Shown one piece after another: positions 1 through 64,000 of a DNA stretch of 64,000 nt; positions within the stretch are counted from its first letter, which is position 1, and every line of letters begins with the position of its first letter. Source of the stretch: Mobula hypostoma (lineage: Eukaryota); NCBI RefSeq assembly GCF_963921235.1, contig NC_086097.1:91080001-91144000 (forward strand), given 5' to 3'. The notes below the pieces were generated by a model. It saw only the letters and a list, made by a program, of their open reading frames with translations, did no database searches and was not told the DNA's origin. The translations under genes were made by a program, and so were the position numbers.

Positions 1-711
1 TGTCCCATGCAAAGCTATTTTTCACCAGGAAATAACACATTGTACAGCGGCATACAATTAAAGTGGAAGTATATTTACCAATATTTCAACTTTAACAAAC
101 ATCTAACAGAAAAATAAAAGCTAAAGAAAAAGGGCCCATTACAGTTAAACCAGTCTAAATGTGCACATAAACATTGGAGCTCATTTTTGTAGTAGTTGGG
201 TGCATTGCTTTACTCATGGCGCTGAACTCTCATCACCAGCCAAAGGTCAAACTTCCCTTGAAGAATGTCATGAACAAACTGGCTAACTCAGAAATTTTGA
301 CACTTCCTCCTTGGAACCATTCATCTGCACAAAGCACTCCTTGCAATAGGGTTTCTATTTTTATGGGATCCTCCAAGCATCTTCTCTTGTGCTCTTCTCC
401 ACACCTCCTCACAAAAGTCCCCAAACCAGACTACTGTCCTTCAGAAATCTGATCCTACCCAGCTCTCTCGAATCTTCCATAGCAGCCCACTAGGCAGAAT
501 GTTACAACATGTAACCAAAAAAACCTGATTGGCTGGCTGACACAGCATCCCAAATGGCTCCTTGTCTTCACCCAAAATCAAAACACTAGTCTATGACACT
601 TAGCTAATAGGAAGGACACACTGCTTTTGCAGAAGAACTGCTAAAATAAAAATAACTCACAGCATAGCAATAGAAATAATATTAAAATATGTTCTTAACC
701 AGGACATTACA
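1..711 (-). mobile_element. Possible LTR fragment
   Basis: Minus strand begins TGTAATGTCCTGGTTAAG at 711 (TG-type terminus) and is non-coding; the other end is outside the window. Confidence 0.3.
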
Positions 712-804
712 TGTAAAATGGATGTGTAAGTTACGGCAATGATGCAAAAAAGATGACATTAAACCCTGTCCTTGTAACAGAACAATCCTAGGTTAAAATC
801 AAGA

Positions 805-965
805 CTGGTGGAAATCTGAAATAAAAGACGCTGTAAGCATTCAGTAGGTCAGGCAGCATCTGTGGAAAGAGAAACAGGGGTAATATTTCAGGTCAATGAC
901 CTTCTGTCAGAAATGAATAAACAGATAACCAGATCCCAGATAGAAGTCTGATTTTCAGCATCTGT
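805..965 (-). mobile_element. Old Penelope-like terminal repeat relic with degenerate hammerhead
   Basis: ggtcaggcagcatctgtgg motif; minus strand reads ctgacaga-aggtcattgacct-gaaat; partial inverted end tttcagcatctg. Confidence 0.55.
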
Positions 966-1084
966 CTCCAACTCTGTAAGTGCTTCACGAGCTTTAAGTA
1001 GCTGGGAAAAAAAGAATAAACAAAACAAAGTGGACTTTAACACAACAGGTCACACCACGAACATCTTAGTGCTCAGTGTATTGT

Positions 1085-1373
1085 TTTTTAAAGTCTGTCA
1101 CGAGCCTGTGGCCCATCAGGCCAGTGCTTATGCCGGTTTCCTTGGCGTGAAGCGACTGAGAGTACGAGACTCCCCCCCCCGGATAGGATGCCAGTCTATC
1201 GCAAGGTTAGCGCCCAGCACTTTTGCCAGTACCCATACTCAGCTGGGTAGACTGGAGCACTGTGTGGTTAAGTGCTTTGCTTAAGGACACACACGCTGCC
1301 TCGGCCGAGACTCGAACCCATGACCTTCAGATTGCTAGTCCAACGCCCTAACTACTTGGCCACGTGCCACACT
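1085..1373 (-). mobile_element. tRNA-derived SINE with 12-bp TSD
   Basis: Minus-strand head has A box TGGCCAAGTAG and B box GGTTCGAGTC; TSD tcagtgtattgt at 1073-1084 and 1374-1385. Confidence 0.85.
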
Positions 1374-2122
1374 TCAGTGTATTGTGGGCAACAGATTATC
1401 CAAGCACAGCAGCCTCTATCCCATTGTCCAGCCACTCGGTGTATAATATGACCTATTGCAATATCTCCTGTCCAAATAACCATCTCTGAAAATCTGTTAG
1501 CATCTTGTCCCTATGTAACTCTCATCAGTCGCTGCCTCCCAGCTTCAAACCATAGCACAGTTTGATTCCGTACACTCTACGCTGTCCAATCACTATTAGT
1601 CTGAGTATAAGGATGAGAATGCATTGGATGTGATTATAAGCTGTCTAGCTGCTATGTCTAGACAATCAATACTTACTGACTTACTCATAGTGTGTAGCAG
1701 AAGCTTTTTTGAAGCAGAAGTCCAACATGAAGAGATGAGGCAGAAATCACTGACGAAAAGGTAGGGCAAAAAAATGGACATGACAAGTGTACTTAACAAT
1801 CAGGTAATCACTGCCACTCAACTAATTTGTATCATCAATTGTTACTTTATTAATGTATTCCATTCATCATGGATTAATCAGTAGTGTTAACTTGCATCAG
1901 TTAATTAGCACTCATTTATACATCCTTCTTATCATCCCCTCTCACATTGATCTCGACTGTCAATAATCTCATAGCCCTATGTTATCATGAGCTTGTAAGT
2001 CTTAATATATCTCCCTCATAAAGCTTGTCTATTTGCTTCTACCCTTCAATGTAAATCACTTGTCGTCACATTTAACGCATTAATGATCTCTCCCTTCTTT
2101 ATGCTCTTCTTTCCAACACTAA

Positions 2123-2305
2123 CCATGTGGGTTTCTTCCGGGTAATTCAGTTTCTTCCCACAGTCCAAAGACCTACCATTTAGTAGGTTAATTGGTCGTA
2201 GTAAATTGCCCTATGATTAGGCTAGGGTTAAATCGGGTGTTGTTGGGTGGCGTGGCTTGAAGGGCTGGAAGGGCCTACTCCGCAGTGTATCTCCATAAAA
2301 TAAAA
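2123..2305 (+). mobile_element. V-domain (HE1/DANA-like) SINE fragment
   Basis: tgggtttcttccggg...tttcttcccacagtccaaagac V-SINE core followed by gaagggcctactcc tail. Confidence 0.7.
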
Positions 2306-3548
2306 TATCATAGGTCAGTGCAGTCAGATTTACTGGTTCAGTTTGCTCATGCACCCTCCCCACACATTCTTCACCATGTCCAGGTGCTACTTTAGCTGCC
2401 TGAGCCCCAAACCCTGGAACCCTCTCCCAAAACTACTCTCGTCTCCCCTTCTTCCTGCTCTCCTTTCAGGATCTCATTCACTTCAAGGTTTAACTCTCTC
2501 TTCCTATTAGCTGCTTCTCTGCTTTGACATCTGTCTGTTGTGGGCCATGGGACATCTTAAACCTCGAGGGCACCAAATTGTTTTAAGGAAGTATATAAAG
2601 GGAAGAAGAACAGAAATACCCAAAAAATTTCTGCCAAACCCTTGGATCAGTAGGAAACCCTAGTTCTCACTGTTTATGGGATTGGAATACAAGAATGTTG
2701 TCGAATTTCATTTCCAAGCTCAATTAACTAATCATTCTTTCATCTCAAAAGAAAAACTGATTTGATTTGTTCCAAAGTAGAATCTTATCGAATAAATCTG
2801 CAGTAGCATGCCTGCCAAACTGTTGCCTCATTCCAGATTAGCAGCCAGCTAGCTGACAAGGAATATTGATTGAAACAGATGCAAATATCTAAAGGGGCAC
2901 TCTATGATGAACCACCTTATGTTTTGCAGATATATTAATTGCAGTCCTAGCGCAGATCAGTCCATTGTTGTTGAATTCTCAACCCCAATGACAATACTCT
3001 CCTTTCTTGCACTGGAAATCAAGTTAAATTTGATTTGTAGTCCTCAAATTAACTTCATCAGGGGAGCCACTTCTGGTAAACTGTCCCATCTCCATTGATA
3101 TGAGCTGTTTATAAACATGGTAACATAATCTCTTGAGTTAGATAAATCACTGTCCTTTTTAGAGATCTGAACCCATAAGCAATGGAGCTTAAAATGGGCA
3201 ATGTGAGGTGTTGCACTTTGGTATGTCAAATGTAAGGGGAAAACCGTGAGGGGACCCTTAACAGTATTGATGTGCAGAGGAAACTTTGGTTCCAAGACCA
3301 TAACTCCCGGAAAGTGGCAACGCAAGTAAATAGCATGACAAACAAGGTACTAATGGCATGCTTACCTTCATTGCTAGAGTGTAACAGTCAGGAATTCATG
3401 ATGCACTAGTAGAAAACTTGGCTTGGCTTCACTTGGAGTATTATGCACAATTACAGGAAGGATGTGGAGGCTTTTCAGGGGCTACAGAAGGGTTTTCACT
3501 GGAATTCTGGGGCATTTTTTTTGTCATGTTTGAGGTTAATAACTCATC

Positions 3549-3864
3549 AGGGTGATCGATAAGTTCATGGCCTAAGGTAGAAGGAGATGTTATTAATGTT
3601 AAACTTTCTGCATAATCACTCAAAGAGTTGAACTGCATGTGCGTGTAATGAGAGCTGTATAACTCATCTCCTTCTACCTTAGGGCACGAACTTATCAATC
3701 ACCCCTGCTGTGGGTACTTTCTGGAGGTCCAAGATCCGTATGCCCCACGACTGCTGGACTAAGTGTGTAAATGTAGGAGGGGACTATGTTGAAAAATAAA
3801 TCTGTCAGGTTTTCTAAAATTGACTCCTTCTCCCTTAGGCCACGAACTTATCTATCACCCCTCA
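3549..3864. mobile_element. Mariner-derived MITE with three TIR copies, inserted in an old CR1 fragment
   Basis: TIR agggtgatcgataagttcatggcctaaggtagaaggag at 3549, inverted copies at ~3668-3706 and ~3824-3862. The internal sequence resembles the mariner transposase C-terminus (WTKCVNVGGDYVEK*, frameshifted). Confidence 0.8.
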
Positions 3865-5264
3865 TAAGGAAGGAGGGTTGAGTACGAGGTGACATGGGTA
3901 TAAAGCCAATGATTTGTGACACGTGGTTAGTCTCACTGCTTCACAACCTGAGTTCATCGCTGAGCTCTGCTGCTCCTTGGTTAGGGAGGGAACGTCGGTG
4001 GGGGGGGGGGGAGGGTTAGGTGTCAGTGAATTGCCCCATTGCAGGGGAAATCAGGGGGGAGTGCTGATGAGGGGTGAGAGGGTAAAATGGGAGGAGTGTA
4101 CGTGGACGCTGCAATGGTTGGTGCAGAAGCATGAGGCCTGCTTCCAGTCTGGGTGACCTGATGTTTGAAATGTAAAAACCCTATTCCAAAGGCAGTGGCG
4201 GGAGCAGGTTAATAATAGTTTTTAGACTGGATCTGAATAATGTACAGAAGTGATGGGAAGGGGCAGGAGAGTGAGAGCAACAGGAGGGCTTCTCCAGAGA
4301 GTTGGCATGAGCAGGGCAATCTGCACCAGAACAAAGCTGAGGGGGCAAAGGATTGTTTCTGTCAAGGACAGCTGAATGGATTTCATTGAGCAGACGACAG
4401 CAGAGCCACAGAGGTGAACCTCCCAGATTCATCACCTGTCTTTTTTATTAGAGAGTGTTGTACATGTCCCAAAGGCACGAGAAGGGAGTGCATTGGCCAC
4501 CACAAGGGACTGCTGATGATGACCTGGAGGAACCAAGTTGTGATAGATGTTCACAACAAAAGTCTGTACAAATCTTCACCATCAACTGTTGATAGAGGCT
4601 GCAATCTGACTCCATTAACCAGAAGGAAAGATTCAGCCTATGAGAGCCACAACAGATCGAGTCGCCCTCAAAGCCATGAGCCAACAAAATGCTCTGCCTT
4701 CTGCAGTACTGAGGATGGTCTTATAACTTATTCACTTATTTTTGGAGCAGCACACACAAAATGCTGGAGGAACTCAGCAGGACAGGCAGTTGCGATGCCC
4801 TTTTAGGTAGTACACACTGTGGGGCAGTGTTGGGGGAAATGCGTGCTCTGAGCTCTTGGTAGGTGCCAAGCAAGCAGACTGCTTTGACCTAGATAGTTCT
4901 GAGCTTCTTGAAATTTGAACTCACTTTGGCAGGCGAGGTGTATTCATCAAGCGCCGGGATTGTGCTTTGTAGGTGACGGAATAGCTCTGGGGTATCAAGG
5001 AGTCACTCACCACAGGATACCCAGCCCTTGACCTGCTAATTCTCTGGAAGACAACCAAAAAGTCTAAACAGAGCATGTGCTAGTTATTGAATGTGTAAGC
5101 AGGAACAAAAAGTACATGGACATCCTGCTTATTGTGTCTCCTTGCAAAGGAACTGGTTCCTGTCACAACCACAGGTGCAGTGTGAGGTGCAGGCTTGTGT
5201 ACATCTGGAGATGAGGCCACATGGTTCTGGGGAGCAGGTTGGATGAGGAATTCTCCATGAATAT

Positions 5265-5880
5265 TCCTTGGTGTTATTATTTTGGAGGACCTGTCCCAGG
5301 TCCAGCAATTATGAAGAGAAATGTCAGCATCTCTACTTAGATGTTTACAAAGATTCAGCGTGACATCTATAAGTTTGGTAAACTTCTATAGCTGTGTAGT
5401 GGAGAGTGTATTGACTGGGTGCATCATTGCTGGGTATTGACACACCAATGCCCTTGAATGGAAAATCCTACGAAAAGTAATGGATACGGCCCAGGCCATC
5501 ACGGCTAAAACCCTCCCCACCATTGAGCACATCTACATGAAACGCTGTTGCAGGAAAGCAGCATCCATCATTATGGACCCTCATTGCCAGGGTCATGCTA
5601 TCATTTTGCTGCTGCCATCAGGAAGTTACTACACCTCAACCATCAGATTCTTGAACCAAAGGGGATTATTTGACTTGCTCCATCACTGGAATATTCCAAC
5701 AACCTATGGACTCACTTTCAAGGACTCGTCATCTCATTTCTCCATATTTATATATTATTATTATTTCTTGCTTCTGTTATGGCTATTTTTTCTATGGATT
5801 TATTGAGTATGCCCTCAAGAAAATGAATCTCAGGGTTGTATACGGTGTACTTCGATAATACATTTACCTTGAACTTTGAA
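5265..5880 (+). mobile_element. Rex1/Babar LINE 3' fragment
   Basis: ORF remnant AQAITAKTLPTIEHIY..RCCRKAASII.DP..GH..LLPSG; cttgaactttgaa tail. Confidence 0.75.
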
Positions 5881-6099
5881 CGACCTGAGGCAGAGGGAAG
5901 ATTGCTTATTGTGATTCAAAGTCAGGTGAACCGTTCAAAGTGATGGAGCAGGGAGAATTCTGTGGCAACGTCTGAGGACGTTGTCCTTCTCAAATGCCCA
6001 AATGTTGAAATAATCAGCAATAAGTCCAAACAGCTTGTTTTAACTGTTTATTCCAGTTGGCTTTGCACAGTAACCAAAAGTAAGAAATGCCACACAGTT

Positions 6100-7140
6100 A
6101 GCAAATTGGTAAATTAGTTTATTGGTCATGTGTATTGAGGGACAGTGAAAATATTCTCTTGCATGCCGTTTATAGAAACAAATTTATTACAACAGTGCAT
6201 TGAGGCAGAACAACGTAAAACAACAGAGTCCAAAGTAAAGAGTTAAAGCTACAGTGAACAGTGTATGTAGATAGTAAGGCGCTTGGCCAAAACAAGGTAG
6301 AATGTGAGGTGAAGAGTCAATCTTATTGTCAAAGGGGATCATCAACAATCTTATAACAGGCAGACAGAAGCTTTTCTTGAACCTTGTGGTTTGAGCTTTC
6401 AGGCCTGTGTACCTTCTACCTGATGGGAGAGGGAGAATGGGATGGATGAGGTCTTTGATTATGTTGGCTGCTTTACCAAGTCAGTAGGAAGCAAAGACTG
6501 AGTCCATGGAGAGGACGATAGTTTCCATGATGTGTGGAGTTGTGTCCACATCTCTCCGCAGGTTCTTGTGGTCACGGCAGAGCATTTGCCGTACTAAACC
6601 ATTCTATAAACAAACAAACAAATAAACAGTTAAAGAGATAAACCATCAATGTAAACTGGTGAGTGTCATGACAAGTTTCTTTAGCTTCCTGCTGGTGAGC
6701 TTTCTTGGCTGTGGTATCAATGTTGTTCGATCAGCAAAAGTCATTGCTGATGTTCACTCCTAGGAACTTGAAATTCTCAACCTCCCAACCACGGCACCAC
6801 TAATATAAATAAAAGCTTGTTCTCTAATGCTCCCCTCTCTTCCTGAAGCCAATGAGCCTCTCATTTGCTTTGCTGACATTGAGGGAATGGTTCTTGTCAC
6901 AACACCAAGTCACTCGGCTCTCTTGTCCCCTTCTGTACTCAGACTCATCATTATTTGAGATGTGCCCCACTGCGGCGTTATCATCAGCAAACTTGTAGAT
7001 GGAGGTAGAGCAAAATCTGGCCACACAATTGTTAGTATAGAAGGAGTAGAATAGGACCCATCACAGGTTGAGGGATGACAACTGGATGTAGCTAAAAAGA
7101 AAATCATTTTACATGGCAGTGTAGGTGCATGTTAGAGGGG
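6100..7140 (-). mobile_element. Rex1/Babar LINE fragment
   Basis: YKFADD and WC.DKNHSLNVSK..E..IGFRK motifs on the minus strand. Confidence 0.75.
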
Positions 7141-9534
7141 CTGAAGTCAGGCCATGCTCTCTTCTTGCTGCTGCTATCAGGAAGAAGGTGCAGGAGTCGC
7201 AGAACCCACATCACCAGGTTCAGGAACAGTTATTTCCCCTCAATCATCAGACTCTCTAACCAGAGGGAATAAACAACCTCCCACGGCAACTCCATCCTCA
7301 CCATTCCCGACATCCTTAGTCTCTGCCAGGTTTACAAACTCACTTTCCGCTCCAAGTTGACAAATATAGTACTCTGCGAAAGTCTTAGGCACCTATGTAT
7401 GTGTATGTGTGATTTTTCACAGCACTGCATCCCAAGTGAATTCATGGTCTTCAGTTCTTGTGAAGTGCTTTTGTTTTTTTCTAAGGAACAGATACTTCTT
7501 TATCTTCAGGCGAGTGCTGTGTCTTTGTCCTACTTTACACAAATTCCTGCTCAGCCATCACTCAGCAGTTGTTACATAAAGACCTATTCCATCAGCCCCT
7601 TGAATTCAAAATTCACATCTGAATTTTCAAATTTCTTTATGACCTCAGTGAATAAAAATCAAAAACAAAACTTCAGATGCTAGAAATCTGAAATAAAAAT
7701 AGAAAAAGCGGACAGCACTCAGCAAGTCAAGACTCGTGTGTCCAACACTTCCTGGTTGTATCCTCTGCTATCTCATTCCTCACAATCTAAGGGATATTTT
7801 TTACCCCTAGAGCCCATCAAATCCTCTCTGCTCTTCATGACTAGCTCCTGCTTTTAGTTACTTCATAATCAACTGTCACTGTATCTTCAGCTGTTTGTGA
7901 ATGATCCTCCATAAAGTTCTCCTCTCCAGAAAGATGCTCCTTAATGTAACCAGTCTTAGATTTTAAGGAAGTTTATAATATCACAAAGGATATTATAAAG
8001 GAAAGGGGGTAGATGTCTTCTTTTCTCGGGGTAGGAGAGTCTAAAGCTAGAAGACAAAGGTTTTTGATGAATGGGGAAAGACTGAAAGGGAAAGATCTGA
8101 AGAGCATGAATTCCATCCAGGAGGTGGCGTATTTGTGGTATGAGCTGCCAGAAGAAGTAGTAGAGGAAGGTACAATTTGACAGGTATAGGCCAAAGGTAC
8201 ACAGATAGGACTAGTTTGGTTAGGCACCTTTGCCCTTGCACCTTAGACAAATTGGACCAGAGGGCTTGTTTCAGTGCTGTCTGACTGCCTATGACTCTTT
8301 GCTTCTATTCACCAATCCTAGTATCTCCATGTATCCTGGGGTCATATTTTGACTGGTAAAGCTTCCGTGATGCAGCTTAGAGCATTTTACTCTGCAAAAA
8401 AAGAAATGGGAAGCTATATAAATGCAGCACCTGTGTTGTTGTCCATTTCCCTGGTTTGATTGCGGATGGGGAAATGGCTCAAAGGTTGACTTGAGCTCAG
8501 TTACAATGGTGGCTTGATTACAGAGCATTTACAAAGAGGAGTAATAAAATAGTGACGGTGTGGATGGGAGGCGGACAGGGTTTGCAGGCTTCATGGAGTA
8601 CTGATGTTGCAAAATACATGGCTGCATTTCATTACAGGATGTCTAACACAAGATTCAGGAAGCACATCTACACTTCTCGCTGCCTCAGTAAAATAGCCAG
8701 CATAATCTACAAGCCCACCTACCCCAGATAATCTCTCCTCCTCTCTTCCATTGGGCAGAAAATACAAAAGCCTGAAAGCACATACCCCCAGGGTCAAGGC
8801 TATTATAGGACTATCTAGTAGTTCACTAGTATGATAAAAGTGGGCTCCTTACCTCATAATCTATCTTGTAGTGAACTTGCACATTAAAATTTACCTGCAT
8901 TTGCACTTTTCTGTAGCTGTTACCCTTTATTCTGCATTGCTATTGTTTTACCTCGTTCTACCTCAATGCACAGTGTAATGATTTGATCTGTATGAACAGT
9001 ATATAAGACAAGCTTCTTCGTGATTCACTGCTGGTCACAATAATAAACTACTTCCAATTTCATTTCATCCTTCATACAGGGCAATGGGAAGAAGTGGAAG
9101 TTTGAGTATGGGAGGTATGATTTTTATTTGTTGAAATTAGTATGGACACCTGGTAGACCTTTGCTGATAAAATTGTTGCAGAGGACATGTAGAAAAGCAG
9201 TTTAACCATTCATCCTGATGTGACATCCATTCCTTTGGTTCTGCACCTGTAAAGTTTGTCCAGAATATATGCTGAATTCTCCTAAGCAGGACTTCAGCCC
9301 ACAACCTCTTGACTAAAGGATGTGGACTGTATTTAATTGTGAAACAAGATCCTGGGCTGCTAGTGCAGAAACAAAGCTGACCACAATGGAAACACATAGA
9401 AGGTCAGATGGCGTTTTCTGTTTTCATTTCAGATTCAGTCATTAATTGATGTCAAGTTTCTGAAATCAAATAAGTTACCTGAAAACATTAAAATTTCATA
9501 ATCTGCATTGTAACAAAGCTCTTTTGCTTATACT

Positions 9535-9830
9535 TTATTATGACAGAGAAGGGGGCTATTCAGCCACTCCAGTCAAATCTGGCTCTCAGAGCATCCCCTC
9601 ACTTATTGCCCTGCAACCGATCCTGTCTCTCACTTCCGTCCATTTCACCTTAATTTTCCTACCACCCACCTACACAGCAGCCAGCTAACGTACCAGCCTT
9701 TGGGATGTGAGAGGAAATCAGAGCACCTGGAGGAAACACACATGACAGAGAGAGCAAGAAAACTCCCTACAAGCAGCGGCTGAGATCAGAATTGAACCCA
9801 GATCAAGGAGCTGTGAGCCACCGAGCCAGC
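9535..9830 (-). mobile_element. V-domain SINE
   Basis: Reverse complement of V core (tgggatgtgagaggaaatcagagcacctggaggaaac) and ttgaacc B-box remnant. Confidence 0.65.
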
Positions 9831-10310
9831 CGAGTCTGTAAGAAATTCCAGAAAGGAGCTGTTACTCATTCCATGAGCCATTCAATCAGACCATGGCTGA
9901 GGTGTAGTTTATCCCCTTTTACCACTGTTTTGTCCCATTTCTCCTTTAACCTTGACCCCAATTCCAATTGTTTCAGCTGAACACAACCCACACAGGAAGG
10001 GTGTTCCTGATTTGTGTAACTCTTGAGTAAAGAAAAGAAAAATTGCCCAAGAGTACTGTTGCAAATAAACTCACTTCAAAATAAAATTAATGGACTGAAT
10101 TGTGGAAAAATTGGAAAAGAGTATGCAGATGACTGAGAATCTGAAAGATCTAGCTATTAACCACATTTAAACCCAACTTTCACTTTGACATTTTCTGGTT
10201 CTACAAAAATAAATTCGATGGATTATTTAAATTCATTGGCTTGTTTTAGAGAATGTCAATTATAAAATGACAAAGAAACAAAAAGACAAATTTGAATGAC
10301 ACAGAAAGAT

Positions 10311-10540
10311 TGGAGATACTGGAATAGAGATACACAAAAAATACTGGAGGAACTCTGCAAGTCAGGCAGCCTCTATGGAGGGAAATGAACAGTTAATGCT
10401 TCGGGCCGAGACCCTTTATCAGGAAGGTAAACAGCTGACTGTTTACTCCCTTCCACAGATGCTGCCTGACATGGTGAGTTCCTCTGACATTTTGGGCATG
10501 TTGCTCAAGATTTCCAGCATCTTCAGAATCTCCTGTGTTT
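10311..10540. mobile_element. Diverged palindromic Penelope-like element
   Basis: Arms ctggaggaactc..gtcaggcagc / gctgcctgac..gagttcctc; minus strand cctgataaagggtctcggcccgaagc is a degenerate hammerhead. Confidence 0.7.
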
Positions 10541-10994
10541 AGGAAACTGTGGGTGATGGGAAATTATAAGATTAGAATTATAATTTTTAAAAAACTGCTC
10601 CACAGTGCCACCCAATGGACAGCTGAAGAAGCTGCCGTGAAATCCTCAGGAACTTCCCATCAGCATTATCAGAATCAGATTCAGGTTTAACATCTGGCGT
10701 ATGTCATGAAATTGGCTGTTTTGCAAAAGCAGTACATTGGAAAACATGGTAATAAAAAACTATATGCTACAATAAGGAATATTAAATATTAAATAAGAAG
10801 TGCAAAAAGATAAATGTATATTGAGGTAGCGTACATTGGTTCATTGTACATTCAGAAATCTGATGGTGGAGGAGAAAAAGCTGGTGAAGGCAAGAGATTG
10901 GTGCCGGAGGGGAATGGATCAACCATGATGAAATGACGGAGCAGACGCAATGGGGCAAATGGTCTAATTCTGCTCCTATATTTTATGGGCTTAT

Positions 10995-12005
10995 TGTCTT
11001 ATACTCTTGTCCTCTTGAAATGAATGCTAACATTACATTTGCATTTGCATTCCTTACCACCAGCTCAACCTACAAGTTAATCTTTAGGGAATCTTGCATA
11101 ATGACACCCGATTCCCTTTGCATCTTTCATTTTTGAATTTTCTCCCCATTTAGAAGATTGTCTACACCTTTATTTCTTCTTCAAAAGTGCATGACCATAC
11201 ACTTCCCTATGTTGCCACTTCTTTGCCCATTCTCTCAATCTGTCCAAGTCCTTCTGCAGACTCCCTGTTTCCTCAACACTACCTGCCCATCCACCTATCA
11301 TTGTCTCGACTGCAGACTTGGCCACAAAGCCATACATTCCATCGTTCAAATCATTGACATATAATGTGAAGAGAAGCAGTCCCAGTACCGGCGTCCTTTG
11401 TCTATTCTGCCTGTTATTTCATCAAAGCATTCCAATCGATTTGTCAGGCAAGATCGCCCCTTAAAGTAACCATGCTGACTTTAACCTATTTTATCATGTG
11501 CCTCCAAGTACCTTGAAACCTCATCCTTAATAATGGATTCCAACATCTTCCCAACCACTGAAGTCAGGCTAACTGGCCTATAAGTTCTGCCTCCCTCCCT
11601 TCTTAAAGAGCGAAGTGACATTTGCAATTTTCCAGCCCTCCAGAACAATTCCTGAATCTCGTGATTGTTGAAAGATCATTATTAAAGCCCCCAGAATCTC
11701 TTCAGCTAGCTCTTTCAGAACCCTGGGGTGTAGTCCATCTGGTCTAAGTAACTTACCACCTTCAGGCCTTTCATTTTCTCAAGTTCCTTTTCCTTAGTAA
11801 TAGCAACGACACTCACTTCTGCCCCCTGACGCTCTTGAATTTCTGGCATACTGCTAGTGTCTTCAACAGTGAAGTCTGACACAAAATACTTAATTAATTT
11901 TGTCCACCATTTCTTTGTACCCCATTAATACCTGTCCAACATCATTTTCCAGCAGCCCAATACCCACTCTCGCCTCTCTATTGCTCTTTATATATCTGAA
12001 AAGGT
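10995..12005 (-). mobile_element. CR1 LINE RT fragment (decayed)
   Basis: Reverse complement of CR1 RT motifs (ccatgctgact = SQHG; cttcccaaccactgaagtcagg = LTSVVGK). Confidence 0.75.
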
Positions 12006-12299
12006 TATGAGTAATACAAAGAAGGAAAGGGATTTACATTAAGAGCCTGACCATCACAGGTGCTGTTAGTGTCAGTGCTACCACACACAGTTTTGAATGT
12101 GACTTCTAATGCTGTGTATGTGGATTTGGCATGTTCAATATGTGACCACGCAGGTTTCATTTGGATATTCATAAGACTTGCATGTAGATTAATTGGCCTC
12201 TGTGAATTGCTCATTAGTGTAGGTTGATGCCAAAATAAATGAAAAGGGAGTTAGAGAATAACTTGTAGGATACTGGGAAATAGGGCTGGAAGCACTGCT

Positions 12300-14402
12300 G
12301 TTTGTGATGGACAGGGAGAGAGTGGCATTGCAAAACAGTGATAGTATCACAGCTGCAGAAAGGGAGGAATTGTCTCTGAGTCTGTGTGGGTGGAAGTCAG
12401 AAACAGGCAGGGAGCAATCACTGTATTTGGGGTATTCATAGACTCCACAAAAGTAGCAGTGACACCGAGAAGCAGATTAATCATGAGGTTTTTGGAAAGG
12501 TTCAGAAATAAGAGGGTTGTTGTCAGCGGTGACATCAACATCCCTAACATTATTGGCACCTCTTTAGTGCAAAAGGTTTGGATGGGGCGGAGTTTGTTAA
12601 GTGTGCCCAGAAAGGATTCCTGACACAATACGTGTACAGGCCGATTAGAGGACAGGGCACTCTTAAGCCAGGAAGTTTAGGAAGGGACTCAGAAGAGCTA
12701 GGAGAGAACGTGAGAGGGCCTTGTCAAGTAGGATTAAGGAAAACCCCAGTGCTTTCTACTCGTGTGTAAAGAACGGGAGGAAGACTAGAGTGAGGATAGG
12801 ACTAGTCAGGGATAAAAATGGAAGCGTGCCTGGAGTCAGAGGAGGTAATGAAGGTCCTTATTGAATATTCACCAGTGAGAGGGACCTTGATGAATGTGAG
12901 GTCAGCATAAAACAGACTAATATGCTGGCATATATCGACGTTAGGAAAGAGGATGTGCTGGAACCTTTGAAAAACATTTGGATGGATTAAGTTCCTGTGC
13001 TGGATATGATATATTCCAGGTTACTCCTGGAAGAGAGGGAAGTGATTGCTGCACCTTTGGTGATGATCCTTGTGTCCTTTCTAACCACAGGAGTAGTTCC
13101 AGATGATTGGAGGGTGGCAAATGTTATTCCTTTGTTCAACAATAGTATTAGTGATAATCCAGGCTATTATAGACCAGTGAGTCTCACATCTGTAGTGGGA
13201 AAACTATTGGAGAGGATGCTTAGAAAGAGGATTTATGAGCATTTGGAGAAGCGTGTCTGATTAGGGATGGTCAACATGGGTTTGTGAGGGACAAAACAAA
13301 TTGATGAAGCTAGAGCAGTTTTAGTAAGTTTGTGTTTGACAAGATTCCCCATGGTAGACTCACCTAGGGAGTCAGGAGGAATGGGATCTGGGGAAACTTG
13401 GCTGCATGGATTTGGAAATGGCTTGCCCACAGAAGGCAGAGAATAATAGGAGATGGAGTCTGGAGGTCCGTGACTAGTGGTACTCTGTGGGGATTGTTCT
13501 GCGACCTCTGTTCTTTGTGATTTTTATAAATGACTTGGATGAGGATATTTTCTCAAAAGATGACACAAAAGATAGTGTGGAAGATTGTTGTAATTTATAA
13601 TGGGACATAGATAGGATGCAGAGCTGAGGTGGAAAGTGGCAGAAAGAGTTCAAGTGTGAAGTGATACCCTTTGGAAGGTTGAACTTGAAGGCAGAGTAGC
13701 AGGTTAATAGCAGGATTCTTATCAGTGTGGAGGAACAGAGGGATCCTGGAGTCCACATCCAAAGATCCCTCAATGTTGATAGGGTTGTTGAGAAGGTGTA
13801 TGATGTTGGCCTTCATTAATCAGGGTATTGAGTTCAAGAACCGGGGGTAATGTTGCAGCTCTTTAAAACCCTGGTAAGACCACACTTGGAGTATTATGTT
13901 CATTTCTGGTCGTGTCATAATAGGAAGGATATGGATGCTTTAGAGAGGGTGCAGAGGAGATTTACCAGGATGCTGCCTGGATTAGAGAGCATGTAGCATG
14001 AATAAAGGTGTAGTGAGCTGTGTCATTTCTCTTTGGAGTGAAGGACACTGAGGTGACTTCATAGAGATGTATAAGGTGATTAGAGCCAGAGGTAGAGTGC
14101 AGAGCCAGTGTCCCAGTATGTCCCAATATGAGAGGGCACAATGTGAAGGTAGTTGGTGGAAGGTAGAAGGTGGAATGTCAAATATAGGTGTTTTACAGAG
14201 AGTGAATATAATGCTGTGAGGGGGTGGTTTTGGAGGCAGATAGATTAGGGACATTTAAGAGACCCTTCGATAGGCACATGGATGAAAGAAACATGGAAAG
14301 CTATGTGGGAAGGAGAGATTAGATTGTCCTTCAAGCAGGTCAAAAGGTCAGCACAGCTTTGTGGAATGAAGGGCCTGTACCGTACTCTATTGTTCTATGT
14401 TC
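12300..14402 (+). mobile_element. CR1 LINE ORF2 (decayed) with 3' tail
   Basis: WVEVRNRQG (EN), PDDWRVANVIPLF and YRPVSLTSVVGKLLE motifs; ttctatgttct tail. Confidence 0.85.
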
Positions 14403-14844
14403 TCTCCTGACCTCAGCCTAGCCTAAAGAGCTCTACTGCTAATGAAGTACTTTGGAGGTGTGGTTACTGTTGTTTCATAGGACATGAGGTGGATCATTCG
14501 CAAAGGGCATGATATTAACAGATAGTTCTATGTAATTTAAGGGGAGTACAGTGACACAGCTAATAGTGATATTGTAGAACAACTTGGTTTCATCTTGATG
14601 TCTGCTGAGGTTTACAAGTTGTCCCTTTGACTGTTTGGGTTTCCACTGGCTGGTTAGTTTCCTGTCACATCTCAAGACATGCAGATTGGTGGATTCATTT
14701 TCCTTAGTGTACAGTTCGAGGTAGAATCTCGGGGTTAGATGAGAATGTGAGGGGAATTTTAAAAAATGAGGTTAAGGTAGGATTAGTGTAAATAGGCTGT
14801 TGATGGCCGGCACACAGACAATGGGACGAAGGGCCTGTTTCATA

Positions 14845-17800
14845 GTTGTGCCGACCCTCAAACCCTGCCTCCCATATAAGCCCCCACCTTAAATTCCTCC
14901 ATATACCTGTCTAGTAGTCTCTTAAACTTCACTAGCGTATCTGCCTCCACCACTGGCTCAGGCAGTGCATTCCATGCACCAACCACTCTCTGAGTAAAAA
15001 ACCTTCCTCTAATATCCCCCTTGAACTTCTCACCCCTTACCTTAAAGCCATATCCTCTTGTATTGAGCAGTGGTGCCCTGGGGAAGAGGCGCTGGCTATC
15101 GACTCCATCTATTCCTCTTATTATCTTGTACACCTCTATCATGTCTCCTCTCATCCTCCTTCTCTCCAAAGAGTAAAGCCCTAGCTCCCTTAATCTCTGA
15201 TCATAATGCATACTCTCTAAACCGGGCAGCATTCTGGTAAGTCTCCTCTGTACCCTTTCCAATGCTTCCACATCCTTCCTGTAGTGAGGTGACCAGAAAT
15301 GGACACAGTACTCCAAGGGTGGCCTAACCAGAGTTTTATAGAGCTGCATCATTACATCGCGACCCTTAAACTCTATCCCTCGACTTATGAAAGCTAACAC
15401 CCCATAAGCTTTCTTAACTACCCTATCCACCTGTGAGGCAACTTTCAGGGATCTGTGGACATGTACCCCGAGATCCCTCTGCTCCTCCACACTACCTAGT
15501 ATCCTGCCATTTACTTTGTAATCTGCCTTGGAGTTTGTCCTTCCAAAGTGTACCACCTCACACTTCTCCGGGTTGAACTCCATCTGCCACTTCTCAGCCC
15601 ACTCCTGCATCCTATCAATGTCTCTCTGCAATCTTTGACAATCCTCTACACTATCTGCAACACCACCAACCTTTGTGTCGTCTGCAAGCTTGCCAACCCA
15701 CCCTTCTAACCCCACATCCAGGTCATTAATAAAAATCACAAAAAGTAGAGGTCCCAGAACAGATCCTTGTGGGACACCACTAGTCACAACCCTCCACTCT
15801 GAGTGTACTCCCTCCACCACGACCCTCTGCCTTCTGCAGGCAAGCCAATTCTGAATCCACCTGGACAAACTTCCCTGGATCCCATGCCTTCTGACTTTCT
15901 GAATAAGCCTACTGTGTGGAACCTTGTCAAATGCCTTACTAAAATCCATATAGATCACATCCATTGCACTACTCTCATCTATATGCCTGGTCACCTCCTC
16001 AAAGAACTCTATCAGTCTTGTTAGACACGATCTGCCCTTCACAAAGCCATGCTGACTGTCCCTGATCAGACCATGATTCTCTAAATGCCTATAGATCCTA
16101 TCTCTAAGAATCTTTTCCAACAGCTTTCCCACCACAGACGTAAGGCTCACTGGTCTATAATTACCCGGACTATCCCTACTACCTTTTTTGAACAAGGGGA
16201 CAACATTCGCCTCCCTCCAATCCTCTGGTACCATTCCCGTGGACAACGAGGACATAAAGATCCTAGCCAGAGGCTCAGCAATCTCTTCTCTCGCCTCGTG
16301 GAGCAGCCTGGGGAATATTCCGTCAGGCCCCGGGGACTTACCTGTCCTAATGTATTTTAACAACTCCAACATCTCCTCTCCCTTAATATCAATATACTCC
16401 AGAACATCAACCTCACTCATATTGTCCTCACCATCATCAAGTTCCCTCTCATTGGTGAATACTGAAGAGAAGTATTCATTGAGGACCTCGCTCACTTCCA
16501 CAGCCTCCAGGCACATCTTCCCACTTTTATCTCTAATTGGTCTTACCTTCACTCCTGTCATCCTTTTTTTTTTCACATAATTGAAGAATGCCTTGGGGTT
16601 TTCCTTTACCCTACTCGCCAAGGCCTTCTCATGCCCCCTTCTTGCTCTTCTCAGCCCTTTCTTAAGCTCCTTTCTTGCTTCCCTATATTTCTCAATAGAC
16701 CCAAGCAACACACATAGAAGTTGCTGGTGAACGCAGCAGGCCAGGCAGCATCTCTAGGAAGAGGTGCAGTCGATGTTTCAGGCGATGCTGCCTGGCCTGC
16801 TGCATTCACCAGCAACTTTTATGTGTGTTGCTTGAATTTCCAGCATCTGCAGAATTCCTGTTGTTTGCGTTTTTAACCTCAATAGACCCATCTGATCCTT
16901 GCTTCCTAAATCTCATGTATGCTGCCTTCTTCCACCTGACTAGATTTTCCACCTCACTTGTCACCCATGGTTCCTTCACCCTACCATTCTTTATCTTCCT
17001 CACCGAGACAAATTTATCCCTAACATCCCGCAAGAGATCTGTAAACATTGACCACATGTCCATAGTACATTTCCCTGCAAAAACATCACCCCAATTCACA
17101 CCCGCAAGTTCTAGCCTTATAGCCTCATAATTTGCCTTTCCCCAATTAAAAATTTTCCTGTCCTCTCTGATTCTATCCTTTTCCATGATAATGCTAAAGG
17201 CCAGGGAGCGGTGGTCACTGTCCCCCAGATGCTTACCCACTGAGAGATCTGTGACCTGACCCGGTTCTTTACCTAGTACTAGATCTAGTATGGCATTCCC
17301 CCTGGTCGGCCGGTCCACATACTGTGACAGGAATCCGTCCTGGACACACTTAACAAACTCTGCCCCATCTAAACCCTTGGAACTAATCAGGTGCCAATCA
17401 ATATTAGGGAAGTTAAAGTCACCCATGATAACAACCCTGTTATTTTTGCACCTTTCCAAAATCTGCCTCCCAATCTGCTCCTCTGTATCCCTGCTGCTAC
17501 CAGGGGGCCTATAGAATACCCCCAGTAGAGTAACTGCACCCTTCCTGTTCCTGACTTCCACCCATATTGACTCAAAAGAGGATCCTGCTACATTATCCAC
17601 CCTTTCTGTAGCTGTAATAGTATCCCTGACCAGTAATGCCACCCCTCCTCCCCTTTTTCCGCCCTCTCTATCCCTTTTAAAGTGCTGAAATCCAGGAATA
17701 TTGAGAATCCATTCCTGCCCTGGTGCCAGCCAAGTCTCTGTAATGGCCACTACATCATAATTCCATGTGTGTATCCAAGCTCTCAGTTCATCACCTTTGT

Positions 17801-18591
17801 TCCTGATGCTTCTTGCATTGAGGTACACACATTTCAGCCCTTCTACCTTACTGTCTTTACATCGTTTATTCTGCTTCTCTTTCCTCAAAGCCTCTCTGTA
17901 TGTTAGATCTGGCTTTACTCCATGCACTTCTTTCACTGCTCTATCACTCTGGGTCCCATCCCCCTCGCAAATTAGTTTAAACCCTCCCGAACCATGCTAG
18001 CAAACCTACCTGCAAGGATATTACTCCCCCTCAAGTTCAGGTGCAACCCATCCAATCTGTACAGGTCCCACCTTCCCCAGAAGAGATCCCAATGATCTAA
18101 AAACCTAAAACCCTGCTCCCTGCACCAACTCCTCAGCCATGCATTCAACTGCCATCTCCTCCAATTCTTACCATCACTGTCACGTAGCACTGGCAGCAAT
18201 CCTGAGAATGCCACCCTTGAGGTCCTGTTCTTCAGCCTTCTGCCTAGTTCCCAAAACTCACACTTCAGGACCTCATCCCTCTTCCTGCCTATATCATTGG
18301 TCCCAACATGTATCACGACTTCTGGTTGCTTTCCCTCTCGTACCAGGATGTCATGCACCCAGTCGGAGACATCCCGGACCCTGGCACCCGGGAGGCAACA
18401 AACCATGCGGGTGTCCTTCTCACGTCCACAAAATCTCCTGTCTGCTCCATTGACTATAGAGTCTCCAATGACGACAGCTCTCCTCTTCTCCGTCCCACCC
18501 TTTTGCACCACAGGGTCAGACTCAGTGCCGGAGGCCCTGCCACTGTGGCTCACACCTGGTCGGTCGTCCCTGCCAACAGTATCCAGTATTT
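14845..18591 (-). mobile_element. Young near-full-length CR1 LINE: SGNH-esterase ORF1 (to 17972) and ORF2 APE+RT (17936-14858), split by a 174-bp insertion
   Basis: ORF1 motifs VIGDS, HVGTND, DGLHL; EN motifs LNARS, ITETW, GDFN, SDH; RT motifs [23 protein letters not shown]. Confidence 0.95.
16704..16877 (+). mobile_element. Palindromic Penelope-like insertion with 13-bp TSD
   Basis: TSD ctcaatagaccca at 16691-16703 and 16878-16890; ~50-bp inverted arms; same family as the 30261 and 37042 copies. Confidence 0.9.
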
Positions 18592-20076
18592 TGGTGCTGT
18601 GTCTCTCTATGATTGGCCAAGGGTTACAAGTGTTGATCAAGGCATGTGATGCTGCTGCCCTGCCACTTCTTAAAATTCTACCAGGATTTTATTGAATATC
18701 TCGAGTCAAAGGAGCATGATAAAAGGTTACTCTTCTAAAGTTAAGATGTTCTTTCAGGAAGCAAAATTGATGTGTAGAATTTTGTGCCTTTCTCATCACC
18801 ACTGAAGCTAATTTAAAGTGAACTATGATAATAATTCCCAGATGACTTTGTCCGGGGTAGGTAGTGTTTGCAGTGAACGTTGACTATAAACTGAGTGGAC
18901 AGTCAGCCTTGCGGTCACATCCAATAACTTAAATGGATGAGTGTTTTGAATTTCTTAACCAGCAAAATATGTGATCTTTACTCTTGGCTGGAGAGTTTAT
19001 TTGAAGCAGCCAGATTACTCACACATTGTTGTTACTGTTTTGAACTTCACATTAAATCCCTTCTTGAACCTGTCATTATTTGTGTCACCTCCTTTGGATC
19101 ACAGCTATCCAGGGTGTCTGTAGTCCTCTACTTCTTGACACTTCCAGATCCCAGTTTTCTATCACTTCAAAATGGCAATTATGTTCTTGGCTGAATTAGC
19201 CTGAGCTGTGAACATCCTTCTTTAAATCTCTCCACTTGTCAATCTCTCCTTTTTTAAGTTATTTATTAAAGCCTGCTTCTTTGGCTAAGCTGCTGAAACA
19301 GTTGGCTCTCTGTCAGATTCTGTCTGTTAATACTGTTAACATTTATATAAAGGTATAGAAAGGGTGAAAGCAGGGAGGGTGGATAAAAACAAGTGGTGTC
19401 GCAGCAACAACTTTGTACTCAACATTAGTAAGACCAAAGAATTGGTTATGGACTTCCGAAAGGCTGAGACGAGGGAACCCGCATCGGACCTCATCAAGGG
19501 ATCAGCAACGGAAAAGTGAGCAACTTCAGGTTCCTTGGTGTCAATATCTCTGAGGATCTGCCCTGGACCCAGCATATTGATAGAGTTACATAGAAAGCAT
19601 GACAGCAGCTATATTTCATTAGAAAGCTCAGGAATTTTGATATGTCACCAAAGACACCTGCAAATTTCTACTGATGTACTATGGAGAGCATTCCAACTGG
19701 CTGCATTGCTGTCTGGTACGGGAGGTGGGCGTGATGGGACTACCGAACAGGATCAAAATAAACTGCAGAAAGTTGTGAACACAGTCAGCTCCATCTTGAG
19801 TAGCAGCCTCCGTAGTATTCAGGACATCTTCAAGGAACGATGCCTCAAAAAGGCAGCATTCCATCACTAAGGACTCCATCACCCAGGACATACCCTTTTC
19901 TAATTACTACCATCAGGGAGGAGGGACCAGAGCCTGAAGGACACACTCAATGATTCAGAAACAGCTTCTTCCCCTCTGCCATCAGATTTTGGAATGGACA
20001 GTGAACCCATGAACCCTACCTCACTCCTTCCTTTTCTCTTTTGCACTACTTAATTAATTTAACTTTTTATATATAT

Positions 20077-23000
20077 AGACCATAAGACCATAAGGCATAG
20101 GAGCAGAATTAGGTCATCTGGCCCACCGAGTCTGCTCTGCCGTTCCATCATGTCTGATCCTTTTTTTCTATCTCCTCTCAACCCCAGTTCCCAGCCTTCT
20201 CCCCGTAACCTTTATTGCCATGTCCAATCAACAACCTATCAATCTCTGTCTTATATACACCCAACGACCTGGCCTCCACAGCTGCATGTGGCAACAAATT
20301 CCACAAATTCACCATCCTCTGGCTGAAGAAATTTCTCCACATCTCTCTTTTGAAAGGACACGCCCCTACCCTGAGGCTGTGCCCTCTTGTCCTAGACTCT
20401 CCCACCACGGGAAATATCCTTTCCACATCTACTCTGTCTAGCCTTTCAACATTTGAAAGGTTTCAATGAAATCCCCCCTCATCCTTCTGAATTCCGGAGA
20501 GTACAGACACAGAGCCAATAAACGTTCCTTGTATGATAACCCTTCCATTCCAGGAATCATTCTTGTGAACCTCCTCTGGATCCTCTCCAATGCCAGCTTT
20601 TCATTTCTAAGATGAGGGGCCTAAAACTGTTCACAATTCTCAAGGTGAGACCTCATCAGTGCCTTATAAAGCCTCAGCATCACATCCTTGCTCTTGTATT
20701 CTAGACCTCTTGAAATGAATGCTAACATGACATTTGCTTTCCTCGTCACCGACTAAACCTGCAAGTTAACCTTCAGGGTGTTCTGCACAAGGACTCCCAA
20801 GTACCTCTGCATCTCACATTCCCGGATTTTCTCCCCGTTTAGAAGATAGTCTGCACATTTATTTCTACTACCAAAGTGCCTGACCATGCATTTTCCAACA
20901 TTGTATTTCATTTGCCATTTTCTTGCCCATTCTCCTACTTGTTCTGCATTGTACCTGTTTCCTCCACACTACCTGCCCCTCCACCAATCTTCGTATCATC
21001 TGCAAACTTGATAACAAAGCCATCTATTCCATCATCTAAATCATAAAAAGAAGCGGTCCCAACACCGACCCCTGTGGAACACCACTAGTCACTGGCAACC
21101 AACCAGAAAAGGATCCTTTTATTCCCACTCACTGCCTCCTACCAATCAGCCAATGCACTAACCATGTTAGTAACTTTTGTGTGATACCATGGGATCTTAA
21201 CTTGGTAAGCAGCCTCATGTGTGGCACCTTGTCAGAGGCCTTCTGAAAGTCCAAATATAGAACATCCACTGCATCCCCCTTGTTCTACTTGTAATCTCCT
21301 CAAAGTATTCCAACAGGTCCTTCAGGCAGGATTTTCCCTGAAGGAAACCATGCTGACTTTGTACTATCTTGTCCTGTGTCACCAAGTACTCCAGCACCTC
21401 ATCCTTAACAATTGACTCTAACATCTTCCCAGCCACAGAGGTCAGGCTAACTGGTCTATGATTTCCTTTCTGTGCCTTCCTACTTTCTTAAAGAGTGGAG
21501 TAACATTTGCAATTTTCTAGTCCTCTGGCAACATGCCAGAGCTCAATGACTTTTGAAAGATCATTTCTAATGCCGCCACAATCTCTAACTCTACCTCTTT
21601 CAGTCCCTAGAGTGCAGTTCATCTGGTCCAGGTGACTTATGTACCTTTAGGTCTTTCAGCCTTTTGAGCACCTTCTCTGTTGTAACAGAAACTGCACCCA
21701 CTTCTCTTCCTTCATACACTACAACATCAGGCATACACAGTGAAGACTGACGCAAAATACACATCAGCCATTTCCTTGTATCCCATTATTAATCCTCCTG
21801 CCTCATTTTCTGGTGGTCCTATATGCACTCTCATTTCTCTTTTATTTTTAACATTTTGAAAAAAACTTTTACTATCCATTTTGATATTCTTTGCTAGCTT
21901 GCTTTCCGATCAGAGATAAAAGTGGGAAGATGTGCCTGGAGGCTGCGGAAGTGAGCGAGGTCCTCAATGAATACTTCTCTTCAGTATTCACCAATGAGAA
22001 GGAACTTTTTGATGGTGAGGACAATATGAATGAGGTTGTTCTTCTGGAGTATATTGATATTAAGGGAGAGGAGGTGCTGGAGTTGTTAAAATACATTAGG
22101 ACGGATAAGTCCCCAGGCTGCTCCACGAGGCAAGGGAAGAGATTGCTGAGCCTCTGGCTAGGATCTTTATGTCCTCGTTGTCCACGGGCATGGTACCAGA
22201 GGATTGGAGGGAGGCAAATGTTGTCCCCTTGTTCAAAAAAGGTAGTAGGGATAGTCTGGGTAATTATAGACCAGTGAGCCCTACGTCTGTGGTGGGAAAG
22301 CTGTTGGAAAAGATTCTCAGAGATAGGATCTCTGGGCATTTAGAGAATCATGGTCAGATCAGGGACAAGTCAGCATGGGTTTGTGAAGGGCAGATCATGT
22401 CTAACAAGCCTGATAGAGTTCTTTGAGGAGGTAACTAGGCATATAGATGAGGGTAGTGCAGTGGATGTGATCTATATGGATTTTAGTAAGGCATTTGACA
22501 AGGTTCCACACGATAGGCTTATTCAGAAAGTCAGAAGGCATGGGATCCAGGGAAGTTTGTCCAGATGGATTCAGAATTGGCTTGCCTGCAGAAGGCGGAG
22601 GGTCATGGTGGAGGGAGTACATTCGGATTGGAGGGTTGTGACTAGTGGTGTCCACCAAGGATCAGTTCTGGGACCTCTACTTTTTGTGATTTTTATTAAT
22701 GACCTGGATGTGGGGTTAGAAGGGTGGGTTGGCAAGCTTGCAGACGACACAAAGGTTGGTGGTGTTGCAGATAGTGTAGAGGATTCTTGGAGATTGCAGA
22801 GAGACATTGATAGGTTGTAGAAGTGGCCTGAAAAGTGGCAGATGGAGTTCAACCCGGAGAAGTGTGAGGTGGTACACTTTGGAAGGACAAACTCCAAGGC
22901 AGAGTACAAAGTAAATGGCAGGATACTTGGTAGTGTGGAGGAGCAGAGGGATCTGGGGATACATGTCCACAGATCCCTGAAAGTCGCCTCACAGGTAGAT

Positions 23001-24210
23001 AGGGTAGTTAAGAAAGCTTATGGGGTGTTAGCTTTCATAAGTCGAGGGACAGAGTTTAAGAGTCACGAGGTAATGATGCAGCTCTATAAAACTCTGGTTC
23101 GGCCACACTTGGAGTACTGTGTCCAGTTCTGGTCGCCTCACTATAGGAAGGATATGGAAGCATTGGAAAGGGTATAGAGGAGATTTACCAGGATGCTGTC
23201 TGGTTTAGAGAGTATGGATTATGATCAGAGATTAAGGGAGCTAGGGCTTTACTCTTTGGAGAGAAGGAGGATGAGAGGAAACATGATAGAGGTATACAAA
23301 ATTTTAAGAGGAATAGATAGAGTGGATAGCCAGCACCTCTTCCCCAGGACACCACTGCTCAATACAAGGGGATATGGCTTTAAGGTAAGGGGTGGGTTCA
23401 AGGGGGATATTAGAGGAAGGTTTTTTACTCAGAGAGTGGTTGGTGCGTGGAATACCCTGCCTGAGTCAGTGGTGGAGGCAGATACACTAGTAAAATTTAA
23501 GAGACTACTAGACTGGTATATGGAGGAATTTAAGATGGGGGGGTTATATGGGAGGCAGGGTTTGAGGGTCTGCACAACAATATGGGCTGAAGGGCCTGTA
23601 CTGTGCTGTACTATTCTCTGTTCTATGTTCATATTTCATCTTTTCCCTTCTAAAGATTTTTTTAGTTGCTCTCTGTAGGTTTTTAAAAACTTTCCATCTT
23701 CTATCTTCCCACTAATTTTTGCTTTGTTGTATGCCCTTTCTTTTGCTTTTACAATAGCTTTAACTTCCCTTGTCAGCCACTGTTGTACTATTTTACCATT
23801 TAAGTATTTCTTCATTTTTGGAATAACATGTCCTGCACCTTCCTCATTTTTCCCAGGAACTCATGCCATTGTTGTTCCGCTGTCATCCCTGCCAGCAGCT
23901 GCTTCCAATTTATTTTGGCTAACTCCTCTCTCATACCACTGTAATTCCCACTGAAATACTGCTACATCAGACTTTACTTTCTCCCTATCAAGTTTCAAGT
24001 TGAACATATTCATATTGTGATCACTGGTTCCTAAGGGTTCTTTATACCTTTAGCTCCCTAATCGTCTCTGGTTCATTACATAACACTCCATCCAGCATAG
24101 CTGATCCCCTAGTAGGCTCATTGACAAACTGCTCTAAAAAGCTATCTGTTAGGCATTCAACAAACTCACTCTCTTGAGATCCATTACCAACTTGATTTTC
24201 CAATCGACCA
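20077..24210 (-). mobile_element. Older CR1 LINE, itself interrupted at 21907-23630
   Basis: agaccata-repeat tail at 20077-20095; GESRTRGHSL, GKMLESI, SQHGF.QGKSCL and FVECLTDSFLEQ motifs. Confidence 0.85.
21907..23630 (+). mobile_element. Young 5'-truncated CR1, same subfamily as the 14845-18591 copy
   Basis: Near-identical RT peptides to the 14858-16711 ORF, with a few frameshifts and stops; ttctatgttc tail. Confidence 0.92.
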
Positions 24211-25159
24211 ATATATCTACTGTAATTTACACTTTTTATTATTATGTATGGCAATGTACTGCTGCCGCAGAACAACAAATTTCACAATGTATGCAGTTGG
24301 TATTAAACCTGATTCTAATTATGATTCTGAACAAGTGGTTGTAGGTTTAAGATCAGAGGCAAGAGATTTACAGTAGATATCAAAGACATCTTCTTATCAC
24401 AAAGGGTGGTGTGTGTTTGCAATGGGCTGTCAGAAATAATGGTTGAGCTGGGCTCACTCAGCGACGTTCAAAAACCATCTAGATAAGTGCATGGTTAGGA
24501 GAGGTTTAGAGGGGTTTGGGCCAGATACAGGCAAATGGGACTGGCCTGCTGGACAACACAGTCAGTTTGGACCATATGGGCTCTGACTCCTCCAAAATGC
24601 CTTGGACCCTTTTATTAGAGTGGAAACGACACAAAATGAAACTTGTATAGTTAATTTAGCTTTGAATAACTGCTAACCATTGCTGGTTGTAATTGATGTT
24701 GCAGCCAAACGAGTGTAAGTGTGACATATCAGATGCAGTTGCTTTAATAAAAGAGGAGGTATCAAAGAGTTTAGTGTCTTGAAAAGTTGTTAAGCTGCCA
24801 TGCTGCGATGAAATATGTCCCAGGGAGGTAAAAAGACAAGGAGGAGGTTGTGGGGGCTTTGACTACCAGTGTTCAATCATCCCTGCCTACAGCATGGTGC
24901 ATGGGGTATGGAGAACTGCTCCTTTTGCCTAAAAGGAGGAAAGGATAAACCAAGTAAGTGCAGAATAATTTCTGTAGCTCTAGTGGTGGCTAATATTGGT
25001 ATAATTTCTGAGGGATGGTATAAACCTTACAAAGTCACAGATTAATCAAGACAATGTGGATATATTGAAAAGAAGCTGTGACTGTTTGATTGAATTTTTT
25101 GAGAAGATAACAAAGACATTTGATGAGTGCATTGCATTAGGCAAGACTAGATTACATGG

Positions 25160-25770
25160 GAAGGACCCCTGCATAACGAGATTTCCACTGGGGACCTCCT
25201 CCCTCTCCAGATGGTAAAACAGACCCTAACATGTACATTGGGGACCTGGAGTGGAAGGTGTTGGTTCACTGACACCCCTCCATTTGTCTGTTCCGTGGCT
25301 GGGAGGAGTCAGTGTATTATGTTTATATGGAGTGTAAGAGGTTGCAGCCCCTGTTTGAGCATCTGAAGGGGCTGCTGCTCAGATTCTGGTTGCACTGCAG
25401 CCCCCGCTCCTCATCTACAGGTACCCAGTATGGAAGCTGGAGGGTCACTCGGAGAATGTCCTGATAGGCTTGCTCTTGGGTCTGGCCAAACTGGCCATTC
25501 ACGGGTCCAGGCGGTGGACTGCCGAGGGCTCTGCCCAGGCCGACTGCCTGTCCCTCTTCCAGGGCTACATCTGTGCCAGGATGTCCTTAGAGAGGGAGCA
25601 CAGGATCATCATGGGTTCAGTGAGGGGTTTCTGGGAATGGTGGGCCCACCAGAGAACTGAGTGTATTATAGATGCTAACTATACTTAAATTTAAAATTAA
25701 TAACTGCACTGTAACCCTTATCCTTCATATGTGCTTTGTATTTGAATAAAGTTTTGTACATTTGTAAAAA
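25160..25770 (+). mobile_element. Tx1/L1-clade LINE 3' end
   Basis: zf-RVT-like remnant (EESV..VYMECKRLQPLFEHLKGLLLRFWLH; LLGLAKLAI) followed by aataaa and an A-rich end. Confidence 0.7.
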
Positions 25771-25924
25771 TAAGGAGGGATTGGACAAATTAGGATTCTC
25801 TGGAAGCTGAGGAGAAACCTTAAAGGCGTTTCCAAAATTATGAAAAGCATAGAGTTGGCATTCGGTATCTTTTTCCCAGCACTGAGATAATCTAATACCA
25901 GAGGGCATTCAATTCCTGTCGGAG

Positions 25925-27395
25925 AATCTGAATCAGAATCAGGTTTCTTATCACCATCATGTGACATGAAATTTCTTAACTCAGCAGCAGCAGTTCAATG
26001 CAATACATAATCTAGCAGAGAGAAAAAAATGATAAATAAAAAAACATAATAATAATAATGAATAAACAAGCAAGTCAGTTACGTGTATTGAATAGATTAA
26101 AAAAACAGAAATACTGTATATTTTTTAAAAAGTGAGGTAGTGTCCAAAGCTTCAATGTCCATTTAGGAATCGTATGGCAGAGGGGAAGAAGCTGTTCCTG
26201 AGTCACTGAGTGTATGCCTTCAGGCTTCTGTACCTCCTACCTGATGGTAACAGTGGGAAAAGGGCATGCCCTGGGTGCTGGAGGTCCTTAATAATGGACA
26301 CTGCCTTCCTGAGACACTGCTCCCTGAAGATGTCCTGGGTACTTTGCAGGCTACTGCCCAAGATGGAGCTGACTAGATTTACAACCTTCTGCAGCTTCTT
26401 TCAGTCCTGTACAGTAGCCCCCCACCCCCCCAATACCAGACAGTGATGCAGTCTGTCAGAATGCTCTCCACCGTACAACTATAGAAGTTTTTGAGTGTAT
26501 TTGTTGACGTGTAAGTTTAAAGGAGATGTCCAGGGCAAGTTTTTTTTAATAGAGAGAGAGTCGTGGGTGCCTGGAATGCACTGCCAGGGTTGGTGGTGGA
26601 GGCGATTCTGATTGAGATGTTTAAGAGGCTCTAAGATAGGCACATGACTTTGCAGGGAATGGGAGGATGTGGTCCCCATGCGGGCAGAAGGGGTTAGGTA
26701 TCAGAATCAGAATCATGCTTAATATCACCAGATACTGTATGTCGTGAAGTTTGTTAACTTAGCAGCAGCAGTACAATGCAATGCATGATAAGTATAGAAA
26801 AAACTGTGAATTGCAGTAAGTATATATACGTTTATTAAAAGGTTAAATTAAATAAATAGTGCAAAAACAGAAATTTTAAAAATGTAGTAAGGTAGTGTTC
26901 ATGGTTTCAATGTCCATTTAGAAATCAATGGCAAAGGGAACTAAGCTTTCCTGAATAGCTGAGTGTGTGTCTTCAATCTTCTGTACCTCCTTCCTGACAG
27001 TAACAATGAGAAGAGGACATGTCCTGGTGGTAGAGATCATTAATGATGGACCCTGCCTTTCTGAGGCACTGCTCATTGAAGATGTCTTGGATACTATGGA
27101 GGCCAGTGCCCATGATGGAGCTGACTAATTTTACAACTCTCTGCAGTAGTCCCCCATACCGGACAGTGGTGCAGCCTGTCAGACAGCTCTCACGGTACAT
27201 TTGTAGAAATTTTTGAGTGTCTTAGGTGACATACCAAATCTCCTCAAACTCCCAATTAAATACAGCCGCTGTTGTGCCTTCTTTGTAATTGCATCAATAT
27301 GTTGGGCCCAGGATAGATCCTCATCTCTGACCGGGAACTTGAAATTGTTCACCCTTCCCACTTTTAATCCCTCTATTAGGACTGGTCTATGTTTG
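25925..27395 (-). mobile_element. Two Rex1/Babar 3' fragments separated by a short CR1 tail
   Basis: gaatca-repeat tails at 25925 and 26700; DLSWAQHIDAITKKAQQRLY.I.SLRRFGMS motif. Confidence 0.75.
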
Positions 27396-27877
27396 TAAGT
27401 CTGACCGGAGCAAAGGATGTTGGGAATGGTGAGATCGGAGTGCCATGGGAGGGTGTGGGACAGGTGACAGAGAAGGAGAGCCAGGGGTAGGAGGGGGTCA
27501 TTCTGGTGTGGGTGCAGATCCACCCAGCCCTGAGACAATGGGCAAGGTCATTTGAATCCAAACAATTGGTCTATTAATCATTACAGAATGTCTCTCTGGA
27601 GCTTCCCACTCCCTCCCTGTCCCCTTCCCATTTTCTCAACCATGATTCCCCTCTCCCTGACCCCATCCCACTCTCAGTCCGGAGTAGAGACCCATATCAG
27701 AATCACATATGTCATGAAATTTGGTTTTTTTTTGTGGCAGCAGTACAGTGCAATACGTAAAATTGCTACAGTACTGTACAGAGCTGTTGGTTACCCCAGC
27801 CATATATATGTGCCTAAGACTTTTGCACAGTACTGTACCTAACAGTATACCCTTTATATTCCCCACTTCTCCACAGT

Positions 27878-28268
27878 ATCATTCGTTTGCAACGTGCCGT
27901 GTCATATGATGTGGGAGATCATGGTCTTTCCATAACCACGATCGTTCTTGGCAAATTTTTCTACAGAAGTGGTTTGCCATTGCCCTCTTCCTGGCAGTGT
28001 CTCTACAAGACAGGTGAGCCAAGCCATTATCAGTACTGTCGGCCTGGTGCCATAATCAGGACTTCTGATATGCACCAGCTGCTCATTTGATCATTCACCA
28101 CCTGCTCCCATGGCTTCCTGTGACCCTGATCGCCCGGGGGGAGGGCGGTGGTGGGGTGTGTGGCTAAGCAGGTGCTACATCTTAGCCCAAGGGTGACCGG
28201 CAGGATAGTGGAGGGAAGGAATGCCTTACACCTCCTTTGGTAGAGACGTAGTTTCATCCTGCCACCCA
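27878..28268 (-). mobile_element. RTE-related short element
   Basis: Contains ggcaatggcaaaccact on the minus strand, a motif typical of RTE/BovB-related elements; a small related piece lies at ~33615-33660. Confidence 0.5.
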
Positions 28269-30320
28269 CTCCATGATATGTACTGTCTATGTGTATTCAT
28301 CTTGGACAATTCAGAGAAAGTAATCGATCAGTAATTTCTCCTGAGACAAAGCAACTATGAGTGGGACAGGTCAGATTATGGGGGCCTCATGGGAAAAAGC
28401 AGTGGTGAAGCAAAGAATAATCGAGAGAGAATTCTGTACCACAGGCGCCTGAATGGATCGCCGTCACCTTATAGCCTTGAATTCATTCACACCATCATTT
28501 TTATCTGTCCAACAGAATGAGGATGGTGTTTAGCAACACATTGGTCACTCTCAAATTTAGCAGGATGCATGACGGGAGCAAGTAACCTAATTAAAGAACA
28601 AGATCAAAGCTTCACCCCCGAGTCATAGGCATGTGGTGAATTTAGATTCGAGTCATGCTACTCAATGAGTCATCTCACTGCAAGCACCACTTGTTTACAA
28701 CTGTTTATAAATCTTAACTCAGCAGGACTGCCCTTTTTATATTGTTTAAACTTCCTTAATAAATGAACCGAATAAATAATAAATTCTGGAGGAAAGAGTC
28801 GATGGCAGTAAAGATGCGAAGATGAATCCTGCAAAACCCCTCTAGCATACCCAGAATATCCCACAGAATCTCTAAACCGAAACATTAGCTCTGTTTATCT
28901 TTCCATGTGTAAATTAATGGGAATGTGGGGAGAATAAAAATAGGATTAAATTAGAATTAGTGTACCTGGGTGGTTGATCCAAGGGCTTGTTTCAATGCTC
29001 CATCTCTTTATGAGATGCTGCCTGACTTACTGAGATTGGCCAACATTTTCTGTTTCTATACTACAAAATACAATAGCCTATGACTTTCAGTTAGCAGGAA
29101 CCATTAGTTTTAACACAGCAAGGGTCTACAGAGAATCTGCAAGAACATACTTGATTAAATGGCTATTGGAGGTGTTGAATGAGGATAAATATGCATTTAC
29201 GAACAAGGACAATTCTCTGCTCTTGGAGAAGGTCCAGAGACCATTTACTGGATTGGTATTAAAATAAATCATGGTGATTGCTTGTACACATGGGGAATTA
29301 TCTGTGGATAGAAAAGCTCAGGGAGAAGAATCAGCACAGTGTCAGGCCTGCATGTGCAGGCTTTTCCCAGTCTCCACTCAGCTAGCAGGAGTCACCTGCC
29401 ACTCGTTTTCAACTCATCACCTGCAGCCTATTTAAACCTAGCTCTCATCCACAATTGCTGTTCACTCATCCAACTAACCAGCTTCAACCAATTGCTCCTA
29501 GCCTTCAGTTACCTTGTTGCCTTATCAAATTACGTATCTGTTCTCTCTTGTTCTCTCTTGGCTTGTTATTTTGCAGTTTATTATTAAACTGATCGCTCAC
29601 CACTAAATCTTCTTCACTACTCTGTGATTGGGTCAAGCCTCCTCTGCATTTCCTGACAGAATAAATGACCAGTGATTGACCCAGCAGAGTTTGCTTGCCT
29701 GAAGGAAGTTGTCTGTCGACATGTTCGTACAATCCAGAAGCAGCAGTGAATCATTCACCATCTGCTCCCAACCCACTCTCCGTTTGGATTCAGCAACCCT
29801 GTGCCAGTCAACCTTCTCCCTTGGAGCTCCGGATGCCAGTGCCCAAACGCGTCCATGGATCGCCAACCTGAAGTTCAACTTCCTGTTCCAGTGTATCTCA
29901 CACTTCAAGCTCTGGCCAGCTCTGCACATTATGGACTGAGCCAAGGTCACCTTCGTCATTTCTCTCTTGACTGGGTGAGCTCTGCCGTGGGCCGCCACTA
30001 GCTGGAACAATAAAACCCCCATTTTCAACCAACATGAGGAATTCACTATGGAAATGAGCTGGGATTTCGACTATCTAGGAAGTGGAAGGGCAGCAGTGGA
30101 TCGGATATTTCACCTGCATCAAGGCTCAGGCTCAGTGATGGATTACACGGTGTAAGTCAGGATCCTCGCAGCGGGCTGTGGCTGGAAGGCAGAAGTGCTG
30201 CTGACCCATTACCATCACAGCCTCTCGGTGCGCTTGAAAAAACGAGCTGTCTACTTGGGTAACATACATCAAAGTTGCTGGTGAACGCAGCAGGCCAAGC
30301 AACATCTATAGGAAGAGGCG

Positions 30321-30356
30321 CAGTCGACGTTTCAGGCCGAGACCCTTCGTCAGGAC
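30321..30356 (-). ncRNA. Minimal type I hammerhead ribozyme motif (inverted arm)
   Basis: Reverse complement reads gtc-CTGACGA-agggtctcggcct-GAAAC-GTC-gactg. Confidence 0.7.
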
Positions 30357-30360
30357 CAGT

Positions 30361-30398
30361 TAGTCCTGACGAAGGGTCTCGGCCTGAAACGTCGACTG
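30361..30398 (+). ncRNA. Minimal type I hammerhead ribozyme motif
   Basis: tagtc-CTGACGA-agg gtctcgg cct-GAAA-C-GTC-gactg: full conserved core, stem II agg/cct, stem I tagtc/gactg, palindromic ACGT stem III. Confidence 0.75.
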
Positions 30399-33300
30399 CG
30401 CCTCTTCCTATAGATGCTGCTTGGCCTGCTGCGTTCACCAGCAACTTTGATGTATGTTGCTTGAATTTCCAGCATCTGCAGAATTCCTGTTGTCTACTTG
30501 GGTGATGCCTCTAAAGCCTCATCACTCTGGCCCTCTGTATTGACAAGCGTCTTATGGAATGACCCTCCAAATCACAGCAGGCAACTTTCCTGACTGGATT
30601 CTGGTCTCCCTACCAAGCCTATCTCACACCCCTTCTGCATCATGGCCAATAATGGATATCTCTTGAGGTCTGGGATGGTCAGAGCACATACATGGCCTAT
30701 GCATGTGAGCATTGGATAGCACCATGAATCCATCCAATTCCTTCTTATCAACTCACACAACACTCCTCTCATCTTGGGTTACCCCTAGCTCTCCACTCAC
30801 AACCCTCACTTTGCCTGGTCATCTGGTTCATTGCTGAGTTTGGGACCCACCTGCTTACAACCTCAGTTGACTTTACCTTGTAAATCCATGGAGACGAAGA
30901 AGCACTGAACTCCCACAAGAATACCACAACTTAGATATCGCCTTCAGGAAAAGAGAAGCCGGCACCCTGCCGCCTCACAGACCGCAGGACTGCAATTGAC
31001 CTCCTTTCGGGCACCGTCCCTTCCTGAGGCCATCTGTTCTCCCTCTCTCCTCCCGAGATGCAAGCCATAAATGACTACATTGCTGAAGAGCAACAACACA
31101 GCTTCATTTGACCATCCCATTCCCCAGAGAGTGCAGGACCCTTCTTTGTGAAAAAGAAAGATGGGTCTCTTCATTCCTGCATTGACTCAACAAAATCGCC
31201 ATTACAAACCGCTACCCTCTCCCTTGATGGATAGCACATTCAAAGCACTCCGCGCGGCCCAATCCTTCACCAAACTGGATCTACGGTGTGTGTACAATCT
31301 GACCCGCATCTGCTGGAGGATGAACGGAAGACACGTTCATAATGCCCACTGGGCACGACGAATACTTGGTGATGCCTTTCGGTCCTTACAACAGTCCAGC
31401 TGTTTTCTAAGTCTTCATCAATGAGGTGCTTCAAGACAAGTTACACAGGTATGTGTTCATCTACCTTGATGACATCCTCATCTTCTCCAGGGACCCCCAA
31501 AGACCACGTCTGTCACATCCTTTCAGTCCTTCAGCAACTCCTCAAAAACCAACTGTGCTACAAGTTAGGAAAATGCTAGTTCCACATCCCAGTTATTTCC
31601 TTCCTGGGCGATGCCCTTTCACCAAAGGTAAAAGCATGGACCCAGAGAAAGTGTGTGCTGCTGTTGAATGGCCCCAGCTGCACTTCTCCAACTTATACCG
31701 CTGGTCATCAGAAACTACAGCTAAACTGCTGCTCCTCTCACCTCCCTCACCAAATCACCTATCTTATGGATAACCTGGTCTGCTGCTGTAGACCACGCTT
31801 TCACAGAGCTCAAGTGGTGCCTCACACCACTCCCATTTTCCACCACCTGAACCTCTCCAGAGCTTTTGTGGTAGAGGTGGGCACATCCGATGTGGGTGTC
31901 AGGGCCATCCTCTTCCGGTGAGGACCAGGTGGGAAGAAACATCCTTGTGCCTTCTTCTCGCACAAATTCAACTCTACACAGCTTTGTTATGGAGCAGGAG
32001 ACAGGGAGCTAATTGCCTTGGAGGAATGGAGACGTTGGCTGATGGGGAAACACCAAGCCCTTCCTGATCTGCACTGAACACCAGAACTTCAAATCCATTC
32101 AACACACCTGCCATCTCAACCCACGTCAGGCTTGCTTGGCCCTCTTCTTCGAACAACTCAACTCCTCCTACCAACCCCGCTCCAACAACAGTAAGGCGGT
32201 CGCCCAGTCACGACAGTTTGACCCAGCTGAAACGGAGATCAACCCTCAGCCCATTCCATTCTCCTAGATCATAGCCCCAATCATCTGGGACCTTAAGAAC
32301 CCGATCCGCCGGGCCCTACGGCACGAGCCTGCTCCGGCCGACCCAGCTGACAGCTGCATGTACTGCTCATGCTGCCGGCAATGCACTCTGAGGCACTCCA
32401 GTGAGCCACTCTTTACCCCTCTCCAGCCATCCAGGAGCATGACAAACTCTGGATTTACTGCAACGCCTATGCTGGTGGCCCACCATGATTGCAGATGTAT
32501 GTCAGTTTATCACTGAACATGCCCAGTCCAATTTCTCCAACCAATGTTCTTCTAGGCTCCTACCAGTTCATCAACAGCCTTGGTTCAACAGCACCATGGA
32601 TTTTATCACGGGTTTGCCACCTTCCGACCACGGTGATCATGACAGTGATAGTAGTTCTCCAAGGCAGCCCACTTCATTGCCGTCCACAAGCTTCCATCAG
32701 CTGCTGAGATGGTGGACCCAGTTCTCCAACATGTAGTGGTCTCCATGGCTTCCACCAGGACATTGTGTCAGAGCAGGACCTACAGTTTGTCTCCCACTTC
32801 TGACGAGCTTTCCACTCTTTCCTCCACAACTCATTCAGTTTGTTCCCTGGCTATCATCTGCAGACCGACAGTCAGTCAGAAGAAGCCAATTGGCGATGCT
32901 TTGCTACTTCTAACCCTTCCACATAGAAGAGGTTTGTCCTCCTCTGCCACGGGTGTGTCACCTTTTGAAGTGCTCCATGGCTACCAGCCCCCGTTGTTCC
33001 CTGTGGAGGAACCAACAGTGGAGATCCCGTCTACCACGGCCCTGGTTCGCTGCTGCTGGAATGCGTGGTAGGGGACACAGGGGGCAATCCTAGCTGCCAG
33101 CTATGACTTCTGCCTCTCTCCTAGAGAAAGGGAAAAAAGAATCTGAATTTATATAGCATTTTCAATTATCTCAAGTCCCAAACAGCCAAAGTACCTTCTT
33201 TAATGTAGATACTGCTACAGATTGGGAAAGTATCAGCAAAATTGCACATAGCAAGCCTCCACATTAGATATTGACCAGATCATGTGAAGAAGTGTCAGTT

Positions 33301-36300
33301 AAGAAGTCAACACAAAAGAGGGAACTCCCTTCATGCCTTTGAAATTGTTCAGGGTGACTATTACCTGACAGAACAGACAGGTCATATTACAAGGTTCAGG
33401 ATCAGCTACTTTCCTACAGCTATCAGGTTCTCAAACTGATCTGAACAATCCCAACCCCACTCAGCAATAGAACACTACGGACCTCCTCTTGCACTACGTA
33501 GTCTGTGATTGTGTTTTTTTGCAGTAATTTCTAATTTATATTGTGTGTTGTCTGAACCTAAAGTACATGCCTTTGATGTTATTGCAAACAAGTTTTTCAT
33601 TGTACTTGTAGCTCAACGTTGACATGGAAAGACCATGATCGCCCATGTCATATGAATGAACAAATACACACTGACTATGAAGATTAGTTGTGAAATACCC
33701 AAGTGGAAGAAAGAGTGGCCATCGTGATATCCATAACATGTATAATGCTTGGTGCTGACCACAGAGAGCGTAGAATGACGGGAGAATACTTCATGATAAA
33801 TGGAAGATGTAATATCTGCATTTCTCTTGGAGTTGTCATGTGAAGAAGATCATGTCCATTTTGCCTCTAGATAGATGAAATCTGCACTGTGATTTTGGAA
33901 GTTATTCTTTGGCTACTGGGAGGAGGAAGTTGTGGACGACATTGACATAATGCATCAGGAGTGCACAGAATCACTGAATAAACAACAGGAGTGCACCACT
34001 TCATGAGTTAGCCACTGGCTCATCCTGTCAGGCACCTCCTTCCCCATCTGTGGAAGAGTCAACAACTTCCATGTCAGCCCATATTGTCAACCTTGACTGC
34101 TTAAGGAGATGATTCAAATCATGAAGAGCCTTATTCCAGATAAAGTACTGATGTGAATTACCCTTTGCCGTGAAAGACCATTGAGATCTTTAAGCCTCAT
34201 TTTTCATTCAATTAAGTGACAAAGACGGCAGCTTCGAACAGGCCATTTAGCCGAGTGCATCTACGTCAGCCATAACACCAATTTAAACATCCTTTAAGTC
34301 CCTGCCTGTTCATATGGTTGTCTAAATGCCCCTTAAACATTGCTGTCGTATCACCTCCCTTAGCATTGCGTGTTCAAGGCACCTGCCACTTTCTATGCAA
34401 AAACTTGCCATTAAAATATCATTAAAATTTTTCCCTTTTAGTATTTGCCATTTCTGTCACGGGAAAACGAATAGTGATTTTCACACCTTTATATACTTCT
34501 ATCAGATCACACCCAACATCCCCCTCAGCCACTGATGCTTCAGACAAAACAATCCAAGTTCATCCAATCTTTCCAATTGTTGGTGATCGAATCCTCTCAA
34601 CGCCTTTTGTTGCAGGATTTTGATATTTACACCCATTAAAAACTTGTCATTCCTGGTCACAAAGTCTCCATTTAGTCCCTTATACTTAATTTTTTTCTGG
34701 CAGGGTGCCAACCTTTCTTCCCAGTAACCAATTCCATTGAAACTAATAAAAAAGTTAATTTGTCCCAGAATCTCTGGATTGTAGAGGAGAGAGGTAGTCT
34801 CACGAAAGCATAAAAGCTTCTTTGAAGTTTGGGCACCATCCATGGTAAGAGTTGCTTTCTCTAGTTGGGGAGTTTAGAACGAGGAGGCATCACTTGAGGT
34901 AAGGGGTCAGCTATTTAGGATTTAAGATGAGATATCACATATTTGTCTGGAAGGTTGCACTTCTATGGAAAAAAAACAAATCAAATCAGGTTTAATCGAT
35001 ACAGTTGCATGAGACAGTGTTCCTCTGGGGCCAAGGTGCAAAATGTTAAAAACAAGCAAACATTCAAAAATAATGAGTAACGTAATTCAAAATAGTGAGC
35101 GAAGAAGCATATTCACTCAAAAAAAAACATATATAAAAGGTCCAGGACCCTGAGCAACTATGTCCAGCAATTGATGGTACAGTCTCCTGGCAGTGTATAG
35201 ATGCATGCAATCCAGCCTGTCATTCCACCGCTCGAACACAGGAGGACAGCACCGATGGGAGAGGCCAGGTCCCAGCCGAGCTCGAACGCCACGCGGTAAA
35301 CGCTCTGTGTCTCTCACCTGGTCTGCAGCACCAGGCAAACCCGAGGCTTGAGGCTATAACTGAGGCTACACAGTTCCTATGTCACCTGCAGGGCTGAATG
35401 GCCTACTCCTGCACCTATTGATCATTGTCTATTGTCCCACCACCAGACAAGGGTAACAGGCCTGTGGCAATTTACATTATCACTGTCCAACAGAGTCTTG
35501 TGATCGCAAGTGAAATGTCCGAGACAATCTCCCACGGTTATACTGCACCAGCTTTGATGCTTCCGAGTAGTGGACAGCAACATAGTCTACAGCCAGGTCA
35601 GCCCCTCCGAACCCAAGCCAGCTCTTCTGACATTCCGGCAGGCTGCTCCATACCCAAACAGGCTCCTCTGACATCCCAACAGGCTCCTCCCCTATCCCAC
35701 CACCTCGGCCGGTCCCTTCGACACCAGCCCAGCTATTCTGATCAACCAGCAGCTCACCAATGGAGTAACAGTGCAGCATCCAAAATTCTTGGAGTAAAAT
35801 TGTCCGGATTGTAAAAAAAAACACATTTTACAAAGAATACAGCACCTTTGGCTGGTCCACAAGAGGCTGCTATATTTGCACGCACTGTCATCTTACCAGA
35901 AGTTCTCCACTACTGGATTGTGAGCTTTTGGAATACTGTATTTCCAGGGGCTCTGGTTACTCAGACATTGTGTATTGAACACTTAAACTGGACATCAGAG
36001 AATACGGGAATGGGAAATGTACTCGGTAAAGGCTCGGACACGGGCTTGATCTATAAGGCAGAGCAGCATAAGGTCTGTTTTTTATTCCATTTCCTTAAAT
36101 GAACTTTCAATCAAATTCCTGGAGGAAGATGATCTGTGCAATATTGAATGAATAACGGAAAGAATTAGCATTTATATAATACCTTTCATTATTTTAAGAT
36201 GCCCAAAAGTGCTTTGACAGCCAACTAATTACTCAGGAAATGCATTCACTCTTAATGTAAGAAATACAGCAACTGTTTATGTATAATCAAGGTTTCATGA

Positions 36301-36789
36301 AAAGCGTGAGATAAATGAACAGGTCAAAGTTATTTCAGTGAAATTTCTTGAGGCATGAAAACTGACCAGAGAATACTGCTGCTTTGCACAGCCAGCCAGG
36401 CTGAGCTGCCAACATATTTTTCCCCTGAATCAGAGACTTGTGGGTTCAACTGGTATTCCAGAGATTTCAGTCTGAATCAATGCTCCAATGCAAAACTGAG
36501 GAGATGTTGCTTTACAGATGACAGCTTAAAGGAGGTCATGTCTGCTCTCTCTGGCTGTGTGTTGTTTCAAAGTAGAGCAGAGATCTTCACATTCACCTCA
36601 CAATCAGCATCAATAATAAATGGGCTGGAATCATATTGTTTTTCTTGGGAACTTACCATGCGCACAATGCCCTCTTTAATTTCCCCCATTATAGTGACGA
36701 TTAATTATTTAAAATATTCATTATTAGATTTAATGTGATTTGGGACATTTGAGATCATAAGAAGTGCAATGTTGTTACGAGTAATAGAT

Positions 36790-37029
36790 GACAGAGTAAC
36801 ACAACTAATGGAGTTGCTGCCTCGCGGCTCCAGTTACCCAACTTCAGTCCCACCTCTGGTGCTGTCTGTGTGGAGTTTTCATGTTCCCTGTGTGACCAGG
36901 TGGATTTCTCCCAAAGAGTGGGGTTGATGGGTTATTTGGCCTCTGTAAATCACCCCGATGGGGATGGGTGTCAGGAGAATTGGATGGATACTACGGACAC
37001 ATGACAGAAAATTAGTTACAAGGAAACAA
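36790..37029 (+). mobile_element. V-domain SINE, host of the 37042 insertion
   Basis: tRNA-like head (gagttgctgcctcgcggctccag...) and tgctgtctgtgtggagttt..atgttc core. Confidence 0.6.
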
Positions 37030-37041
37030 TGAGGGAAGTGG

Positions 37042-37615
37042 AAACACAAGGATATCTGCAGATGCTGGAAATTCAAGCAACACACATCAAAGTTGCTGGT
37101 GAACGCAGCAGGCCAGGCAGCATCTCTAGGAAGAGGTACAGTCGACGTTTTGGGCCGAGACCCTTCGTCAGGACTAACTGAAAGAAGAGCTAGTAAGAGA
37201 TTTGAAAGTGGGAGGGGGAGGGGGAGGTCCAAAATGATAGGAGAAGACAGGAGGAGGAGGCATGGAGGCAAGAGCTGGACAGGTGATTGGCAAAAGGGAT
37301 ATGAGAGGATCATGGGACAGGACCCCTTGCCCATCCTCTGGGTTTCCCCCCCTCCCCCTTTTCCTTCTCACTGGGCCTCCTGTCCCATAATCCTCTCATA
37401 TCCCTTTTGCCAATCACCTGTCCAGCTCTTAGCTCCATCCCTCCTGCTCCTGTCTTCTCCTATCACTTTGGATCTCCCCCTCCCCCTCCCACTTTCAAAT
37501 CTCTTACTAGCTCTTCTTTCAGTTAGTCCCGACCAAGGGTCTCGGCCTGAAACATCGACTGTACCTCTTCCTAGAGATGCTGCCTGGCCTGCTGCGTTCA
37601 CCAGCAACTTTGAAG
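37042..37615 (-). mobile_element. Long palindromic Penelope-like insertion with ~235-bp arms and 12-bp TSD
   Basis: TSD tgagggaagtgg at 37030-37041 and 37616-37627; arms ~37087-37322 and 37378-37613; hammerhead cores mutated in both arms. Confidence 0.9.
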
Positions 37616-38694
37616 TGAGGGAAGTGGGATTGTTCTGAGAACAAGCATTGGCTACGTCATATGAAAAGATGGCATGGTTATACTTTTTCAAAACAGTGAC
37701 AGTCACCCGAGAGGGCAAAGGAGGCCTTGAATTAATTGCTCAACTGAAGGATGTTGCCCCTTCTGCATAGTTCTGGGGTGGAAGTCCATGGAAAGTATAG
37801 AACTGTCATTAGCTTTGGCACATTCTCTTCTCAACTGAGAGAAGCAAGTAAGAGTGATTGCCAATCCACTAAGACTTGCCCCAGTACTTTGCTTAATGCA
37901 GCTTAAGGCAGAATGAATGTAATTTGGGAATAAAAGGTACAAGATTTGTGACCTGGCCTGTGTAGTTAGTGATGTTCTTCAGTCTTGGACAATGATATAA
38001 TCACTACAGTTGATCTCATGCTTTCAATTTCTAGTTTGCCCTAGTCTGCATTGGGCGAGACTGTGGAATTTCATCTGGCTGAATATTAGATGGTCTATCG
38101 CAGGTAGAGAATGGTTCTTGGAGTAACTCAGGAATACGCAGGAAGCATAGTATCATACCAAAGCATAAGTCATGTTTATCCACTGGTATTGAGGAGAGGG
38201 TAACCACTGGCACAGTAATCTCTGTCAAAGGGGAGATCGATTAGTTCCACTCCCCCAACTCTTCCTCAAAACCCTGCACATTTTTCAACCTTACGTGCTT
38301 ATCAAACACCAATCGTCAACTTCAATTATTTAGGTAATTTTCTTTTGAACCTATCACCACCATGCTTTCAGGCAGTGCACTTCGAATCACAACAATATGC
38401 CTGATTAAAATTAGTTCTCATGAACCCTGTAGGTCATTTCATCTGTGACCAATCCTCCTTCCTTAATGCTTTGTCAAAATGCCTCCAAATTTTGAAACCA
38501 AATACTAAATTACTTTTAACCGGGAGGGAAATCTCAGCTTGCACGTTCTTCTTTTGTTGCTGGCACAGTAACAATATGAACACCTGAAGCCAGTGTTAAT
38601 GCCCTCACAATGGCCTAATTAATAACAGAATCTTGTAGATCTGCTACGGGTACAAGAGTTACAACTAACTTATAATTGGTGACTAATAAGTGCC

Positions 38695-38855
38695 TGATGA
38701 CTGTATCCCCATGGTCCTTTTTCAACAGCAGTTTAATTTGTTTTAACTATTGAGCCAGAGTTGTCCATAATAGAAGAGGAACTCATTAACACCTGGTCTG
38801 AAAGCTGCTTAGAGGCACCAGTAGGAGATCTGGGGAAATGTTATACTTCTTTGCA
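38695..38855 (+). repeat. Copy 1 of an unclassified ~170-bp direct repeat
   Basis: tgtatccccatggt..ttttcaacagcagtttaatt..ttaactattga.ccaga..ttaacac.tggtctgaaa..atctgggga..ttctttgca is shared with 41240-41410. Confidence 0.85.
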
Positions 38856-39024
38856 TCAAGAGTAAGTGACCCTTGTGTTATCTGTGTTTACTGTCTTCCT
38901 CCTCTCTCTCTAATCCTTCATCTTGCAAAAATAACTTTTAAATCTGCAGCGGGAAAACTTCAGTAATTAGTTTTTCCTAACAATCCCTGAATTCCAAACT
39001 TCCCAAAGTTCTCTTGAGTCAGGA

Positions 39025-40833
39025 ACTGAATCAGGATCAGGTTTAATATCACTGGCATGTAATGAAATTTGTTGTTTTGTGGCAGCAGTACATTGCAATA
39101 CATAATAAAGAAAATATAAATGACAGTAAGATGTATAAATAAAAAATAAATTAAATTATTAATGCAAAAGGAGAGGGGAAATACTACCATAATGTTCATG
39201 GATGCATTGGCCATTTAGAAATCTGACAGTGGAGAAGACGCTGTTCCTAAAATGTTGAGTGTGTGTCATCATACTCTTGTACCTCCTCCTTGATGGTTGT
39301 AATGAGAAGAGGGCATGTCCTGGGTGATGGGGTTCTTAATGATAGATGCCACCTTTTTGAGACATCGCCTTTTGAAGGTGTCCTCCATGCTGGGGAGGCT
39401 GGGCCCATAATGGAGCTGGCTGAGTTTACAACTGTCTGCTGGTTTTTCCTCTCCTGTGCAGTCTCCTCTCTATACCAGATGGTGATACAACCAATTAAAT
39501 TGCTCTCTGTGGTACATCTGTAGAAATTTGCGGGTCTCTGGTGACATATCAAATCTCCTGAAACTCCTAATGAAATATAGCCACTGTCATGCCTTCTCTG
39601 TAATTGCATCAATATGTTGTGCCCAGGATAGATCTTCAGAGATGTTGACACCTAGGAACCTGAAACTGTTACCCATTCCAATGCTGATCCCTTGATGAGG
39701 ACTGGGGTGTGTTCCCTTGACTTCCCCTTCCTGATGTCCACAATCAATTCCTTGGTCTTGCTGATATAGAGTGCAAGGGTGTTGTTGCCTCACCACTCAA
39801 CCAACTGCTATCTTGCTCTCGTACGCCTCCTTGACACCATCTGAAATTCTGCCAATTACGGTTGTGTCATCAGCAAATTTATATATAGCATTTGAGCTGT
39901 GCCGAGCCACACAGTCGTGGGTGTAGTGAGAGTAGAGCATTGGGCTAAGCACACATCCTTAAGCCACTATTGATTGTCAGCGAAGAGAATAGAATAGAAT
40001 GTGGTCTCCAGGTGAGGAAGTCAAGGATCCAGTTGCAGAGGGAGTTACAGAGGCCCAGGTTTGAAGCCTTCTAATTGGAACTGAGGGTATGATTGTGTTG
40101 AATGCTGAGCTGTAATCAATTAGCAGCAGCCTATTGTCCCGGTTTTCCAAGGCCAAGTGGAGAGCTAGAGAGATTGCATCTGCTGTAGATCTATTGTGGT
40201 GATAGGCAAATAGCAGCACGTCCAGATCTTTGCTTAGACAGGAGTTGACCAGCCTCTCACAGCACTTCATCACAGTAGATGTGAGGGCCACTGGGTCAGC
40301 TCACGTGATCGTCAGCCTTTGGAAGCAGGTGGGAACCTCTGACTGCAGCACTGAGAGATTGAAGATGTCTTTGAACACTCCTGCTAACTGGTTGGCACAG
40401 GTTTTCAGAGCCCCATCAAGGCCTGGGGCCTTGCAAAGGTTCACCCTCGTGAAAGATGTTCTCATGTCAGCCTCTGAGACAGAGATCGCAGGGTGACCCA
40501 ATGCTGCAAGGATTCGCACAGGTGTAGTTTTATTCTCCTTTTCAAAGTGTGCATAAAAGGCATTGAGCACACCTGGGAGTGAAGCATCACAGCCATTCAT
40601 GATGTTTGGTTTTGCTTTGTAGGAAGTAATGGCCTGCAAACCTTACCAGAGCTGACGTGCATCGTTCCATCTCTAACCTCAATCAGAATTGTTTTTTCGC
40701 TCTTAAAATAACTATCCTTAGGTTGTACCTAGAGTACTTGTATACAGTAGTTCTGGATCACCAACCCTGAATGCCACAGATCTAGCCCTCAGCAAGCTAC
40801 GAATCTCCTGGCTCATCCATGGCTTTTGGTTTG
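39025..40833 (-). mobile_element. Rex1/Babar LINE (RT and 3' end)
   Basis: [34 protein letters not shown] and LNAFYA.FE motifs; gaatcaggatcagg tail. Confidence 0.88.
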
Positions 40834-40911
40834 TCCCTTTGGATTAGATAATTGTGCATGTCATTCTGCTACTTACAAAACTGAGAAAGGGAAACCAGGG
40901 AATTATAGACC

Positions 40912-41029
40912 CTGTGTATAGACGACTGTCTATTCTTCTCCATAGATGCTGCCTGGCCTGCTGAGCTCCTCCAGCATTTTGTGTGTGTCACTCTGGATTT
41001 GCAGCATCTGCAGATACGCTTGTATTTGT
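40912..41029 (+). mobile_element. Short Penelope-like 3' fragment with 11-bp TSD
   Basis: gatgctgcctggcctgctgag..cagcatctgcaga; TSD aatta(t/c)agacc at 40901-40911 and 41030-41040. Confidence 0.75.
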
Positions 41030-41239
41030 AATTACAGACCAGCTTGCCAGCCATCTATTGTCACGAAATTAGTAGAGCTCTTAAAAAGAATCGAGAGGCT
41101 GAACCCCTTGAAAACTGTCAACTGGAGTTAGCATAGATCCATAAAGGGCAGGTCATACTTGTCAAAATTGATTGACTATTTTGATGAGGTCAGAGAGTCA
41201 GAGAGTCACTCAGCAGAGAAGCAGTTTTTAATCAGTGAC

Positions 41240-41410
41240 TGATGACTGCCTAATAATTGTATCCCCATGGTACCTTTTTCAACAGCAGTTTAATTCACTT
41301 TAACTATTGAACCAGAATTGTTCCATAAAACAGGAACTTATTAACACTTGGTCTGAAAAAATACTTAGAGCTGCCAGTAAGAAATCTGGGGAACACTATG
41401 TTTCTTTGCA
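41240..41410 (+). repeat. Copy 2 of the unclassified direct repeat
   Basis: Aligns by eye with 38695-38855. Confidence 0.85.
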
Positions 41411-42039
41411 CTGACAATGAGCTATTCTTTCCTCTCTCCATTCAGCTCAGTCATTCAGCATACTAAACATTAGACACCCATTTACGGGAATGCTACTCAA
41501 TCACATTTCATTCACCTCATGTTCTTATTCATTGCTCCCACTCATCTTCACACTCAGGGCAATTTTCAATTGGTAGTCAATTTATCAACCAGCACATCTT
41601 TGGGATTCAGGTAGAAACCAAAGAACCCAGAGGGTAATATCATGCTGACACATGAAAAACACACAGATAGTACTCACAGTCATGATTGAAATCGGGTCAC
41701 TGGAGCTTGGAGGCAGCAGCGCTATAATCTGTGACACAGTGCCAGAAGATTGCCTAAGTATGATTTTGTATGGACCTCCAAAGGGCATGACATAAAGTCC
41801 CACAAAAGATACTGTTAGCTAAAGTTGAAGGTTGCTTACTGAGATGGTTTATAAACTGGCTGAAGACCAGGTGAATACAGAGTAAGATGATTAAACTGTG
41901 CACACCATAGTTCCCGAGCAGTTGGATTGCGTAGCGGGAGGAAGAGTTGAAAAGAAACGGGAGGGGCAGTCAGGACATTCTGCATGCCATGGTTCCCGAG
42001 GGTTGTGGATAATTAGGTGCTGGCAAGGGTCGATAAAAA

Positions 42040-44557
42040 AAAATTAGGTTTAAGTGGAGCAGTCATTGTGAGAGTGGGGAGTTCAGGCTTTGGCTCATAG
42101 AGGAAGTGGCAGGAGGTATTTTTCTCATTTAATTTTTCTTTCTTTCTTATTGCATAGTCAGAGTAGTGGGGATACCTGGCAGGATAGTGGAATGCTCTCT
42201 TGTGGCATGTGGGAAGGCATGGAGATCTGCAATATCCCTGGTTATACTCCTGCTCGAAGTGCATCCAGCTGCAGCTTCTTTCAGGGCATGTTGAGGAATT
42301 AGAGCTGGAACTGGATGAACTTCGGATCGTTAGGAAGGCTGAGGGATTGATCGACAGGGCATACAGAAGGGTAGATACACCAAAGGTGCAGGACACAGGT
42401 AACTGAGTGACTGTCGGGAGGGGGAAAGGGGATAGGCAGGCAGTGCAGAGTACCCCTGTGGCTGTTCCACTCATCAACACTCATCAACACTTTTGATACT
42501 GTTGGGGAGGATGACCTAGCAGAGGAAAGCCACAGCAGTCAGGTCTCTGGCATTGAGTCTGGCTCTGTGGCTCAGAAGGGAAGGGGAGAGAAGAGGCGAG
42601 CTGTAGTGAAAGAGGATTTGTTGGTTATGGGAACAGACAGGAGGTTTGACGGACAAAAACGAGTTTCCCAGATAGTATGCTGCCTCCCAGATACCAGGGA
42701 CATCTCGAATGAATGCTAGGACTAAGAATGCTAGTCCTCAGCATTCTTAAGTGGGCGGTTAACAGCCAGAAGTCACGATCCACGTCGGTACCAATGACAT
42801 GGGTAGGAAGGGGAACAAGGTCTTGTAAAGTGAGTTCAGGGAGTTAGGTACTAAGTTAAAGGACAGGACCTCCAGGGTTGTGATCTCAGAATTGCTACCA
42901 GTGTCGCATAGTACTGAGGATAGAAATAGGAAGATGATACAGTTTAAACATGGTGCTTGATTAATAAAGGTATCAAAGGTTATGTGGAGAAGGGAGGAGA
43001 ATGGGGTTGAGAAGATGATAAATTGGCCTTGATGGAATGGTAGAGCAGACTCAATGTGCCCAATGACCCAAGTCTGTTCCTATGTGGTATGGTCTTATAC
43101 AAAGCCAGGATTCAAAAGATTGAGCATGGTGGGATAATGTTCTGAGTTGCGTATATTTCAATGCAATGGGTATTGTAGGAAAGGCAGATGAGTTTAGGGC
43201 ATGGATCAGCATGTGGAATTATGAATTGTCACCATTAGTGAGGCTCGGTTACTGGGGTGTAGGAGAGGCAGTTGGATGTTTCACTGTTCCGTTGTTTTAG
43301 ATGTGATAGAGTGGGAGGAATGGCATTACTAGTCAGGGAAAATGTCGTGGCAGTGCTCAGACAGAACGGACTGGAGAGCTTGTTCACTGAGGCTGTATGA
43401 ATGGAGCTGAAGAATAAGAAAGGATGTCCACATTATTGGGATTATATTACAGACCACCCATCCGTCCCAGGATTTAGAGGAGCAAATTTGTAGACAGATC
43501 TCAGACTGTTGCAAGAAACATAATGTTGTGATTGTAGGTGATTTTAACTTTGCACACATTGACTGGGACTCCAATAATGTTAAAGGGCTGGATGGGATAG
43601 AGTTTATCAAATGTGTTCATGGAAGTTTCCTTAATTAGTTTATAAAGGTCCCAACTAGAGAGAGTATGATACTAGATCTGCAATTAGGGAATGAGACAAG
43701 GCAAGTGATAAAGGTTGTATAGGGGAATTGTTTGCATCTAGTGATCATAATGACAGTAGTTTCAAGATAATTATGGAAAAGATAGGTCTAGCCCTCAGGC
43801 TGAGATTCTAAATTGGTCAAAAGCCTATTTTGAAGGTAACAAAAAGGAACTGCCAGGTGTGGATCGGGACAGGGACAGGTTGTTTTCTGGCAAAGCTGTA
43901 TTTGGTAAGTGGGAGGCCTTCAATAGTGAAATTTTGAGAGCAAAGTTTGTATCCTCCTGTAAAAGGCAAGGAATACAGGTTTAGGGAACCTTGGTTTTTA
44001 AAAAGATATTGAGGCCGTGGTGAAGAGAAAGAAGGAGATACATACCGGGTATAGGCAGGAAGAAGCAAATGAGGTACTTAAGGAGATTAGGAAATGCAAG
44101 ATAACTTATATGTTATAACTTATATTTCCTTATATGAAGGAAATCAAGAGGGCTAAAAGAAGGCATGAGTTGCTCTAGCATTCCAAAGGCTCCTACAGGT
44201 ATATTAGGAGCAAAAGGATAGTGAGGGACAAAATTGGTCATTTTGAAGATCAGAGTGGTCATCTGTGCATGGATCTGAAAGAGATGAGGGAGATCTTAAT
44301 TTGATTTTTTTGCCTCTGTATTTACTCAGGGCAGAGAGTCTATAGAAGTAAGGCAAAATAGCAGTGAAGTCGTGGACTGTATACAGATTACAGAGGAGGA
44401 GGTGTTTGCTGTCTTGAGGTTAGTGCAGAAATTGCATGGGCCTTAGCAGAGATACTTAGAACATCCTTAGCCACCGGTGTGGTGCTGGACAATTGGAGGA
44501 AACCTCATGCTGTTCCATTGTTTAAGAAAGGCTATAAGAATAAGCCAGGAAATTATA
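42040..44557 (+). mobile_element. Decayed CR1 with 5' end: ORF1 zinc finger/zipper plus esterase, EN and start of RT
   Basis: YSCSKCIQLQLL...ELELELDELRIVR; cacgtcggtaccaatgac (HVGTND); gtaggtgattttaac (VGDFN). Confidence 0.85.
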
Positions 44558-47000
44558 GTTCAAAGTTCAAAATAAATGCAACTCTGAGATTTATTTTCTT
44601 GCAGACATACACAGTAAATCTAAGAAATATAATAGTATCGATGAAAGATTGAATCCAACAGAATGGACAAACAACCAATTTGCAAACGACAACAAACTGT
44701 ACAAATTTAAAAGTCAAAAAAGAAATAATAAAAAATAACTAAATAATAAATATTGAGATCACGAGATGAAGAATCCTTGGAAGTGAGTCCACTGGTTGTG
44801 GCAACAGTTCATTGATGAGGCGAGTGAAGTTGAGTGAAATTATACCCATTGGTTCAAGAGCCTGATGGTTGAGGATAGTAACTGTTCCTGAACCTGGTGG
44901 TGTGGGTCTTGATGCTCCTGTGCCTTCTTCCTGATGGCAGCAATGAGAAGAGAGTATTGCTTGAGGCATGGGGGTCCTTGATGATCGACGCTGCTTTCCT
45001 ACAAAGGCTCTCCATGTGGATGTGCTCAATGGTGGAGAGGGTTTTACCCGTGATGGACTGGGCCTTATTCACTACTTTTTGTAGGATATTCCATTCAAAG
45101 GCATTGGTGTTTGCCATCAGTCAATCCACCACACGTCTATAGGTGTTTGTCAAAAGTTCAGATGTCATGATGAATCTTCGCAAACTTCTAAGGAAGTAGA
45201 GGCGCTGCCGTGCCTTCTTTGTAATTACACTTATGTGTTCGGTCCAGGACAGGCTGTCTGAAATAATAACACTGAGGATTTTAACATTGCTGACCCTCTC
45301 AACCTCTGATCCCCTGGTGAGAACTGACTCAAGGACCTCTGGTTTCCTCTTCCTGAAGTCAATAGTCAGCTCCTTGGTCTTGCTCACATTGAGTGAGACG
45401 TTGTAGTTGTGACACCACTCAGCCAGATTTTCAATTTCCTTTATATGTGATGATTCATCACCACCTTTTATTCAGCCAACAACAGTGATGTCATTGGCAA
45501 ACTTAAATATGGCATTGGAGCTGTGCTTTGCTTCACAGTCATAAGTACAAAGCAAGTAGAACAGGGGGCAAAGCACACAGCCTTGTGGTGTACCTGTACT
45601 GATGGAGATTGTGGAGGAGATGTTGTTGGCAGTCCAAAGTGACTGTATTCTGCAAATGAGGAAATTGAGGATTCATTTGCACAGGGAGGTATTGAGGGCA
45701 AGGCCTTGAAGCTTATTGATTAGTTCTGAGGGGATGATGGTATTGCATGTCGAGCTGTAGTTGATAGAAAGCATCCTGATGTAAGCATCTTTGCTGTCCA
45801 GATATTCCACGGTTGAGTGAAGAGCCAATGAAATGTCATCTGCAGTGCACCTGTTGTGCCCGTAGGCAAAGTGGAGTGGATCCAAGTTGCTTCTCAGGAG
45901 TTGATATGTTTCATCATCAAACTCTCAAAGCACTTTGTCAAAATGGACGTAAGTGCTACTGGGTGATAGTTATTGAGGCAGGTCACCACGTTCTTCTTAG
46001 GCACCAGTATAATTGAAGCCTACTTGAAGCATTTGGATACCTCAGGCTACTGAAGTGAGAGATTACAGATATGGGGGAGCACTCCAGCCAGTTGATCAGC
46101 ACAGATCTTTAGTACTCAGTCAGGTACCCCATCCGGGCCAGATGCTTTCCATGGGATCACCCTCCTGAAGGATGCTCTCACGTCTGCTTCAGAGACTGAA
46201 GTTACAGGGTCATCGGCAGCTGTGGGAGTTTGTGAAGTTTCCTCCTTCTTTTGATGGTCAAAGCGAGCATGGAAAGCATTAAGTTCATGGGGGAGCGAAG
46301 CCTTGTTGTCATCTATGTCACCTGGTTTCACTTTGTAAGAGGTAATAGCAGTCAAGCCCTTCCACAACTGTCGAGCATCCTTCAGTGATTCAAGTTTGGT
46401 CTGGAACTGTCACTTCACACATGAAATGGCTTTCCAGAGATCATACCTGGACCTCTTGTATCTGACTGGGTAGCAAATCTGAATGTTATTATCTGGCCCG
46501 CAGTAGATTGCAGATCTCATGGTTCATCTGGGGCTTATGGTTAGGGAAGACTGAATGATGTTATGGGGACACACTCATCTACGATTGTTTTTATAAAGTC
46601 CATGACAAACTTTGTGTACTTATTCAAGTCCTCTGATGAGTCGTTGAAAACAGTCCAGTCCACTGACACAAAGCAGTCCCATAGCCGGTCCTCTGCCTCC
46701 CATGACCACCACTCTGTTGTCCTTATCTCCGGAGCCTTGTTGTTTAGTTTCTGCTTGTATGTAGGTAGGGCAGCCAAATGATCAGATTTCCTAAATGCAG
46801 TCTAGGGATAGAATGGTAGGCATTACTTAATATAGTATAGCAGTGGTCGAGTGTGCTGTGAACCCTGGTGCTGCATGTTATACGCTGATGATAACTGGGC
46901 AAAGATTTCTTCAAACAAGCCAAAATGAAGTCAACGACTATGATTTGAAATGTGTTTGGGTGGGCTGTTTCTCCTTTGGTGATGGCAGCATTCAATATCT
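44558..47000 (-). mobile_element. Rex1/Babar LINE (partial EN, RT and 3' end)
   Basis: TLDHCY, LNAFHARF, KASGPDGVP, DPLHFAY.HNR and SKTKELTIDFRK motifs; gttcaaa-repeat tail. Confidence 0.9.
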
Positions 47001-47879
47001 CAGGTGCCTTTTAAATACTGAGATCATATCTGCGTCCACCACTCCCACTAACACCTCGTTCTTCAGTCTCACCACCCTCTGAGTGAAGAAGTTCCCCCTC
47101 ATGTTCCCCTTAAACATTTCACTTTTCGCCCTTAACCCATAATCTCTAATTCTAGTCTCACTCAACCTCAGTGGAAAAATCCTGCTTGCATTTACCCTTC
47201 ATAATTTTGTATGCCTCTATCTGTCATGGTCCGGTCCGTGAAGTCCATATTCCGGTTCACGGTCCGGTCCATCGACCCTTGCTCCAGGTTTTCCTGTCTA
47301 CCCTGTTTCTGTTCCTGTTAAGCACTAATTAAGGCAGCTGATGCTTGTTGGGGCTGGCTGCATAAATACCTTCAGAGAGCAGGATGTGGCTGCTGGATTG
47401 TTCTTGTCCTTACTCCTTGTATCCCTTCCCCTGCCTTCTGTTTCCTTGCCTGAAGCCTTGCCGGTAACTCTTGCCTCGCCTGAAGTTCTTGTTTCGCCTT
47501 GCATTGCCTGAAGCCTTGCCTTGTCTTGCTGGTAACTCTCGCCTCGTCTCACCTTCAGTCCTGTCCTGGAGCCACCCTGTACCTAGCTGCATTCCTGTCC
47601 CTTGCCTCCGCCAGGTAAGTCAGGGCGTATTGCCGTTACCTACGGTTGGTTCTGTCCCTTGCCTCTGTTGGGTAAGCCAGGCCGTCTTAGCATTACCTGC
47701 GGTTGGTTCTGTCCCTTCCTGCCCCTTGCCTCCCTTGGGTAAGCCAGGACGTCTTGCTGTTACCTGCGGTTGGTTCTGTCCCTTCCTGTCCCTTGCCTCC
47801 GTCCGGTGGTGAACCACGCCTTGACCAGGAGTACCACGCCATGCCCAGGAGTACCGCGCCCTGCCCAGGAGGAGCATCC

Positions 47880-48450
47880 AACCTCCAGCCTCCAGCCAAG
47901 CCTCGCCTCTCCTCAAGTCTCTAGCCTCCTGCCTCCTGCCAAGCCTTGCCTCAAGTCTCTAGCCTCCTGCCTCCTGCCAAGCCTCACCTCAAGTCTCTAG
48001 CCTCTAGCCTCAAGCCTGAAGACTCCAGCCTCCTGCCTCGCCTCGCCTCTAGTCTATAGCCTCAAGCCTGAAGACTCCAGCCTCCTGCCTCGCCTCACCT
48101 CTAGTCTCTAGCCTCAAGCCTGAAGACCCCAGGTCCTGCCTCCTGCCAATCCTCGCTTCTAATCTCAAGCCTCAAGCCTGAAGAACCCAGCCTCCTGCCT
48201 ACTGCCAAGCCTCTTCTCAAGTCTCTAGCCTCTAGCCTCAAGCCTGAAGACTCCAACCTCCTGCCTCCTGCCAAGCCTCACCTCAAGTCTCTAGCCTCAA
48301 GCCTGAAGACTCCAGCCTCCTGCCTCTTGCCAAGCTTTGCCTCAAGTCTCTAGCCTCTAGCCTCAAGCCTGAAGACTCCAACCTCCTGCCTCCTGCCAAG
48401 CCTCGCTTCTAATCTCTAGCCTCAAGCCTGAAGACTCCAGCCTCGTCCTG
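47880..48450 (+). repeat. Minisatellite in LTR1 (~55-65-bp unit)
   Basis: Unit ctccagcctcctgcctcctgccaagcctcgcctc(t/a)agtctctagcctcaagcctgaaga. Confidence 0.9.
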
Positions 48451-49439
48451 CCTGCCATCCAAGCCTCGACCTTGCCTAGTTCTGGGGTCTGAGCCAGAGG
48501 CAAGACCCAGATACTGGGTCCTTGTCCAGTCTCTGGCTCGGAGTCCAAGCCCGGGCTCCTAGCTCTCTTGTCCAGTCCTGTTCCAGGTTCCCGGTTTTCC
48601 TGTCCATGTGCTTGTCCTCGCCCTGTATCCTAGTTCTGTCCCTAGTACTTCAGTGTCTGTGTCTTGCACTTGGGTCCATTCCTAGCTACCTCCTTATGAC
48701 AGAACGATCCAACTACCCATGGACCCAGCGACACAAACACTGTCGTTTTCCTCTTGCCAGCTGGGGTTCCTTTCTGTTAAATACCCTCCCACCCACCCGG
48801 GTCTCCATAGTCTGGATACCCTGTTTGGTCGCCAGGAGACTCCCGTAGGGGCGGTGGAGGGGGAGCGGATACGGTCATGGTCCGGTCCTTGAAGTCCGTA
48901 TTCCGCTTCACGGTCCGGTCCATCGACCCTTGCTCCAGGATTTCCTGTCTACCCTGTTTCTGTTCCTGTTAAGCACTAATTAAGGCAGCTGATGCTTGTT
49001 GGGGCTGGCTGCATAAGTACCTTCAGAGACCAGGGCTTGGCTGCTGGATTGATCTTGTCCTTACTCCTTGTATCCCTTCCTCTGCCTTCTGTTTCCTCGC
49101 CTGAAGCCTTGCTTTGTCTTGCTGGTAACTCTTGCCTCGTCTCGCCTTCAGTCTTGTCCTGAAGCCACCCCGTACCTAGCTGCATTCCTGTCCCTTGCCT
49201 CCATCGGGTAAGCCAGGCCGTCTTACCGTTACCTGCGGTTGGTTCTATCCCTTCCTGTCCCTTCCCTCCATCGGGTAAGTCAGGCCATATTGCCGTTCCC
49301 TACGGTTGGTTCTGTCCCTTCCTGTCCCTTGCCTCCATTGGGTAAGCCAGGCCGTCTTGCCCTTACCTGCTGTTGGTTCTGTCCCTTCCTGTCCCTTGCC
49401 TCTGTTGGGTGGTGATCCGCACCCTGCCCAGGAGGAGCA

Positions 49440-50265
49440 CCCAGCCTCCAGCCTCCAGCCTCCAGCCAAGCCTTGCCTCGCCTCAAGTCTCTCGCCTCCT
49501 GCCGCAAGTCTCTCGCCTCCTGCCAAGCCTCGCCTCAAGTCTCTAGCCTCTAGTCTCAAGCCTGAGGACTCCAGCCTCCTGCCTCCTGCCAAGTATCACC
49601 TCTAGTCTCTAGCCTCAAGCCGGAAGACTCCAACCTCCTGCCTCCTGCCAAGCTTCGCCTCCAGTCTCTAGCCTCTAGCTTCAAGCCTGAAGACTCCAGC
49701 CTCCTGCCTCGCCTCACCTCAAGTCTCTAGCCTCTAGCCTCAAGCCTGAAGACTCCAGCTCCTGCCTCTTGCCAAGCTTCGCCTCTAGCCTCTAGCCTCA
49801 AGCCTGAAGACTCCAGCCTCCTGCCTCCTGCCAAGCTTTGACTCTAGCCTCTAACCTCAAGCCTGAAGACTCCAGCCTCCTGCCTCCTGCCAAGCCTCAC
49901 CTCTAGTCTCTAGCCTCAAGCCGGAAGACTCCAGCCTCAAGCCTGAAGACTCCAGCCTCCTGCCTCCTGCCAAGCCTTGACTCTAGTCTCTAGCCTCAAG
50001 CCTGAAGAATCCAGCTCCTGCCTCCTGCCAAGCCTCACCTCCAGTCTCTAGCATCAAGCTTCAAGGCTGAAGAATCCAGCCTCCTGCCTCCTGCCAAGCC
50101 TCGCCTCTAGTCTCTAGCCTCAAGCCTGAAGACTCCAGCCTCCTGCCTCCTGCCAAGCCTCGCCTCTAGCCTCTAGCCTCAAGCCTGAAGACTCCAGCCT
50201 CCTGCCTCCTGCCAAGCCTCGCCTCTGGCCTCTAGCCTCAAGCCTGAAGACTCCAGCCTCGTCCT
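49440..50265 (+). repeat. Minisatellite in LTR2 (longer array of the same unit)
   Basis: Same unit as in LTR1, with more copies. Confidence 0.9.
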
Positions 50266-50577
50266 GACTGCCAGCCAAGCCTCATCCTTGCCTAGTTCTG
50301 GGGTCCGAGCCAGAGGCAAGACCCAGGTACTGGGTCCTTGTCCAGTCTCTGGCTCGGAGTCCAAGCCCGGGCTCTTAACTCCGTTCCAGGTTCCCGGTTC
50401 TCCTGTCCATGTGCTTGGCCTCGCCCTGTATCCTAGTCCTGTCCCTAGTACTTCAGTGTCTGTGTCTTGCACTTGGGTCCATTCCTAGCCACCTCCTTAT
50501 AACACTATCAAATTTACCCTCATTCTCTTACGGTCTAGGAATAGAGTCCTAAGCTTTTCAACCTTTTCCTATATCTC

Positions 50578-52355
50578 TTGAAGACAGAAGCGGGTGAATT
50601 TATTATGGGGAACAAGGAAATGGCAGATGAGTTGAACAGGTACTTTGGATCTGTCTTCACTAGGGAAGACACAAACAATCTCCCAAATATAATAGTGGCC
50701 AAAGGACCTAGGGTAATGGATGAACTGAAGGAAATTTATATTAGGCAGGAAATGGTATTCGATAGGCTGTTGGGTCTGAAGGCTGATAAGTCCCCGGGAC
50801 CTGATGGTCTGCATCCCAGGGTACTTAAGGAGGTGGCTTTAGAAATCGTGGATGCATTGGTAATCATTTTCCAATGTTCTGTAGATTCAGGATCAGTTCC
50901 TGTGGACTGGAGGGTGGCTAATGTTGTCCCTCTCTTCAAGAAGGGAGGAAGAGAGAAAACAGGGAATTATAGACTGGTTAGCCTGACATCCGTCGTGGGA
51001 AAGATGCTGGAGTCAATTATAAAAGATGAATAGCATCTGGATAGCGGTAATAGGATCGGTCTGAGTCAGCATGGATTTACGAAGGGGAAATCGTGCTTGA
51101 CTAATCTTCTGGAATTTTTTGAGGATATAACTATGAAAATGGACAAGGGAGAGCCAGTTGATGTAGTGTACCTGGACTTTCAGAAAGCCTTTGATAAAGT
51201 CCCACATAGGAGATTAGTGGGCAAAATTAGTGCACATGGTATTGGGGGCAGAGTACTGACATGGATTGAAAATTGGCTGACTGACAGGAAACAAAGAGTA
51301 TCGATTAACGGGTTCCTTTCAGAATGGCAGGCGGTGACCAGTGGGGTACCGCAGGGTTCAGTGCTGGGACCGCAGCTGTTTACAATAGATATTAATGATT
51401 TAGATGAGGAAATTAAAAGTAACATTAGCAAACTTGCCGATGACCCAAAGCTGAGTGGCAGTGTGAAATGTGAGGAGGATGTTATGAGAATGCAGGGTGA
51501 CTTGGACAGGCTGGGTGAGTGGGCAGATGCATGACAGATGCAGTTTAATGTGGATAAATGTGAGGTTATCCACTTTGGTGGTAAGAACAGGAAGGCAGAT
51601 TATTATCTAAATGGAATCAATTTAGGAAAAGGGGAAGTACAACGAGATCTAGGTGTTCTTGTACATCAGTCACTGAAAGCAAGCATGCAAGTACAGCAGG
51701 CAGTGAAGAAAGCTAATGGCATGCTGGCCTTCATAACAAGGGGAATTGAGTATAAGAGCAAAGAGGTCCTTCTGCAGCTGTACAGGGCCCTGGTGAGAGT
51801 ACTGTGTGCAGTTTTGGTCTCCAAATTTGAGGAAGGACATTCTTGCTATTGAGGGAGTGCAGCATAGATTCACAAGGTTAATTCCCGGGATGGCGGGACT
51901 GTCATATGTCGAAAGATTGGAGCGACTGGGCTTGTATACTGTGGAATTTAGAAGGCTGAGAGGGGACGTTATTGAAACATTTAAGATTATTAAGGGATTG
52001 GACACGCTGGAGGCAGGAAGCATGTTCCCGCTGATGGGTGAGTCCAGAACCAGAGGCCACAGTTTAAGAAAAAGGGGTGGGCCATTTAGAATGGAGTTGA
52101 GGAAAAACTTTTTCACCCAGAGAGTAGTGGATATATGGAATGCTCTGCCCCAGAAGGCTGTGGAGGCCAAGTCTCTGGATGCTTTCAAGAAAGAGATGGA
52201 TAGAGCTCTTAAAGATAGCGGAATCAAAGGTTATGGGGATAAGGCAGGAACTGGATACTGATTGTGGATGATCAACCATGATCACAGTGAATGGCAGTGC
52301 TGGCTCGAAGGGCCGAATGGCCTACTCCTGCACTTATTGTCTATTGTCTATCGTC
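50578..52355 (+). mobile_element. Young 5'-truncated CR1 nested in a minus-strand CR1 (host pieces ~47005-47221, 50510-50577, 52362-52775)
   Basis: KSPGPDGLHPRVLKE, YLDFQKAFD and GVPQGSVLGP motifs; tattgtc-repeat tail; TSD tatctc at 50572-50577 and 52356-52361. Confidence 0.9.
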
Positions 52356-53994
52356 TATCTCAGGTCCTCTAGTCCTGGCAATATGTTTCTAAATGTTCTC
52401 TACACTCTCAATCTTATTGATATCTTTCCCGTAGGTAGGTGACCAAAACTACACACAATACTCCAAATTAGACCTCACCAGATCTTTTACAACTTCAATA
52501 CAACATCCTAATTCCAGCACTCAGTGCTTTAATTTATGATGATCCTACCTACCTGTGACATCACTTTCAAAGAACTATGGATCTATATTCCGAGATCCCT
52601 CTGTTCCACCACACTCTGCAGTGCCCTACTGCTCACCTTGAAAGCTCCACTCTCCTATGTCCCCCCCCCACCCCCACAAAATGCAACACCTCATACTTAT
52701 TTGCATTAAGTCCCATTTGCCATTTTTCAGGCCGTTATTCCAGCTGGTCGGGCTCCCGCTGCAAGCTTTTATAGCCAGAGAAAATGTCTAATACTCCACC
52801 GTAGAGCTAATGCAGCATGGCAGCCTATGGCAAGGACTAGTGGCCATAAATTGGAAGCCAAGTTGATAGTTCCCACCCAAGGATTCCAGCCCAGGCCAAT
52901 ATAGCCCAGGGCCCAAGAAATTCCTCGTGTAGACAAATCAGTTAACTAGCATAAGATTTACTTTCTAATTCTCACTTGTTCTCCATGAGATATGATTAGT
53001 CTTGCTTTTTCTGATGGCAGATTTGGCTTGTCCTACTTAGGGAGGTAATGATATACTTGGCCTTCTGGTTGCACACTGTGTTTCACGGTTTCATTTTTGG
53101 TCAATCTCCGAAGAACAACATCAAGATCTGAAGCCACCTTGTGTGTCCTTGCAAGATTCCTTGGTCAGGCGTTAAGCTGCTAGCTGCTCATCTGGTGAAC
53201 CTTTGCAAGCACTGCATGCTGAAGAAAAAAAATTGTTTACCATTTGAAACCCATAAGCTCATAAATATTTTATTTTCAAAAGATTATTCTGACCTTTTTT
53301 CCAATATACATCAGTTTGTAGTTGATCAATATGCAGCCGGCAGCACAAAGTTGTGTGATTGTGACCTTTCATCTCTAATGTGCCTCTTTCCTTTTTTTTC
53401 TGTCTCTCTACCCCACCCCCAGCCATATATCTCCTTGGTTTCATGGATCCAAAGAGAAAACCAACATCAGGATTACCAGGAGAAGGTCGGTGTTCTGAAA
53501 GAATATAATGGATAATGACCAAGTCAGTTTTAGTCCATGGAAAGCAGCTGATGAATATACCACTGCAATCTGGTCCATCCAGAAGAAGATTCATAATTAA
53601 TTGACAATGCATTCACATCTCAGGCTGACCCCACTTGTTACACTGCTGTTGGCACTGGCATCCCTTCAACCTTTGAACTCTTTATCCATTAGTCAAGAGT
53701 CCATCGCTCAGGCATGCCATGCTTTCTCAGGAATCCATGATTTCCAGAGATATGTTTGCTGTTCTCCATCTGATGAAGAGTTACATCATTGCCATTAAAA
53801 AAGCACAAGACATTTCAAACATCAATATACCAATTATAAGAGCACGGATGGGAGGAGATTACCAGCAGGAATTGAGGAAGCCTTTAGATTTATCACTGGA
53901 ATACTGGAGGTAATAGCTAACTATATTTTCGATCAGCAGATCAAAATAATAGGAGCAATCATCTTTGGCTACCTTATCTTCATTTTAGTAGTGC

Positions 53995-54017
53995 ATTTGA
54001 CCTTTTGTATTCTTCAG
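53995..54017 (+). promoter_or_regulatory. Probable 3' splice acceptor of the TMEM121 coding exon
   Basis: Pyrimidine tract ccttttgtattcttcag ends at 54017, 76 nt before the ATG with no upstream ATG in between. Mammalian TMEM121 has a non-coding first exon. Confidence 0.6.
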
Positions 54018-54045
54018 CTACGTGGAGATATTCCTTTAGTCCTGA

Positions 54046-55032
<987 letters not shown>

Positions 55033-56128
55033 CAGCAAGCAAGTCAACTATGAACTGGGAAACAGATCATTTCCAAAAGTAGTCCAGGAAGAGTAACAAT
55101 GGGAAAGAAATACTTCCAGACTCTGGGTGGCAATGACTGCTCCATATCCAATAAGAATCCATGGATGGGCTAACAGCAATCTGTGCTCACCCCACTCTCA
55201 ATTTTCTCTTCTTCCTATTGCTGACCTCTTGCTATAACTCAGGTATGACAAGGAGAATTTGACGACAGCTCTGGGATGGTTACAAAACAACTCTTCAAAA
55301 GAATACTCTTGCCCTGGAACTTGAAGCCACCAAAAGAAGTCACAACTAGGTGTTTTTATTCCATAGTCAATGACCTATTGGATTTGTCATTCTCAAGACC
55401 AAGACTTTAATGTCCAAATTTCTAACATCTGAAATGAATGTGTTTATTATGATGGCAACCATTTTACAAACATATTTTGAGATCTAACTGTATTTTCAGA
55501 TGCAGAGTATTTAAATTATTTCAGAAATTACATTTCTGCCAAATTTTAACAGAAGACATCTGGGAAAGTAAAGGAAAGGATGTGAATTAACCTTGCTGTG
55601 TCTCTGACTGATTGGCCTTGAATTGTTACCTCTTTCTGTGCAGGTAGATGTGCATTATCTCGTTGCCTTCATCTCTTTCACACTTCCAACTCATGATTGT
55701 TAATTTAATCCCAAAATCTGCAACTCCTGAGAAATCCACTCAGGCTTTTGATCTAAGCCACTGATGGAAGCTGATGGCCAGTGCAACAATGAAAAGACAT
55801 GTTAAAATTTGACCATAGATCAAATCACAAGCAGTTGTTGCCATGAAGTCCACAGTCATGCAGAACAGAAACAGACACGCTGTCCATAAATTATGTATTG
55901 CTTCAAAATAACATAATGGAAAGGTTTAAATGTGTATTTCATCCATTTTAATCACAAGATTATGTTCTTCCATTGGAGTTCTTCCATTGGACTTTTTATA
56001 CGTTGATAGACTAAACCACGTCTCATCTAATTGCTTGTGTGAATTCCAGCACTGTTTATTTAATGGGGTTGAGGAAACACTTTTGGATAACCAGATTAAG
56101 TTGACAAAGAAAGCAACCATGATTTGTT

Positions 56129-56134
56129 AATAAA
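56129..56134 (+). terminator. Candidate poly(A) signal of TMEM121 (alternatives at 56439 and 56555)
   Basis: AATAAA hexamers at the end of a repeat-poor AT-rich tract downstream of the stop codon. Confidence 0.4.
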
Positions 56135-57099
56135 CAGCTGTGAGCCAGTGGGGTTTATGAAGCATATTGTAAATCTAAAGTTACTGGTGGAAGAAGAAAA
56201 GTGAGAAAAGGAATTACTCAATTTCAAGCACAGTAGGTGTGCTTTTCTGAGTCTCTTTCTTGTGCTTGGTGTACATTGTCAGTCCATCCCTGTCATTACC
56301 GAGCTAACAGGCGCTGGTGTCTGCAAAGAGGCACTCACTCCCCCATCAGTCACTCAAATGCAAGGTTACATTAAATCATTTTTCATGTTTGTGTTCTCAC
56401 AGAGAAAGGTAGGAACTGAGTTGAATTGCTTAAGATGAAATAAAAGATATTTGTTTGACAAACAATGTGGACTTATCATATTGGAATAATGAGGGGAAAT
56501 TTCAGGGTTTAATAAGAAATCTGAGCTCAAGAAATCAACTCTTCCCAATAGAAAAATAAATAGTGTAACAATGCTGTTTTAAACAGAAAACTGTTATATC
56601 TTAAAGATCGCACTTTTGATTAATTTTGTCACATTAGTTATTCATTTTTCAGGTTTTGCTTATCATTACAAAACCCAAACTATGGCTATATTTAAGGAGA
56701 GGCTAGATCAGTATATAGGGATAACGAATTTGAGGTTCAAACATAGTTTCAGATGAAGAAGGACAGGAGGAGGCTCAAGTGGAACATAAATACAAACATG
56801 GCTGGGCTGAGTGGTATGTTCCAATATCCTATACAATCTTGTTCCTCAAAGTAAGAAGATTATTGGCTCAAGCTCTAATCCAGAGGCTTGAGTTCATAAC
56901 CCAGCCTACTGTAGCCTGTACTGTGCTAAGAGAGTACTGTATGTTCCACCTTTTCGATGAAATGCTATTGAGGTTCTCCAAGACCCTATTAGCCCTTTCA
57001 GGTGAAATTAGAATATGTCATAACACTACAGGAAAAGGGTTCCTGGTCAATACTTCAACCAATATCACATGACCATGTCACTATTCCCAATAATAAAAA

Positions 57100-59395
57100 C
57101 AGTTACAGAGTCATGCAGCACACAAAGGGACTCTTCAGCCCAACTCATCTGTGCTGACCAAAACATCCATCCAAGCTTGTCCCATTTACCCATGTTTAAC
57201 CATATCCTTCTCAACCTTTTTTATCCTTGTGTCTGTCCAAAGTTGTAATTGTACCTGCCTCATACATTCCTGGCAGCTAATTTTATATACGTACCACCCT
57301 CTGTATAAAAAAAGTTTCCCCTCAGGTTAGTACATAGAATAGTACAGCACAGTACAGGCCCTTCGGCCCACAATGTTGTGCCTTTACTGTGCGTACTATT
57401 CTATGTTAATAAATCTTTCCACTCACCTTAAGTCCGTGCCCTCTAGTTCTTGATTCTGCAACTTTGGGGTAAAGACTGAGTGTGTTCACCTTATCAATGC
57501 ACCACATGACTTTATGCACTTCTATAAGATCAATTCTCAATCTCCTGTGCTCCAAGGAAAAATGCTCTGGTCTGTTCAACTTCTTCCTGTAACTGTCCAC
57601 CCAGCAATGGCTGCATCTTTCTAAATCTTTTCCTGCACTCTTCAGTTTAATAACACATTTCCTTATGCAGAGTGGTAAAAACGGAACACAATAATCCAAG
57701 TACTGCTTCACCAGTGTCTTGTACAACTGCTAGCTAACCTCCCAGTTTCTTTACTCAGTGCTCTGAGTTTTGCAGGGCAGTGTGCTAAAGACCTTCTTCA
57801 CCACCCTGTGACTCCACTTTCAAGGAACCATGTACCTGAGCATCAAAGTCCCTCTGTTCTATATCACTTTTCAAAGCTCTACTGTTTACTGTGAAAGTCC
57901 TACCTTGATTTGACTTACCAAAATGCAAAATCTCACACTCATCTGAATTAAACATCATTTGCCTTTTTCTGGCCTACTAATTCAGCTTATTAACATGGGA
58001 TATAAATCCTAATAATGATCTCCACTGCTAATGATACCAATATCTAGCACCCTTCTGCAAACTTAATAACCATGCCCTTTAGATTCTCATCCAATCATTG
58101 ATATTGATGACAAACAACATTTGGCTCAGCACCGACACCTGAAGCACAAAACTAATCACCTCAACGTTCCACCATCACCCTCTGTATTTCCAATTAGCCA
58201 CCACTCCTGGATTTCATACTATCTAACTTTCCAGAGCAGCCTACCACATGGAACTTTATCAAAGACCCTACTGAAATCCATATAAACTGTCTACTGCCAT
58301 ACCATCATCACCTTTCTAGTCACTTCATCAAAAAAAAATTCAACCAAGTTCTAAAGCGTAAAGCCGTTTTGACTACCCCAGTCTAGCCCTGTCTTTCCAT
58401 GTTTCAAAGGTACATTTAATGCCAAAGAAATGTATACAATATACATCCTGAAATGCTTTTTCTTCGCAACCATCCACAAAAACTGAGGAGTGCCCCCAAA
58501 GAATGAATGACATTTAAATGTTAGGTCCCCAAAGTCCTCCCCAGCTCCCCTACTTCCCGTGCCTAAGCGGCAGCTAGCAAAGATCCCCCTCCCCCCACTG
58601 GCAAAAAAAAACATCTGCACCCACTATCGAGCACTCAACCATGAGCAAAGCAACAACAAAGACACAGGTTTGCAGTACCTCGAAGACTACCTATTCACAC
58701 GGTATTTGACATGCCACAGGCTCTCTCTCTCCCTAATAAGGGAGAAAGCGATGTCTCCATTTCACAGCAAGGGGGGAGACATAATAAACAACTCACTGGT
58801 TTATGAAGTTAAAAGTCTGTTGTGTTGATTTTTTCCGAGCTCTGTGTCCAAAGATCTCGATCTCTGGGCACACAGCCAGAGATCTTCCATCTCCATTGAC
58901 ACCGATCTCCTGCAGAGGAAACGACCTCCGATCCCTCCGTCTCCAGAGCCACAAAATCTCAGTCCTCCGAAGGTGAGCAAAGCACTTAGGCCGAGCCCTT
59001 GGCGTGCTGAACAATGGCCATTCATGAAACCCCGAGAGCAGGTTCCATTCCGCAAAGAACTGTAGTCAGCGTGTAACTCCAGGTCAGGGTCTTCAAAAGA
59101 ACCCTGAAAGGGAAAAATAGAGATATTAAAGATGGAAATAGAGCCGTTTCCGAAGAGGCAAGCAAAGGAGTTGCCGTTAGGTGCCATTAATCCTCCTAAG
59201 CTATACCTGTATAGCATATCCTTCAGATTCCTCTTCAGTAACTTACAGGCCACAGATTTTAAGCTTTCTGGTCTTTGGTCTTTTGCAGCCCTTCTTAAAT
59301 TAAGGAACGGCATTTACTATCCTCCAATCTTCTGGCACCTGACCTATGGCTAACATTGATGCAAGTATCTTAGCCAGGGTTCTTGCAATAACTGC
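57100..59395 (-). mobile_element. Old CR1 RT/3' fragment interrupted by an unclassified element at ~58390-59200
   Basis: YKTLVKQYLDYCV and ESRTRGHGLK motifs; the CR1 resumes at ~59205 (VPEDWR). Confidence 0.7.
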
Positions 59396-62300
59396 CCTAA
59401 ATGCATCCAGTGACCTAGCCCCCACAGCCACCTGTGGCAGTGAATTCCACAGATTCACCACCCTCTGGCTAAAGAAATTCCTTCTCATCTCTGTTCTAAA
59501 TGTATGTCCCTCTATTTGAGGTTGTGCTGTCTAGTCCTAGACTCCCCCACCAAAGGAAACATTGTCTCCACATCCACTTTACTTAGCCATTTCAACATTC
59601 GATAGGTGTTAATGAGATCCCCCTCTCATTCTTCTAAATTCCTGTGATTACAGGGACAGAGCCTTCAATCACTGTTCGTATCATAACTCTTTCATTCTTG
59701 GATTCCCATGAACCTCCTCTGAACCCATTCCAATGTCAGCACATCCTTTGTTAAATAAGGGAACCAAAACTGCACAGCATCCCATCCTTGATTTTATTAT
59801 CTAGTCTTCTTGAAATGAATATTAAAGTTGCTTTTGCCCTCCTCACCACCGAATTAACCTGGAAATTAACCTTTAGAGAATCTTGTACGAGGACTTTGAA
59901 ATTCCTTTGCACCTTGGATTTTTGAATTTTTTCCTCACTTAGAAATTAGTCTATGCTTCTATTCCTTCTGCCAAAGTGCATGACTATACACTTCCTGGCA
60001 CTGTATTCTGTCTGCAACCTCTTTGCCCATTCTCCTAATTTGTCTAAATTCTTCTGCACCCTCTCTGCTTCCTCAACAGTACCTGCCCCTCCACCTATCT
60101 TTGTAATGAACCGCAAACTTTGCCACAAAGCCATCAATTTCATCATCGAAATTGTTGACATATAATGTAGAGAAAAGCGGTCCCAATACAGAACCTTATG
60201 GAACACCACTAGTCACTGGCAACCAATCCAAAAAGATCCCTTTATTCCCACTCTTTGCCTCCTGTCAATCAGCCATTGCTCTATCTATGCTAGTACCTTT
60301 CCTGTAATGACCTGGGCTCTTATCTTGTTTAGCAGAAAGAATTCCAACAGATTTGTCAGGCAAGATTTTCCCTTGAGGAAACCATGCTGACTTTGGGCTA
60401 TATTCTCATGTGCCTCCAAGTACCCCAAAACTTCATCATTAACAAACGACTCCAACATCTTCCCAACCACTGAGATCAGGCTATCTGGCCTATAATTTCC
60501 TTTCTTCTGCCTCCTTCCCTTCTTGAAGAGTGGAGTGACATTTGCAATTTTCCAGTACTCCAGAGCCATGCTGGAATCCATTATTTCTTTAAGGGTCATT
60601 ACTAATGCCTCCACAATCTCTCCAGCAACCTCTTTTAGAAACCTGGGGAGTAGGCCGTCTGGTGCAGTTGACTTATCTACCTTCAGACCTTCCATTTCCC
60701 AAGCACAATCTCCTTAGAAATAACAACTATACTCATTTCCTCCCCCTGACACTCTTGAACTTCTGGCATATTACCAATGTCTCCCACGATGTCTTTCGCC
60801 ATTTCTTTGTCCTCTTTACTATCTCTGCAGCATTATTTCCCAGCAGTCCAATATCTACTTTTGGCTCTCATTTTCTCTTTATATATCTGAAAAAGGTTTT
60901 GGTATCATTTTGATATTATTGGTATAGAAACATAGAAACATAGAAAATAGGTGCAGGAGTAGGCCATTCGGCCCTTCGAGCCTGCACCGCCATTTATTAT
61001 GATCATGGCTGATCATCCAACTCAGAACCCAGCCTTCCCTCCATACCCCCTGACCCCTGTAGCCACAAGGGCCATATCTAACTTCCTTTTAAACATAGCT
61101 AATGAACTGGCCTCAACAGTTTGCTGTGGCAGAGAATTCCACAGATTCACCACTCTCTGTGTGAAGAAGTTTTTCCTAACCTCGGTCCTAAAAGGCTTCC
61201 CCTCTATCCTCAAACTGTGACCCCTCGTTCTAGACCTCCCCAACATCGGGAACAATCTTCCCGCATCTAGCCTGTCCAATCCCTTTAGGATCTTATACGT
61301 TTCAATCAGATCCCCCCTCAATCTTCTAAATTCCAACGAGTACAAGCCCAGTTCATCCAGTCTTTCTTCATATGAAAGACCTGCCATCCCAGGAATCAAT
61401 CTGGTGAACCTTCTTTGTACTCCCTCTATGGCAAAGATGTCTTTCCTCAGATTAGGGGACCAAAACTGCACACAATACATCTTTTCTCCACTTATGGCTT
61501 TTTAGTTTCCTTTAGTTGGTTTTTAGTACTGATACATTTTACCTTAGCTTCTCCCTCTCAAATTGCAGGGTGACCTCCATCATATTATGATCATTGATTC
61601 CTAAGGGTCCATTATCTTAAGCTCCCATAACATATCCAGTTCATTACATACATCCAATCCAGAATTGTAGAACCACAAGCTGAGAATTGGTCAACTACAA
61701 GCTGCTCCAAAAAGCTATCCCACATTTTTTTTTGTCTTGGGATCCAGCGTCAACTTGATTTTCCCATTCTATCTGCATATTGAAATCCCCCATAACAAAT
61801 ATAACATTGCCTTTTCAACATGTTTTTTTTTCTATTTCCCACTGTAATTTGCAGACCACATCTTTCCTGCTGTTCAGAGGCCCATCAAGGTCTTCCTACC
61901 CTTGCAGTTTCTTAATTCTACCTATATTCCAATCCTATGGTATGTCTTTTTACCAGCAAAGGCACTCTACCCCCTTCCTACCTGCCTGTCCTTTCAATAG
62001 ATTGTGTATCTTTGGATATTAAGCTCCCAACTAGAATCATCTTTCAGCCATGACTATGTGATACCCACAATGTCATACTTGCCATTCTTAGTTGTGCTAC
62101 AAGATCATCTACCTTATTCTGCATACTGCATGTAATAAACTATAACACCTTCCGTCCTGTATTTGTCACCCTTTACAATTTGGTCCACCTTTTCCACTGC
62201 ATCCTATTCCTCCCACTGCAATTTTTCCCTATCATCTGCCCATCCCTCCTGACAGCCTCACTATACACTACCTCTGCTAGTAAACCCACATCCTTATCCT

Positions 62301-62700
62301 CAGCCCTATCACACTGGTCCCCACCTCCCTGCCAAATTAGTTAAACCCTCCCTAACCAGCCTACAAGGATATTGGTCCCCCCTGGGTTCAGATGTAACCC
62401 ATCACTTTTGTACAGGGTGTACTTACCCCAGAAGAGATCTAAATGATCCATAAATCTGCCCCCTGCACCAGTTCCTCAGCCACGCATTCACCTGTCAAAT
62501 CATCCTATTCTTGCCCTCACTGGCATGTGAATAAGCAGCAATCCAGAGATTACTACCCTGGAGGTCCTGCCTTTTAGCTTTCCAACCTGGCTCTCGAAAT
62601 TTTCTCTTTAGGACCTCCTCCCTTTTCCTCCCTATGTACCAGGACATCTGGTTGCTCATCCTCCCGCTTTACTATGTCGTGGATATGTTCGAGTCTTCCC
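59395..62700 (-). mobile_element. Old near-full-length CR1 (ORF1 esterase ~62340-62700), interrupted by a young CR1 3' end
   Basis: NFFSQRVVNLWNSLP, GKMLES and SQHGFLKGKSCLTNLLEFF motifs; ORF1 end caaattagttaaaccctcc as at 17970. Confidence 0.8.
60925..61479 (-). mobile_element. Young CR1 3' fragment
   Basis: Open YCVQFWSP...GYGGKAG frame; tagaaaca-repeat tail. Confidence 0.88.
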
Positions 62701-63804
62701 ACACCTTGGCACAAGTTCTTGGACAAGTTGTTTCTGGTCAGGCCCTGTAGATTTGTTTAACTTCATACATTTTAAGACATCTAGTACTTATTCTATAGTT
62801 AAGCAGACTACCCTTAAAATATCCCCATTAAATTTCCTTCATTCCCAAGTCTTCATGCTTTTCTCCCATCTCCAGCTGCTCTACACAAAGGTGTCCGTTT
62901 GGTCTCTTAGGGGCCCTATTCTTGCTCCAGATACCGTTTTTCCTAAATATGCTTAATCTTCTCTGACAAATTCAGCTTATGCCCCTTTTTGCCCCCCCCC
63001 CATTTTCTTTTAGTGTATACACCTGTTTCTCTATAAATTTTTCACTGTATTTCTTGATGTTGCAGCTGCAGCTAAGTTTTTATAAATATATCACTGGTTG
63101 AACGTGTTTCAGATATCAAAGTTGAAAGGAATTATATAAATCCAAGTTATCTTGGATCAATAGGTGTTAAATAGGTGATATGGGAAGGGTCGTACCTAAA
63201 TAGCATTTGGTCATGCAAGTCTACTGTTAATCCAACCTTCTATCGGATAAAATTTAATCTTTCAATTCAGCTACTTATATTTTAGGCAGGTCTTTCATAA
63301 ATGTACAATTAATATTTATGCAATTTATGAGTCTGTACATGAAAACTTTACAGCTGAAGCTTATCCACCATTGAAAATAGACGAGTAAAGGTGGAGGAAA
63401 AACATCAAGGGTATTCACCATCAACAAAATTATCTAAATTCCTCTGTTTCTGAATTCATGTCACAATGAATATTAAGAAAATAATATTTAGGTAGAGTTC
63501 TGAATATCAACATCTAATCTTAATGCCAGCAGCCAGTAACAAATGAAGCTATCTGTCACCTTTTAAAATTAATTTAATCCAACTGTGTCAATGATTAATG
63601 ATAGAGATGTAGATATGCTGATTTTACTTTGAGGGTTGTGGTATTTAATCTATGCATTACTGGCTTTCCAATCAGAATTACATACAATTTACATTATAGG
63701 CATAAATATTTAGTCCAACAGTTCTAAGCTGCACATAATATTTTCCTTTATCATCTAACTGTATCACCATATCCTTCTTCTCTTTATCATCCATCTATTA
63801 ATCT

Positions 63805-64000
63805 TGGGGTAGGCTCAAGGGTGATGTGAGGGGTAAGTTTTTTACTCAGAGGGTCGTGGATGCCTCAACTGCGCTGCCTGGTATGGTGGTAAAGGCAAAT
63901 ACATTAGAGCGTTTAAACAGACATTTGGATAGACACATGGATATAAGGAAGATGGAGGGATATGGGCATGGTGTAGGTTGGAGGGATTAGTGTTTGGGTG
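63805..64000 (+). mobile_element. CR1 3' fragment
   Basis: ttttttactcagagggtcgtg (FFTQRVV) and downstream CR1 3' end sequence. Confidence 0.7.

Follow-up and report, generated by a model that had tools for sequence, protein, structure and literature searches.

Insertion A lies at positions 30248-30503 of the 64-kb window, the whole stretch of DNA analyzed here, and consists of a 230-nt insert (30261-30490) between two 13-nt target-site duplications (30248-30260 and 30491-30503). The duplications are 100% identical, and an exact 13-mer match at a given place would arise by chance with a probability of ~1.5e-8. Two 5'-truncated copies of the 3' end of an element adjoin each other inside the duplications: an inverted, tail-less copy on the minus strand (30261-30356; -3 to +92 in family coordinates, which are numbered from hammerhead C3) and the main copy on the plus strand (30357-30490; -9 to +124). 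They form inverted arms of 96 nt each (30261-30356 and 30363-30458) with 6 nt between them and a sole mismatch at 30302/30417, and the plus copy alone continues past its arm into a one-sided 32-nt tail (30459-30490). This extension is absent from the preliminary description of the locus. Counting the opening 3 letters of the right duplication as family sequence would lengthen the tail to 35 nt. At each outer junction the element ends with its 3' end, and where the two copies meet head to head the sole candidate for microhomology is one T.G pair. The repeat and arm coordinates thus confirm the insert, duplications, and arms given in that preliminary description, but not its 6-nt spacer; 6 nt do separate the arms, but 30357-30362 belong to the family itself, as upstream sequence whose letters recur in sister copy B, and are not foreign DNA, and for this reason we place the start of the plus copy at 30357.

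Each strand of the insert carries one minimal hammerhead motif. Our descriptor (CUGANGA, helix II of at least 3 bp, GAAA, paired 15.2/16.2, UH, and helix I of at least 3 bp) matched exactly twice in 64 kb and in 0 of 300 dinucleotide shuffles, upholding the earlier claim of a hammerhead on each strand with predicted cleavage after 30393. The plus-strand motif (30361-30398, core 30366-30393) has a helix I in which 30361-30365 pair with 30394-30398, and its predicted cut follows 30393, the C of GUC. The minus-strand motif (30321-30358, core 30353-30326) has a predicted cut between 30326 and 30325 and just 3 native pairs in helix I, plus 2 chance G.U pairs that span the junction. Both fit the minimal type I hammerhead of Penelope-like elements (PLEs) in their conserved core, helix I of 4-5 bp, palindromic 15.2-16.2, and absent loop 3; the extra base before helix II is present when pairing follows the G.U register, the favored one in the fold (0.97 vs 0.02). 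Position 11.1 is U rather than C in both arms (30385 and its mirror), so that helix II is closed by G.U or A-U and the G10.1-C11.1 pair expected of the PLE minimal hammerhead is absent from both, while 11.1 is C in the minus-strand copies of the related insertions B and D.

A check against Rfam, which the preliminary description had put forward, gave no hammerhead match up to E 10 or at the gathering score. Two other Rfam matches were set aside, one to mir-3926 that lies below threshold and reflects the perfect hairpin (50.9 bits, gathering score 82) and one to UnaL2 over the tail (E 9.6). Pattern scans outside the window returned 0 loci (first pattern) and 25 loci (second pattern) in metagenomes, 1 in viral contigs, and 1 in prokaryote genomes; these 27 matches are chance, aligned over 20-27 nt only with the remaining motif absent.

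Folding predictions bear on whether these motifs could act in place. The insert folds into a hairpin with computed energies of -205 and -210 kcal/mol, whereas the best fold with the plus-strand hammerhead forced reaches -132 kcal/mol, a computed cost of ~73 kcal/mol for the ribozyme fold. The computed probability of helix I is 0.29-0.96 without the antisense arm and <1e-37 with it. Because the antisense arm is transcribed ahead of the motif in both directions, read-through RNA from either strand would be a long hairpin and not a ribozyme. In the earlier suggestion that the hairpin competes with the catalytic fold, "competes" understates helix I probabilities this low in both directions. To act, a minimal motif would in addition require another copy on its own strand, and insertion A, with one motif per strand, lacks such a dimer partner; two solo copies are predicted to favor an inactive duplex in a crude model (-30 vs ~-10 kcal/mol). 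Both hammerheads are thus predicted to be passengers sealed in a 96-bp hairpin and inactive in place.

Four related copies lie elsewhere in the window. Sister B (37030-37627) has the mirror orientation, with a tailed minus-strand copy (37322-37042) and a tail-less plus-strand copy (37323-37615), a 12-nt duplication, 240-nt arms that are 95% alike, and damage in both hammerhead cores. Sister C (16691-16890) has a 13-nt duplication and 51-nt arms that are 96% alike, and it contains no complete motif because both of its copies begin downstream of the hammerhead 5' half. Relative D (10330-10540) is older, with arms 77% alike, and E (40934-41027, plus strand) is an older single copy of the 3' part only, ~80% alike. 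Neither D nor E has a clear target duplication; the candidates measured 9 and 11 nt, included one mismatch, and were not accepted.

Insertions A, B, C, and D all share the head-to-head plan with an adjoining inverted 5'-truncated copy, yet the inversion points of A, B, and C all differ and no two insertions in the window have a common junction. The duplications of A, B, and C (13, 12, and 13 nt) are unrelated in sequence, and their tails (32, 43, and 45 nt) are each one-sided. Their 3' ends fall at family positions +86 to +95 in tail-less copies and +124 to +140 in tailed copies, while the 5' ends of the six arms scatter from -206 to +47. The tail-less arm exceeds the tailed arm at its 5' end by 55 nt in B and 31 nt in C, and thus neither arm is a plain copy of the other. 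The arms of A differ from each other at 1 of 96 sites and from B and the minus-strand copy of C by 8-10%.

The family of A is very abundant and has many different inversion points. Our comparison used contigs of related animals from DNA runs X1, X5, and X9. Summed depth in X1, which is not a copy number, was 2.4-6.0 million over the insert vs 24-820 on the left flank, and the contrast, again not one of copy numbers, was similar in X5 and X9. Contigs that join the flanks directly (30239 to 30508) and lack the insert were found in all three runs (1 in X1, 3 in X5, 4 in X9). Among the best-supported 15 of 524 joints, 14 were inversion joints, and their end pairs all differed, with overlaps of 0-3 nt (mean 2.0) and a top depth of 132; these joints are defined by their ends alone, and A's own junction is outside the kind of joint listed. 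No variable place fell inside the hammerhead cores among the 40 of 65 variable places listed from these contigs. The two arms of A have three letters in common (30400 G, 30421 T, and 30454 A) that are in the minority in all three runs, at ~38, 35, and 20% in X1 vs ~2, 1, and 1% in X9. Contigs of a further run, X15, which we guess to be RNA, cover the repeat and not the flanks.

A Pfam scan of 44 frames in the window, where 195 frames of at least 75 aa exist, found no reverse transcriptase (RT) or GIY-YIG domain, and motif inspection of six frames gave no convincing match to either. Three protein searches looking for the repeat to run on to RT or GIY-YIG sequence returned 1 match among 1938 candidates, 1 of 1, and 4 matches, none tied to a coding frame; the matches are exonised pieces or low-complexity sequence, and P0005 and P0006 match at the proline-rich start only. 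We found no literature on Penelope in Mobula or on hammerheads of cartilaginous-fish Penelope, such as the supplements of PMC4209133 and 10.64898/2026.07.22.740005 may list, and titles and opening lines of abstracts in the elasmobranch repeat and genome literature on Penelope held nothing on the repeat of A. The papers retrieved on twin priming and inversion in Penelope-like elements were unrelated.

Taken together, we regard insertion A, with a probability of about 0.85, as a young, dead-on-arrival insertion of an abundant Penelope-like 3' terminal repeat, in which a tailed and a tail-less inverted copy stand head to head and the hammerheads are hairpin-sealed passengers. We read it as such a stump because its plan matches the way in which Penelope-like elements have been reported to insert, and opposite-strand hammerhead pairs have already been described for them. 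The interpretation in the preliminary description is upheld in part: there is support for a Penelope-like origin, for a minimal type I hammerhead whose palindromic helix III has no loop, for the inverted 5' copy, and for a young age.

A two-nick route could account for this anatomy. The GIY-YIG endonuclease of the element would make a 13-nt staggered cut, and both host 3' ends would prime reverse transcription on element RNA, one at a distal start that yields the tail and the other at a start ~30-45 nt inside. Both cDNAs would stop early, in A just past the hammerhead, and their ends would be fused with at most slight microhomology, after which fill-in would create the target duplication. We take both arms of A to come from one source lineage. 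If each nick primes a cDNA, element 3' ends should face outward at both outer junctions, as they do in A. Against this route stand the near-absence of microhomology at A's own junction and the identity of the arms, which could also come from fold-back synthesis or from later conversion between the arms.

Alternatively, the same element may have reached the same dead end by fold-back self-priming of a single cDNA, or of an antisense template, with the tail of one arm trimmed afterward by the endonuclease. This would change a step of the mechanism and not the identity of the insertion, and although we judge it less probable than not, it deserves serious weight. Self-priming has been proposed by Arkhipova et al. 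(PMC3846280), endonuclease resolution is a published proposal for the tail (PMC8557442), and the tailed arm of A exceeds the other by 6 nt at its 5' end, the kind of excess that a loop would give, while the arms hold private letters in common. In B and C, however, the extra 5' length lies on the tail-less arm, which would demand an extra trimming step, and the junction of A offers at most one T.G pair for priming. Furthermore, cutting and extension of both strands have been reported in vitro, with the tail as the gap between two RT starts (PMC11167929).

A different addition to the mechanism concerns where the cDNAs stop. Family sequence at the arm starts reads like a branch point, a pyrimidine tract, and an AG acceptor abutting helix I, and both arms of A start within 9 nt of the core. 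A candidate intron end might set a discrete 5' end or stall the template, such that the mini-palindromes would record a splicing-linked Penelope step, an idea that these sequence resemblances make conceivable but that we hold to be unlikely.

The preliminary description had proposed a young noncoding, ribozyme-bearing Penelope derivative. Taken as a distinct derivative that moves as a palindromic unit, it would be a small non-autonomous element transcribed, cut by its hammerheads, and re-inserted by Penelope proteins. In favor of this view, both cores of A are complete and close to the arm starts, retrozymes have been described as non-autonomous Penelope derivatives (10.64898/2026.07.22.740005), and terminal repeats alone can mobilize sequence in trans (PMC3846280). 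A unit of this kind fits poorly, however, with junctions that all differ, both among the window insertions and in 14 of 14 inversion joints among those listed, with the missing motif in C and the damaged motifs in B, with a predicted hairpin that buries both motifs, and with the head-to-tail tandem form of retrozymes as opposed to the head-to-head form of A. Insertion A is most likely not a self-propagating palindromic element, and we consider the proposal very improbable. A MITE or foldback DNA transposon whose inverted repeats hold a hammerhead-like word by chance would explain the long near-perfect inverted arms and the target duplication, but it has a negligible chance and is largely ruled out already by the sister copies, as the arms are not terminal (a 32-45-nt extension lies on one side), arm length varies (51, 96, and 240 nt), neither the length nor the sequence of the duplications is constant, and solo copies exist.

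Taken alone, insertion A carries little weight, being a young and clean instance of an insertion pattern already in the literature. Its family comprises very many short insertions with two dated arms, and these, together with the two classes of 3' end and the scatter of the junctions, offer material to test how Penelope-like elements build their inverted copies. If the splicing-linked reading were true, many thousands of ray mini-palindromes would form a dataset that could separate two-nick priming from fold-back. Each palindrome, if transcribed, would also yield a long double-stranded RNA that might feed silencing or editing.

The proposed insertion route can be set beside L1 twin priming, in which two primings occur at one staggered cut, the products are joined by microhomology, and a non-overlapping upstream part is inverted. 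Insertion A would share the two primings, but its inverted arm duplicates the same 3' sequence instead. Closer likenesses are found among endonuclease-positive PLEs (Penelope/Poseidon and Neptune). Their insertions are described as carrying an inverted 5'-truncated copy and a one-sided 30-40-bp tail (PMC8557442; PMC3846280), and A resembles them in its 5' truncation, head-to-head inverted copy, tail of ~30-40 bp, duplication, and terminal-repeat hammerhead. It departs from them in that truncation has left no more than 96-134 nt of its 3' repeat, the whole insert is palindromic, and no coding frame was seen; the duplications in the window are also longer, at 12-13 nt, than the 8-10 nt given for rotifer examples (PMC3846280).

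The hammerheads themselves resemble those described for metazoan PLEs, which lie in terminal repeats as opposite-strand pairs 100-700 bp apart and for which that account describes monomer cleavage as absent (PMC4209133). The CUGANGA/GAAA/UH core, 5-bp helix I, loop-less palindromic 15.2-16.2, extra base before helix II, and close opposite-strand motifs are shared, whereas A has U rather than C at 11.1, motifs 12 nt apart, and a helix II of 3-4 bp vs 7-8 bp in the Schistosoma families of that source. Non-LTR retrozymes, reported in one cartilaginous fish, are likewise noncoding, bear a type I hammerhead, and are related to Penelope terminal repeats, but as described they are head-to-tail tandems with at least two same-strand motifs, unlike the single head-to-head pair of A (10.64898/2026.07.22.740005). 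The Poseidon element PAc of Anolis carolinensis may, by analogy, serve as a model for the two-strand cutting and extension proposed here, since both strands are reported to be cut and extended, two RT starts bound the tail, and insertion in vitro is described as proceeding without need of the hammerhead (PMC11167929). The reading frame of PAc starts at helix II, whereas here no long frame begins with a start codon in that stretch; in PAc and in the family of A alike, two 3' end classes bound the tail and lie ~60-110 nt past the position of hammerhead cleavage (PMC11167929).

Insertion A, the palindromic element at 30248-30503 with a hammerhead ribozyme motif in each arm, is real, and we judge the probability that it is an ordinary truncated Penelope-like insertion to be roughly 85%. 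The preliminary description of it was good: its coordinates proved correct on re-measurement, with a 13-nt direct repeat (30248-30260 and 30491-30503) framing a 230-nt insert whose 96-nt inverted arms (30261-30356 and 30363-30458) differ by a single mismatch (30302/30417). Alignment of copies anchored on the hammerhead C3 shows, however, that the 6 nt between the arms, previously regarded as a spacer, are family sequence; counted from C3, the + copy spans -9 to +124 and the - copy -3 to +92. The repeat belongs to a dispersed family, which the window samples in two sister insertions, B (37030-37627; arms -151 to +129 and -206 to +86; 12-nt duplication) and C (16691-16890; arms +47 to +140 and +16 to +95; 13-nt duplication), as well as an older head-to-head pair (10330-10540) and an older single copy (40934-41027, +). 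Two short and far more ancient stretches related to this 3' repeat lie at 842-892 and 4746-4789 (-).

A, B, and C share a common architecture. Each has one arm with a one-sided 3' tail and one without, the 3' ends of the arms fall into two classes approximately 32-45 nt apart while the 5' ends are scattered, and the target duplications (13, 12, and 13 nt) are unrelated in sequence. At both of its outer junctions A presents an element 3' end, which is the orientation that priming of one cDNA per nick should produce. Most likely, a 13-nt staggered cut provided two nicks, each priming one cDNA from its own start site, and both cDNAs would have ended early before being joined head to head. B retains only damaged hammerhead cores, and C lacks a complete motif; A would carry two complete cores only because both of its cDNAs passed the motif by a few bases. 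Alternatively, the inverted arm could have arisen by fold-back, and A taken alone is compatible with either origin. In B and C, however, the tail-less arm is the longer one at the 5' end, for which plain fold-back needs an added trimming step. Because the arms of A differ at 1 of 96 sites but differ by 8-10% from B and the - arm of C, they derive from one source lineage or were homogenised.

A lies in a decayed LTR retrotransposon (~29900-33100, +) with many stops, at a site that we take to be gag-like, where a Pfam match was absent; downstream on the + strand are an RNase H match, above cut-off in one of two models, and an integrase zinc-binding match below cut-off. Sister insertion C interrupts a fairly intact CR1-like LINE (14861-18688, -; GDSL-esterase, endonuclease, and 631-aa RT frames), separating its endonuclease part from its RT part. 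An inverted partial copy of this LINE, 93% alike, lies at 21906-23581. Elsewhere are a host gene (54046-55032, +), whose one 328-aa frame matches CECR6/TMEM121 with E 1e-64, and a long, C/T-rich, satellite-like stretch (~47200-50500), internally repetitive with sub-repeats ~80% alike.

Contigs from four sequencing runs of related animals were aligned to 29900-30900. Summed depth, which is not a copy number, was 2.4-6.0 million over the insert versus 24-820 on the left flank in run X1, and X5 and X9 showed a similar contrast. The family is clearly very abundant in all three animals. The best 15 of 524 joints (contigs linking two separate places) were available for analysis, a set in which A's own junction could not appear. 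One of them spans from 30239 to 30508, linking the flanks with the insert absent (1, 3, and 4 contigs in X1, X5, and X9), and most likely reflects other copies of the host retrotransposon. The other 14 connect a position in the left arm to one in the right arm, every end pair different; their overlaps are 0-3 nt (mean 2.0), their depth does not exceed 132, and each is flagged 'between: not known'. One X5 contig of single-copy depth matches the left flank at ~98%, and its listed piece ends at 30247, immediately ahead of the duplication; this is compatible with an empty matching site without proving one. Three letters common to both A arms are in the minority in all three DNA runs; each is more frequent in X1 than in X9, and X1 also exceeds X5, which hints at a young subfamily.

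Our own minimal-hammerhead descriptor, built for the present analysis, found two sites in 64 kb, one per A arm (30366-30393, +; 30353-30326, -), and none in any of 300 dinucleotide shuffles. The Rfam check suggested earlier returned no hammerhead match, which is unsurprising given that the motif lacks helix III. In place, both motifs are predicted to be inactive because the modelled hairpin (-205 kcal/mol on +, -210 on -) is far more stable than the best structure in which the + hammerhead is imposed (-132 kcal/mol). Predicted helix I probability is below 1e-37 at all transcript lengths tried, versus 0.29-0.96 for a solo copy. Further reasons for this prediction are that the antisense arm is transcribed ahead of the motif on either strand, that no same-strand partner is present for a dimer, that position 11.1 is U, and that just three native pairs remain in helix I of the - motif.

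Directly upstream of the family's helix I, at 37505-37528 (+) in B with a mirror near 37171-37194 (-), is a candidate intron end comprising a branch-point-like word, a pyrimidine tract, and two AGs (-8/-7 and -4/-3). The word has one change in B and matches fully in X1 and X5 loose-end lines, relative to what we take to be the branch-point consensus. In one Mobula gene model, entry into the repeat falls at the codon predicted from the first AG, although genomic truncation there fits too. Among the 28 ends of the 14 arm-to-arm joints, 8 fall at -4 to 0, a clustering in which edge bias is likely since the reference ends at -9 and -3. The site may be analogous to the Drosophila virilis Penelope intron, which ends at helix I (PMC4209133).

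Protein searches recovered exonised repeat pieces in gene models of Mobula hypostoma and M. birostris and no RT or GIY-YIG frame, the defining feature of such elements, tied to the repeat; the window's scanned frames showed none either. The repeat has a stop-free frame on both strands (37033-37635, +; 36882-37367, -), so palindrome B yields a spurious 201-aa frame; these frames are exonised in Mobula models of STARD3NL (X3), TIMM8A (X1/X2), and one uncharacterised protein.

The literature searched, with supplements covered in part, yielded no publication addressing this ray family. Endonuclease-positive Penelope-like elements typically consist of a 5'-truncated copy next to an inverted one, with a tail of 30-40 bp on one side only (PMC8557442, PMC3846280), with target duplications of 8-10 bp (PMC3846280). 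Minimal hammerheads sit in their terminal repeats and occur in Schistosoma as opposite-strand pairs 100-700 bp apart; a monomer showed no cleavage, and dimers showed weak cleavage (PMC4209133). The account of Anolis Poseidon describes a protein, predicted to be a dimer, that cuts and extends both strands, two reverse-transcription start sites that bound the tail, and insertion in vitro that is independent of the hammerhead (PMC11167929).
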